This document shows positions 1-50,773 of a stretch of DNA of 50,773 nucleotides, piece after piece; position 1 is the first letter of the stretch, and every line of letters begins with the position of its first letter. The DNA is from Candidatus Micrarchaeota archaeon (lineage in GTDB: Archaea > Micrarchaeota > Micrarchaeia > Anstonellales > Bilamarchaeaceae). Position numbers and translations under genes: made by a program. The notes below the pieces were generated by a model that searched no databases, was not told the DNA's origin, and saw only the letters and a list, made by a program, of their open reading frames with translations. The stretch covers positions 1 through 50,773 of the forward strand of contig JBDRPL010000020.1 of the NCBI GenBank assembly GCA_043827025.1. Reading direction: 5' to 3'.

Positions 1-93
1 CCTTTCAGATTGAACTTCTTCATAATATATGTACTTCTTCCTGGTGCCTGACTTCAAAGTGCGCCAGACCTCCTTCTTTCTTACATAGCTCAT
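1..93 (-). CDS. Partial (runs off left edge) small basic protein, paralogue of 156..476
   Basis: Hand translation: MSYVRKKEVWRTLKSGTRKKYIYYEEVQSER..., the same pattern as MAFHIRKKRSVRRYKDQVYVYNYFEIIKTYR. Not in ORF track. Confidence 0.7.
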   Translation of the reverse strand, partial: MSYVRKKEVWRTLKSGTRKKYIYYEEVQSER

Positions 94-108
94 TTTTTGT
101 AACCTATT

Positions 109-146
109 AAATTTGCAAGTTTCTAAAATAATAAACTTGTAAATTT
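109..146. promoter_or_regulatory. Two quasi-palindromic AAAyTTGyAArTTT boxes (109-122, 133-146); putative operator/centromere-like sites
   Basis: The same motif occurs with perfectly palindromic arms at 2744-2757, just upstream of parA. Confidence 0.45.
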
Positions 147-155
147 GTAAACTAA

Positions 156-476
156 TTAATTTTGATTTTCATTTTCTGTAGTGGGTAAAAAATCAATCCT
201 CACTTTTTTGTTGAGTTGCACTAACTCGCTCCATTCATCATCTGAAAAGATATCCCTCACTTTTTTGAATGGTTTAAGCTTCAACCTTAGTTTGATCTCT
301 TTTAGTTTTTCAGGGCTAACGTCCTTTTTCTTGCCCAGGTAACCTATGAATTCAGAGATTACCCTTGTTTTGTCAGAAGGGTCCCTGTAGGTTTTAATTA
401 TTTCAAAATAATTATAGACATACACTTGATCTTTGTATCTTCTAACAGAACGTTTTTTTCTGATGTGAAAAGCCAT
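156..476 (-). CDS. Small basic putative DNA-binding protein, resembling the N-terminal beta-sheet module of IS1634-type transposases
   Basis: MxxIRKK...Y.Y......YR.....V....GYLGK pattern; transcribed divergently from the recombinase. Confidence 0.6.
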   Translation of the reverse strand: MAFHIRKKRSVRRYKDQVYVYNYFEIIKTYRDPSDKTRVISEFIGYLGKKKDVSPEKLKEIKLRLKLKPFKKVRDIFSDDEWSELVQLNKKVRIDFLPTTENENQN

Positions 477-500
477 AATAATTATTGTAGTGGGTAAAAA
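177..500 (+). repeat. 15-bp perfect direct repeat TGTAGTGGGTAAAAA at 177-191 and 486-500
   Basis: Read directly from the sequence; the copies bracket most of ORF 156..476. Confidence 0.85.
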
Positions 501-628
501 TATATATATATTTTTCTAAAGGCTCATTTTCGAAGCATTTTTATAAAAGTTCGTTTTATGTATATAAAAGATACTTTCATTTAAATATAAACTGAAAAAA
601 GTGTTGTAAAACATACTTTTTGCACAAA

Positions 629-1513
629 ATGGCCAATAAAACCTATCCTGAAGCTAAGTTCACCAAACCTCTGCTTCTTGACATTCTTGCAAACATGACC
701 AACACTTCTATAGCTGTGCACTCCCATAAGAAGATGAAATCTATCTTCAAGGAGATCTTGCGCCAGCCAGAAGCTGCAAGAAGGAAATGGATAAGCGAAT
801 ATGAAGAACAAGCCTTAGTAAAGAAGTTTGAAAGGCCTGAGCCGCTTCCAGTTTATCTTAACCAGGAGCAATACTCACTTTTACTCAATCTTATCCGGAC
901 ATACAAGAAGAAATGGTATGACCGCTATGAAGGCATGGTTCTGTTTGCAAAGGCAACCGGTGCAAGGCCCGGCGAGATTTGCAAGGGCGTTGTAGGAGAC
1001 ATTGACCTCTCATTGGAGATTTTCACTGTAAAGAAAACCAAGCAGAAGAAGGAGCATGTTTATCACATTCTTGACAGTGAGTGCCTGGAATACCTGAGAA
1101 GACACCTTGCAGGCAAAAAGCCAAATGAACCCATATTTGTCAGCAACTGGGGTAGGGCATACACCGTAGAAGGCTTTTCAAAAGTAATCAGAACGCTTGC
1201 AACCGAAGCAGGGATTAAGCTGGAGAATGGCAAATCTGTCATTTCAGGGCATAAAATGAGGCATACCCATGGAGTTATAGCTGCGCAAAACAACGTGCCT
1301 GAACCCGCAATTAGGGAGCAATTAGGCCATAGCGATTCAAGGATAACTTCAATCTACACTGCAATCGCCGGCAATGACGTAAGAAAGAGCTATAATATGG
1401 AAAATCATCAGAATGGTGTTGCTGAGGATCCGCTGAAAGTGTTGCAGCTGCGCTTTGCCAAGGGAGAAATCACTAAAGAACAATATATTGAAATGAAAAA
1501 ACTATTGTCGTGA
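629..1513 (+). CDS. Tyrosine recombinase/integrase (XerC/D-like) with C-terminal SHOCT-like domain
   Basis: Catalytic motifs GARPGE, HKMRHT, LGHS and TSIY; tail DPLKVLQLRFAKGEITKEQYIEMKKLL. ATG at 629 (track starts at TTG 620). Confidence 0.92.
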   Translation: MANKTYPEAKFTKPLLLDILANMTNTSIAVHSHKKMKSIFKEILRQPEAARRKWISEYEEQALVKKFERPEPLPVYLNQEQYSLLLNLIRTYKKKWYDRYEGMVLFAKATGARPGEICKGVVGDIDLSLEIFTVKKTKQKKEHVYHILDSECLEYLRRHLAGKKPNEPIFVSNWGRAYTVEGFSKVIRTLATEAGIKLENGKSVISGHKMRHTHGVIAAQNNVPEPAIREQLGHSDSRITSIYTAIAGNDVRKSYNMENHQNGVAEDPLKVLQLRFAKGEITKEQYIEMKKLLS

Positions 1514-1560
1514 AAAATGAGTGGATAAATTCAAAATTAGGCATATATCTTCTTACTTTT

Positions 1561-1809
1561 TTATGATTGAGATTTTTTTATTGTGGATTTGGGTTTTTTG
1601 ATAAATGCAGCTTTAGACTTTTTTATTCCTGCTTTGGATTTTTTTATGATTTCAGCCATAGATTTTTTTTCAAATACAGATGATTGTGGCCTTTTGCAAT
1701 ACGGGCAAATTATTTGAAGGTTATTTATCTCAAAGTTACCATCAAAATACTTTTTGCAGTACCAGCAAGATTTTATTGGATTTTCATCTTTTGTCATGTT
1801 GCCGTACAT
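1561..1809 (-). CDS. Small zinc-ribbon protein with Lys-rich tail
   Basis: CWYC...CPYC; GGAGA RBS. Confidence 0.65.
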   Translation of the reverse strand: MYGNMTKDENPIKSCWYCKKYFDGNFEINNLQIICPYCKRPQSSVFEKKSMAEIIKKSKAGIKKSKAAFIKKPKSTIKKSQS

Positions 1810-1917
1810 ACATCTCCAGAGTTTATTAATTACCTATAGTAAACTACAAGGCAGCTGCTATTAAAAATTGTAATTTAAAACTGATATAATTAGAATAATT
1901 TATCGAATTCAAATTTT

Positions 1918-2559
1918 TTAAATAAAATCGTCTTTTATTAATTTATAAGTCCCTGTTGGAAACGATTTATGGCCTTCATTTGCAAACAAATTATGCGAGT
2001 AGTAAAGATTTTCACAACGCTTGTTATAAAAAATCACTTCTGGATGGCAATGTATGCTTTCTGCTAAAATCTCAGGTTTTAGCTTTTTTTCATCGTATTG
2101 GCAAATGGCAGTAGTTTTACTTCCATGGAAGAAATCACACAGCTTTGATTCATATTCGATAAGCCTATCTGCACCTTTTACTCCACTCAATATCCATGAC
2201 GCTGAACCTGTTACTCTTAAGCCATCATATCCCTCTTCAAGAACTTGCTGTTCAGTTTGTTTCAATTGGTTAATCATGATATCTGGGTCAAAATAACCGT
2301 CTTTTAGATAAGTCTCCTTGCTTGTAAGGAACATAAAATGCCCTGTTTTGATGAATTTTAAAAGGTTCACATTTCTCTTCTTAAATTCAGCAATAATTTT
2401 TTGTTTTGATGTTTTATCAACAACGTATATGCACTTTTGGTTTTTTTCCAATCCTTTTATAAAAAAAGGGATAAGGACTGAGAATAATTGGTCTTCATTC
2501 TGATAAATAAATGAGAAATGGTCTCCAAGCTCAGCATTTGATATGTCTTTAATTGTCAA
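1918..2559 (-). CDS. Stand-alone MEDS (DcmR-type sensory) domain protein
   Basis: GDHFSFIY, GLEKNQKCIY, YLKDGYFDPD, GYDGLRVTG, LIEYESKL, AICQYD, HP motifs. Confidence 0.88.
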   Translation of the reverse strand: MTIKDISNAELGDHFSFIYQNEDQLFSVLIPFFIKGLEKNQKCIYVVDKTSKQKIIAEFKKRNVNLLKFIKTGHFMFLTSKETYLKDGYFDPDIMINQLKQTEQQVLEEGYDGLRVTGSASWILSGVKGADRLIEYESKLCDFFHGSKTTAICQYDEKKLKPEILAESIHCHPEVIFYNKRCENLYYSHNLFANEGHKSFPTGTYKLIKDDFI

Positions 2560-2723
2560 TTTAACTAACCTAATTGTATTAATATGTTTGTTCAGTATAT
2601 ATTATTATCTATTCTCTAAAAGTAACAAAAAATATGTTTAATTACGGTTTCTTTATTGGTGTTTTCGTTGACCATACTTAATGTAACATACCTGAATAAA
2701 ATAGAAACTTTTATAAACCTGGC

Positions 2724-2757
2724 TTATAAAGATATTAATTAACAAACTTGTAAGTTT
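2724..2757 (+). promoter_or_regulatory. Putative TATA box (TTATAAA 2724-2730) and palindrome AAACTT-GT-AAGTTT (2744-2757) over the likely parA transcription start
   Basis: Archaeal-like TATA spacing; palindrome read directly. Confidence 0.55.
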
Positions 2758-2778
2758 ATAATGAAAAGCGGTGATCCC

Positions 2779-3525
2779 ATGAAAAAAATCTGTGTAGTGA
2801 ACCAGAAGGGTGGGACCGGAAAAACCACTGTTGCCGTCAATCTTTCGCACGCACTAGCAATGAAAAACAAGAAAGTGCTGCTCATTGATGCAGACGGTCA
2901 GGGGCATGCAACTGTTCATCTGGGGCATACACCGGAAAAAACCCTGTACAACATTCTGATAGATAAAGTTGACCCAAAGGAAGTCATAGTAAATGTAAGG
3001 GAAAACCTTGACCTTATTCCTGCTGATCGCGCACTAAGGGCTGTGCCTATGAAGATTAGTGGAGAGCCAGGAAGGGATTTTCTTCTGAAAAACGCTCTAT
3101 CCAAGGTCAAGGGATACGATTATGTGATTGTTGATTGCGGGCCGAGCCTGGATGCCCTGAATTTCAATGTTTTTGTCTTTGCAGATGAGGCCTTGATTCC
3201 AATCAATATGGAATTTTTGACTGCGCACGGCACTGCTGAGATGGTCAGCACAACATTTGATGCCATTAAAAAGAACATGGGGCATGAGTTGAAGATTAAT
3301 GGTGTTGTTGGTGTTTTCTACGATAAAAGAACCAGAAAAAGCAAGGAGATGATGGATCTCATTAGAAAATATTTCAGTGACAAGGTTTACAGCACGGTCA
3401 TAAGGATTAACACCAAGATTAGCGAGGCGCCGTCTGACAAGAAAACCATTTTCGAGTATGACAAAAAGAGCTACGGGGCTCAGGATTTTAAAGCCCTGGC
3501 CGAAGAATTCATTAAGCGAGGTTGA
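2779..3525 (+). CDS. parA: ParA/Soj family partition ATPase
   Basis: NQKGGTGKTT, LLIDADGQG, YVIVDCGPS; GGTGA RBS before ATG 2779. Confidence 0.95.
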   Translation: MKKICVVNQKGGTGKTTVAVNLSHALAMKNKKVLLIDADGQGHATVHLGHTPEKTLYNILIDKVDPKEVIVNVRENLDLIPADRALRAVPMKISGEPGRDFLLKNALSKVKGYDYVIVDCGPSLDALNFNVFVFADEALIPINMEFLTAHGTAEMVSTTFDAIKKNMGHELKINGVVGVFYDKRTRKSKEMMDLIRKYFSDKVYSTVIRINTKISEAPSDKKTIFEYDKKSYGAQDFKALAEEFIKRG

Positions 3526-3893
3526 TGAAAATGACTGAAAAAAAAATAAAATCGGATCCTTTCAATGACATGTTTCAAAGTTCTGCTAAAAACACTTTTG
3601 AACCTGCTGCTGCAGAGAAGCCAAAGCTGGTTGCAGTAAGAAAAGAAGAGAAAACTGTTGTGATGAATGCTCCTGAATCTAAGGACACCCAATTTGTGCT
3701 GCAAACACTTTCCCTTTCGCAAGACATGCTTGAATGGTTGGATGACAATGCCCATAATGTTAAGAAAGTAACAGGCTTCAGAAAAGCCAACAGGTCAAGC
3801 ATTGCAAGGTATGCCATCTCAAAGATTAAGGATAAGGGCATAGATCACGACGAATTCATGGAGTTTGTCAAGAAAGAGCAGGGACTGAAATAA
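3522..3893 (+). CDS. Putative ParG-like ribbon-helix-helix partition partner
   Basis: Overlaps parA stop; low-complexity N-terminus followed by QTLSLSQDMLEWLD...NRSSIARYAI (RHH-like). Confidence 0.6.
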   Translation: MMKMTEKKIKSDPFNDMFQSSAKNTFEPAAAEKPKLVAVRKEEKTVVMNAPESKDTQFVLQTLSLSQDMLEWLDDNAHNVKKVTGFRKANRSSIARYAISKIKDKGIDHDEFMEFVKKEQGLK

Positions 3894-3921
3894 AAAGCTC
3901 CATTTGTTAAGAGGGGAATGA

Positions 3922-6714
3922 ATGGAGGAAATACAATTAACACCGGAGCAGGAAAAGGCCGTCAAGTACATTGAGAGTCCACTTCTGATTGTTGCGGGGC
4001 CTGGAACCGGAAAGACGAGAGTTCTTACAGAGAAAGTTGTATTTCTTGTCAAAGAAAAGGGATTTGATCCGAATAGGATTATAGTAAGCACATTCACCAT
4101 TAAGGCTGCTGAAGAGCTCAAAGAAAGACTGAGGAAAAAATTAGGTGATAAGGTTGAATCTATGCAGATATCAACAATTCACTCTTTCTGTGAGAAGATG
4201 CTCCAAACCTTCCCGGATCATCATAATTTTGGTAACGTCTTTGACGTGCTGGATGACCTTGACCAATACATGTTCGTCAACAAGAATATATGGAATTACG
4301 GTCTGAAGGATTATTATCAGGAGATTGATGTTGACGAGCTTATCAATTTCTACAACAAGGCCACTGAAAACGATGTGGATCCGCAGCAACTCATTGATTA
4401 CACAAAAAAGAACCATGAGTCTGAAAAGGATCTTGTTATTGCGAAAAGCTATGCTCTTTATCTTGCGAATCTGCTGGATCCTAACAATACAAAGCTTGAT
4501 TTTGCCCTGCTTCAGAGAGAGTTCTATCATATGCTGAAGAACAATCCGGAAGTACTCAAGATTATAAGGGATATGTATGACTATATCCTGATTGATGAGT
4601 ACCAAGACACAAACCCAATCCAAGACGCGATATTTAAACTTATATCCGAGCCGAAATTCAATATTACGGTTGTTGGTGATGAGGACCAAAGCATATATGG
4701 ATTCAGGGGAGCGTCTGTAGAGAATTTCAGGTCGTTCCTTAACCGGTATCCCTCTGCCAAGAAACTTGAGCTCGAGGAAAATTTCAGGTCTAGCAAGGAG
4801 ATAGTGCATGCTTTCAATACCTTCATTAAGCCGCACAGGACTTTTGAAAAGGAGATATTCACCAATAACAAGGAATTCTCAAATCCGCTACTTCTTATGT
4901 CAAAAAACCTTGAAGATGAAGGGAAAAGCGTTGTAGAGCTTATCAAGAAATTAGTGAGTGAGCATAATGTGGCATACGAGGATATTGCAATCCTATTCAA
5001 GAGTGTAAAGTGGAACTCTGGATATATCCAGGATGCGCTTGAAAAGGCCAGAATCCCGTTCACTGCAATAGGTGATAGTTCACTGATGAACCAGGAAGCT
5101 GTTATTGATATGCTTATCCTGCTTGGTTATGTTGGGATGGAGGAAGCTGACAAGTACTATGAAAAGCTGCTCCAAAAGAGGAACATTATCTTTTCGGATC
5201 TCATTGGCCTGGCACAAGACACGCGCGATGTGCTTATAGACAAAGTGGATTTGATGGATCCTTTCAAGATTATTGACATGACTAAGCTCATGAAGCTTAA
5301 GATTAGTGATGATGATATTGAAATTCTTGTAGGACTGAAGAACCTGAAAAAGCAGCAGAAGGAAAAGAAATCGAGTCTGCTGAAGCTGTTCTATAAGATT
5401 CTTGATGTCACTGGATATCATGCCCGGCTTTTCAAGAATATGGATGATTATGCCGAGATGGAGATAGGAAACCTTGCCAAGTTATCAAATGTCCTGGACA
5501 AATTTGAAAGGATTACCAATTCTAATGAATTCAAGACATTACTTTACCATCTTAACACTATCCCGGAAAATAAGATGGAGGATGCATCCAGCATTGAGGA
5601 GGAGAATGCTGTAAAGCTCATGACGATCCATCAGGCCAAGGGGCTTGAATTTCCGGTTGTGGTCATGGCAGGAGTCACCAGCAGGAGATATAATCGGGCA
5701 ATAGAGAATGACTCATACATCATCCCGATTCCAAGAGAGCTTATGTTAGATAAGACTGAATTCAGTCGGAGCGAAGAACTGCAAAGAACCTTCTATGTTG
5801 GGATGTCCAGGGCGCAGCAGCTTCTTGTGGTTAGTTCAGTTGATGGGAAAGGATCCAAGCCCTCTCCATATATTGACGAGATTGGGTCTGATAATTTTGT
5901 TGCGCCAAAGGATTTCAGCAGTAATTTGGAAAAACATTATGTGCCAATCAAGGAGAAAGTTAGGTTAAGCTATTCCTCTGTAAGTGCATATATTGAATGC
6001 CCTTTTAGGTTCTATCTTCGTGATCTCCTGAGTTTCCAGACTCCGATTGCTTTTTACCAGGAGTATGGCATCATAGTTCACAATTGCCTGAAGAAGATCC
6101 ATATTCTGATGAAGGAAGGGAAGAAGGTGCAGCTGCAGGATATTATCCAGGTTGTGGATACCTACTGCAAGAATGATGAGAGTCGGCAGAAATGGAGAGA
6201 CGAGCTCATTACTGACATGTGGAACTATTATGAAAGGGCGCCTACATTCATTAAAGAAGTGTTGGATGTTGAGCTGCCTTTCTCCTATATCTCAAAGGAG
6301 CTGGTCATCAATGGCCAGGCGGATCTTGTTATCGAGACTCCTGATAATGACGTTGAGTTGATTGATTACAAGTCCAGGTATGAAGATGCATTGCGTAAGA
6401 TGAATGTGGATACCCAACTCAGGATGTATTTTATGGCATTGTTCCAGAAATACCCAAACGGGATCAAGAAAATAAGCGCATACACCTTCAAGGATAATAA
6501 GAAAACCTACTTTTCCTGTTCGGATGAGGACATCAATTGCACAAAGAAGCTTCTTACATCCATCTCGAATGATATCGAGCAGAAGAAATTTTCAAGAAAT
6601 TGGAAAGGATCTATTTGTGTGACAAAAACAGGCAAATGCGATTTTTACGGATTATGCTATAAGCTGGAGGAAGAAAATGACGAATCAAGAAAAACTCACA
6701 CTACTGCAAAATAA
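3922..6714 (+). CDS. UvrD/PcrA-family SF1 helicase with C-terminal PD-(D/E)xK nuclease (four Cys, possibly Fe-S)
   Basis: AGPGTGKT, STIHSF, IDEYQD, VGDEDQSIYGFRGA, MTIHQAKGLEF, YVGMSRA; LSYS..CP, ADL...IDYKS, C-terminal Cys cluster. Confidence 0.93.
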   Translation: MEEIQLTPEQEKAVKYIESPLLIVAGPGTGKTRVLTEKVVFLVKEKGFDPNRIIVSTFTIKAAEELKERLRKKLGDKVESMQISTIHSFCEKMLQTFPDHHNFGNVFDVLDDLDQYMFVNKNIWNYGLKDYYQEIDVDELINFYNKATENDVDPQQLIDYTKKNHESEKDLVIAKSYALYLANLLDPNNTKLDFALLQREFYHMLKNNPEVLKIIRDMYDYILIDEYQDTNPIQDAIFKLISEPKFNITVVGDEDQSIYGFRGASVENFRSFLNRYPSAKKLELEENFRSSKEIVHAFNTFIKPHRTFEKEIFTNNKEFSNPLLLMSKNLEDEGKSVVELIKKLVSEHNVAYEDIAILFKSVKWNSGYIQDALEKARIPFTAIGDSSLMNQEAVIDMLILLGYVGMEEADKYYEKLLQKRNIIFSDLIGLAQDTRDVLIDKVDLMDPFKIIDMTKLMKLKISDDDIEILVGLKNLKKQQKEKKSSLLKLFYKILDVTGYHARLFKNMDDYAEMEIGNLAKLSNVLDKFERITNSNEFKTLLYHLNTIPENKMEDASSIEEENAVKLMTIHQAKGLEFPVVVMAGVTSRRYNRAIENDSYIIPIPRELMLDKTEFSRSEELQRTFYVGMSRAQQLLVVSSVDGKGSKPSPYIDEIGSDNFVAPKDFSSNLEKHYVPIKEKVRLSYSSVSAYIECPFRFYLRDLLSFQTPIAFYQEYGIIVHNCLKKIHILMKEGKKVQLQDIIQVVDTYCKNDESRQKWRDELITDMWNYYERAPTFIKEVLDVELPFSYISKELVINGQADLVIETPDNDVELIDYKSRYEDALRKMNVDTQLRMYFMALFQKYPNGIKKISAYTFKDNKKTYFSCSDEDINCTKKLLTSISNDIEQKKFSRNWKGSICVTKTGKCDFYGLCYKLEEENDESRKTHTTAK

Positions 6715-9685
6715 ACTAAAGGAACTGTTCCAGTTTGAGGATAATGACCTTGATTTTGGTATCTACAGGATCATCAATATCAAGAGAAAAGAGATTGCCG
6801 AATTCATTGACAAGGAACTGCTGGATATCATCAAGAAAGAGATCAAGACTGTCGAGGATCAAAGCTCACTAAAAGAAGAGCTAGAGGCATTAAAAAACGA
6901 TATTGAGCAGAATTTTGCATGCAATATAGAAGAGGCCAAGCAGAAATACAAGGAGATACCAAAGATCAAGGATTATCTTGAGAAAGAGAGAGAGCTGAAA
7001 AAGGCTGATAAGGAAAATGACGTAGAAGAGGAGATATATGACGATATTGTCAATTTCTTCTCCAGGTATTATGATAATGGAGATTTTATCTCTAAAAGAA
7101 GATACTCAAAGGATAACAAGTATGCCATCCCTTACAATGGTGAAGAGGTTTATCTCTATTGGGCCAATAATGACCAGTATTACATCAAGACGGCTGAGAA
7201 CTTCAGGCATTACTCTTTCAAGCTGTCGCAGCTCAAAGTTGTTTTTAAGATAGAGAATGAGGAAGTTGAGGTTGAAAAAGGAAATATCAAAGGAGATACC
7301 AAGTATTTCATCTTTAAGGATGCTGAGTATGATTCATCAAAGAAACTTCTTGAAGTCAAATTTGGCTACAGGCCACTTTCTGAAGACGAAGAGAAAGAAG
7401 TCATGGAAGTTAGCGATAAGAAGCGAGTAGGAAAAGATGAGGTCAATGCTCTTAACCTGAAACGTATCAAAGAAAAGATTGGTGTTTGGGGGCTGTCTCA
7501 GCTTAATGCCTGCCATATTAACCTTGATGGTAACAAAACCATGAAGAACAAAGGAAAGGATGAGGTGCCGGAACTAGATTGGCATCTCAACAAGTACACA
7601 ACCAAGAACACTACTGACTACTTTATCCATAAGGATCTAAAGAAATTCCTTAGCCAGGAGCTTGATTTCTACATCAAGAATGAGCTGATACATATAGATG
7701 ATATCGGCAAAAAAAAGGATCTTGACTACGATCTTACAAGAATTAAGGTCTTTAAGGAGATCTCAAAGAGGATTATAGAATTTCTTGGCCAGATCGAGAA
7801 TTTCCAGAAGAAACTCTGGGAGAAAAAGAAATTTGTCATATCAACTGACTACTGCATAACCCTGGATTACATCGATGAAAAATACTATCCTCAAATCCTA
7901 GAAAGTAAGAAGCAGCTGGATGAATGGAAAAAATTGTTCAGCTTTGATGTTGATTTGGAGACTAAGAAGCTTAAGAGTACAATTCACGGGCATGGCAATG
8001 GTAATAAAAAAGTTGAAGTGCTGAAGCTTAACCCTACATTAATCCTCGATACAAAATTCTTTGATCAGGAATTCAAGTATGTCCTGCTGAGTGAGATTGA
8101 CGGGCTAGATGAGAAAACAAATGGGATTCTTATCAATTCTGAAAACTTCCATGCTTTGAACCTTATAACCACAAAGTACAACGAAAAAATTAAAACCTGT
8201 CAAATTGATCCTCCTTATAATACAGGACATGATGATTTTGTCTATAAAGATGGTTATGGTCATAGTTCGTGGTTATGCCTCCTAGAAAATAGAGTCTCTC
8301 TATCAAAACGGTTATTAAATGATAAAGGAATATTTTACGCTTTTTGCGACGATAATGAAATGTCTTCTTTTAGAAAATTGTTGGATTTGCTTTTTGATAA
8401 TTCCAACCATATCAGTGAAATTATTTGGAATTCCAGAAAATCGGTATCCAATGATACATACGTTTCTTTGAGCCATAATTATATTCTTAATTATGCTAAG
8501 AACATAAATAACATCAATAAAGAAGATTATAGAATAGAGGCAGATAAATCCAAGTTTTCTAACCCTGATAATGATCCTAAGGGAGATTGGGTAGCTGATC
8601 CATTCGATGCTCCACAGATAAGGAAAAATTTACAGTATGAGATTAAAAATCCTAATACAGGTGAAGTTTTTCACCCAGTAAGAGGGCGTCATTGGGTTGT
8701 ACCAGAAGAGGAATATCTTCGACTATTAAAGGATAATAGAATTGTCTTTGGAAAAAATGGAGAAAGTAAGCCTCAAAGGAAGAGATACTGGTTTGAAGCG
8801 CAGGAAAGAGGACGAACATTAACCAGTATTTGGAATGACTGCGAAACTACCACAAATGGTACTAAGTTACTTGATAATCTATTTGGTGAAAGAGTATTTA
8901 CTAACCCAAAACCAGTACAAGTTCATGAAAGAATGACCAAACTTTCTACTTACAAAGACCAACACAATATTTGTCTTGATTATTTTGCAGGTACTGGAAC
9001 TACAGGGCATGCAATTCTTAATCTTAATAAGATTGATCAAGGAAACAGAAAATTTATTCTAATTGAGATGGGAGGATATTTTAACACAGTACTCAAACCA
9101 AGAATAGAGAAAGTAATCTTTTCAGATAATTGGAAAGAAGGTAACCCTCAAGACAACAATGGCTCAAAGAAGCAGATAATCAAGTACCAAGCGCTTGAAC
9201 AATATGAAGACACTCTTCTCAACATCGATTTCAAGGAACCAAATAAGCTGGTAGAATCGTCAAAAGACTTTAAGCTCAAGTACATGCTTGAATTTGAAAG
9301 CAAGGAAAGCAAGGTTTTCCTGAATATTGATGCCCTGAGCAATCCTTTTGATTACAAATTAAAAATTGAGAAGGATAATGAAGTACGTGAGCACAATGTT
9401 GATCTTATCGAAACCTTCAACTACATGGCAGGGATAGAAGTTGACAAGATATTCACTGACAAAAACGAAAAAACAGACTATGTATTTGTAAAGGGAACAA
9501 AGGGGGAAAAAGATGTTCTTGTCATATGGAGGAACACAGGTAAAAGCTTTGACCCTGAAAAGGAAAAGAAATGGCTACTATCAGGTATTCTGAAAGAGAA
9601 ATATGATGAGGTCTTCACTAATGGCAACTCCCTGATTCCTGGAGCAAAGACAGTGGAAGAAGTCATAAGAACAAATATGATTTAA
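6677..9685 (+). CDS. mod: Type III restriction-modification methyltransferase (Mod)
   Basis: IDPPYNTG (motif IV) precedes DYFAGTGTT (motif I), with an intervening TRD; followed by Res. Confidence 0.9.
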   Translation: MTNQEKLTLLQNKLKELFQFEDNDLDFGIYRIINIKRKEIAEFIDKELLDIIKKEIKTVEDQSSLKEELEALKNDIEQNFACNIEEAKQKYKEIPKIKDYLEKERELKKADKENDVEEEIYDDIVNFFSRYYDNGDFISKRRYSKDNKYAIPYNGEEVYLYWANNDQYYIKTAENFRHYSFKLSQLKVVFKIENEEVEVEKGNIKGDTKYFIFKDAEYDSSKKLLEVKFGYRPLSEDEEKEVMEVSDKKRVGKDEVNALNLKRIKEKIGVWGLSQLNACHINLDGNKTMKNKGKDEVPELDWHLNKYTTKNTTDYFIHKDLKKFLSQELDFYIKNELIHIDDIGKKKDLDYDLTRIKVFKEISKRIIEFLGQIENFQKKLWEKKKFVISTDYCITLDYIDEKYYPQILESKKQLDEWKKLFSFDVDLETKKLKSTIHGHGNGNKKVEVLKLNPTLILDTKFFDQEFKYVLLSEIDGLDEKTNGILINSENFHALNLITTKYNEKIKTCQIDPPYNTGHDDFVYKDGYGHSSWLCLLENRVSLSKRLLNDKGIFYAFCDDNEMSSFRKLLDLLFDNSNHISEIIWNSRKSVSNDTYVSLSHNYILNYAKNINNINKEDYRIEADKSKFSNPDNDPKGDWVADPFDAPQIRKNLQYEIKNPNTGEVFHPVRGRHWVVPEEEYLRLLKDNRIVFGKNGESKPQRKRYWFEAQERGRTLTSIWNDCETTTNGTKLLDNLFGERVFTNPKPVQVHERMTKLSTYKDQHNICLDYFAGTGTTGHAILNLNKIDQGNRKFILIEMGGYFNTVLKPRIEKVIFSDNWKEGNPQDNNGSKKQIIKYQALEQYEDTLLNIDFKEPNKLVESSKDFKLKYMLEFESKESKVFLNIDALSNPFDYKLKIEKDNEVREHNVDLIETFNYMAGIEVDKIFTDKNEKTDYVFVKGTKGEKDVLVIWRNTGKSFDPEKEKKWLLSGILKEKYDEVFTNGNSLIPGAKTVEEVIRTNMI

Positions 9686-9686
9686 A

Positions 9687-12600
9687 ATGGTAAAAGTACA
9701 AAAGAGGCTGCAAAATTATCTTGTCCTGAATAAGTATCTCTCCTCTCTGTTCGGATTCAAGGACATGGATGATTTCCGGAACCAGCTGAGGTTTGTCAAG
9801 GAAGGTATAAACGAGCATAGCAAGCATCATTGTACTGAAGCATTGCAGCAGCTGAAAATCAAGGAGGAATTAAAGCAGGATCTCAACCAGTATGATGAGG
9901 AGATACAGAAGTACCTGAAGCAAATCAATGAGAAAAGGGATCCCCCGATAGTCCTTAAATACTTTCAGTACGTTGCTGTGCTATTCACTGAGATTTATCT
10001 TGACAGATACTTCAACAGGTTTGATTCGTTTCTAAATGAATACTTAACTTTCATCAAGGATATTGAAAATAAGGAAGGTAAGGTGTATCCTAAGCCATCA
10101 TTAGATAGTTTCCAGAAGCTGGCTTTCTGGTCTGCTACAGGCTCAGGGAAAACGCTTGTGATGCACATAAATTACCTTCAGATAAAGAAATATCTTAAGG
10201 CAAGCAAAAACTATCAGCATATAGACAACATCCTTCTAATAACGCCAAATGAAGGCCTGAGCAAGCAGCATATAGAAGAGTTAAATCTGAGCTCGATTCA
10301 AAACAAGAGGTTTGAGGTGCAGAGAACGCTTGAAGACTGGTCACTTAGCGATCCTGTCAAGGTTATTGAGATAACGAAAATAAAGAAAGAAGTCTCCTCC
10401 CAGGATGGGACAACTGTGCCTGTGGAGGCCTTTGGCGAAAATAACGTGGTTTTTGTAGATGAAGGCCATAAGGGAAGCCATGGGACTGAATGGAAGTCTA
10501 ATAGGGAAGCATTGATAGGAAAAAAGGGGTTTATCTTTGAATATAGCGCTACCCTTGGGGAGATCTCAACAAAGGAGGATCTGTTCAATGAGTATGCAAC
10601 TTCAATAATCTTTGACTACAGGTACAAGTACTTCTATGAGGACGGGTTTGGCAAGGATTATCAGATACTTAACCTGAAGAACACTGATGATTATGGAGAT
10701 GAGTATTTTGTCGGTGCCTTACTTTCACTTTACGAGCAGAAGCTTTACTTCAAGAATTATGACCGGCAAATTAAGGCATTCAATCTTTACAATCCTCTCA
10801 TGATTTTTGTAGGAAGCAGCGTGTCCGGTGGCAGGACTAAGGACGTGTTTGAGGTTGTCAAGTTCCTTGGTCGCTTCATCAACGAGAAAGAAGCCTTTGC
10901 CAGACATATTAAGAACATACTCACAAACAAGTCAAGTCTAGTAGATAAGGACAATGAAAGGATATTTGATAAGAAGTTCTTCTACCTGCGCGAGCTGATC
11001 AACAACAAGACTAAGAGTGTAGATGATTTCTATGATGACATGAAGAAAACCTTGTTTCATGCGAAGTCATCTAAAACACTCAGGCTGAAGGAATTAAAGA
11101 ATGCTGATGGTGAGATAGGTCTGAAATTTGACGACGAGTTCTTTGGTGTTATCAATATAGGAGATGTGCCCTCCTTCCTTAAACTGATTGAAACCGAGGA
11201 TATTGAATATCTGAAGAAAGATTCCCCGGATAATTTTGAGCAGTCACTGTTCAGGAAGATTGAAAAGACTAACTCAAGGATAAACTTCCTCATTGGATCC
11301 AAGAAATTTATTGAAGGCTGGAACTCATACAGGGTGTCGGCCATGGGATTGTTGAATATCGGGAAGCAAGAAGGTTCCCAGATCATACAGTTGTTCGGAA
11401 GGGGAGTAAGGCTTAGGGGGTATGACCGGTTGCTCAAAAGAAGCTATTCTCTGGAGAATGAAGGATCTTTGCCTGGAGATGTATCTATACCTAAGAACAT
11501 GAATATCCTTGAAACTCTCAATATTTTCGGTCTTAATGCAAATTACATGGCTACTTTCAGGGAGACTTTGAAGGAGGAAGGTATTGAGGAGTACGAAAAA
11601 TTCTCTCTTGAAATCGTTGGCAATGTTCCAATGAAGCCAAAGCTGTATATCCCAACACTAAGCGATAAATCAGGCACATTTGTTGAAGAGGAGGCAATTA
11701 CTGATTTTCAAACTAATATCTCTCTGGTCACGCTTGACCTAAGCTCAAAGATAGAGATAGTGGAATCTGAAAACAAGACACTTAAGGCAGTAGATGCAGT
11801 TTCGCCGATTACCACAAACAAGCTTAGTAAGGATATTCTGGAGCTACTGGATTATGACGAGATTTTTGTAGAACTACTTAAGTACAAGGACTTGAAGAAG
11901 TACATCAACTTCTACTTCACAAAGGATGATTTGAGAGAGCTCCTGGCTTCAAAGGATTACTGTATATTATGCAAGAAAGAGCTGATCTGCCTTATGGAGG
12001 ATGAATCATTCTCAAAGATAGAAAAAATACAGCAGTATGCTATCCAGATTTTGAAGACAATTATGGATAGGACTTTTACTCATAAGAAAAGCGAATGGTA
12101 TCAAAGAAACCTTAACCTGGAACCTGTTTCTGAATCTGATCCAAAATTAATCCCAAAGGAGTATGTTTTCACTGTGAATGCGGATGCAAGGAATCTTATC
12201 ATTGATACAAGAAATCTTATTGCAAAACTACAGGATTATCTAAGAATAAAAAAAGAGTCAAATGAACTATATGAGAAAACAGATCATTTCCCGTATGAAG
12301 GTACAAACATAATAAGCTTCTTTGCCGACAATATCCATCTTTTCAGGCCATTGATTTACATCTCAGAAGATAAAAAATTGAATTTCCTTAAAATCAACCC
12401 AACAAGCCTTGTAGAGAGCGAGAGGGATTTTGTCAATGATATAGAGAAATATATCGGGAATCATAAGGAGATTACTAAAGCGTTCTTATTAAGAAACCCA
12501 TCCAGGAAAGGGGTTGGATTTTTGGTAGACACAAATAACTTCTATCCAGATTTCATCCTCTGGTTGTTTGTTGGAGAGATGCAGCACATTATTTTCATTG

Positions 12601-12893
12601 ATCCGAAAGGCCTAGCTATGGTTGATAAGGACGATAAGAAACTAGAGCTTTGCAAGGATATCAAGATTATCGAGGAAAAGCTTAACAAGGCTTCAGACCT
12701 AAAGATTAAGCTACATTCCTTTATCCTGGCCATAAACACTTTTGAGGAGCTGAAGGCGAAATGGGGAGTCCAAAGGCAGGATCTAATTGATAAGAATATC
12801 TTGCTCATGAAAGAGGAGAATTATCTTGATTTAATCTTTCAAGTGGCATACATAAGTTCAAAAGATATAAACGGTAAAAGCATAATCTTATGA
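9687..12893 (+). CDS. res: Type III restriction endonuclease (Res): SF2 helicase plus PD-(D/E)xK nuclease
   Basis: ATGSGKT, DEGH, YSAT, EGWN, QLFGRGVR; FYPDFILW...IDPKG. Confidence 0.9.
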   Translation: MVKVQKRLQNYLVLNKYLSSLFGFKDMDDFRNQLRFVKEGINEHSKHHCTEALQQLKIKEELKQDLNQYDEEIQKYLKQINEKRDPPIVLKYFQYVAVLFTEIYLDRYFNRFDSFLNEYLTFIKDIENKEGKVYPKPSLDSFQKLAFWSATGSGKTLVMHINYLQIKKYLKASKNYQHIDNILLITPNEGLSKQHIEELNLSSIQNKRFEVQRTLEDWSLSDPVKVIEITKIKKEVSSQDGTTVPVEAFGENNVVFVDEGHKGSHGTEWKSNREALIGKKGFIFEYSATLGEISTKEDLFNEYATSIIFDYRYKYFYEDGFGKDYQILNLKNTDDYGDEYFVGALLSLYEQKLYFKNYDRQIKAFNLYNPLMIFVGSSVSGGRTKDVFEVVKFLGRFINEKEAFARHIKNILTNKSSLVDKDNERIFDKKFFYLRELINNKTKSVDDFYDDMKKTLFHAKSSKTLRLKELKNADGEIGLKFDDEFFGVINIGDVPSFLKLIETEDIEYLKKDSPDNFEQSLFRKIEKTNSRINFLIGSKKFIEGWNSYRVSAMGLLNIGKQEGSQIIQLFGRGVRLRGYDRLLKRSYSLENEGSLPGDVSIPKNMNILETLNIFGLNANYMATFRETLKEEGIEEYEKFSLEIVGNVPMKPKLYIPTLSDKSGTFVEEEAITDFQTNISLVTLDLSSKIEIVESENKTLKAVDAVSPITTNKLSKDILELLDYDEIFVELLKYKDLKKYINFYFTKDDLRELLASKDYCILCKKELICLMEDESFSKIEKIQQYAIQILKTIMDRTFTHKKSEWYQRNLNLEPVSESDPKLIPKEYVFTVNADARNLIIDTRNLIAKLQDYLRIKKESNELYEKTDHFPYEGTNIISFFADNIHLFRPLIYISEDKKLNFLKINPTSLVESERDFVNDIEKYIGNHKEITKAFLLRNPSRKGVGFLVDTNNFYPDFILWLFVGEMQHIIFIDPKGLAMVDKDDKKLELCKDIKIIEEKLNKASDLKIKLHSFILAINTFEELKAKWGVQRQDLIDKNILLMKEENYLDLIFQVAYISSKDINGKSIIL

Positions 12894-12905
12894 TAAGGTG
12901 ATAAC

Positions 12906-14594
12906 ATGGACAGTCAAAAAATCATTGAAGAGGGAAAATTATCTCTAAAGATAGACAATAAAGTGATTAGTCATTTGAGTATCGGTCTGTACAAGAACTT
13001 TTCGAGAGCTATTAAAGAATTAGTATCAAATGCCTATGATGCTGATGCCACAGAAGTAAAAATCAATCTTGATATCAAGAAAAGGAAACTCTACATCAAA
13101 GACAATGGAAAGGGGATGAATAAAGAGAAGATTGAGGAGAAATTACTTACAATTGGAAGCATGACTTCCAGAAAAGATGAAAACATAGGGCTTGGAAGAA
13201 AAAGGATAGGTCAGTTTGGGGTAGGATTTTTAGCAGTGTTTCCGTATTGCAAGACTGTTAGAGTAGTAAGTAAAAAGAAAGGAGAGAAAAATGCAATAGA
13301 AGTTATGATTCAGGTTAACAAATATTTTCAAAATAACTCTTGGATTCACGACCCAGAAGAAAAAGACATTGATTACAAGATTACTCCGAGCCTTTTACCA
13401 GAAGGACATGGAGAAACAATTATAGTGCTTGAGGAAATTGAAGACCATATAATCGCAAATGAACTCAATAAGTTAAAAGGTTCAGGATACAGCTCAATCG
13501 AACAATATGGTGGCTTTGAAAAAACAAAATGGGAGTTGCAGCAATATCTTCCGCTCCAATTCCCTAGCAGATACCCTGAGTTAATTAATTATTTTAAAGT
13601 TGAAGGTAGAGTCCCTCTGAGGGTATGGTTTGATGGAGAAGAACTAATTCGCAACGTTGCGGAAGGTCCAAAAAACAAAAAATCTGAAATACTTGAAAAA
13701 GGGGAAAAAACATTTGGTTCCGTCATTGTAAAATATGCCATACTTTCTCCATATACGTCTATTAACCCGAGAGAAGCAAGGGGGTTTCAGCTGAGATTAA
13801 ATGATGTAGGAATAGGTCTGCCTACAGATTTTGATGTAATGAAACTAAAGAGAGTTTTGGGGAAAATTCATTATTTCTCTGGAGAGATTGATATTATAAG
13901 TGGCCTAGACTCAGATCTAATGTTGGATCGTGATGGATTTTACTATACAAAGGAAGTATCAAACATATATGAATTCTTCAGGAACAAACTGACTCAATGG
14001 GAAGGAAAACTGCAAACCACTGCAAAAGAAGATAAAGAGGCTTATGAAACTTTGTCTAAGTTAACAAATGAATCAAAGTACATTGAAGAATTCAAAAAAG
14101 CGGGAATAATTAAACTCGACAAAGCGAGTTTAAGAATAAAGAAAAATCCAATTACCAAAACAAGAAAAGCCGCTATTTCTAACATCTCTAGACAATTGGA
14201 TTCTATTCTGACAAAAAAGGGATTTAAAGTTGAAAGAAAAAAGGCCTCAACAGATTTAAAAAAATCTATTGAAATAAATAAAGCATCAAAAGTAATCACC
14301 ATATTTGAAGATGAAAAAACCCTTTCTGAAAAAATAGTTATTGACGGAAATGAGTTTCTCTTTAAATATGATACATGGGATAGAGAAAAGCATGATGATC
14401 CAATATGTGATATTGACTATCAGAAGTATACTGCGGTATTCAATAAAAATCATCCTTTGTTTAAAACAAGTCTCTCTAATTCCATAATCGTAGAGCTAAT
14501 ATTAAGGTTAAAAACGGTCAGTATGAAAAACAAGCTATCGATTGACACGTTGAACAAGATCTATGGAGCTATTGAAAGAACATTTTCAAAATAA
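12906..14594 (+). CDS. GHKL (HATPase_c/MORC-like) ATPase
   Basis: AIKELVSNAYDADA, DNGKGM, IGQFGVGF, GET; C-terminal NKNHPLF. Confidence 0.88.
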   Translation: MDSQKIIEEGKLSLKIDNKVISHLSIGLYKNFSRAIKELVSNAYDADATEVKINLDIKKRKLYIKDNGKGMNKEKIEEKLLTIGSMTSRKDENIGLGRKRIGQFGVGFLAVFPYCKTVRVVSKKKGEKNAIEVMIQVNKYFQNNSWIHDPEEKDIDYKITPSLLPEGHGETIIVLEEIEDHIIANELNKLKGSGYSSIEQYGGFEKTKWELQQYLPLQFPSRYPELINYFKVEGRVPLRVWFDGEELIRNVAEGPKNKKSEILEKGEKTFGSVIVKYAILSPYTSINPREARGFQLRLNDVGIGLPTDFDVMKLKRVLGKIHYFSGEIDIISGLDSDLMLDRDGFYYTKEVSNIYEFFRNKLTQWEGKLQTTAKEDKEAYETLSKLTNESKYIEEFKKAGIIKLDKASLRIKKNPITKTRKAAISNISRQLDSILTKKGFKVERKKASTDLKKSIEINKASKVITIFEDEKTLSEKIVIDGNEFLFKYDTWDREKHDDPICDIDYQKYTAVFNKNHPLFKTSLSNSIIVELILRLKTVSMKNKLSIDTLNKIYGAIERTFSK

Positions 14595-14595
14595 A

Positions 14596-15318
14596 ATGGA
14601 AACCGAGATTCTTAAGTTAAAAACAACTTTAGTAAAGAATTTTTGGAGAGATGAACTTATTAAGGTTGGCTCACTAATCTCAAATAGCAAAAAAAAGAAT
14701 TTAAAAGTACTAACTCTAACAAATTCAAGGAATATTGAAGAAGTTAGTTTACTAACAAAGGAATACCTCTCCTCAAAGGAGTTCTTGTTTGCATGGTGTA
14801 ATAACTCAACAGAAGCGTATAGTCTAGCCTCTGAAGGAAAATTTAAAGATGTGGTAGAAGCAGCGAATTTTGAGGAGTGCTTTACAGATTGTCCTGATCA
14901 TGAAATATTTAATGAGTTCCCTTTTTGTATTTGCAATCTTGATTTTACATCACAAGATATTGCAGCTAACTCAGGAAGAATTGAAAAGGAATTACTGTCA
15001 ATTGAAAAATTAGTGCAAAAGCAGATAATGACTGGAAGTGCCAAGAATTGGTTATTAATTTATACTTCAATTATTGATGATAATAATGTAGATTCTCAAG
15101 CAGTTAAGTCTAACTCTGACAGAATTAGTGTAACTGGTTGGAGGGGTATCACATTTACAATTAATCCAAGAACCACATCACAAGAAGAAGTTAAGAGACT
15201 GATTGATGAATGCCTTGCAGAATTGCTAAAAAAATACAACCTTTCTTCCGAAGTAAAAACATTCACAAAAAGAATTAACTCCCATGAGATTATTTCAAAA
15301 ACACTATTGTTCAAATAA
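14596..15318 (+). CDS. Hypothetical protein, possible class I SAM-methyltransferase-like fold
   Basis: Rossmann-like strand pattern LKVLTL / FLFAW / FPFCICNLDF / WLLIYT; ATG immediately after the GHKL stop. Confidence 0.45.
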   Translation: METEILKLKTTLVKNFWRDELIKVGSLISNSKKKNLKVLTLTNSRNIEEVSLLTKEYLSSKEFLFAWCNNSTEAYSLASEGKFKDVVEAANFEECFTDCPDHEIFNEFPFCICNLDFTSQDIAANSGRIEKELLSIEKLVQKQIMTGSAKNWLLIYTSIIDDNNVDSQAVKSNSDRISVTGWRGITFTINPRTTSQEEVKRLIDECLAELLKKYNLSSEVKTFTKRINSHEIISKTLLFK

Positions 15319-15320
15319 AG

Positions 15321-16103
15321 GTGACAAGCATGCGAAAAATCACGATTAGCAAATTACCTAAACTACTTCAAACGGTTCATAAAGCTCAAGTTAAATGGAA
15401 GAATGATAACTATTCAGAATCAGTTCATGACTTTCAGAATGAAATTGAAAGTATTCTTGAGTTGCTAAACTTATATGCAAAATGGAAGAGTAAGTTTCAT
15501 GATGAAAAAATAACCCAGAAGATGTTCCCAGAAATTTTTATGGATGGTATAAGCAGCCTTCATTTTGCTCTTCTAGGATTGTATAAATATTCAAACATGT
15601 GTTTAAGATCTCAGCTTGAAACAGCCTTAAGGTTAATATATTTTATCGATCATAAGCGAGAATACAATTGGTGGCTTCAGGATAATGAATGGTATAGAAA
15701 ACAATCGCTTAGTTATGTCTGGGGTAGTGATTTTAGCTATTTTAAAGAGCTTAAAAACATAAGGGATTTTGATAATGCATGTGATGGTCCCAAAAAGATA
15801 TTCTCTGCAAAGAAAAAAAAGGGAGACCTATTGGAAAATATATATGGACAATTATCTAAATCAATACATGCAAGCGCAACTCATTTTCAAACGTCAACTG
15901 GTAGGTATTCTCCAAGATATACCAAAAACAAAATGGAGGAATGGATTTCTAACTTTAAGAAAATTCAGTGTTACATCTTTATCTGTTTAATCCTGGTTTT
16001 CCCTGAAGAATTCAAAAAAATGATTGCCTCAGACCAGGATGTAATACTAAATAAAGGAATTGGAGATGCTGATTTTATCAGAATAATCAAAACAGTAATT
16101 TAA
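15321..16103 (+). CDS. HEPN-like domain protein
   Basis: Helical, GLYKYSNMCLRSQLE...YGQLSKSIHA pattern typical of divergent HEPN domains. Confidence 0.55.
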   Translation: MTSMRKITISKLPKLLQTVHKAQVKWKNDNYSESVHDFQNEIESILELLNLYAKWKSKFHDEKITQKMFPEIFMDGISSLHFALLGLYKYSNMCLRSQLETALRLIYFIDHKREYNWWLQDNEWYRKQSLSYVWGSDFSYFKELKNIRDFDNACDGPKKIFSAKKKKGDLLENIYGQLSKSIHASATHFQTSTGRYSPRYTKNKMEEWISNFKKIQCYIFICLILVFPEEFKKMIASDQDVILNKGIGDADFIRIIKTVI

Positions 16104-16104
16104 A

Positions 16105-17166
16105 ATGGTAAGCAAAAAGAAACTAAATTATCCTTCGACTCGATATCAGGGTAGTAAAAGACGTATTCTACCTTGGTTAGAGTCTGTATTTATGGATCTT
16201 GACTTTAATACTGTTCTGGATGGATTTGGTGGGACGGGTAGTGTAAGTTACCTTTTCAAGTTAATGGGGAAAACAGTAACCTATAATGATATATTAAAAT
16301 CTAATCACCAATCAGGTATTGCCTTAATAGAAAACTCAAATATTTTACTTACTGATGAAGACATCGAATTTCTATTCAATGAAGATGAACCCAGTTATCC
16401 TGGAGTTGTGTCTAATAATTACAAGGATATTTACTTCCTTGATGATGAAAATGAACAAGTCGACAGAATAAGACATAAAATCGAAAGCTTTTCAAGGTTG
16501 TACTCGGGTACAGAACTTCGCATCAAAAAGGCGTTGGCTTATCATATCTTTTTTCAGTCGTGCCTATCAAAGAGACCATTTAACTTATTTCATAGAAAAA
16601 ACCTAATTTTAAGAAAAAGAGACGTGAAAAGAAGTTTTGGGAATAAAAAAACATGGGACAAACCTTTTAGGGAGCATTTTGAGAGTTTTAATAAGGAATA
16701 CTCTAAGTATGTATTTTGCAATGGAAAGATAAACAAGGCCATTAACAAGGATATATTTCAAATTAGACAGAAATTTGATTTGGTTTACTTGGATCCCCCT
16801 TACAATCGTAAACACGAGCCACATCCTCAAAACTATGCTGATATGTATCATTTTCTAGAAGGAATAATGAATTATGATATATGGGAGAAGAATATTGATT
16901 CATCTCGCACCCATAGACCATTCTCATTACTGCCAAACACTTGGAACAACGACGTAATTAAGAACTTTAAAACAATATTTAGCAATTTTTCTGATTCAAT
17001 AATTGTTATATCATATGGGAACAAAGGAAAGCCCACAATTAACACCATAGTGAATCAATTAAAGAAGTACAAGAAAGAGGTTAGAACAATATCCAAATCA
17101 TATTCTTATAAGCTCAACCGGAACAATGGAAAAGGATACCGTGAAGTATTAATTATCGGAAAGTAA
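16105..17166 (+). CDS. Dam/D12-class N6-adenine DNA methyltransferase
   Basis: RYQGSK, DGFGGTGSV, VYLDPPY. Confidence 0.9.
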   Translation: MVSKKKLNYPSTRYQGSKRRILPWLESVFMDLDFNTVLDGFGGTGSVSYLFKLMGKTVTYNDILKSNHQSGIALIENSNILLTDEDIEFLFNEDEPSYPGVVSNNYKDIYFLDDENEQVDRIRHKIESFSRLYSGTELRIKKALAYHIFFQSCLSKRPFNLFHRKNLILRKRDVKRSFGNKKTWDKPFREHFESFNKEYSKYVFCNGKINKAINKDIFQIRQKFDLVYLDPPYNRKHEPHPQNYADMYHFLEGIMNYDIWEKNIDSSRTHRPFSLLPNTWNNDVIKNFKTIFSNFSDSIIVISYGNKGKPTINTIVNQLKKYKKEVRTISKSYSYKLNRNNGKGYREVLIIGK

Positions 17167-17201
17167 ACCAGGTAGGCTGCATGAACTAAGCAGTACAATA
17201 C

Positions 17202-17336
17202 TTATAAGACCTCATAATCAACGATTTCCCCACTACGGAGCCTGCTGTTCATGAGATTGACAAAATCATCATTGTAGCAATGTGCGCTTATGAGAACTTT
17301 AGAGCCGTCTTTCCTTTTCGCCAATATCTTGATTAT
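17202..17336 (-). CDS. Possible 44-aa protein with non-canonical (ATA) start
   Basis: IIKILAKRKDGSKVLISAHCYNDDFVNLMNSRLRSGEIVDYEVL, preceded by AGGTGA RBS and a hairpin (17350-17385); no ATG at the expected position. Confidence 0.35.
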   Translation of the reverse strand: MIKILAKRKDGSKVLISAHCYNDDFVNLMNSRLRSGEIVDYEVL

Positions 17337-17387
17337 TAGAACTCACCTTCTGAAATTTTATTTCACTAACTTAAGAAAATTTCAGGG

Positions 17388-19592
17388 CTACTCGTTAACT
17401 CCCTTATCCTTAGTAATGAAAACAGGTTGGAATCTGAACTTCAGTCCTGCCAATTCCTTTTCAATCGCTTTCTTGTTGCGCTTGTAGAATGATTTTATTT
17501 GTTCCTTATCTCCCTCAGCAATAGTCATATGTGCCTTGAACGGGAAGTCTGCTTTGTACAGGCTTGCAAGGTATTTCTCAATATCTTTATCTTCAGTTCG
17601 GCCTTTAACAGCATGGAGATTGCCAAGAATTGCAACAATCTTGTTGCTGAACATCTGGATCTTTTTTGATTCCGCTTCCAGTTCAAACTGGTACTTGTCT
17701 TGAAGGATCCGCATGCATTCCTCTTTTGACATTTGCTTTGGAGGCTGAAGGGTCACATGGTACACTTTGTGGGGCTTTGCTGAGCCGTCATAGGGTATCA
17801 GACCTGATTTTTTCACCAGTTCAGTAATGATTTCAAGGTTGGTTTGATCAGTAAGCATCATGGCAAGGAAGCGTCTCTCTGCGCCGCCTTTGAGGTACTC
17901 GCCAAAATTCTCGTGTTTCTTCATGATGAAGGACAAACTATTGCTGTAAGACGTGTTCTTGTATTGCTCGCTTGAGTCTTTCCATTTGGTGCAGCCAGAG
18001 TTGTCTAATATATGAAATATTGCGTCCTTGTCAAACTGATAATAGATCAGTTTTGAAATTAGGCTGGCCTCTGCCTCGCTTCTGCTGGCAAAACCCTCTG
18101 TTGATCCTTGGATAAGCATCTTGAGCTTTCTGTCTTTCTGGCAAATGCGCGCAATCTTTTCTTCAACTGTCAAAGCTTCTGCTGTTTCCAATGGCTGAGT
18201 TTTCAGTGATTTGGAAGCCTTTGCAGCCTCTTCATCTGCTGGTAAAGACAAGATATATTCTTTCAGCTTTGGATCCTCATCTCTTTCAAGCGGCTCAACT
18301 GAATAGGTCATCCGGTGCGGCCTAATTATTGGAGTTTCCCTGCCCTTGATTGATTTGGTTCCAATCAGCTTGATGACTCTTGCCAGGTCTCCGATATTGT
18401 CAATTGAGGCATGGATACCATCAGAATATTTTTCCCGTATGGCTCTGTTGAAGTTCTGAATCTGCACATCTATTCTTTCCCTGTTGACATCTGTAATCTC
18501 TATTGAGGGGATTGCCGTCCATAATTGCCAGCCGTTTCCTGACATGCACTTTACTGGCTTTTTGAAGCCCTTGTCAACAAATTCATCCTTGATGATTATG
18601 TCTGCTTGCTCCTCTGCAAGGTCAAGTTCAGCTTGCGTAGCAGGAAGCTTCTTTCTTTCACTGTCAGGCACGCTTTTGTCAGTCCTGATGGCATCTATAT
18701 CTATCACCAGAGTCTTTGCTGATTTGACATCTATGCCTTTTTTTCCACCAGTGTTCCTTTCATTGATGCCCACATAGAAATTGTAGCCTCTCTTTGACCA
18801 CTGCTCAACCAGGTCATAAAGCTCATCCCTGCTCCTGACAAAGAAGCTCCTTACATATCCTTGCATGTTGGGATTGATGAGCCTGATTTCAGTTTCATTC
18901 TCATGCGCCAGGAACCTGTAGCAGTCGCTGATCATTGAATAATCATAGTAAGGCGAGTTCTGCCTTTCTTTTTGAGAATCCGGCATGCTTTTGCCAGGCA
19001 TGCATTTCAAAACCTCAGAAGCAAAGTCCTGCGGGATTTTCCAGATCTTGATCTGTTTTGGATATCTCACTTCATTATACTTGATGTATTTCTTGTTTTT
19101 CAGAGAAAAAATCATGGTCTTGTATGAATCGATACGAACTGATTTGCTTCCTATCTGCAACACTTTGCCATCGTCTTCTTGCATCTTGTAGGAAACCGAA
19201 ACCTGCTGCAATAGTTCTGCCCGGACAAGAATGATCTGTTCAACAATCTTTTTTGCCATCATCAGCGCCGTGATTTCATCTTTTCCAGTAACTTGGTCTT
19301 GTTTTGCTATTGTTTCGAGGTTTGATGCAAATACATGGATGTCAATTCCTTCTCCTGTGTCTGCAATAATATAAGGAATTCCTGCTTTCCAGAAATATGC
19401 AAGGATTTTCTCAGCCCGTGCAGCAACATCTGTGAGCCATATCCTGCTAAGCTCTTTTTTGTCTTTTGGCTCTTCACTTGGCCTTAGTTTTATGACTATT
19501 TCGCTCTTGAGTATGGGCCGTATGCCCTCTTTGCTCTTGATTTCAGTTCCGCTTGCTGATTTCAGCAGCAATTGCCAATCAGACTGAGTCAT
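17388..19592 (-). CDS. AEP-family primase(-polymerase) with degenerate N-terminal AEP-like region, helical domain and C-terminal 2H phosphoesterase
   Basis: YVGINER, VIDIDA, MSGNGWQ, DLARVIKLIGT; SRSEAE helical motif; RFLAM...YHVTL...AHMTIA. Confidence 0.75.
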   Translation of the reverse strand: MTQSDWQLLLKSASGTEIKSKEGIRPILKSEIVIKLRPSEEPKDKKELSRIWLTDVAARAEKILAYFWKAGIPYIIADTGEGIDIHVFASNLETIAKQDQVTGKDEITALMMAKKIVEQIILVRAELLQQVSVSYKMQEDDGKVLQIGSKSVRIDSYKTMIFSLKNKKYIKYNEVRYPKQIKIWKIPQDFASEVLKCMPGKSMPDSQKERQNSPYYDYSMISDCYRFLAHENETEIRLINPNMQGYVRSFFVRSRDELYDLVEQWSKRGYNFYVGINERNTGGKKGIDVKSAKTLVIDIDAIRTDKSVPDSERKKLPATQAELDLAEEQADIIIKDEFVDKGFKKPVKCMSGNGWQLWTAIPSIEITDVNRERIDVQIQNFNRAIREKYSDGIHASIDNIGDLARVIKLIGTKSIKGRETPIIRPHRMTYSVEPLERDEDPKLKEYILSLPADEEAAKASKSLKTQPLETAEALTVEEKIARICQKDRKLKMLIQGSTEGFASRSEAEASLISKLIYYQFDKDAIFHILDNSGCTKWKDSSEQYKNTSYSNSLSFIMKKHENFGEYLKGGAERRFLAMMLTDQTNLEIITELVKKSGLIPYDGSAKPHKVYHVTLQPPKQMSKEECMRILQDKYQFELEAESKKIQMFSNKIVAILGNLHAVKGRTEDKDIEKYLASLYKADFPFKAHMTIAEGDKEQIKSFYKRNKKAIEKELAGLKFRFQPVFITKDKGVNE

Positions 19593-19646
19593 TTATAAAT
19601 GAACATAGGTTCTATACCTTAAAAATTTTCTCTTTCCAACAGGATA

Positions 19647-20381
19647 TTACACTGTCCTCTTCAAAAGTTCAAATACTTCCGCTGGTGCCCTGACCATTGG
19701 ATGCAGCCTTGAAACTTCATTGCAGAGGTGGCATACTTCAGAACTCTTCTTTTTCTCTGTTGAGATGAACCGAAACATCCTCTCACAATGCTTGCACACC
19801 CTGAGCTTGAAGACAAACAAGCTTCTTGCAAACTGTATCCTTCTTTTAACAGTGTGCTGATGGATTCCCAGTGATTCTGAAATCTGGGGAAGACTAGCGT
19901 TCATGCAGTACATCAAGAGAAATGCTTTGTTGAAATCATCAAGGTCTTCAATAGGATAGGTTTTGCTGATCCTGGCCAGGTTTCCCGGATGCATTGAGAA
20001 GAGGTTCTTGTATGAGTTGCTTCTCACTTCAACCCCGCACATATGCAACCTTCTTCTTATCTTTTCAGAGCTGCATCCCAATCTGTTGGCGATTTTCAAT
20101 GTGCTTAAGTGGTGGTTGGTGTAGAGCCTGATTACCTGGCTGTTGAAGGTCTCATTCTTTCTGGATATCTTCCCTTTGTTTCTCTTCATTGAATCCGGGA
20201 TTATGAACTTCAGGTGGCGTTTGATGGTTGCCTCAGACACCCTGAAGTAAATGGCCATGTCTTTAATTTTCTGGCCTGAAAGATACCTCTTCCTGAGCTC
20301 ATCAGTATCTAGCATTAGGCGCTTGAATCTTCCCTTTTTTTTAGGGTTGGAATATTCAATGCCTTCAGTATACCATGCCAT
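19647..20381 (-). CDS. Multi-HTH regulator with C-terminal zinc finger
   Basis: Three HTH-like repeats (IKDMAIYFRVSEATIKRHL; TLKIANRLGCSSEKIRRRL; LPQISESLGIHQHTVKRRI); CKHC...CHLC. Confidence 0.75.
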   Translation of the reverse strand: MAWYTEGIEYSNPKKKGRFKRLMLDTDELRKRYLSGQKIKDMAIYFRVSEATIKRHLKFIIPDSMKRNKGKISRKNETFNSQVIRLYTNHHLSTLKIANRLGCSSEKIRRRLHMCGVEVRSNSYKNLFSMHPGNLARISKTYPIEDLDDFNKAFLLMYCMNASLPQISESLGIHQHTVKRRIQFARSLFVFKLRVCKHCERMFRFISTEKKKSSEVCHLCNEVSRLHPMVRAPAEVFELLKRTV

Positions 20382-21273
20382 GAGAGATCATCTCCTCATG
20401 AGTTTCAGCAGCCAGGGGAGCTTCCTGCTTCTTTTCAGCATCAAGGATCAGCTCGACCACTTTCTCAATTTCTGACAGCAAAAGAAGGACAGACCTTTCC
20501 ATGCTCAGGCTTTTCTTGGCTGCATAATACTCAAGATAGTCATAGCAGTTCCTGAGCTTGGCTGTCTTGCCTTCCATGAACGCAAGGGTTGCTGCAACAA
20601 ACTCTGCAACTATCTCGTTTGAAGGATCCTGCCTTTCGTTTCTCATCAGCCCTGTTCTCTGGTGGGCTGCATGTGCCAGCTCATGATAGAACACCAGCTC
20701 TTCCGGCGATGCAAGGACAATCTTCTCATTCCTCTTGTAATACCCGTATGCTGTGCCAAGGAAGGCGCTTGATTTCACCTCAAGCCCCCATGCTTTTGCA
20801 ACATCAATAAAGCGGTGATTTGGCAATGGGATGTTCTCATATGGAAGATCCTTGCCTTCTGTGTCTTCAGCCCTGAAAACCGGCACACCTTTGAACAATA
20901 TGCCTGCTCCAACTCTTGCCGGATCAATTGGTTTGCTGCATTTTGGGCATGTTCCTTTCTCAATATCTTTGTTGTACAGGGATTGGCCGCACTCGCACTG
21001 GTAATAGGAAAACTCTCTTGGCGCAAGTATGTAGATTGCCTTTGTGCCTTTCTTTACCTTCCTTCCTGCCTCTCTCCACTGCTTGATGCCCCTGCCGTCC
21101 ATTGTGCCCTGTATAAGCTGAAGCAGCCTGTTGTTGAGGCTCCACTTGCATGACGGCACATTGAAGCCTGGGTTGGTTGCTAGGGCAATCTTTTCCGGAA
21201 GGCTGCCTTCCCTGAACAAATCAAGTAGCCTGCTAACTGAATCTTTTATTCTCGCATCTTTCATAGAATTCAC
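20365..21273 (-). CDS. ardC: ArdC-like antirestriction protein (ssDNA-binding domain plus zincin domain) with Zn-ribbon insert
   Basis: WSLNNRLL, QWREAGRKVKKGTKAIYILAP, VF...DTEG, HELAH, EIVAE. Confidence 0.8.
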   Translation of the reverse strand: MNSMKDARIKDSVSRLLDLFREGSLPEKIALATNPGFNVPSCKWSLNNRLLQLIQGTMDGRGIKQWREAGRKVKKGTKAIYILAPREFSYYQCECGQSLYNKDIEKGTCPKCSKPIDPARVGAGILFKGVPVFRAEDTEGKDLPYENIPLPNHRFIDVAKAWGLEVKSSAFLGTAYGYYKRNEKIVLASPEELVFYHELAHAAHQRTGLMRNERQDPSNEIVAEFVAATLAFMEGKTAKLRNCYDYLEYYAAKKSLSMERSVLLLLSEIEKVVELILDAEKKQEAPLAAETHEEMISHGMVY

Positions 21274-21278
21274 CTCAC

Positions 21279-21740
21279 TTATTTGTTTTTGACAGCAAAA
21301 TAGCTGGTCTTAAAGAGCCACTCTCTAATCCTTTTCAGGTCTGATTCCTGCATGCTTTCAAGAATTACCTGTTCCCTCAGAAAATCAGGTAATTCTTTGT
21401 TTTCAGCAAGCATGAACTTTCTTACAAGGTACATGAATATCTCTGCCCAGTCCCTGTCAAGGGGCGCGGTGAAACTCGCTGTTGAGATGTACCACATGGT
21501 CTCTGCCTCGCTTGCCATCCTTTCCTGCTTGGCTGCCAAAAGCAGCCTTTCAATCTGGATCTTTGCCCTGATGTTTTCAGGTATGGTCATGTCTGTATAG
21601 CCAGGCATCACTATTATTGGTCCGCAGATCGCCCAAAGGATTGAATTGAACCACTTCTCTCCCTTGACTTTCGGCTGATTCCTGATAACTTCTGTATCCA
21701 AACCTAAAGAATTCGCCAAGGTCAGCTGCATTGAGATCAC
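21279..21740 (-). CDS. Hypothetical protein
   Basis: 153-aa ORF, GAGGTGA RBS, coupled to neighbours. Confidence 0.75.
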   Translation of the reverse strand: MISMQLTLANSLGLDTEVIRNQPKVKGEKWFNSILWAICGPIIVMPGYTDMTIPENIRAKIQIERLLLAAKQERMASEAETMWYISTASFTAPLDRDWAEIFMYLVRKFMLAENKELPDFLREQVILESMQESDLKRIREWLFKTSYFAVKNK

Positions 21741-22183
21741 CTCATAATGTTTTGGACGAGCTGCAGGACTTCCATCTGCTTGCCGCTGTCTCTCATTGCA
21801 GAAAGGGCTTCAAGCTGGATGTCAAAGCGTTTCATGTCCAAATCATGCAGGTTCTGGATGGCTTTCATGGGTATTGCCATGCCGTTTATCCTGAAGTCAA
21901 ACCTGGGGTTAGCTTCAAGCTCTATGTTCACAACAACCCTTTTCCTGCTGTCGACATCCTCTTCTATCAGCTTCTTTTTCTTCCTGTACTCTTCAAGACT
22001 CAGGCCTTTCCTGCTGATGAAGGGCATCTCGCAGTCAAGAAACCTCACTGATGCTGACATAACGGTGCCATAGTATGAGTTCACCCATAAGCCTGCTGAG
22101 TCCACCCTGCCCCGAAGAGAGCTGGTTGACCTCCTGTAGCCCTGGCTGTCTGAGACTGTAGCGTATATCGGCTGGTATGCCAT
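21737..22183 (-). CDS. Hypothetical protein
   Basis: 148-aa ORF with RBS and upstream hairpin. Confidence 0.75.
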   Translation of the reverse strand: MAYQPIYATVSDSQGYRRSTSSLRGRVDSAGLWVNSYYGTVMSASVRFLDCEMPFISRKGLSLEEYRKKKKLIEEDVDSRKRVVVNIELEANPRFDFRINGMAIPMKAIQNLHDLDMKRFDIQLEALSAMRDSGKQMEVLQLVQNIMR

Positions 22184-22288
22184 CTTATCATCTCCGAGAA
22201 AAAGACAACTTTCTCGCTAAGTGGAAAGTTGGATTTTTATGAACCAATTAATTGTATAGAACTAAAACAAATCGAAGTTTAGAATTGA

Positions 22289-22732
22289 TTAATAATTTCT
22301 ATCTTCCCGCATCTCATTAAGTCTCCACCAGTGGTAAGTTGTGGCGAGAAAGCTGTAGATGCCCATGGCATTGAGTGCTAGAAAAATAACTGGATTTACA
22401 AGATCATGATGCAAATAAATAATTCCCATTGAAATTACCAGAAAAACAAAAGAGTATATGAGAGTTAATATGAATGAGACACCAATTTTCAAGACAAAAT
22501 GCCCTATGGCGAAGATAATCAAGAGCGAGATAAGCTCGATAATTGAAAGCCAGTACATGTTTAAGTTCAGAAATACTGGAATTTCAACAAACATATCTAT
22601 TGCACCAGAAGCAATTAAGGTAATGTTTCCAGCTATTGCCCCAAAAAAGATGAGTAAGTAATTCTGGAACATTAATTTGCAGTATTCCAGATCAGACAGC
22701 TTATCTTTAGCCATATCGAGAAAGAAGCGCAC
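22289..22732 (-). CDS. Hypothetical membrane protein (about 4 TM segments)
   Basis: Long hydrophobic stretches. Confidence 0.7.
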   Translation of the reverse strand: MRFFLDMAKDKLSDLEYCKLMFQNYLLIFFGAIAGNITLIASGAIDMFVEIPVFLNLNMYWLSIIELISLLIIFAIGHFVLKIGVSFILTLIYSFVFLVISMGIIYLHHDLVNPVIFLALNAMGIYSFLATTYHWWRLNEMREDRNY

Positions 22733-22756
22733 CTTCTTTAAAAAATATGTTCTCCT

Positions 22757-23305
22757 TCATGCTTGTATCCCATTTAGAATAACAGTACCTTCGGAATCAA
22801 TCAAATCAAAATCGTCTATGTTTTCATACTCCTCTTTTGAAAGTATCATGTAAAGCCTGCTTCTTCCATCTGGGAAAGCTCTTGAAAATCTCACAAAATC
22901 ACTAATTGCTTTTTTTCTGCTGTAGCCTTTGTAGTGAAATGTGATTACAATGCAGAACTTTGCAGGATCCCCAGATTCCATCAGGCCGCAGACAGCCTTT
23001 TCCATCCTGTTTTCATACTCTATATTTCTGTTGCTGCTTGGAATGTTCTCGTGCTCAATTTCAATCAGCTTGGTAGTTTCATCTTCACTGTATATGGCGA
23101 TATCCGTGTAAGCCTTTCCTGTTTTGCATTCAACTGAAATGCTAAGGTTGCTGCTTTTTGCTATTTCGTACATGGCAACATTGAAACAGAATGTGTATGC
23201 GCTTCTGTCCAATTCATCTGGGTCATTTCGTCCACGGACAAACCCTTCCTCCATTATCTCATTTATTTTTGAGACATAGCAATTGAAAAAAGTTTTTGGA
23301 TCCAT
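22757..23305 (-). CDS. PD-(D/E)xK-like nuclease-fold protein
   Basis: SVEC...TDIAIY...IEIEHEN pattern. Confidence 0.55.
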   Translation of the reverse strand: MDPKTFFNCYVSKINEIMEEGFVRGRNDPDELDRSAYTFCFNVAMYEIAKSSNLSISVECKTGKAYTDIAIYSEDETTKLIEIEHENIPSSNRNIEYENRMEKAVCGLMESGDPAKFCIVITFHYKGYSRKKAISDFVRFSRAFPDGRSRLYMILSKEEYENIDDFDLIDSEGTVILNGIQA

Positions 23306-23319
23306 GCTTTATCTCTGGC

Positions 23320-24564
23320 TCACACTGACAGCTTCTCATTTATCGTCTTCAGGTTGTAAAGAATAATCTGCTGCAATATCTGACCTAATTTAATGTCATC
23401 ACGCTTTTTTGCTCCCTTCGTGGAAAACACGTAATCTTCAAGCAACCCCAAGGGGATGTCAAAAATAGGAATGTCATTCATCTGCATGAAGTGGAATACA
23501 ATTAGCCTGGTTGTCCTGCTGTTCCCATCAAAAAAGGGGTGGATATGCTGGAACTCATTGTGCAGATAAGATGCAAATTCCATTATCTCCCGAAGGGAAT
23601 GGTTCTTTTCACCAATGAAGGCATTGTACTTCTTTAAAAGCTGGTCCAGAAGCGGATCGATATCCTTGAAGTCGGCAACTTTGTAATCTGGATTTCCATG
23701 TATGGTTACATGATCATCTCGTACTTTTCCCGCCCATTTTGGCTTGTGCTGCAAAGCAATGAAATGATAGTTCATCATGCTTTCTTTTGACAAAGGTAGC
23801 TCATCCCGCACATTTTGAAGCATCTGCAGGAACGCTCGCTGGTAATTCTGAACTTCATGGACAGATTCAACGCTCAAATTCTCTGGAACTATTTTTTCTT
23901 TTAGCAGCTTAATTGTTTGCCTTAAGGTGATAGGGTTTCCCTCAATGCTCAAACTGTGGTGAATGAATTTTATCTGAAACGCTTCAAGAATGTCTTGATA
24001 CTTCCTGTTGTTTGCTTCACGCAAACGCCTGAACTTGGCAAGCTCCTTTGCAATTTCCTCAAAGTACTCATTTGTCCGAACCCTAGCAACCATTAGTCTG
24101 TGGCCAAAATACACAATCAAATCACCAAGAAATGAATTGTATGGTACAATTGCTTTGAACGGCTTCCTGGAAAGAACAATGAGAAATCCGTTCTTTTCAA
24201 GAACAGTGGAAATTTTTGAAAATGTCCGGGGATGCAAACCTATATCAGTCACTCCAAAAGTTTTCTTCAAGAATGCCTTAGCCAAGTACTTTGAAACTGT
24301 CTCGTCAAACAGCTCATTGTAATTTACATCATTCTTGATGCAATACTTGAGCATCTCAAACAAATGCTGATTCTTCTCATTCATGCGCCTCTCGTATCCA
24401 TACTCATTCTTTGCAGCCAAACCTGATTCTTCCAGGCTTTCCAGAATCTTTCTAATCTTGTCGTATGCTGCCTTCTTTTGCTTGAGGCCGTGCACCACAT
24501 CAACAATCTTCCTAGGCCCGCCTTTCTCGTAGAGCTCCATGAAGACATCATATTTTGTTACCAT
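23320..24564 (-). CDS. Fic-domain protein with N-terminal wHTH-like region
   Basis: IHPFFDGNSRTTR; inhibitory-type HSLSIEGN motif. Confidence 0.92.
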   Translation of the reverse strand: MVTKYDVFMELYEKGGPRKIVDVVHGLKQKKAAYDKIRKILESLEESGLAAKNEYGYERRMNEKNQHLFEMLKYCIKNDVNYNELFDETVSKYLAKAFLKKTFGVTDIGLHPRTFSKISTVLEKNGFLIVLSRKPFKAIVPYNSFLGDLIVYFGHRLMVARVRTNEYFEEIAKELAKFRRLREANNRKYQDILEAFQIKFIHHSLSIEGNPITLRQTIKLLKEKIVPENLSVESVHEVQNYQRAFLQMLQNVRDELPLSKESMMNYHFIALQHKPKWAGKVRDDHVTIHGNPDYKVADFKDIDPLLDQLLKKYNAFIGEKNHSLREIMEFASYLHNEFQHIHPFFDGNSRTTRLIVFHFMQMNDIPIFDIPLGLLEDYVFSTKGAKKRDDIKLGQILQQIILYNLKTINEKLSV

Positions 24565-24712
24565 TATGCATCACCAAAGCAGTATTGCTTAATAAAGTTT
24601 TCTATTTGGCATGATATTTCCAATAAATACGGATAAATAATGCCATATGCAGAAAGGTTAAAATGTATTTAGCATGAAAATATAACAAAAAATGGAATAT
24701 TAATGCCAAATG

Positions 24713-24967
24713 CTAAGAATTTGACTGCGTTCCAGCTAGTGTTCCTGCTTTCCTTTCTCCTTGGGATATTGCCATGATCTGGGATAATGGGATTATGATT
24801 GTCTCTTTAGTGGAATCTTCCTGTTTTGCAGCTTTCTTTGCCAATTCAAACCTGATGAAATCGTCCTCTCTTTTGAGGATCCTGCCGCCTTCCTCATCAG
24901 GCATGCCGTTAACAAAAACCTTGGCACCTGTTTCAATGTACTTGTCAATTAGTTCAATAAGTTTCAT
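24713..24967 (-). CDS. Small hypothetical protein, possibly Sm/Hfq-like beta barrel
   Basis: GRILKREDDFIRF...IIIPLSQIMAI; closely follows the Ubl candidate. Confidence 0.6.
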   Translation of the reverse strand: MKLIELIDKYIETGAKVFVNGMPDEEGGRILKREDDFIRFELAKKAAKQEDSTKETIIIPLSQIMAISQGERKAGTLAGTQSNS

Positions 24968-24973
24968 ATTGCA

Positions 24974-25324
24974 TCATCCTCCTTTGATCTTGTGGGTTGC
25001 TGTGGCGCTGACAACCTTCTCAAACTTCTTGGCGAATGTTTTGACCTGGGAAGCCTGCGGAACTGGCTTAGCCGGCGCAGGACTGCTTTGCCCGTTGCTT
25101 GATGTAGGAGCTGGAGTCTGGAATGTGCTTTTCCAGTCTTCCTTTTTCTCTTCCTGGGGCAAATCTTTCTTTGTTAGGATCTCTGTTGTCCCATCCTTGT
25201 TCTCCAATGTGACCCATTTGTTGTCATTGAGCTGCTTTTCAACCTCTCCCTGCAGCTGGCCTTTTGGCACATCTATCTCATCATGGCCGTTTTTGCTCTC
25301 TATGTAGAGCTTAATTTTTTCCAT
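24974..25324 (-). CDS. Putative ubiquitin-like (beta-grasp) protein ending in Gly-Gly, with low-complexity insert
   Basis: 116 aa from ATG 25324 (GAGGTGA RBS); KIKLYIESKNGHDEIDV beta-hairpin; terminal VVSATATHKIKGG-stop; 1.2 kb downstream of ThiF. Confidence 0.65.
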   Translation of the reverse strand: MEKIKLYIESKNGHDEIDVPKGQLQGEVEKQLNDNKWVTLENKDGTTEILTKKDLPQEEKKEDWKSTFQTPAPTSSNGQSSPAPAKPVPQASQVKTFAKKFEKVVSATATHKIKGG

Positions 25325-25448
25325 GGATATCACCTCGCAATTTTCCTCTATAATTGAGGTTTCTTTCAATGAAAGAAGAAACCGAAATTAGCCTACATTA
25401 TGTTATGAGGACATTACATTTAAATAAATAATAAATTTAATTAGTTGC

Positions 25449-26522
25449 ATGTACTTCAAGGATAATAATAAATCAACCAAAAGCATGTTTTTTGGTGATG
25501 GCTATCTTTTCCATTATTATGAATTTAGCATACTACAGCAATGGCTTGAAGTGGGACAAAGGCTTCAAAAACTTTTTCACCTATATCAAGAAATATCCAT
25601 TCTTTTAGAAGAGGTAGAATCAAAACATGGGCCAATTCTTCAAAAAAAATATGATAAAGCTACCGGATTCACATCGGGAACCGCAAAGCCAATTAAACCC
25701 TTTCTGCAAGAAACTCAAATAAAGTACATAAGCCGATTAATAGAAGAATTGTTTAACAGAGATCTCGATTTAATTGTAAAAGTTGATGTCAGGATAAGAG
25801 AACTGAGACCATTTAAGAACCTAATGGAAAACTTGAAAATTTACAAAGATGGCAATTCTGTATCAAAAGAGAATGTGGAAAAATATTTTGATTATATCAC
25901 ATTAGATTCATTGCAGCATAATCTTTTGGAATTCTGGGATGATGTTAGGAAACTCCTTGATGACAAAACCAATGAGATAGCAATACCTGAACCCAAGATT
26001 GCTAATAGAGAGTTTTATCATTATTTTCTTCAAAGCAGGGATAATTATGTGGAGGGTAATGTTGAAATTGCTTTGGCTATTATAAGAAAAGCTGTCGAAG
26101 ACATCCTAACGAGATTTTGGATTCTGCATTTTGAAAAACTAAATGAAATAGATTTGAAAAAAAGACCTGAACTTGATAACCTACCTGGATTTTTAAGGAG
26201 CAAGGGTACATTGGATGACCAGGAAGTAAGGGAAGCAATGCCTTTTATTAAGTACGGCAATGCAGGGATTCATGTTTTGGGGGAAATACCAAGTGAAAAA
26301 ATATCGTCTAATGCAAAAAGGATGATTAACAATGGCATCAGCTTCGTTGATGGCATGTCAGAGAAATACATAGAAAAAATGAGATTAAAAAAGTACTGCA
26401 ATATTGAATTCACAAAGACTGGTTTCTCAATTAGATGTGGGAATATAGAGCAGTACATATGCAAACAAACTGCAGAAGACACTTTCCACAAAGATGACAT
26501 TAAGGAGTTTGAGCAGAAATAA
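25449..26522 (+). CDS. DUF4145/HEPN-like domain protein, opposite strand to the surrounding array
   Basis: ALAIIRKAVEDIL...KYGNAGIH; AT-rich. Confidence 0.65.
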   Translation: MYFKDNNKSTKSMFFGDGYLFHYYEFSILQQWLEVGQRLQKLFHLYQEISILLEEVESKHGPILQKKYDKATGFTSGTAKPIKPFLQETQIKYISRLIEELFNRDLDLIVKVDVRIRELRPFKNLMENLKIYKDGNSVSKENVEKYFDYITLDSLQHNLLEFWDDVRKLLDDKTNEIAIPEPKIANREFYHYFLQSRDNYVEGNVEIALAIIRKAVEDILTRFWILHFEKLNEIDLKKRPELDNLPGFLRSKGTLDDQEVREAMPFIKYGNAGIHVLGEIPSEKISSNAKRMINNGISFVDGMSEKYIEKMRLKKYCNIEFTKTGFSIRCGNIEQYICKQTAEDTFHKDDIKEFEQK

Positions 26523-26533
26523 CTTAAAATTAG

Positions 26534-27118
26534 TCAAACAGTAAGCGAATGCTCTTTGTTCTCATGCCCTCTCAAAGAATTAAGCAGCATCTGCAACCCA
26601 ATCATCGCCGCTATCTTGTTGCCCTTCTGGACCAAGCCCTGCTCAAGGTCTTCCTCCTCCTGACAGCTGTACTCCCCTTTGTCCTGGCTGTCAATGAAGC
26701 TAAGGTTCTGCTTCAGGCTTCTTTTCGGCATGACAAAGATATGCCTGCCGGTTGCCCGTAAGTCAAGAAAATCAGTTCCTTCCTTGTGGCAATGCCTTAT
26801 CACTAGCTCCCTGGTGATATCGTTGTCAACGCACATGACAATGAAATCATAGCCTTTCAGCTGTGATTCCTTTTCAATCCGCTCGGGTTTTGCCTTAATT
26901 CCAACTGCCTTAAAGCGCTGGGCAAGTGCTTTGGCCTTAATCATGCCTGCCTCTTCAAGCTGAAAGTTCTGGTACTTTACCTGCTCAACCTCAACTATGT
27001 CATTGTCTGCTACTGTTATCTCCGTGAATGCGTCTATCTGGCCCTGCTCCATGCAGGCTGCAATTTCCTCAACCAGCCAAGATCCAATGCCTCCAGCTCC
27101 TACTACTAGTATTTTCAT
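26534..27118 (-). CDS. ThiF/MoeB/E1-family adenylyltransferase (minimal, no Zn knuckle)
   Basis: VVGAGGIGS, ADNDIVE...YQ, K.KAL, YDFIVMCVDN...R; candidate catalytic Cys in YSCQ. Confidence 0.92.
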   Translation of the reverse strand: MKILVVGAGGIGSWLVEEIAACMEQGQIDAFTEITVADNDIVEVEQVKYQNFQLEEAGMIKAKALAQRFKAVGIKAKPERIEKESQLKGYDFIVMCVDNDITRELVIRHCHKEGTDFLDLRATGRHIFVMPKRSLKQNLSFIDSQDKGEYSCQEEEDLEQGLVQKGNKIAAMIGLQMLLNSLRGHENKEHSLTV

Positions 27119-29247
27119 GCTTCCACCTCCTGTATCTCAAGCCAATGTTTGTCCATCTTGTCACCTTCCTGGTAAATCTCATCAGCCACAACCTTGTCCT
27201 TTGAGAGCATCAAAAGGCGCTTGGCTATGGCATCATTTCTCCCAGCATCTGAATCATCAGAGCCTATGTCAATTATGCAGAGGTACTTGTCTTGCTTGCC
27301 ATCCTTGACTGTGTAAACGCTCAAGTCATCGCCTACATAATAGATGGTCTTGCTGATGCCCTCTACCAAATATCCTTTGTCTGTCTTTTCTGCCTTGGAG
27401 AGCCTGACTGCATGCTCTATGAACTCCCTGCTCTTCCTAAGCTTGGCAAGCCTTTCCTTTTCCTGCTCCCGGTGCATGCTTACGTATGCCTTCTTGCCAT
27501 TCTCTATCAGGCCACCTATCTCTTTTGGTGAGATGCCTTCAAGCGCCTGGTACAAAAGCCGTATGGTTCTCTGCAGATATCCTCCCCCGCTCATCCCTAC
27601 CCTAACACTGTCAATATCCTTGCCAAGATTGAAAATGGCATTTGTGTTCTTCACCTTGTACTGCCTGCCTTCTATTGAGGTGTAAATCCGGTTCTTTTCC
27701 CTATGAAGGGGCAATGTGAGAAGCATGTTGGTTGCGTCATCTTCCTTCAGCAGGCAATTGTCTTCTGTCTTGTCAATCCTCAGCTTGAATTCCATCCCTC
27801 CCTGTTCCAGGGCTTTCTGGAGCTTGAGGTTGATCCTGCTAGTTTGCTTGAGCCAGGCATCATATTCTTCCTGTGATGCAGACTGCATGGAGATTTTTAC
27901 AGCTGATCCTGCATCTTCCTTGCTGATCCTGAAATTATTGATGTAAAGGTTTTTCCCCTTTTTCTCAATGCTTGCCTTGATACCCTTGACTTTCATCTCT
28001 TCCTTGCCTTCAAAGCCATAATCAATGGCACTCACTTCCCAGCTGTAGTTGTGGTGCTTGACATCTGGCTTTAGGATGTAGTCCACATAACCATGGAATA
28101 TTTCTATGAAATCCGGCCTTTCTTGGAAAAGGATGTTCTGGGATTCGATATACTCGCCAATCTTGCTCCCTGAAAATGCTATCCCTTGATAGCTGACGCT
28201 TTTCCTGGTGAATTCTATCCCTTGCCTTACTGCCTTGCCATTCTTGAAGGACTGCTCAACATTCCTGGCTAGCCTCTTCTTTGCGGTCTCTTCCTGCTCT
28301 TTTCTCTTGGCACTTAGGAGCTCAAGCCTTAATGCTGACTGCATGCTGTTGTACTTGTCTGCTGTCAAGAATATCCATTCATCTCGGCCACTGGCAAGCC
28401 TGGTTGATAGCACCTTGAGCTCTTCAACAGTGATCTTTTCGCAAAGCGGATCATCAAGCCAAATCTGGCCTTTGTCCCTCCACTCAAAAGGCAAGTAGAT
28501 CTCCCTGCCAGGGCAAACATAGTTGTATCTGGGGTCCCGGGGGGTGAAGGTTATCACTTTAAGGGCAACCCTTTTTACACGCTCCATCCACCTGCCACCA
28601 TACAGTCCGCAGCTCCTGTTCTTGTCAAAGTCTTCCTTTGCCTGGATAATGGCAACTCTCCTGTTGTTCCTGGAGAATACCTTGACTATCTTCGGCACAT
28701 TGGCTCTTGAATTGGATGATATCTCAGAATATGGCTCATCAAACAGCCAGTACAAGGCTTTCAGCTGCTTTTCCACAAGCTCGGGCCTTCGTTTCTTGTT
28801 CTTTTGCCTTTCATCGCTGCCGGCATACACATCATCGTACATGTCACCTAGCTCCTTGGGATAGTCATCTGCAAACCTGTCCATCACCCTGAGCTTCAGG
28901 TCATCGATTGACTCAGAAACATGCCTTATTTCTGCGTCCAGTGCCCTGTACTGGGCGATCTGGTGCAAAGTGTATATCTCTGCTGGCATGTCATTGAATT
29001 GCGCCAGGGTCTTGAAAAGGACCCTGCTCTTGGCTTTGGGGAGCGTTCCCTCGTGGGTTAGCCTTTTCAGTATGATCTGGTGCTTCTCATCATGGCTTAC
29101 GCAGACTGAAACTCCCTTCTTGACTGCCACAATGGCAAGGCCAGTCCTTTCAAAATGCTGCTGCTCTTCTTCGATATCCTTGAATTCTGCTTCAGTGATA
29201 TCTAGCTTTTTCAGGGAATTAAAAACCCTCAATGCATTTACGTCCAT
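27115..29247 (-). CDS. Large hypothetical protein; C-terminal ~100 aa possibly E2/UBC-like
   Basis: Overlaps ThiF start; C-terminal beta-meander GYLVEG/IYYV/SVYTV, then YLCII and a helix DAIAKRLLML. CDS is secure, E2 call is inference. Confidence 0.6.
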   Translation of the reverse strand: MDVNALRVFNSLKKLDITEAEFKDIEEEQQHFERTGLAIVAVKKGVSVCVSHDEKHQIILKRLTHEGTLPKAKSRVLFKTLAQFNDMPAEIYTLHQIAQYRALDAEIRHVSESIDDLKLRVMDRFADDYPKELGDMYDDVYAGSDERQKNKKRRPELVEKQLKALYWLFDEPYSEISSNSRANVPKIVKVFSRNNRRVAIIQAKEDFDKNRSCGLYGGRWMERVKRVALKVITFTPRDPRYNYVCPGREIYLPFEWRDKGQIWLDDPLCEKITVEELKVLSTRLASGRDEWIFLTADKYNSMQSALRLELLSAKRKEQEETAKKRLARNVEQSFKNGKAVRQGIEFTRKSVSYQGIAFSGSKIGEYIESQNILFQERPDFIEIFHGYVDYILKPDVKHHNYSWEVSAIDYGFEGKEEMKVKGIKASIEKKGKNLYINNFRISKEDAGSAVKISMQSASQEEYDAWLKQTSRINLKLQKALEQGGMEFKLRIDKTEDNCLLKEDDATNMLLTLPLHREKNRIYTSIEGRQYKVKNTNAIFNLGKDIDSVRVGMSGGGYLQRTIRLLYQALEGISPKEIGGLIENGKKAYVSMHREQEKERLAKLRKSREFIEHAVRLSKAEKTDKGYLVEGISKTIYYVGDDLSVYTVKDGKQDKYLCIIDIGSDDSDAGRNDAIAKRLLMLSKDKVVADEIYQEGDKMDKHWLEIQEVEA

Positions 29248-29337
29248 TTTCTCACCTCAGAATAAGAATGAATTGCCACCAGGGTCACGGCTAGATGATT
29301 CGCAAGGCCTGATGGTCAATCCGAAAAATATCAAAAA

Positions 29338-29664
29338 TTAAAGCAGCTCCTCCTCTTCGATGCCGTCATAGCTCCCAGCGGCACTGCTGTTGCTGTTGCT
29401 GCTGCCATTGCTGCCTTTCCCGTTCACCTCAGAGAACCTGAGAGACTCGTATATCTTTCTTGCCAGGAGCTCAATATCAGGAAGATCCTGGGCTCTCATG
29501 CCATGGGTTGACTGCCATTTCCCATCCTTGTCCTTGTAATTTCTCTCAAAGTTCACTGTGTAGTACTCGGATTCCTTGCCTTTGAAGGTTCCTGTGTTCT
29601 TCCACACAATTGCTGTAACTCCGCCGCACCTAAGTTTTTTCTCTGGTTGGTTAGCCATTTTCAT
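29338..29664 (-). CDS. Putative PC4/Whirly-like ssDNA-binding protein with acidic tail
   Basis: PEKKLRCGGVTAIVWKN...YTVNFERNYKDKDGKWQSTHGMRAQDLP; tail DGIEEEELL. Confidence 0.65.
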   Translation of the reverse strand: MKMANQPEKKLRCGGVTAIVWKNTGTFKGKESEYYTVNFERNYKDKDGKWQSTHGMRAQDLPDIELLARKIYESLRFSEVNGKGSNGSSNSNSSAAGSYDGIEEEELL

Positions 29665-29720
29665 TCACGTCCTTCCAGCTTCTCTAATTGGAAGCAGGAA
29701 TTTTTCAAAAGCATGAAAAT

Positions 29721-30020
29721 TCATGCTTCAGCCACCTTCAGCAGGATGTTTACTCCTCTTGTCTTCTTGTCAAGGCCTGTTACTTGGGTTGCGAAGCATT
29801 CCACCTTGATCCCGGCATCGATGATCGGAGCTATCTCAAATGCCAGCTGCCTTTTCACATAGCCGAGCTCAGCGCCTTTTGCAGTCAAAACTTTCACTGC
29901 ATTCCGGTCATAGGCACAACTTGGCTCTCTTTTCAGGACAAGCTCCTCTCCTTCTTTGACATCAGCCAAGGCTCCCTGGTGCAATGAGATGCCAGCTATC
30001 TTGGAGTTGATCTCTTTCAT
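29721..30020 (-). CDS. HIRAN domain protein
   Basis: IAG, LVLKREP...YDRNAVKV, LGYV. Confidence 0.9.
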   Translation of the reverse strand: MKEINSKIAGISLHQGALADVKEGEELVLKREPSCAYDRNAVKVLTAKGAELGYVKRQLAFEIAPIIDAGIKVECFATQVTGLDKKTRGVNILLKVAEA

Positions 30021-30406
30021 GCTCCCACCTCAGCAATGCTGCATGCGATAATGGCGCGCTCCAGAAGGATCTCAAACACTTTCTGCTCTCCCTCATTGAG
30101 CTGCTTTCTAAGATCCTCAATCCTTACCCACACCAGGTTGTTGTCATCCCTGTTCACCCATATTCTCTTCTTCTGCTCCTTGAAGGAATGGTAGAAAGAT
30201 ATCTGCTTCTGCCGTCCTTCGAGCACCTTGAGTATCTGGCCGGCTTCATCATCGCCAAGCTTGGCTTTCTGCCAGTCCCATTCCTCGCCGTTCTTCTTGC
30301 CAACATGCAGGTACATGCTTTTCTTGGCCTGGTTGAACTGTAATTTCAAGGCTGACTGCTTGGACATGAAGGCTTTGTTTATCAATAGTTGTTGCATCTT
30401 TTTCAC
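30017..30406 (-). CDS. Whirly-like putative ssDNA-binding protein
   Basis: SALKLQF...WDW..AKL..DEAGQIL...SFYH...LNEGEQKVFEILL; duplicated beta-beta-beta-alpha pattern. Confidence 0.5.
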   Translation of the reverse strand: MKKMQQLLINKAFMSKQSALKLQFNQAKKSMYLHVGKKNGEEWDWQKAKLGDDEAGQILKVLEGRQKQISFYHSFKEQKKRIWVNRDDNNLVWVRIEDLRKQLNEGEQKVFEILLERAIIACSIAEVGA

Positions 30407-30407
30407 C

Positions 30408-30590
30408 TCATAATTTGCTTAGCTGAATCTCAACTTCATCATCCACAATATCCCTGTGGAACCTGTATCTTACATCTCCGGCTTCTACTAGCGCCCGGGC
30501 AAAGCCTTTAAGGTCTCCTGCCTTGTACAGGCTGAAGGCTTGCTGCACTTTTTCTCGTAGAATTCCCATGTTGATCACCTTATAGCTCAA
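30408..30590 (-). CDS. Small hypothetical protein
   Basis: In the gene array; AGGTGA RBS suggests start at MGILRE. Confidence 0.55.
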   Translation of the reverse strand: MSYKVINMGILREKVQQAFSLYKAGDLKGFARALVEAGDVRYRFHRDIVDDEVEIQLSKL

Positions 30591-30912
30591 ATATGCCCTG
30601 CTTTACTGAAAAGCCTGCCTTTCCAAGGTCTTCAATCAGCTTTTTTTCTGATTCCTCAGATTCTTTACAGATCTCTTTTCTTTCGTGGTCAAAATTGAGC
30701 TTGGCTCCGTTGCTCTTCTCAAACCTGATGATAAGATCTGAGCTGGCTGACTCGATTGCTGTTGCTACTGTCTTGCTGCTTATCATGGGCAAGGTATGCT
30801 CAGCTGTCTTGGCCGGATATGTTTCAAACAAAGTTGCCACCCTGACATCTTTGATCTGCCTTTCTTTGCACTCTTTTAAAAAATCATCCAGTCCTGCAAC
30901 CCGAAGTTTCAT
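30580..30912 (-). CDS. Hypothetical protein (110 aa)
   Basis: GGAGGTGA RBS before ATG 30912. Confidence 0.75.
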   Translation of the reverse strand: MKLRVAGLDDFLKECKERQIKDVRVATLFETYPAKTAEHTLPMISSKTVATAIESASSDLIIRFEKSNGAKLNFDHERKEICKESEESEKKLIEDLGKAGFSVKQGIFEL

Positions 30913-31012
30913 CTGTTTCACCTCCAATAATGCCTCAATTTCCAATCGTTGAGGTTTCTTCTCAAAAGAAGGAAGAAACCGATATGTTGTCTAGCCTATC
31001 TCAAAACAAAGG

Positions 31013-31399
31013 TTAACTGGGAAATTTTGGTCTCTTTGTTGGCATGCGGTGAACCGCTTTGCCTTTGTAATACAGCAGCTCCACAGTGTCAAGGTCTCTG
31101 TAATCGTGCGGAGTCTCTACGTTTCTTAGCTGCCTTAGCCTTTCATCAAAAAACCATTCTTTCCCGTCTTCTTCTACTATCGGCAACATTGTTACCATAT
31201 GTTCACCTCCTTTCAATAATTCCAGCAGCCTGGATTTGGCATGCCCTGAAAAATCGGTTATCCGGTCTTCCTGTTTCCATGCTTGCATGTCCCTGCTGTC
31301 CAGAAACTCTTCATTGCATTTCACAAAACTCCTGTAGAGCAGAAGCAGCTTCTCATCAAATTCTTGCTCTTCTGCCTCGTAATCTGGCCTGATGCACAT
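31013..31399 (-). CDS. Hypothetical protein with strong internal in-frame start at 31198
   Basis: GAGGTGA RBS before 31399 and AGGAGGTGA before 31198. Confidence 0.7.
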   Translation of the reverse strand: MCIRPDYEAEEQEFDEKLLLLYRSFVKCNEEFLDSRDMQAWKQEDRITDFSGHAKSRLLELLKGGEHMVTMLPIVEEDGKEWFFDERLRQLRNVETPHDYRDLDTVELLYYKGKAVHRMPTKRPKFPS

Positions 31400-31470
31400 T
31401 GGCTTCACCTCTATTGGAGTGAGATTTCTCTCTATGAAAAGAAGAGAAATCGAACTATTGCAGATAATAT

Positions 31471-32355
31471 TCAGGCCTTTGTCCTGGTTTCTGCAATCCT
31501 GCAGTATTCTTCAGCTATTCCTTTTATTGCTGGGTTGTTGGATAGCTGGTCTGCCTGGCTGGCGGTGTAATATTCAAACTTCATGCCGTGCCGTGAGAAG
31601 TAAGTCAAAGGTTTTTTGCTGTTTCTGCATTGTTTCTTTATCTTGCTCCTGTACTTTTTCCATAGTTTTTTGTCATGATAGGAATACATTCCACTCCTTT
31701 CACAAATCTCGCTTACCGAGTACAAAGCTTGCCTGCTGAGTTTGCATTTCCGAAGATGTTCTATTGCTGAGATTGCATGGTAGCTGAATATGCTGTTTTC
31801 TCTAAGGTTTTTCATTTGCAGGTCTATCCATCTCTCCCTGAAGGTTTTGATGAACTTAATCTTCCTGAAGCTGGGAATAATTGGCTGGTAATTTGAAATA
31901 TGGGCGTTCATGTAGTCATCTGCATAATGCTCTATTTTCCTGCTTATTTCATACATCTGGCTATGGAGCTTCCAAGCATTCGGGCTGTGACTGCCTGCTC
32001 TCTTTCCAATCTTGTCATGCTTCTGGGAAAGGAGCCTTCCATTCCCTTGGATGTAATGGACATGGTGGCCTATCTCATGGTAGAGAGTAAGGGCTATCTC
32101 TCTAAGAAAGGCGTGATAGTAGTTGTTGTCATGCACCAGGTATTTTTCGATTTTTTCCTTGATGCTCCAAAGGAATACTCTTGCAGTCCTTTTTTCATAG
32201 CAGTAATCGCCATAGCCGTATCTACGTCTTTCCTTTTTCTGCGGGTGAAGCATAATGATGATTGCCTTCAGTTGCTTTAAATCTCTGCAAGGGATTTGCC
32301 TTAGCATGCTTTGGATTATGGATGGTGATATCAGATTTCCAGTAATTATTTTCAT
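31471..32355 (-). CDS. Zincin-like metallopeptidase-domain protein
   Basis: LYHEIGHHVH...IEHYADDY. Confidence 0.7.
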   Translation of the reverse strand: MKIITGNLISPSIIQSMLRQIPCRDLKQLKAIIIMLHPQKKERRRYGYGDYCYEKRTARVFLWSIKEKIEKYLVHDNNYYHAFLREIALTLYHEIGHHVHYIQGNGRLLSQKHDKIGKRAGSHSPNAWKLHSQMYEISRKIEHYADDYMNAHISNYQPIIPSFRKIKFIKTFRERWIDLQMKNLRENSIFSYHAISAIEHLRKCKLSRQALYSVSEICERSGMYSYHDKKLWKKYRSKIKKQCRNSKKPLTYFSRHGMKFEYYTASQADQLSNNPAIKGIAEEYCRIAETRTKA

Positions 32356-32473
32356 AGGATGCACCTCACTTGGTTATAGAAAGTTGAACTTCAGGCACCG
32401 CTGTGGCTAAAATAGCGCGAGCCTAAAATAAAAAGGATAATGATATGCGAGCGCTTAAGTCAAAATTAAGAAA

Positions 32474-32773
32474 TCATGCCTTTGCAGGCATGGGGTTTTT
32501 AATGAGCATCTTATTATCTCTTGCAAGCTCAAACAGAAAATCTTCAACATCTATGCTTCTTGACATCTCTGAAGCCTCAACCCTTAAAGCTATCTCGTAA
32601 AGGTCATGGTAGATTATGCCTTTCTCCTCTTCCTGTAGGTTAAGGAACCATCCATACTCTGAGAGCACTTTTTCAAAATCTTCTTCAAGGTCTGCTGTGT
32701 CAAACAGAAGCTCACCGCAACGCTTGATGTGCTCTACTACCTTGTGGCATAGCCAATGGTTTGCTTCACTCAT
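32474..32773 (-). CDS. Hypothetical acidic protein (99 aa)
   Basis: AGGTGA RBS before ATG 32773; overlaps upstream gene. Confidence 0.7.
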   Translation of the reverse strand: MSEANHWLCHKVVEHIKRCGELLFDTADLEEDFEKVLSEYGWFLNLQEEEKGIIYHDLYEIALRVEASEMSRSIDVEDFLFELARDNKMLIKNPMPAKA

Positions 32774-33116
32774 CTTGCTCACCTTCAAAAGAAGAAGATG
32801 CTTCTTCTTCAGAAGCACCGTCTATTATCTCGTTGAGCAAATCTCTCAACTCTATCAGCTCATCTGATTTGTTGCACCAAATCTGCTGGTTGTTCCATGT
32901 GTCTTTATGCTTGCTGTATGTGCTGTACTGGATGCACGTCCTGATTCTGTTGAATGAGATTTCTGGTATGAAATCCCTCATGCTCTCATCTGCTGGCAAC
33001 TTGACCATGTTCATCTTCATGACTGTCACCTGAAACCTGCCTTCGCGTGCCTTGTTTACTATCTCTGCACTACCTATCTGCTTCAGTTCATATTCTACTT
33101 TTTGCTTTTGTTTCAT
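32766..33116 (-). CDS. Hypothetical protein, first gene downstream of the structured element; acidic tail
   Basis: GAGGT RBS; IQYSTYSKHKDTWNNQQIWC..DELIELRDLL weakly PC4-like. Confidence 0.7.
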   Translation of the reverse strand: MKQKQKVEYELKQIGSAEIVNKAREGRFQVTVMKMNMVKLPADESMRDFIPEISFNRIRTCIQYSTYSKHKDTWNNQQIWCNKSDELIELRDLLNEIIDGASEEEASSSFEGEQDE

Positions 33117-33225
33117 TTTATTTACCTCTTGAAACCTTCATCTAGCCGTGAAGATTTCTTTTCTTCACCCTGAATAGAAAAGAAATCAAACAGAAACGAA
33201 AGGAGTCTGCGAGAAAAAGAAGCGG

Positions 33226-33459
33226 GAAGTACCTTGACACTCGAGCAAATCCTTCTTTTAATGGTTTAGCCAAGAGCGACCCTGCAAGGGGAAACCTTTA
33301 AAATGGAAGGTTTGCGTGTGCCAAGGAGTATTCAAGCCACTATTCTAGGCGTTTAGGCGACCATCCCGATGGATGGGAAAGATTTAAAATAAGGGGTTTG
33401 CGTATTAAGTCCAGCGAACCCCTTTTTAAAGCTTTAGCCGTGCAGAACGCCACTAGAAT
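33226..33459 (+). other. Large two-domain branched stem-loop element (ssDNA promoter/ssi or ncRNA candidate)
   Basis: Long imperfect inverted repeats 33232-33261/33298-33326, 33342-33354/33445-33459, 33383-33401/33414-33430, with inner hairpins. Confidence 0.75.
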
Positions 33460-33521
33460 TTGTTAATTTCAATTGTACATTTGCAAAGATTTTATTAAGT
33501 TGGCATAATAATAAAAATACA

Positions 33522-33878
33522 ATGAACTCAGATATCGCTGAGAGATACATAGGCTGTTGCGGTGCTTATTGTAAAACGTGCAAAGTATTTATTGAAGGAG
33601 TCTGCAAGGGCTGCAAATTAGGATATATTGAAGGAAAAAGGGACATTGGCAAAGCCAAATGCATTATGAAGATATGCTGTTTCAAAGAAAAGAAAATGGA
33701 AACTTGCGCTGATTGCCCTAAGTGTCCTGATTGCAATATCATTCACAATTTTTATAGCAAACGCGGATTCAAATACAAAAAATACAAGCAGGCTATTGAA
33801 TTCATCAAAAAAAACGGATATTCCAAGTTTGTCAAATTAGCTGATGAGTGGAATGGCCCTTATGGCAAACTGGAATAA
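33522..33878 (+). CDS. DUF3795-like Cys-rich protein
   Basis: GCCGAYCKTC...CKGC...C.MKICC...TCADC...C. Confidence 0.85.
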   Translation: MNSDIAERYIGCCGAYCKTCKVFIEGVCKGCKLGYIEGKRDIGKAKCIMKICCFKEKKMETCADCPKCPDCNIIHNFYSKRGFKYKKYKQAIEFIKKNGYSKFVKLADEWNGPYGKLE

Positions 33879-33974
33879 TCAACCATCCTTGCCTTTTCCT
33901 GAAGGGAAATATGCGAAGCATTTTTCATGCAACAAGAGAGGCATGATTTGAAAAATGATGCCGAACGGATTCAG

Positions 33975-34103
33975 TTATTCCATGCTGAAAAGGGCTTCCT
34001 CTTCAGAAGCCTTGCTCTTGCTGGCATTGTATTCCAAGTGGTACACTGTTTCATACAAGCACGCATTGCATATAACACCTAAGATATTGCAGACATTGCA
34101 CAT
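33975..34103 (-). CDS. Small 42-aa Cys-rich (CxxC...CxxC) protein, not in ORF track
   Basis: MCNVCNILGVICNACLYETVYHLEYNASKSKASEEEALFSME; GGAGG RBS. Confidence 0.55.
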   Translation of the reverse strand: MCNVCNILGVICNACLYETVYHLEYNASKSKASEEEALFSME

Positions 34104-34436
34104 TTTAAACTGCCTCCGGGCATTGCGCCCATGAGCGAGCTTGGTGCGGGCTCTGTAAGTGATTTTCGCGTTTTCATATTCCTTCTTCTCATCTTGTCAA
34201 AACATCTGCATTCAGCCTTTATTCAAAAGCAAGAAATAATGGGGAAACCGAAAATTACAATTAGGAGCCACGGTCGCTTCTTTTTGGGCGCTTGGCTGGA
34301 GGCTGAAAATGATGCATTGCCAATTCTTTGGTGATGTGCAGAAGGTGCTTGTGAAACAGTGGATACTGGAAAATGCCTGCATTAGCTGGCTTTCCTGAAG
34401 GGATGCCCCTTCACTTTTCATCAGAACAAATGTTTT

Positions 34437-35066
34437 TTAGATGAAATTGCACATTGAAGAAGAAGATTCAGAAAGGTCATGGAATTCCGGTTTGCCCTTT
34501 TCTTTCTCAAATTCCTGCCTTAATATGCTGTATCTGACAAGATCCTTCCATTTCCTTTTTTTCAAATAAGCCTGCCTGCTTCTGCCTTCATAGACAAACC
34601 CGGATTTCTCAAGAACCCGCTGGGATGCTATGTTCCCATAGAAATGATCTGCTGCTATCCTATGCAACCGAAGCTTCCTGAAAGCAAATTTCAAAACAAG
34701 TTCTACGCATTCAGTCATGTAGCCTTGGTTCCTGTACTTGGCTCCAATCCAGTAGCCTATTGTTCCAGCCTTGTGCTTTTTGCTTTCTATGAAAAGGCTG
34801 ATCACTCCAACTGCTTCCTTGCCAGGCCTTGGAACTATCCCAAAAACATACCCTCTGCCGTATCTTGCTCTAGAATATGATCTCTGAATCAGCTTTTCTG
34901 CATTGCTTTTCTTGTAGGGAAATGAGATGCTTCCCAACCACATGGAAACATCCTTGTCATTCGCATTCTTTGCAATCGAATCCCTGTCAATCTGCTTTAG
35001 ATGCCTTAACACAACCCGCTTGCTTTTCAATAAAAAATATTTCTGCTTCATGTAACTTTTCAGCAC
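34437..35066 (-). CDS. GNAT N-acetyltransferase, RimJ/RimL family
   Basis: IGYWIGAKYRNQGYMTE, NIASQRVLEKSGFVYEG. Confidence 0.92.
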   Translation of the reverse strand: MLKSYMKQKYFLLKSKRVVLRHLKQIDRDSIAKNANDKDVSMWLGSISFPYKKSNAEKLIQRSYSRARYGRGYVFGIVPRPGKEAVGVISLFIESKKHKAGTIGYWIGAKYRNQGYMTECVELVLKFAFRKLRLHRIAADHFYGNIASQRVLEKSGFVYEGRSRQAYLKKRKWKDLVRYSILRQEFEKEKGKPEFHDLSESSSSMCNFI

Positions 35067-35324
35067 CTGAATATAATAAGCTTAACCAAGCATTTGTCCG
35101 GTAGAAAACATCAGAAAGAAACCCATAACTGAGGTTTTGTTGGGCTGGAACTGGCCGGAACCGCCTTCTTTTCAAAATCTAGAAGACAGCCAAGCTGATG
35201 AATTGCAAATAAAGGGGTTCCAAGCTTGAATTCAGCTGTAATCTTAAAACACCAAATATCCTGCCAAAATGACCATCTTAAGTCTCTCTGATCGATTGCA
35301 AAGGAGAGAAGAGATATGGGGAGC

Positions 35325-37598
35325 TCACTTGAAAAATTTGAAGAACTGCTCAAGGTCCATGACCAGGATCTTGTTTTGAAACCCTGCCTGGCTTGTCATG
35401 CTAAGAAATTCCTCGGTTTTGTCCTGAGGCGCAACCAGTATTATTCTGCTGTATTTCTCAAGCCTTCTCCTGAGCATGCTTAGTATCTCGGCTTTGTCCT
35501 TCTTTTTCCCCATCTCAATTTCCAGTGCAACTCTCTCTGATGCTATATCAACATCCAAGTCGGAAGTGTCTGGGCCATCCTTGATAGTAAACCCGTAGTT
35601 TCTCCTGGAAAGGTGATCAGCAATCAATGCAATGGTGGCAAAGTGCAGGGAAGATTTGTTTGGAACCTTTCTGACAATGAATATTGCTGCTTTTTTCGAG
35701 GTCAAATTCAGCTCTATTTCCTCCACCATGCCTGCTGATTTCATCTGCTGTAACACTTCATAGAACAATCTTACTGACATGTTCATTGACTTCAGGAGCT
35801 GTGTTTTCTGCATGCAGCCATTGCTCAGCTGAAGCTTCCTCATGATAACGTCCATTGCAATCTTATTTGGCACTTCTTCCTTGGTTTGCGCTATAGTCGC
35901 TTCCAAGGGTGCATTTTCATTTGTTTCTGGTTCTTTCTTAGGAGGTTCAATAGTTGGTGCCTCCAAATTTTTGTCGAGAAGCTTGGTCAAATACTTACGT
36001 TTCCATGGCGGCTCAAGCTTTATCATTATCGGATTCTTATGGATCGTGTTTGAATAGATGAACTGAAGCGGATTAAGGGAGCGGAGCATCTCAGCTGTCT
36101 TGTGTCTTCTTCTGTCTGATTTCACATTGTCATCAAAGGATCCTGCCATCAGCTTGGACACGTATTCGAAATCCACTGGCTCCTGAGAGAAAAATTGAAT
36201 TTTGGTAGCAGAATTCTGGATAAGGCTTTTGTTAAGAAGAATGTTGCTCTGGCCTGAAAGGATCAATGCTATGTTGTACTTCCTGGATTCTGCTGCAATT
36301 GCGTTGACTATGCTGGCATCTGTGTTGGGTATTATCTTTGGAGCCTCGTCCAATACAACAAACAGCTTGATCTGATTCCTGAGCTTCTCGGTTTTCAGCA
36401 TGTAGAAATACAGTCTTCTAAGGATCATCTCAACAAGGAATTTCTGGGTCGACTCATTGGAGACGTTCGCTAGGGCAATTACTGTAGGCTTGCTGACAAT
36501 GGTCTTGAAGGGTATGTCTGTCTTGCTGCCAAAGATGTTGCTGCCAAAGAGCGTGTCGAGTCTCCTGTAAAGGCCTGCCAGGCTATCCTGAGACTTTTTC
36601 GACTTGCTCGCCTTAAGCCTTTCCATAACCCTTTCCATCAGATCCTGGCTAGTGAAAGGTGTTTTAGTCCAGGTTCTCGGATCCTCTTCTATGATACCTC
36701 TTTCAGCATACATTTCATACAAAAGGTTCTCAAAAGTGAACTGCTGGATCTGGCCTAATGGGACAATTGAATGTATCATTGAAGTAAGCATGCTAATGTG
36801 CATTCTCGGGCTGTCTGAGAGCTCGAACACGTTGATGCTTATCTCATTCATATGAAACACTGCGCCTCCAAGCTTGGAAACCTCGTCTATGTACTCATTG
36901 TGGTAGTCAATCACCAGTACCGGCTTCTTCATCTTGAGTATGATATCTGCAACCATTGCCCTGAGCAGGGCGGATTTGCCTGTGCCGGAAATCCCGCTGA
37001 CTAGGATGTGGGGGTTGGAATTCTCCAAAGGATCCAAGTAAGCCCATTTTGAGCAGAATATGAAGAGAATGCAAAAACAAGCCCAAAACAAGTACAGCAA
37101 AAGAAATGGCAAGATTACCAAGATGCACACCAGCCAGAAGAACCTAAAAAACCTGGCAAATATGTAAAAAGCTAGAGCAAATCCAAGCGCCCGAAGAACT
37201 ATTTCTGGATATACCAGCAGCTTCAGGCCGGTATTCAGGCGTTTGTAGGAGTACCCTCGAAGCTCCTTCATCAAGTCTGTCAAGATTTTCCCAAGGAAGA
37301 TAGTGTGGTTTCTGCGGTTCCAGTCTATAAAGAAATTTATTAACCTCAATAGGGATGCATTGTCTTCTGGCTCATGCTTCATCTCTGCCTTTATGCTTGA
37401 CCAGATTGAGCAGCTTGTGGCTGCGCCTGTTATGGTAATTGCATAGGCTGCAAAGAAGATCTGGAAGAAGGCATTGTTACTATAGCCAAAGAAATAGAAA
37501 GCAAGCACCAGCAGCAGGCTTTCTGCCACCAGCGCCCAGACCAGCCTCCAGGTCTGCTTCTTCCAGAACTTTAAAATTGCATGGGTGCGAAGGTACAT
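35325..37598 (-). CDS. Membrane-anchored HerA/VirD4-like ATPase with C-terminal wHTH and PD-(D/E)xK-like domain
   Basis: About 4 N-terminal TM segments; HILVSGISGTGKS, IDYHNEY, VVLDEA, ESRKY..ALILSGQ; SDL...VALEIEMG. Confidence 0.85.
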   Translation of the reverse strand: MYLRTHAILKFWKKQTWRLVWALVAESLLLVLAFYFFGYSNNAFFQIFFAAYAITITGAATSCSIWSSIKAEMKHEPEDNASLLRLINFFIDWNRRNHTIFLGKILTDLMKELRGYSYKRLNTGLKLLVYPEIVLRALGFALAFYIFARFFRFFWLVCILVILPFLLLYLFWACFCILFIFCSKWAYLDPLENSNPHILVSGISGTGKSALLRAMVADIILKMKKPVLVIDYHNEYIDEVSKLGGAVFHMNEISINVFELSDSPRMHISMLTSMIHSIVPLGQIQQFTFENLLYEMYAERGIIEEDPRTWTKTPFTSQDLMERVMERLKASKSKKSQDSLAGLYRRLDTLFGSNIFGSKTDIPFKTIVSKPTVIALANVSNESTQKFLVEMILRRLYFYMLKTEKLRNQIKLFVVLDEAPKIIPNTDASIVNAIAAESRKYNIALILSGQSNILLNKSLIQNSATKIQFFSQEPVDFEYVSKLMAGSFDDNVKSDRRRHKTAEMLRSLNPLQFIYSNTIHKNPIMIKLEPPWKRKYLTKLLDKNLEAPTIEPPKKEPETNENAPLEATIAQTKEEVPNKIAMDVIMRKLQLSNGCMQKTQLLKSMNMSVRLFYEVLQQMKSAGMVEEIELNLTSKKAAIFIVRKVPNKSSLHFATIALIADHLSRRNYGFTIKDGPDTSDLDVDIASERVALEIEMGKKKDKAEILSMLRRRLEKYSRIILVAPQDKTEEFLSMTSQAGFQNKILVMDLEQFFKFFK

Positions 37599-37607
37599 GG
37601 CATGGTT

Positions 37608-37913
37608 CTAAGGGAATAGGAAATTGTATTCAGTTGGCACTTCAGTAAAAACCCTTAAGACCAACCAGAAAATTATGACCAAAATAAAGGTGTCAATCAG
37701 GCGGTCTCCCAAGGTCCGGTCATGCACAAGCTCGATCAGCATGAGCAACATCGCGAATACTATGAATATATCAAAAACCATTGCAAAGGAGCTTGCTGAA
37801 AGGAACCTGTATTTCAGCATCAGGATTATTATATTGATGGCTAGAAAAGTTAGCCACCAGTTGGGGTTCTTGAAGAACTCTTTCTTCGGTGTTGCTTTTT
37901 TGTCGTCTCCCAT
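37608..37913 (-). CDS. Small membrane protein (3 TM segments)
   Basis: Hydrophobic segments; immediately upstream of the membrane ATPase. Confidence 0.75.
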   Translation of the reverse strand: MGDDKKATPKKEFFKNPNWWLTFLAINIIILMLKYRFLSASSFAMVFDIFIVFAMLLMLIELVHDRTLGDRLIDTFILVIIFWLVLRVFTEVPTEYNFLFP

Positions 37914-37915
37914 GC

Positions 37916-38488
37916 TTATCTCTTGTCCTCTGAAACCATGTAGTCATATGACTTTTGGGCAACAAGAATCAGCTTTGGCAAATCGTTCGCATCGAAATTT
38001 GTTGTCCCTTTCCACTCTTCTGAATTTTTGTCGTAAAACTGCTTGGTTATCTGGGCATTGTATGAGATAAAAGCTGCATTTTCTCCGGACTGCGCCTGCC
38101 TAACGTGCTTGAATATGCTGCTTTGTATCCCTCCTGCCTTGAATGCCTTTACTGGCTTGTTTTTTACATCAACCAATTCTATCACCTCATTTTTATTATT
38201 GTTTTCGGGCCATGTCTTCAGCCCGTTGATCGGCAAGACAACCCCTTTCGCATTCTCAATCTCCTGCACATCATCTTCTATTGTCTTGACATCTGTATGC
38301 AGAAAGAAGGCAAGGTCTTGCAATGTCAATGGTTGCTTGGCATCATAGAAGCTGTATGCATATTTTTCAATTATCCTCTGTCTTAGCTTATCCAGGCCTT
38401 CCGCATTTAATATTTTTATATCTTCGTCATCAAGGTATATCTCAACCTGGATCTCCTTTACTTCTTGTGCTTCCTTCTTCTTTTGCAT
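37916..38488 (-). CDS. DUF1670-like HTH fused to PC4/Whirly-like putative ssDNA-binding domain
   Basis: LTLQDLAFFLHTDVKTIEDDV...GVVLP; C-terminal half aligns by eye with 29338..29664. Confidence 0.65.
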   Translation of the reverse strand: MQKKKEAQEVKEIQVEIYLDDEDIKILNAEGLDKLRQRIIEKYAYSFYDAKQPLTLQDLAFFLHTDVKTIEDDVQEIENAKGVVLPINGLKTWPENNNKNEVIELVDVKNKPVKAFKAGGIQSSIFKHVRQAQSGENAAFISYNAQITKQFYDKNSEEWKGTTNFDANDLPKLILVAQKSYDYMVSEDKR

Positions 38489-38825
38489 TCTTGCCTCTAG
38501 TTCGCAACATTATCCCTTCCTTCTCCTGAATATTTCGGATATCCCTGCTGATGGTCTTTACTGAAGAGGTTAACAGGTTGCCCAGCTCTTCCAATGACAG
38601 AAGGGATTCTTGATTTTCACATTCGCTGCAGATTCTTTTAAGCTTGTGCTGCCTCAAGCCCGCAACGCCTTTAATTCTTGCTATGCCTGCATCCTCTTCT
38701 GATGATACAGTGATCTTAATTTCTTTTTTCTCGCATTTGCTGCGCTTCTTGTACCAGGGTTCCTTGTCACTTATTCCAATGATATTTATGAACTGGTCCA
38801 TCAAACCTCCTGTCATAGGAGTCAA
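38442..38825 (-). CDS. DUF1670-like HTH protein
   Basis: LRQHKLKRICSECENQESLLSLEELGNLL..SVKTISRDI...GIMLRTRG. Confidence 0.75.
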   Translation of the reverse strand: MTPMTGGLMDQFINIIGISDKEPWYKKRSKCEKKEIKITVSSEEDAGIARIKGVAGLRQHKLKRICSECENQESLLSLEELGNLLTSSVKTISRDIRNIQEKEGIMLRTRGKNAKEEGSTRSKGDPG

Positions 38826-39123
38826 TGGCTGACTCGACCGTTTGGATGTATAAGTTTTAAATCTGAAAAACTAGTATTTTAATTTGTCCTGGCATTTGTC
38901 CTATAGACGAGACAAATAACCAATCATCATGGCAAAACTCTTAATTTTGCATGCCTATTTGGTAAAAATAATACATTTATTGATAAGTTGCATCTCAAGA
39001 AGATGTTCCTTAATGCTATTGAATACCCTTATATAATACCCCCCAGAAACCTTCAAAAAGCCTTAATCAGGCTTGATTTTAGGACAATAACAAGAATACG
39101 TTATAAAATCCGTTAAAATCCTT

Positions 39124-39140
39124 AAAAAAAAAAAAAAAAA
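39124..39140 (-). terminator. T17 tract directly after the stop of 39141..39587; likely archaeal oligo-U terminator
   Basis: 17 consecutive A on + strand abutting the stop codon. Confidence 0.55.
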
Positions 39141-39587
39141 TTAAAAATAATATCTCCTGGTATTGCCAGCGTGCTGCCTTTCCAGGAATTTGTTGCATAG
39201 CCCCCCGGAGGGCCTTGGCTTTCCTGCATCATACAGTTCCTGCAACCGTTCAGTAGGCGGAGCAATAGCTCTTCCGTGGAACCTGCTCTCAATGCTTTGC
39301 CTTTTCCTAGCGGTAACACGCTCGTCCAATGCCATGAAGTCTTCGCTTCTGCAATCATTTGCAATGACCCAAAAACCCATCATGCACTTGTATATCGGCT
39401 CTTCCCTGAGATCAAGGAAATCATCAATTGATTCAAAAATTTTCCAATTGAAAAATTCCTTCACCTTGCCTTTCGGCTTGAGTTCGCAATTGGATAATAA
39501 TCCATTGCCGCATGATTTGCACGGTTCCCTGCTTGGAATCCTGCCTTGCTTTACAATGACAATGTCATCCATGGCTATCGCCTCCAA
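39141..39587 (-). CDS. Hypothetical Cys-containing protein
   Basis: 148 aa; CKSC...C...C...C; GGAGG RBS. Confidence 0.65.
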   Translation of the reverse strand: MEAIAMDDIVIVKQGRIPSREPCKSCGNGLLSNCELKPKGKVKEFFNWKIFESIDDFLDLREEPIYKCMMGFWVIANDCRSEDFMALDERVTARKRQSIESRFHGRAIAPPTERLQELYDAGKPRPSGGLCNKFLERQHAGNTRRYYF

Positions 39588-39634
39588 AAAATAATTCGGC
39601 TAATAATAAAAAAATAAAAAGAAAATCCTGCAAT

Positions 39635-39796
39635 CTATTTTGCTGGTTTAGGATCATCGTGCACCTCGTCTCTGTCTACGTCAATGTTGTGCATTTCTTC
39701 TATCCTGCGCCTGGCTCTTTCCTTTTGCCATTCTCTCTCTCTTTCGTATATGAAATCTTCATCTGCTTCTTTCTGCAGATCTGTGTTTTGTTTCAT
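39635..39796 (-). CDS. Small charged protein (53 aa), not in ORF track
   Basis: MKQNTDLQKEADEDFIYEREREWQKERARRRIEEMHNIDVDRDEVHDDPKPAK; ATGA overlap with upstream gene, GGAGG RBS. Confidence 0.65.
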   Translation of the reverse strand: MKQNTDLQKEADEDFIYEREREWQKERARRRIEEMHNIDVDRDEVHDDPKPAK

Positions 39797-40077
39797 TTTG
39801 AATCGCCTCCTGCGTTGTTCGCTGTTGCTGTAATGCAGCTGTCTTTGTACGCGCTCTCAATGAGCAATGCCAATCGTGGCAAATCGTCAATCTTCAGTGT
39901 TTTTGAAACCTGAAAGTTTCCTGCTCTGTCTCTGTATATCCTTTCTATGGATACTGCGATGTAAGTTGTGGTCTTGTCTTCTGCTTCTGCTGTGTTCTGC
40001 CATAGCTTTACTGCTAAATTCCTGTCCCTGAATGTTTTCATTGGTGGGTTCGTTGTCTTTTGTTCTTGCTTTTTCAT
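39793..40077 (-). CDS. PC4/Whirly-like putative ssDNA-binding protein (third paralogue)
   Basis: PMKTFR...VKLWQN...VSIERIYRDRAGNFQVSKTLKIDDLP; AGGAGG RBS before ATG 40077. Confidence 0.65.
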   Translation of the reverse strand: MKKQEQKTTNPPMKTFRDRNLAVKLWQNTAEAEDKTTTYIAVSIERIYRDRAGNFQVSKTLKIDDLPRLALLIESAYKDSCITATANNAGGDSK

Positions 40078-40081
40078 TTTA

Positions 40082-40560
40082 GTTTTCCTCCTATTGTGTG
40101 TTTTTGGTTGTTCTAAAAAATAAAGAAAAAATTGAAAAAATAGTTCAAAATCTGCTGGTCTAATAATCAAAAAATAATGACCTTTCCAGTGGGCTGTATT
40201 CTTGTGCTTTGATGCTCAATTCGCTCAAATACTGGTATAATCTCATTACTGTTATAATGCGTCCTGTGTTGTCTCTCAGACAAACTACTGGTTCTGCTAT
40301 AATGCAATTGTGTTGCACTTCGTCTCTTGTTAAATTCCAAGATCCTTTGATCTGCTGCTTTATGTGGTCAATTAAAATGCTGTCTTCGGCACTTAATAAA
40401 TCAATCAATACTGCTAATCCTTGTTCTGGGTTGTTAAATACATAATCTCTTGTTGGGATTAATGTTTGTGTTTTCATGTGGTTTTCCTCCTAATGTGTGT
40501 ATATTGTTTGGTGTTCTTCTGTTCTAAAAAATAAAGAAAAAAATTAAAAAATGGTTAAAT
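40082..40560. repeat. Duplicated intergenic unit (about 40082-40150 and 40481-40560)
   Basis: Shared GTTTTCCTCCTA.TGTGTG and GTTCTAAAAAATAAAGAAAAAA blocks. Confidence 0.85.
40160..40477 (-). CDS. Hypothetical protein, paralogue of 40574..40804
   Basis: Shared CxxAExVxCLRDNTGxxIxVMRLYxxL. Confidence 0.75.
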   Translation of the reverse strand: MKTQTLIPTRDYVFNNPEQGLAVLIDLLSAEDSILIDHIKQQIKGSWNLTRDEVQHNCIIAEPVVCLRDNTGRIITVMRLYQYLSELSIKAQEYSPLERSLFFDY

Positions 40561-40573
40561 TCCTGTGTTAATT

Positions 40574-40804
40574 CTAGTGTTCAATGCGTTTGTTCGCTTT
40601 TACTAAAAAGTCATATAGTCTCATAACTACTATCATGTGTCCTGTGTTGTCTCTTAAACAAATTACTGCTTCTGCTAAATTGCATTTCTGCTCTCTGTTG
40701 TTGTAATTGCTGTTTATGCTGCTGTTTACTGTATCTTCATACAATAAATTATAAAATACTGCTAATTCCTTTTGCGAATTAGTTAATAATTGTTCTAAGT
40801 CCAT
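40574..40804 (-). CDS. Hypothetical protein, paralogue of 40160..40477
   Basis: GGAGGTG RBS before ATG 40804; shared C-terminal motif. Confidence 0.7.
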   Translation of the reverse strand: MDLEQLLTNSQKELAVFYNLLYEDTVNSSINSNYNNREQKCNLAEAVICLRDNTGHMIVVMRLYDFLVKANKRIEH

Positions 40805-40823
40805 GTGTTTTTGCACCTCCTTC

Positions 40824-40964
40824 TGGTATATTGCAAAATATTATGGTATAGAATGTGTGGTAAAAATTTGGAAAGCTGTTGCTATCCTAAAATGGGTTCA
40901 TCGTCGATAAAAAAATAAACGACTAATAAAAAATACTTGTGGTATATGTTGTGGTATGTGGTAA
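40824..40964 (+). repeat. Six (TG)TGGTA direct repeats in an intergenic region
   Basis: TGGTA at 40824, 40844, 40858, 40940, 40952, 40959. Confidence 0.65.
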
Positions 40965-40990
40965 ATAAATAAATAAACGTGAGTTGTGAT

Positions 40991-43990
40991 TCATGGTGAT
41001 TCCCGCCGCTTCTTGCTGAAGATTTTTCTTATGTGCTTCACGCTGAGTTTCGGGTTTGGAGCGATGCCTGCCTTCTCAAGCAGGCCGTAAATGTCATACT
41101 CATCTTTTGGATCTATTGCCACGATCCAGACTTCATCAAAGCCTGCATCGAGGCACTTCCTGGCATTCTTGACTGTCTGCTCGGGATTCTCCAGGCCAGT
41201 CTCAATCTCATGCGCTCTAGTGAATATCACCTTGCCATCTGAGTTGAGCTTCTGGGCTACCATGTCAACCCTTTCCTTTGTGGGACTTCCAGGTATCTCG
41301 TATTCTGTGAATGTGATGAACTTGTTTTCTCTGTAGGTCTTGGCCAGGTCTTCAATATAGAACTGATGATCTGCCTTGCCATAACTTTGGTTTCCTTTAA
41401 GCTCTATCCCGTACTTCTTGATTTCCTCCCTGGCTTCTGGGAGGATTCCTGATATTGTTATAGGGGTTCGGGCTATGCTCAGAGGCCTTACAGAATAATT
41501 ATCAATGAATCCTTTGTCTTTTAGTGATTTTTTGATTTCATTTGCCTCGCCTGTGTTGGTAAGCTTGAGCTTTGCATTCCTTTCTGTGACAGACAGGAAA
41601 GGATCTGCAGCAATATCCTTCAAATATTCCAGCTCTTTTGGGTTAAGCACTGTTTCCTCAACGCGAAGTTTCTTTGCCTGTTCAAGCTCTTTTTTGAACG
41701 CCTCGTGGATCCTTTTTTCCTTTTCAAATGCTTTTACTTTGCCCTCAAACCGCATCCTCACCTTCTCATATATCGAGGCTTCGAGTTTCTTGATGTCTTC
41801 TGGTTTATCCTCAGCTTGCTTGTCATACTTTGAGCCTTCGTAAAGGTACTTGTCAATGTCGGGATCGCGGTTCAGGAAGTTTTCCATCCTGCCTCTGAAT
41901 ATCAGGAATTCATCTGAATCTGATTTCTGCTCAGGGTGCTTCTCATAGAAAGGCTTCATGTGCTCAATGATCTCATCGTCTGAAACTGAAAACCTTTCCA
42001 CTCTCTCTGTCTTTATCAGGAACGGTTCTTTGTCCATCATCTTCACGATTGCAACATTAGGTGGTAGGCGCTGAAAGAGAGCTTTGTGCGAATCATCAAG
42101 CCCCATCAATTTGCACAAGTTGCCTTCTGAGTCAACTGAGTTGAACACTATCTTGGTGTTGCTGTTGGTGAGCAAGGCCTCTGAGAGGCCGGCTGTGCCC
42201 TGGTTGGCTGAGATGTTGCCTATGCCGTACTTCCTATCAAGCCTGTAAGAGAGAGCGATATCCGATTCCCTTGTAAGGGTCTCATACTCGAGTTGGCTTA
42301 CCTCGTCATGGATCACTACCACTTTCAGACCGTACTCTGAATTTTTTGCCTCTTCCTCCATGACAAGCCGAAGCATTGTGCTTACAATCGAGTTAATGAT
42401 TATGAATGAATTGCTGGTCAAGCCAGAACAGTCAAGTATGATATCGTATTCTTTGACTATCTCCTTGAAATCTAAGGACGTGGGTGTGTGAAATATTGGG
42501 TCCCATGTGCCATCCATGTTTTTTGGCATTATGAAGTCAAATCTGAAGTCTGCCTGCGCAATTTTTTCTTTGCGGTAGTATCCCAATTTTACAGTTTCCA
42601 ACATCTTCTCGTAGAGATGAGAGGCAACCTTAAGGTCAATCATAGAGGGGATACGATTGTCCTTGTTCGCATTTCTAATCACTGCTGTGCAAAGCTGAAG
42701 GATCAGTGTATAAGTTGGTTCCTGAATCTGAAGAGGGTTTTTCAGGCTGTCCCATATTTTTCTGACCCAAATCACCGGTGAATCTTTTGTTTGAGACTTG
42801 AAAAGATTCAGCCTAAGAGGAGTAAGAAGATTTCCAACTTTGAATACTAAGATTTTCCGGTGTGGAAACAGCTTGGCCAGCTGGTTAAATTCGGAGGTTG
42901 GTGAAATCACAATTAATTTTGGGGTTGTGGTTTTTTTGCTCAGTATCTTAGCGGATGCATCCAACAGAAAGCCTGTCTTGCCCTGTCCTGTGCTTCCTAT
43001 TATTGATGCGTGCTGCTGCAGTGCCTGCATAGGGAAATTGAACCTGCCTACAGGCAAGTCCCGATGAAGGACGCTGCCAAGGCATACTGTGCCATCGCTT
43101 GGATTAAAAATAGGAACATTAAATGAAGGGAGCTCCAAAGATTTTTCAATCTGGAGCGGAAGCTGGGCGAATGCTGACAATTCCTCTGCGTTGATGTAGG
43201 TAGTAAGGTTCAGTGTTTTTATCTCCCTTGATATGATGCTGCTGTAGATATCATGAAATTCTGCTGGCTGGAATTTAAGGGTTCCCCTGTCTGAAAACAT
43301 GGTCTCGCACATTTTCCCAAGAACTTGCAGATCTTTGCCAGATTCATTCCCTGCAGTTATCAAGATTGCTTGCAGAGTTCCGTAGCCCAATCTCCTGGCT
43401 GTCTCAATCCTTGTCATCTCTTCTTTTGATCTTTCCAATTGGGTCTTAAGAGCAGGAAGGCTCTTTGAGAACATTTCCAGATAACCATAGTCATTGCTCA
43501 CAATGCTCTGGTGCAGGCTTAAAATTTCTTCAGCCACTCTTCTGTACAGTATCAAGAGTTCCACATTGGATGCGCATTCCATCGCTGCCTGAACAAATGC
43601 TGCCATCTGGCTGCTGTCTGCAATTGCTTGGGGGATCCCAACAAGGCATCCTGCCTGTATCTTTGCCTTGGAGTCAAAGTTAGCTGTGAAATATTGGTTT
43701 TCCTGTTCAGCAGTTAGATGTTGAAATCCTATGTGGTGCCTTGATAGGGTTTTTGACATAAGATTTGCCTTTGCTGCGCTTAATCGGGAAATATTAGACG
43801 CTGATGAAGCATACATGGTGCAGCCTATTGACATCCTCACTTTCCTGCTGCAAATCGAGATGGATAGAAAGCTGTTGGGAAGGCTGTTCATGATGCTGCT
43901 AAGCGCCTGGGTGTCACAAGATTCAGGCCTAGCCATGATCTGCACTGCGGACATTCCAGGAACCACGCTTAAGGCAAGGTCATTGCTCAT
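40991..43990 (-). CDS. HerA/VirB4-like ATPase with C-terminal wHTH and PD-(D/E)xK-like domain
   Basis: QHASIIGSTGQGKT, VVIHDE, RKYGIG...NQ; GKADH...RVDMV...AHEIETG; GGAGG RBS before ATG 43990. Confidence 0.85.
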   Translation of the reverse strand: MSNDLALSVVPGMSAVQIMARPESCDTQALSSIMNSLPNSFLSISICSRKVRMSIGCTMYASSASNISRLSAAKANLMSKTLSRHHIGFQHLTAEQENQYFTANFDSKAKIQAGCLVGIPQAIADSSQMAAFVQAAMECASNVELLILYRRVAEEILSLHQSIVSNDYGYLEMFSKSLPALKTQLERSKEEMTRIETARRLGYGTLQAILITAGNESGKDLQVLGKMCETMFSDRGTLKFQPAEFHDIYSSIISREIKTLNLTTYINAEELSAFAQLPLQIEKSLELPSFNVPIFNPSDGTVCLGSVLHRDLPVGRFNFPMQALQQHASIIGSTGQGKTGFLLDASAKILSKKTTTPKLIVISPTSEFNQLAKLFPHRKILVFKVGNLLTPLRLNLFKSQTKDSPVIWVRKIWDSLKNPLQIQEPTYTLILQLCTAVIRNANKDNRIPSMIDLKVASHLYEKMLETVKLGYYRKEKIAQADFRFDFIMPKNMDGTWDPIFHTPTSLDFKEIVKEYDIILDCSGLTSNSFIIINSIVSTMLRLVMEEEAKNSEYGLKVVVIHDEVSQLEYETLTRESDIALSYRLDRKYGIGNISANQGTAGLSEALLTNSNTKIVFNSVDSEGNLCKLMGLDDSHKALFQRLPPNVAIVKMMDKEPFLIKTERVERFSVSDDEIIEHMKPFYEKHPEQKSDSDEFLIFRGRMENFLNRDPDIDKYLYEGSKYDKQAEDKPEDIKKLEASIYEKVRMRFEGKVKAFEKEKRIHEAFKKELEQAKKLRVEETVLNPKELEYLKDIAADPFLSVTERNAKLKLTNTGEANEIKKSLKDKGFIDNYSVRPLSIARTPITISGILPEAREEIKKYGIELKGNQSYGKADHQFYIEDLAKTYRENKFITFTEYEIPGSPTKERVDMVAQKLNSDGKVIFTRAHEIETGLENPEQTVKNARKCLDAGFDEVWIVAIDPKDEYDIYGLLEKAGIAPNPKLSVKHIRKIFSKKRRESP

Positions 43991-44394
43991 CTTAACAGCT
44001 CCTCCACTTCGATGCCGTTGAATATGTTTACATGAGCAATCCATCTTCGTTCAGGATAGTGCCTGCATGTTTTTACTATTCTAGATCTCATGGCCATGTA
44101 GAGGATTCCGCCGCAGTCAAGCTTGCTGCATATCGGGCAAAACACAGGGACAGCATACACCCCAAAATTGTAAAGCATTGTCTGCTGGAACTGCCTGATT
44201 TTCATGGCAAGAGCTGCATTCACTCCACTTTGAGAGGGATAGCTGTCCGGAGAATTCGGAAGCAACTGCTGAGTGAAAGTGTTGTAATTGACTTGAGCAG
44301 GTCTGAGCTCATGGCCGCAGGTTTCGCAAGGCTGGCCTACCTTCTCATCGGGATACACTTGCTTGCAGTTTTCGCATTGAAGCATTTGGCTCAC
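43987..44394 (-). CDS. Zinc-ribbon protein
   Basis: CENC...CETC, CPIC...C. Confidence 0.7.
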   Translation of the reverse strand: MSQMLQCENCKQVYPDEKVGQPCETCGHELRPAQVNYNTFTQQLLPNSPDSYPSQSGVNAALAMKIRQFQQTMLYNFGVYAVPVFCPICSKLDCGGILYMAMRSRIVKTCRHYPERRWIAHVNIFNGIEVEELLR

Positions 44395-44594
44395 CAGTAT
44401 TCTATCAACTCTAGATCAATCTTGCCATCCTCATCTATTGTGAGCATGGCTTTGTTTTTTGCTAAGCAATTAGGGTTTGGGCAAAGTTTTTTTTGTCGAA
44501 CTCTGTCTGCTATCGGCAACCATAGCATATAGCCGCATTTCCAGCAAGGAAATCTGAATGGCTTGAATTCTTCAACTGGAAGTATTTGTGTCAT
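44391..44594 (-). CDS. Small zinc-ribbon protein
   Basis: CWKC...CPNPNC; GGTGA RBS. Confidence 0.7.
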   Translation of the reverse strand: MTQILPVEEFKPFRFPCWKCGYMLWLPIADRVRQKKLCPNPNCLAKNKAMLTIDEDGKIDLELIEYW

Positions 44595-44609
44595 TTTTGC
44601 ATCACCCTT

Positions 44610-44951
44610 TCATGGTCTGATAATGAATTTAAGCAGGTAGGGATAATTCCCACTCCTTAGTGTTGCTGAAACAACATTCATGGCTTTGAGCTTTAGAAGA
44701 TCATTTATCGGATCATTTTGCATTGCAAAAATATCTTTTTTCGCTTCCAAATTGATTTTCTGCAGCTGAAAGCTCAAGTCAAATTCTGTTGTTATCGGCG
44801 GTTTTTGCTGACTTGTTTGCGGCATTATGCCTGGCTGAAACCCCTGCATCATGTTTAATGAGCCATGTCCTGGTGCCTGCCCATAACTGCTGGACTGATC
44901 TCCATCCGGTACATCATCTTCAAAAAAAGCCTGTTCTTGTTCGTCTTCCAT
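44610..44951 (-). CDS. Hypothetical protein
   Basis: GGAGGTGA RBS; in the gene array. Confidence 0.7.
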   Translation of the reverse strand: MEDEQEQAFFEDDVPDGDQSSSYGQAPGHGSLNMMQGFQPGIMPQTSQQKPPITTEFDLSFQLQKINLEAKKDIFAMQNDPINDLLKLKAMNVVSATLRSGNYPYLLKFIIRP

Positions 44952-44953
44952 TC

Positions 44954-45613
44954 TTATTCACCTCCTATTCTAAAATCTGCATGAAATTGGTTATCAGGGT
45001 GCTTCTGGTTATATCTATCAACAATGTTTTGGAACTGCTCATCCTTTGCTAGTATCTTGAGGAACTGCTCATCCCGGTCATTCTCCTCAACTCTTGATCC
45101 ATCAATGCCAGCATACTTGAGCTTTGGAATTTCAGAAAAAACCAGCGCAAGCATAAAATGAACCAGCTCATCAGTGTCCATCGGACAAAACTCTTCTAGG
45201 AAGTTCTTCAATATTCCCCTTGCATGGCATATTGTGTCAAATGGAACATTGTTGATGCTTATTTCTTCAAGAAGATCTCTGAGTTTGTCAAGCACAGGAT
45301 CCAAATTAGCTTCCTTCCAGAAATCCATCGCATTGCTGTAAGACTCGCACTCATCATCAGATATGAGGATGCTGCTTGCCTGCCTGCTCCCACCGATGCA
45401 TATTTCCGGCTCTGTTTCCACTTCAACATTAATTAATGCATCAATCCATAGAATCCTTGCAGTAAATCTCTTGCCTGCCTTGCTGTCCGTTATGGAATGT
45501 TCAGAATAACTGCCTTCATTTGCTTGAACATAATAAAAAGTGTCTGAATACGGTGATTTCACTGGCACACCGTCTGATGCTCTAAAATAACCATCTCCGT
45601 TTGCACATTTCAT
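44954..45613 (-). CDS. Hypothetical acidic protein
   Basis: 219 aa; overlapping start/stop with neighbour. Confidence 0.7.
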   Translation of the reverse strand: MKCANGDGYFRASDGVPVKSPYSDTFYYVQANEGSYSEHSITDSKAGKRFTARILWIDALINVEVETEPEICIGGSRQASSILISDDECESYSNAMDFWKEANLDPVLDKLRDLLEEISINNVPFDTICHARGILKNFLEEFCPMDTDELVHFMLALVFSEIPKLKYAGIDGSRVEENDRDEQFLKILAKDEQFQNIVDRYNQKHPDNQFHADFRIGGE

Positions 45614-45840
45614 TTTTTCACCTCGTTTTCAGGAACAGTTATTTGAAGCTCGATCTTCCAATTGTGAACATTGCCTTCAACTTGGAATTTTTTTCCTGTC
45701 CATATGTCTTTGATTGTGTATTTGAAATAACCTTCTCTTGGAACGTGTATTCCGTAGGTGTGTTTGACATAAGGAGATTCTACTGGCACTCGTATCAGAT
45801 CGCCTTGCCTTTCAATTATTATCATTTTTCCTGCCTCCAT
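45610..45840 (-). CDS. Small hypothetical protein, weakly similar to the N-terminus of 44954..45613
   Basis: VPVESPY...IKDIWTGKKF versus VPVKSPY...ITDSKAGKRF. Confidence 0.6.
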   Translation of the reverse strand: MEAGKMIIIERQGDLIRVPVESPYVKHTYGIHVPREGYFKYTIKDIWTGKKFQVEGNVHNWKIELQITVPENEVKK

Positions 45841-46259
45841 CTCAGCTGAGATTCTTTTTTTTTCTTGCCCGTGTTTTCAAGGTGCGTATACTTGCCTATT
45901 GTGAGCTGTACCTCGCCGTTGAACTCCTTGACCTCGGCGTTCCTGATCAGCAGCAGATCTCCCTCATTGACCATATCAATCTGCCTGTTGAAAAGAGCAA
46001 GTGGAATGCTACCAGTCTCATCCCTTAGTTCCACTTCTAGTATCTGCAGAAGAAACCCGCTCTTGCTGTTCTTGGTTTTGACCTGGCCAACTCGTTCTAC
46101 CACTGCTACAAACTGGTTCTTTATTCCGACTTCGAGCTCTTGTATGGTGCGGGCGATGGGTTCAGGCTTGTACTGATCGGCGTTCTCAAAATACAATCCA
46201 AGATCTGCATCTGCTCCCATGGTTTCTCCCTCCTTTGCTTGATTTTCTGCCAATGCCAT
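45822..46259 (-). CDS. Single OB-fold ssDNA-binding protein (RPA/SSB-like)
   Basis: LRDETGSIPLALFN..IDMVNEGDLLLIRNAEVKEFNGEVQLTIG. Confidence 0.88.
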   Translation of the reverse strand: MALAENQAKEGETMGADADLGLYFENADQYKPEPIARTIQELEVGIKNQFVAVVERVGQVKTKNSKSGFLLQILEVELRDETGSIPLALFNRQIDMVNEGDLLLIRNAEVKEFNGEVQLTIGKYTHLENTGKKKKESQLRWRQEK

Positions 46260-46475
46260 AATAGCATGTTATGCATTTTCATTATTTGAATATTTGGAAC
46301 CATGTTCTAAGGCTTTCCTGAGCTTTTCTGGAAGAACAAAGCAATTATTGGTCTGATTAAATTAAAAATCATGATAACTTGGCTCTAAACTTTCAAGAAT
46401 CCTTCAGAAAGCCTCAGATTTAATTCTAAAACAAAAGTTATTTATAGCAGTTTTCCTTCTCATTATAGACGAGAA

Positions 46476-46853
46476 ATGCCTAAAAATCCCTTATTGTCCG
46501 AAATAAAGTATGCTGAAAAGACAAGAGAATTGGAACCTTTGGGACATTGGTTTGACACTCAAATCCAAGCCATGATTCAGTGGGATTTAAATTTATTGCA
46601 AAAATCTACCTCAATAAAAAAAAATGAAAAATTACACAAAAATTTATTTGTATTCTATCATAACTTAGGACTTGGTTATATCAGAAATTATTTCGATCCT
46701 GCTACAGCAAAACAGTATTTTGAAAAAAGCATTAAACATTACAGCAGAATTCCAAAACCTGATGTTGTTTACAAAAGATGGGGCTCTGAGGTTAAATCCT
46801 ACCTTAAAAAAATCGAAGATTACTATTCTTACCTTAGTGCTTCAGATGCCTAG
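46476..46853 (+). CDS. Hypothetical protein with TPR-like helix pair
   Basis: YHNLGLGY...AKQYFEKSI. Confidence 0.55.
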   Translation: MPKNPLLSEIKYAEKTRELEPLGHWFDTQIQAMIQWDLNLLQKSTSIKKNEKLHKNLFVFYHNLGLGYIRNYFDPATAKQYFEKSIKHYSRIPKPDVVYKRWGSEVKSYLKKIEDYYSYLSASDA

Positions 46854-47424
46854 GATTCTGGTTTATTTTCAATTTTTTTGGTATCCCTTGATGAAAGGGA
46901 AAATCATTGACAAGGAGTGTATATCCTTCAGATTTTACATCAAGAGTAAGCCTTGTATCATCCTTCAATTTTTTATATTTGAATAATTTTGAATCCGACG
47001 CTCTTCCAAAAAGACAAAGTTTTCGAAATAAGTCAACATCTTTTGATTTAATGAATTTTGCATTCAAATCTTTAAAGTCTGATGCTTTTATTTTTCGATA
47101 TCTCAAAAATAATAAAAAACATTTAATTGCCTTAGTCACATCTTCTAAATCAGTACTCTGCTTTTTCCCTTTGAAGAGATTAATATATCTATTCACTAGG
47201 TTTCGGCGCCTATAATACTCTTTTAAATTATCTTTTTTGACTATTTCGTTAAATATGCCTGCAAATGAAGATCTTTTTTTCGATTCCCATAACAAGTCCA
47301 AGGTATTGCTTTTGAATCCATAATACTTTTTCTGCTTTGGAGGTATAGAGCTGGCGCTACCGAAATCTTCTTCCCATTCCTGCCATGTAGCGTTCTCACT
47401 GGTCATTTTAGATTTTGCGAACAA
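46834..47424 (-). CDS. Hypothetical basic protein
   Basis: 196-aa ORF in AT-rich DNA. Confidence 0.55.
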   Translation of the reverse strand: MFAKSKMTSENATWQEWEEDFGSASSIPPKQKKYYGFKSNTLDLLWESKKRSSFAGIFNEIVKKDNLKEYYRRRNLVNRYINLFKGKKQSTDLEDVTKAIKCFLLFLRYRKIKASDFKDLNAKFIKSKDVDLFRKLCLFGRASDSKLFKYKKLKDDTRLTLDVKSEGYTLLVNDFPFHQGIPKKLKINQNPRHLKH

Positions 47425-47681
47425 CTTGAGAAGAAATATTGATGGTCTTCAAACTAGCTTGAAGACTTTTCATGAGACAAAGATCAAATAAGAATACTGC
47501 TTACGCAAGCAAAAGCAGATTATTCAAAATAACAGAAATTTAACTATCCTGAAAATAGAAAGCAGACCTTATATTTATTTTTTTCTGCTGCTTTCCCCGT
47601 CTAATATCCGTCGATATTTCAATTTTCGCAGCTCAAAACAGCAGGCATAAATATGCTAAATGCTTTTCTTAGAAACTGGAG

Positions 47682-48662
47682 ATGAAAAAAACTAGTTTTA
47701 ATCCCGTCAAAGTCATTTGCTATTATTGCTTATCCGACAAGGTGATCAAAAGAGGGTACAGGGTAACAGACAAGGACAAAAACAGGCATCTTCATCAATG
47801 CAAAAATTGTGGTAAATGGTTTACAGTCTGCGAGGGCGATGCGAGCCCTCACTCAAAACTCAATTTCAAGGTTTGTCTTGAGGTTTTGAAGAACCTCAGA
47901 AGGTGGAAGTCATACAAGGAAATCCAGCGGATCATTAAGAAAAAATTCCAGCTAAATATCAGTCTTGGAACCATATCTTCCTTAAAGAAAGATCCAACAT
48001 TAATATATAAAAAAGTGCAAAGGGGAAGAGGTGATATCTATAACTTGGTGAAGAATAGACTTATATGGTGTGGGGGACTAGAGCACAATATGAGTAAGTG
48101 GGCCATTCAGAAATCTAAAGATTATAATAATAATTTAAAATACATGGGTAAGTTAATAGAAGGGCAAATTAATTTCGAGAGCTTGCTTGCTAGTGATAAG
48201 GTTAACAAAAAATATTATGACGAAGATTTCTTGCTTGCCTTGCAATACTTAAGATTAGTCGATAAACGAGAAATTGTTTTTACTGGTTTATTCACTAAAA
48301 ATAAGATTGACAAGTGGATTTCCGACAGGATTGAAGATATAGCATATGTATATATTTTTGTTCAGTGGCTTGATTTAAATCATGAGGACATTTGCAAGTT
48401 AATCCCTGATTGTGAAAAAATTAGAGATTTTTTATTTGAAGACGACGATAATTTCAGGTGGAAGCAGGAGGAGTTTCACAACTCATTAGAGCTTTTGTTC
48501 GCTGTCAGCTTTTTGTGGCAACCGCCGTTTATTGTTCGCAAGTATGCTACAAATTATTACTTTCGCTTCATGTATGTGTCTATATATAGTTTAATAGTGC
48601 GCCCAGAAGACGCTAAAAGATTCAAATTAATTATGCACTTAATGAAAATACCGGAGGTTTAA
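47682..48662 (+). CDS. Protein with N-terminal IS1/InsA-like zinc ribbon and HTH; unknown C-terminus
   Basis: CYYC...VIKRGYR...QCKNCGKWFT; SYKEIQRII...ISLGTIS; no DDE triad recognised. Confidence 0.65.
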   Translation: MKKTSFNPVKVICYYCLSDKVIKRGYRVTDKDKNRHLHQCKNCGKWFTVCEGDASPHSKLNFKVCLEVLKNLRRWKSYKEIQRIIKKKFQLNISLGTISSLKKDPTLIYKKVQRGRGDIYNLVKNRLIWCGGLEHNMSKWAIQKSKDYNNNLKYMGKLIEGQINFESLLASDKVNKKYYDEDFLLALQYLRLVDKREIVFTGLFTKNKIDKWISDRIEDIAYVYIFVQWLDLNHEDICKLIPDCEKIRDFLFEDDDNFRWKQEEFHNSLELLFAVSFLWQPPFIVRKYATNYYFRFMYVSIYSLIVRPEDAKRFKLIMHLMKIPEV

Positions 48663-48678
48663 TCCATATTCAAAGATT

Positions 48679-48837
48679 TTACATTATTTGAACAAGCTGC
48701 GCTATAATGTAGATTGCCAGGAGCACTGCTCCTAAGCTGATCAGGACTTTGACCAGGTTAAGCACAAACTCAACTATCTTGATGAATAGAAAGAGGCCTA
48801 CCATGACAGCCACTATCTCAAGCAGCAGAACTATCAC
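48679..48837 (-). CDS. Small two-TM membrane protein (52 aa), not in ORF track
   Basis: MIVLLLEIVAVMVGLFLFIKIVEFVLNLVKVLISLGAVLLAIYIIAQLVQIM; GAGGTGA RBS; overlaps nuclease stop. Confidence 0.7.
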   Translation of the reverse strand: MIVLLLEIVAVMVGLFLFIKIVEFVLNLVKVLISLGAVLLAIYIIAQLVQIM

Positions 48838-49700
48838 ATCAGGTCACCTCTCTTTTTACATAATGCAAAGTGTGGGCACTGGCCGGACCCTCTCTCATTT
48901 GACCAGCTGCAAAGAGGAGAAGTCCTGCATGGATAATCATCGATTTCCTTGCTGCCCACAGAGGAATGCACCTGCTCAAGCTCAAACAAAGCATTCTTGG
49001 CGAGGTCTGCGATCTGCTGCTCACCTTCGACTGTTATCTCTCCGTTGCTCAGGTAGTCTATACCTACTTTCTTCGGGAATTCTCCAAATTTTTCAAAGTG
49101 CAGAAGGCAATAAATCCCTAGCTGGATTTTGTACTCTTCTGTAATTTCAGCTTTGCTCGAGGTCTTGTAGTCCATCACCTTGTCCTTGAAAAGGGCATCG
49201 ACGTATCCTTGGACCCCAAACTTCTCTGAAAGGATATGCACTTCCCTTTCAGGCTTCAGCTTCATGAAAGCATCCTCAGCTGCCATGCCTTTGCTTACGA
49301 GAGCGCTAAGCTTACCCATGAACCTAAGGAACCATCTGTAAAGCATCTGGTTAGTCTCCTGGAAATACTCCTGAACCTTCTTCTCGCCAAGATTCAGCTT
49401 GTTCAGTTCACCTTCATTTTCTTTCCATTCCAATTTGAACAAGTGCTCTATCCTGTTCCACAAAAGGTCAAAAACAAATCCTGAAGCATTTTCCAGCTCA
49501 ATTTCATAGAATTTTTCAAGCACAGAGTGAGCAATCTTGCCCCTAATCAAGTATATGTTTGCTTCTGGCTTAATGCCTTCTATGTACTGATAATAGTATT
49601 TTCTAGGACATTGCCTCCAGGTAAGAAGAGAGCTGGAGCTCTGGATCCTTGAATGAGGAAGTGGCTTGTAATTCAATATCATGCTAGTTATATGATGCAT
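48834..49700 (-). CDS. PD-(D/E)xK RecB/AddB-like nuclease with four-Cys motif; probable host gene
   Basis: QCPRKYYY, RGKIAHSVLE, GYVDAL...MDYKTS, QLGIY, C...C...C. Confidence 0.88.
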   Translation of the reverse strand: MHHITSMILNYKPLPHSRIQSSSSLLTWRQCPRKYYYQYIEGIKPEANIYLIRGKIAHSVLEKFYEIELENASGFVFDLLWNRIEHLFKLEWKENEGELNKLNLGEKKVQEYFQETNQMLYRWFLRFMGKLSALVSKGMAAEDAFMKLKPEREVHILSEKFGVQGYVDALFKDKVMDYKTSSKAEITEEYKIQLGIYCLLHFEKFGEFPKKVGIDYLSNGEITVEGEQQIADLAKNALFELEQVHSSVGSKEIDDYPCRTSPLCSWSNERGSGQCPHFALCKKRGDLM

Positions 49701-49980
49701 CTTATTTTACCTAAAGAAAAATCTGCATAAATATCTTTGCTTTATAATTTAATAATTTAGTCTACACATTATCAGCACCTTCAAACCAATCCTTATCTTC
49801 CTACTCTTTTAAAGCGTGTTTGTAAGCAATTTTTAAAATTAAAAAAAGTAAACACAAGAAAAGGGATTTAAAATAACATTCCTTCTAAAAAATGATAACA
49901 AAGATTTATTAAAGTAGGTGTTTGTAACATATTAATGATAATATTCATTATTTTTTTCCTTGGTTAGATAATCTGATAAA

Positions 49981-50773
49981 ATGAAAGTGCTCATGTTTGG
50001 ATGGGAATTTCCACCGTATGCATCTGGTGGGTTGGGGACAGCTTGCTTTGGACTGACAAGAGGTTTATGCAATCATGGGGTTGATATAACTTTTGTTGTT
50101 CCCCATGCACCAAACTCAAAAGCTGATTTTGTGAAACTGGTTTCTGCTGGCAATATTAAAAAGATAAATTTCAAAGAGATTGACTCTCCCTTGCAGGCAT
50201 ACATGACTTCTGCTGAGTATAAGGAGACATTAAGAGAATACATAAAATATGGAACCTCTGATGAGAAAGCCAATATGTACGGTAGGAACCTGTTTGAGGA
50301 GGTTGCAAGGTACGCTGCATCAGCAGGCCTGATTGCAAAGCACGAACCTCATGACATTATCCACTGCCATGACTGGATGACATACCAAGCAGGAATCAAT
50401 GCAAGAAAAATCTCAAAAAAGCCTTTGGTTGTTCATGTCCATGCCACTGAATTTGACAGGACTGGCGATAACCCCAACCACTTAGTCTATGACATGGAGT
50501 ACAAGGGGTTTCATGAGGCAGATCATATCATGGCAGTTTCCCAATTTACCAAAAACAAAATAGTCAATCAGTACAACATAAATCCAGACAAGGTAACTGT
50601 TGTTCATAATGCAGTTGAGTTCAATGACAATACTTTTAGCGAGGAAGAATTCAAAATAAAAGAGCATAACAAAATTGTGCTGTTCCTGGGAAGAATCACC
50701 CTGCAAAAGGGACCAGAATACTTTTTGTATGCAGCCAAAAAAGTCCTGGATATTATGCCTGATGTTAGGTTTG
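49981..50773 (+). CDS. GT4-family glycosyltransferase (glycogen synthase-like), truncated by window edge; probable host gene
   Basis: MKVLMFGWEFPPYASGGLGTAC...IHCHDWMT...HVHATEFDR...FLGRITLQKGPEYF. Confidence 0.92.
   Translation, partial: MKVLMFGWEFPPYASGGLGTACFGLTRGLCNHGVDITFVVPHAPNSKADFVKLVSAGNIKKINFKEIDSPLQAYMTSAEYKETLREYIKYGTSDEKANMYGRNLFEEVARYAASAGLIAKHEPHDIIHCHDWMTYQAGINARKISKKPLVVHVHATEFDRTGDNPNHLVYDMEYKGFHEADHIMAVSQFTKNKIVNQYNINPDKVTVVHNAVEFNDNTFSEEEFKIKEHNKIVLFLGRITLQKGPEYFLYAAKKVLDIMPDVRF

Follow-up and report, generated by a model that had tools for sequence, protein, structure and literature searches.

Masai and Arai 1997 is cited as a reference for the Frpo and ssi promoters, which act on single-stranded DNA. 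The ssoA-type, RNA-polymerase-dependent single-strand origins of rolling-circle plasmids are large, imperfect, non-coding hairpins with a promoter-like stem that give a short primer RNA. In Frpo of F, the -35 and -10 elements lie within a stem-loop of the single strand (PMC11541004, PMC9849209); Frpo often directly precedes ssb in bacteria (PMC11541004), and F's Frpo is inactive once the DNA is double-stranded (PMC9849209). Both the launching of genes and the priming of the second strand are reported for Frpo. In p576, four promoters of putative establishment genes are repressed by Reg576 and are not ssDNA promoters (PMC6294495). Full-text literature searches found no archaeal single-strand promoter in print. 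The locus described here bears on whether archaeal conjugative and integrative elements enter as a single or a double strand, and on how their first genes are then switched on.

We analysed a non-coding element of 234 nt (33226-33459) inside the 405-nt gap (33117-33521) that separates two divergent genes, P0001 on the left (minus strand, 32766-33116, 116 aa) and the Cys-rich P0002 on the right (plus strand, 33522-33878, 118 aa). The window, by which we mean the whole stretch of 50,773 nt that was analysed, is one entire contig of a 1.33-Mb genome that is 92% complete. P0001 is the first gene of a minus-strand array that runs from 33116 to 17388 (~16 kb); the initial annotation had described minus-strand genes from 33116 toward 17.4 kb, and this is correct except for two plus-strand ORFs at 24774-26522, the only break in the array. 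The gene content of the contig resembles that of an integrated element of the conjugation type. It encodes a tyrosine integrase, ParA, a defence island, two large HerA/VirB4-like ATPases, a Fic protein, a ThiF-type E1, a HIRAN protein and an OB-fold SSB-like protein, and HTH proteins are among the array products. Another array product, a 302-aa protein (20365-21273, minus strand), matches the phage anti-restriction family phrog_7245 (PHROG, E 1.6e-6), which fits an establishment or anti-defence role of the array. The last array gene (17388-19592, minus strand, 734 aa) has no Pfam match, and its neighbours in a protein atlas (scores 0.80-0.83) belong to clusters of archaeo-eukaryotic primases, RepB-primases and D5/DnaB/VapE-type helicases, a lead towards a primase-helicase of the element. 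No relaxase, origin of transfer or other mark of single-strand transfer was recognised on the contig, and no Orc1/Cdc6 or Rep family was detected there.

The element shares a number of features with Frpo and ssi (PMC11541004, PMC9849209). Each is a non-coding stem-loop of at least 100 nt that stands before the first genes of a unidirectional array on an element of the transfer type; the stem contains the core promoter elements, and some bases close to the melting region are unpaired. Frpo, too, can occur in more than one copy (Frpo1, Frpo2), and a single-strand-binding gene often follows it. The element differs from them in that its boxes are archaeal BRE/TATA rather than -35/-10 elements, with no sequence match among plasmid records, in that it is nearly strand-symmetric and its second copy is a circular permutation whose start-site end is closed, and in that no sign of single-strand transfer was recognised on its host element; in addition its boxes look like complete duplex promoters, whereas Frpo is off when double-stranded (PMC9849209). 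Since no sequence match links it to Frpo or ssi, its type of promoter is another, and strand specificity and duplex inactivity would be hypothetical for it, we would not class the element as a member of the Frpo/ssi family; at best it works like one. The likeness to the ssoA-type origins is the primer-hairpin role, which is the role that the second fold-back (unit B) may have; the differences are that neither a rolling-circle Rep nor a double-strand origin was recognised here and that archaeal primases need no promoter.

Promoter boxes and fold-backs of the element

The rule by which promoters were recognised was derived from the genome's own upstream regions, using crude gene calls. TATA-like hexamers in 1133 upstream regions form a sharp peak 29 nt before the ATG, so most genes of this genome are apparently leaderless, and alignment of 222 leaderless-type upstream regions gave the consensus AAA-NN-TTTAAA, in which an A-rich BRE lies two bases upstream of the TATA element. 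One 27-29-nt box, repeated four times with two copies per strand, makes up the main helices of the element, and each fold-back pairs one plus-strand box (alpha) with one minus-strand box (beta; Table 1). The pattern common to the boxes is G-G-x-x-AAA, two bases, TTTAAAA, four to five bases, and GG(T)TTYGC. The TTTAAAA and GGTTTGC boxes noticed earlier in the two long stems are real, and within the window they are confined to the element; the heptamer GG(T)TTYGC has the same position in all four boxes, between the TATA element and the predicted start, and is found upstream of no other gene in the window.

Table 1. Positions of the boxes, fold-backs and adjoining features in the window
Feature	Positions	Strand	Description
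Box beta1	33245-33271	-	BRE/TATA-like, directed towards 32766-33116; predicted start ~33232
Box alpha2	33289-33317	+	consensus BRE/TATA GAAACC-TTTAAAAT, then GGTTTGCGT; direct repeat D1; predicted start ~33326
Box alpha3	33375-33403	+	consensus; 86 nt beyond alpha2; predicted start ~33412, inside the unit B loop
Box beta4	33413-33440	-	consensus, facing alpha3; predicted start ~33401, on the closing pair of the unit B loop
Unit A	33232-33326	both	fold-back with 33 checked pairs: outer stem, then P1 (TATA duplex), P2 (BRE duplex) and hairpin P3
P3 of unit A	33280-33290	both	CCCT-GCA-AGGG, flanked by GCGA and G; 1 base upstream of the alpha2 BRE
Unit B	33342-33459	both	three-way fold-back of 118 nt with 42 pairs
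P3 of unit B	33361-33376	both	CCATCC-CGAT-GGATGG; GCGA and G flanks as in P3 of unit A; sequence differs, pairing kept
P0002 with its own promoter	33483-33878	+	leaderless-type box AAAGA-TTTTATTAA, ~31 nt before the ATG
Perfect 12-bp hairpin	33153-33187	-	inverted repeat I3; in the predicted 5' leader of P0001

Boxes alpha2, alpha3 and beta4 match the canonical archaeal BRE/TATA consensus exactly, as duplex promoters would, and only beta1, which faces the array, is degenerate; it is a near fit that departs from the consensus by a 3-nt spacer or, equivalently, by an A at the first TATA position. All four start sites are predictions. Hairpin A accordingly has a consensus box on the plus strand (alpha2, its 3' arm there) and a degenerate box on the minus strand. 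Promoter-like sites are rare in this genome, with 190 on both strands of its 1.33 Mb, so that ~0.03 are expected per 234 nt and three or four are observed. Seven pairs of inverted look-alike boxes were listed and, trivial A/T-only palindromes on C4 and C19 aside, they occur at this locus alone, alpha2/beta4 being a third such pair from the element. Hairpins adjoining the BRE are no general trait of the genome: they accompany nine of the 190 promoter-like sites, compared with 100 of 3000 random positions, and the P3 hairpins of units A and B account for two of the nine. By the 29-nt rule the predicted starts of beta1 (33232) and alpha2 (33326) fall on the two terminal pairs of hairpin A, and the 4x2 internal loop of this unit falls at -10/-9.

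Both of the adjacent folded domains that the initial annotation had drawn are present, each stem it named was found, and the helices were verified base by base. The outer stem of unit A has 5+3 bp with one A-C mismatch and ends at the 4x2 internal loop; P1 follows with 5+5+6 bp, then a T-T mismatch, P2 with 5 bp, a 12-nt bulge (AGCC AAGA GCGA) and finally the 4-bp hairpin P3. Unit B has an outer stem of 7+5 bp, a GGC/GCC helix of 3 bp, the 6-bp hairpin P3, and an arm in which P2 (4 bp) and P1 (7+10 bp) are capped by a 12-nt loop. The 12-bp outer stem of unit B is unrelated to the promoter boxes.

Folding of both strands of 33226-33459, with RNA and with DNA parameters, gave z-scores of -4.09 (plus) and -4.95 (minus) for RNA and of -5.94 (plus) and -5.58 (minus) for DNA, and in none of the four cases did any of 200 shuffled sequences fold as well. 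These scores exclude a chance palindrome. The element has about twice as much structure per base (-0.215 kcal/mol/nt) as 11 other intergenic regions of the mobile element (-0.059 to -0.106), and a 240-nt sliding scan of the window places it second for the plus strand. With DNA parameters unit A folds at -21.5 kcal/mol on either strand (z -4.38 and -4.74), and unit B at -28.9 kcal/mol on the plus strand (z -6.56) versus -24.4 on the minus strand (z -4.65), so that the plus strand is favoured by 4.5 kcal/mol; with RNA parameters the corresponding values for unit B are -44.7 and -37.2 kcal/mol, a difference of 7.5. The argument that several mismatches are G-T pairs on the plus strand fails, as the checked helices have one plus-strand G-T pair (T33399-G33416) and one minus-strand G-T pair (A33237-C33321 on the plus strand), that is one per strand. 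What is left is a weak polarity towards the array's template strand, the plus strand: unit B is more stable on it, and it carries the consensus box of hairpin A.

The two units share a core that consists of the alpha/beta box duplex, a small hairpin and a strand A-GCC. In both, the hairpin stands 1 base upstream of the alpha BRE between GCGA and G, and the unpaired GCGA, G and A-GCC are identical in the two units. Their connectivity is circularly permuted: in unit A the strands exit at the start-site end of the box duplex, and in unit B a loop caps this end, the exit being through an extra stem between GCC and GCGA. Two-sided differences between A and B affect three pairs of P1, one of P2 and one of P3, which makes at least five compensatory changes, and P3 differs in addition by two added matching pairs. 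These compensatory differences, which come from one paralogous comparison, and the stems outside the boxes suggest that intrastrand pairing is under selection; homogenisation of the palindrome arms could also yield compensatory changes between A and B. The locus is compact and fully specified, with four boxes of which three are exact consensus, two connectivities of one core, and predicted starts at defined bases.

Flanking genes and searches for relatives

P0001 has a Shine-Dalgarno sequence (GAGGT) and is leadered. Its family has the invariant motifs GRFQ, CxQYS and NQQIW and an acidic, Ser-rich tail, and matched no Pfam family. An AlphaFold model built from nine sequences (mean pLDDT 82) comprises four long strands, one helix and, after these, the disordered acidic tail. 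A Foldseek search with P0001 gave no clear match; in a wider structural alignment Borrelia and Drosophila Pur-alpha came out on top (Z 6.1, 6.0 and 5.1) and PC4 gave Z 4.3, all below 8 and so too low for a safe match of folds, and neither sequence nor profile comparison supported the Pur-alpha/PC4 likeness. We take the predicted fold as a lead that P0001 might bind single-stranded nucleic acid. Eight close homologues of P0001 (52-76% identity) are on Logan, ENA or NCBI contigs; none was found in 98 genomes of the family, in plasmids or in phages, and samples of 400 genomes each from the phylum and from a Woesearchaeota-type phylum gave one weak, broken match and one weak match, respectively. 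Five loci (L116-L120, four from metagenomes and one from IMG/VR) have distant homologues, and upstream of these the box motif and the promoter hairpin are absent.

P0001 and these distant relatives have long structured leaders, those of the relatives being longer than 100 nt. At four of the distant loci (L117:1-201, L118:2493-2892, L119:2410-2809 and L120:259-658) a hairpin stands right before the start codon with the Shine-Dalgarno sequence within its 3' arm (GGAGGTGG), and its stem sequences vary from locus to locus. To judge from these sequences, this hairpin looks like a conserved translation-control leader of the P0001 family; the P0001 leader in the window has the perfect 12-bp hairpin in place of it. 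Farther upstream, ~130-180 nt before the gene, L117 and L118 (L117:18-60, L118:2700-2790) share motifs with one another, as do L119 and L120. One of these pairs has CCATATAAG and then a short GGAAAGG hairpin and the other has GGATTACGGGCA; they are probably promoters and operators unrelated to the four boxes.

The promoter of its own that precedes P0002 suggests that this gene is expressed independently of the element. Homologues of P0002 were found in two of 98 family genomes (62-65% identity), one of them adjoining a tRNA gene, and no unit-B-like sequence lies upstream of them. P0002 looks like a gene of the host lineage carried as cargo, which also backs the binning of the contig.

Relatives of the element itself were sought widely. 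In its own genome BLAST and a pattern search found the locus itself only. Among 40 relatives the best BLAST match (E 0.004 over 24 nt) was judged to be chance, and in 400 genomes of the phylum a pattern with up to 2 mismatches gave three matches compared with two for a control pattern. The exact pattern hit 95 loci in the GTDB species set, all without the flanking features and many of them in coding sequence, and two patterns gave four and three loci in IMG/VR, all attributable to chance. Comparison by blastn with 72,556 plasmid records, a set expected to include F-like plasmids, gave no match, and phages likewise gave none. Two metatranscriptome runs from the source study yielded no alignments over 32700-34500, a result that does not bear on whether the locus is expressed. 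Two proteins of the element used as handles, a 710-aa protein in IMG/VR and the primase-helicase-like protein in 60 relatives, led to no related locus. The known RNA family or MITE that the initial annotation had allowed for did not turn up: Rfam 15 has no match in the window at the gathering threshold and nothing meaningful up to E 10 (the best sub-threshold E-values are 1.2-9.7, to unrelated families), and the element is single-copy in its genome with no copies in the sets searched. The case rests on one locus, and is weakened by the fact that homologues were not found in the genome, virus and plasmid sets searched.

Competing explanations and a neighbouring hairpin

The geometry that an archaeal analogue of Frpo would require is present in silico (pair tables, DNA folds and promoter consensus), and by it a single strand could likely rebuild a working promoter, as single strands of bacterial conjugative plasmids do. 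The most probable of the readings considered, though no more than possible, is by analogy with Frpo that the element is a DNA fold-back promoter able to work on single-stranded DNA. On a single-stranded plus strand, the folding of hairpin A would restore a BRE/TATA duplex in which alpha2 is the non-template arm and a small loop stays open near -10; TBP, TFB and RNA polymerase would then initiate at the base of the hairpin (~33232) and transcribe the plus strand to the left, into the 16-kb array. Unit B, in which a loop closes the same core over -10 to +2, would give a short RNA only, for example a primer for second-strand synthesis. When the DNA is double-stranded, the array would ordinarily be transcribed from the weaker beta1, a role that is plausible for it because P0001 has a Shine-Dalgarno sequence, no TATA-like site lies nearer to the gene than beta1, and the leaders of the distant relatives exceed 100 nt.

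Of the TBP/TFB-dependent Frpo analogue that the initial annotation had proposed, what stands is that the stem boxes match the genome consensus, that the stems reach the predicted starts and that the element heads a mostly unidirectional array; the G-T argument is lost, and the boxes look complete as duplex promoters. A fold-back promoter is the only reading that uses both the promoter identity of the boxes and the selection for pairing. The rarity of such boxes by the genome's own consensus, the A/B differences that keep pairing, the outer stem of unit B outside the boxes, the coincidence of predicted starts and internal loop with the geometry of hairpin A, and the weak plus-strand polarity all agree with it. 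So does the context, a minus-strand array on a contig with integrase, ParA, HerA/VirB4-like ATPases and SSB-like, anti-restriction-like and, as a lead, primase-helicase-like genes, as well as the predicted Pur-alpha/PC4-like fold of P0001, which would recall the position of bacterial Frpo just ahead of ssb. Against it are the lack of a recognised relaxase or origin of transfer on the element, the near-symmetry of a structure whose unit A folds equally on both strands, three boxes that match the promoter consensus perfectly in the duplex too and so do not demand a single strand, and the layout of unit B, which would make the polymerase travel back across the promoter duplex it had started from; the compensatory changes come from one paralogous comparison open to arm homogenisation, no homologous element was found in the sets searched, and the Pur-alpha likeness is weak. 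To our knowledge, single-strand entry is not known for archaeal conjugative elements. That the two fold-backs jointly form an archaeal ssDNA promoter system read by TBP/TFB, the open one launching the establishment operon from the incoming strand and the closed, permuted copy making the second-strand primer, we regard as doubtful; if true, a DPANN-borne element would enter cells as a single strand, like bacterial conjugative plasmids.

Of nearly equal likelihood to the fold-back promoter, and likewise no more than possible, is that the boxes are ordinary double-stranded promoters and that alpha2 drives a ~135-nt structured plus-strand RNA containing unit B (33326 to ~33470). Transcripts of the array would then start from beta4 with a long leader or from beta1 with a short one, and the plus-strand RNA, complementary to the initial ~75 nt of the long leader, would tune the array as plasmid antisense RNAs do. 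The structured ncRNA named as an alternative in the initial annotation thus remains, for unit B, about as likely as a single-strand promoter. It is consistent with the consensus promoter alpha2 standing 16 nt before the outer stem of unit B, with a fold of unit B that is both more stable and more exceptional on the plus strand, with the T-rich run after unit B and no ORF of more than 7 codons within it, with the good folding of both strands that is expected of sense/antisense pairs, and with the long structured leaders of P0001 and its distant relatives. Such an RNA would leave unexplained why two facing consensus promoters 12 nt apart form the arms of the main helix, and why unit A, which neither alpha2 nor beta1 would transcribe, has retained core and junction bases in common with unit B on the same strand. 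The RNA would also contain a run of five T (33423-33427), and a T run would tend to stop archaeal transcription; its loops (GCA, CGAT and a 12-mer) include no GNRA or UNCG, and no Rfam family matched. If unit B is an RNA instead, it would be an unclassified structured RNA controlling a 16-kb accessory operon.

A further, unlikely explanation is a purely double-stranded control region, with GG(T)TTYGC as the operator of an element-encoded repressor and an array that fires briefly on entering a repressor-free cell, a mode shown for the establishment genes of p576. The equal placement of the heptamer in four boxes and the HTH proteins encoded in the array speak for it, and p576 offers a precedent in its Reg576-repressed promoters: a short operator motif is common to several similar promoters that precede anti-restriction and other establishment genes, the difference being that those are separate promoters for different genes with no fold-back and here four boxes form paired arms in one intergenic region (PMC6294495). 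An operator would explain neither the 12-bp outer stem of unit B, nor two P3 palindromes that differ and both pair, nor the pair-wise compensatory differences between A and B, and the heptamer precedes no other gene in the window. We think it rather improbable that the element is instead a replication origin, a transfer origin or another site of the excised element, at which an initiator would bind the inverted boxes, A/T tracts would melt and the primase-helicase-like protein would be loaded. Four iteron-like boxes in inverted pairs beside a visibly A/T-rich stretch (33460-33521) and the primase-helicase-like gene, itself a lead, would fit such a site, and stem-loop origins occur in small archaeal plasmids; the gene that might serve replication lies at a distance of 14 kb, neither Orc1/Cdc6 nor a Rep family was detected, and promoters are the simpler account of the boxes. 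By far the least probable explanation is a miniature transposon, decayed repeat or functionless chance palindrome: unit B does have terminal inverted repeats in 118 nt, but the element is single-copy in its own genome and was not found in the 40 relatives, the GTDB species set, IMG/VR, plasmids and phages, the phylum sample hardly exceeded its control, and the fold z-scores exclude chance.

The window has a second large, imperfect hairpin at 34067-34340, between the 3' ends of P0002 and a GNAT gene. It has no consensus promoter box inside and, two short weak matches apart, is single-copy in the genome. In the sliding scan it is the strongest outlier on the plus strand, with an RNA fold of -99.4 kcal/mol (z -5.08).
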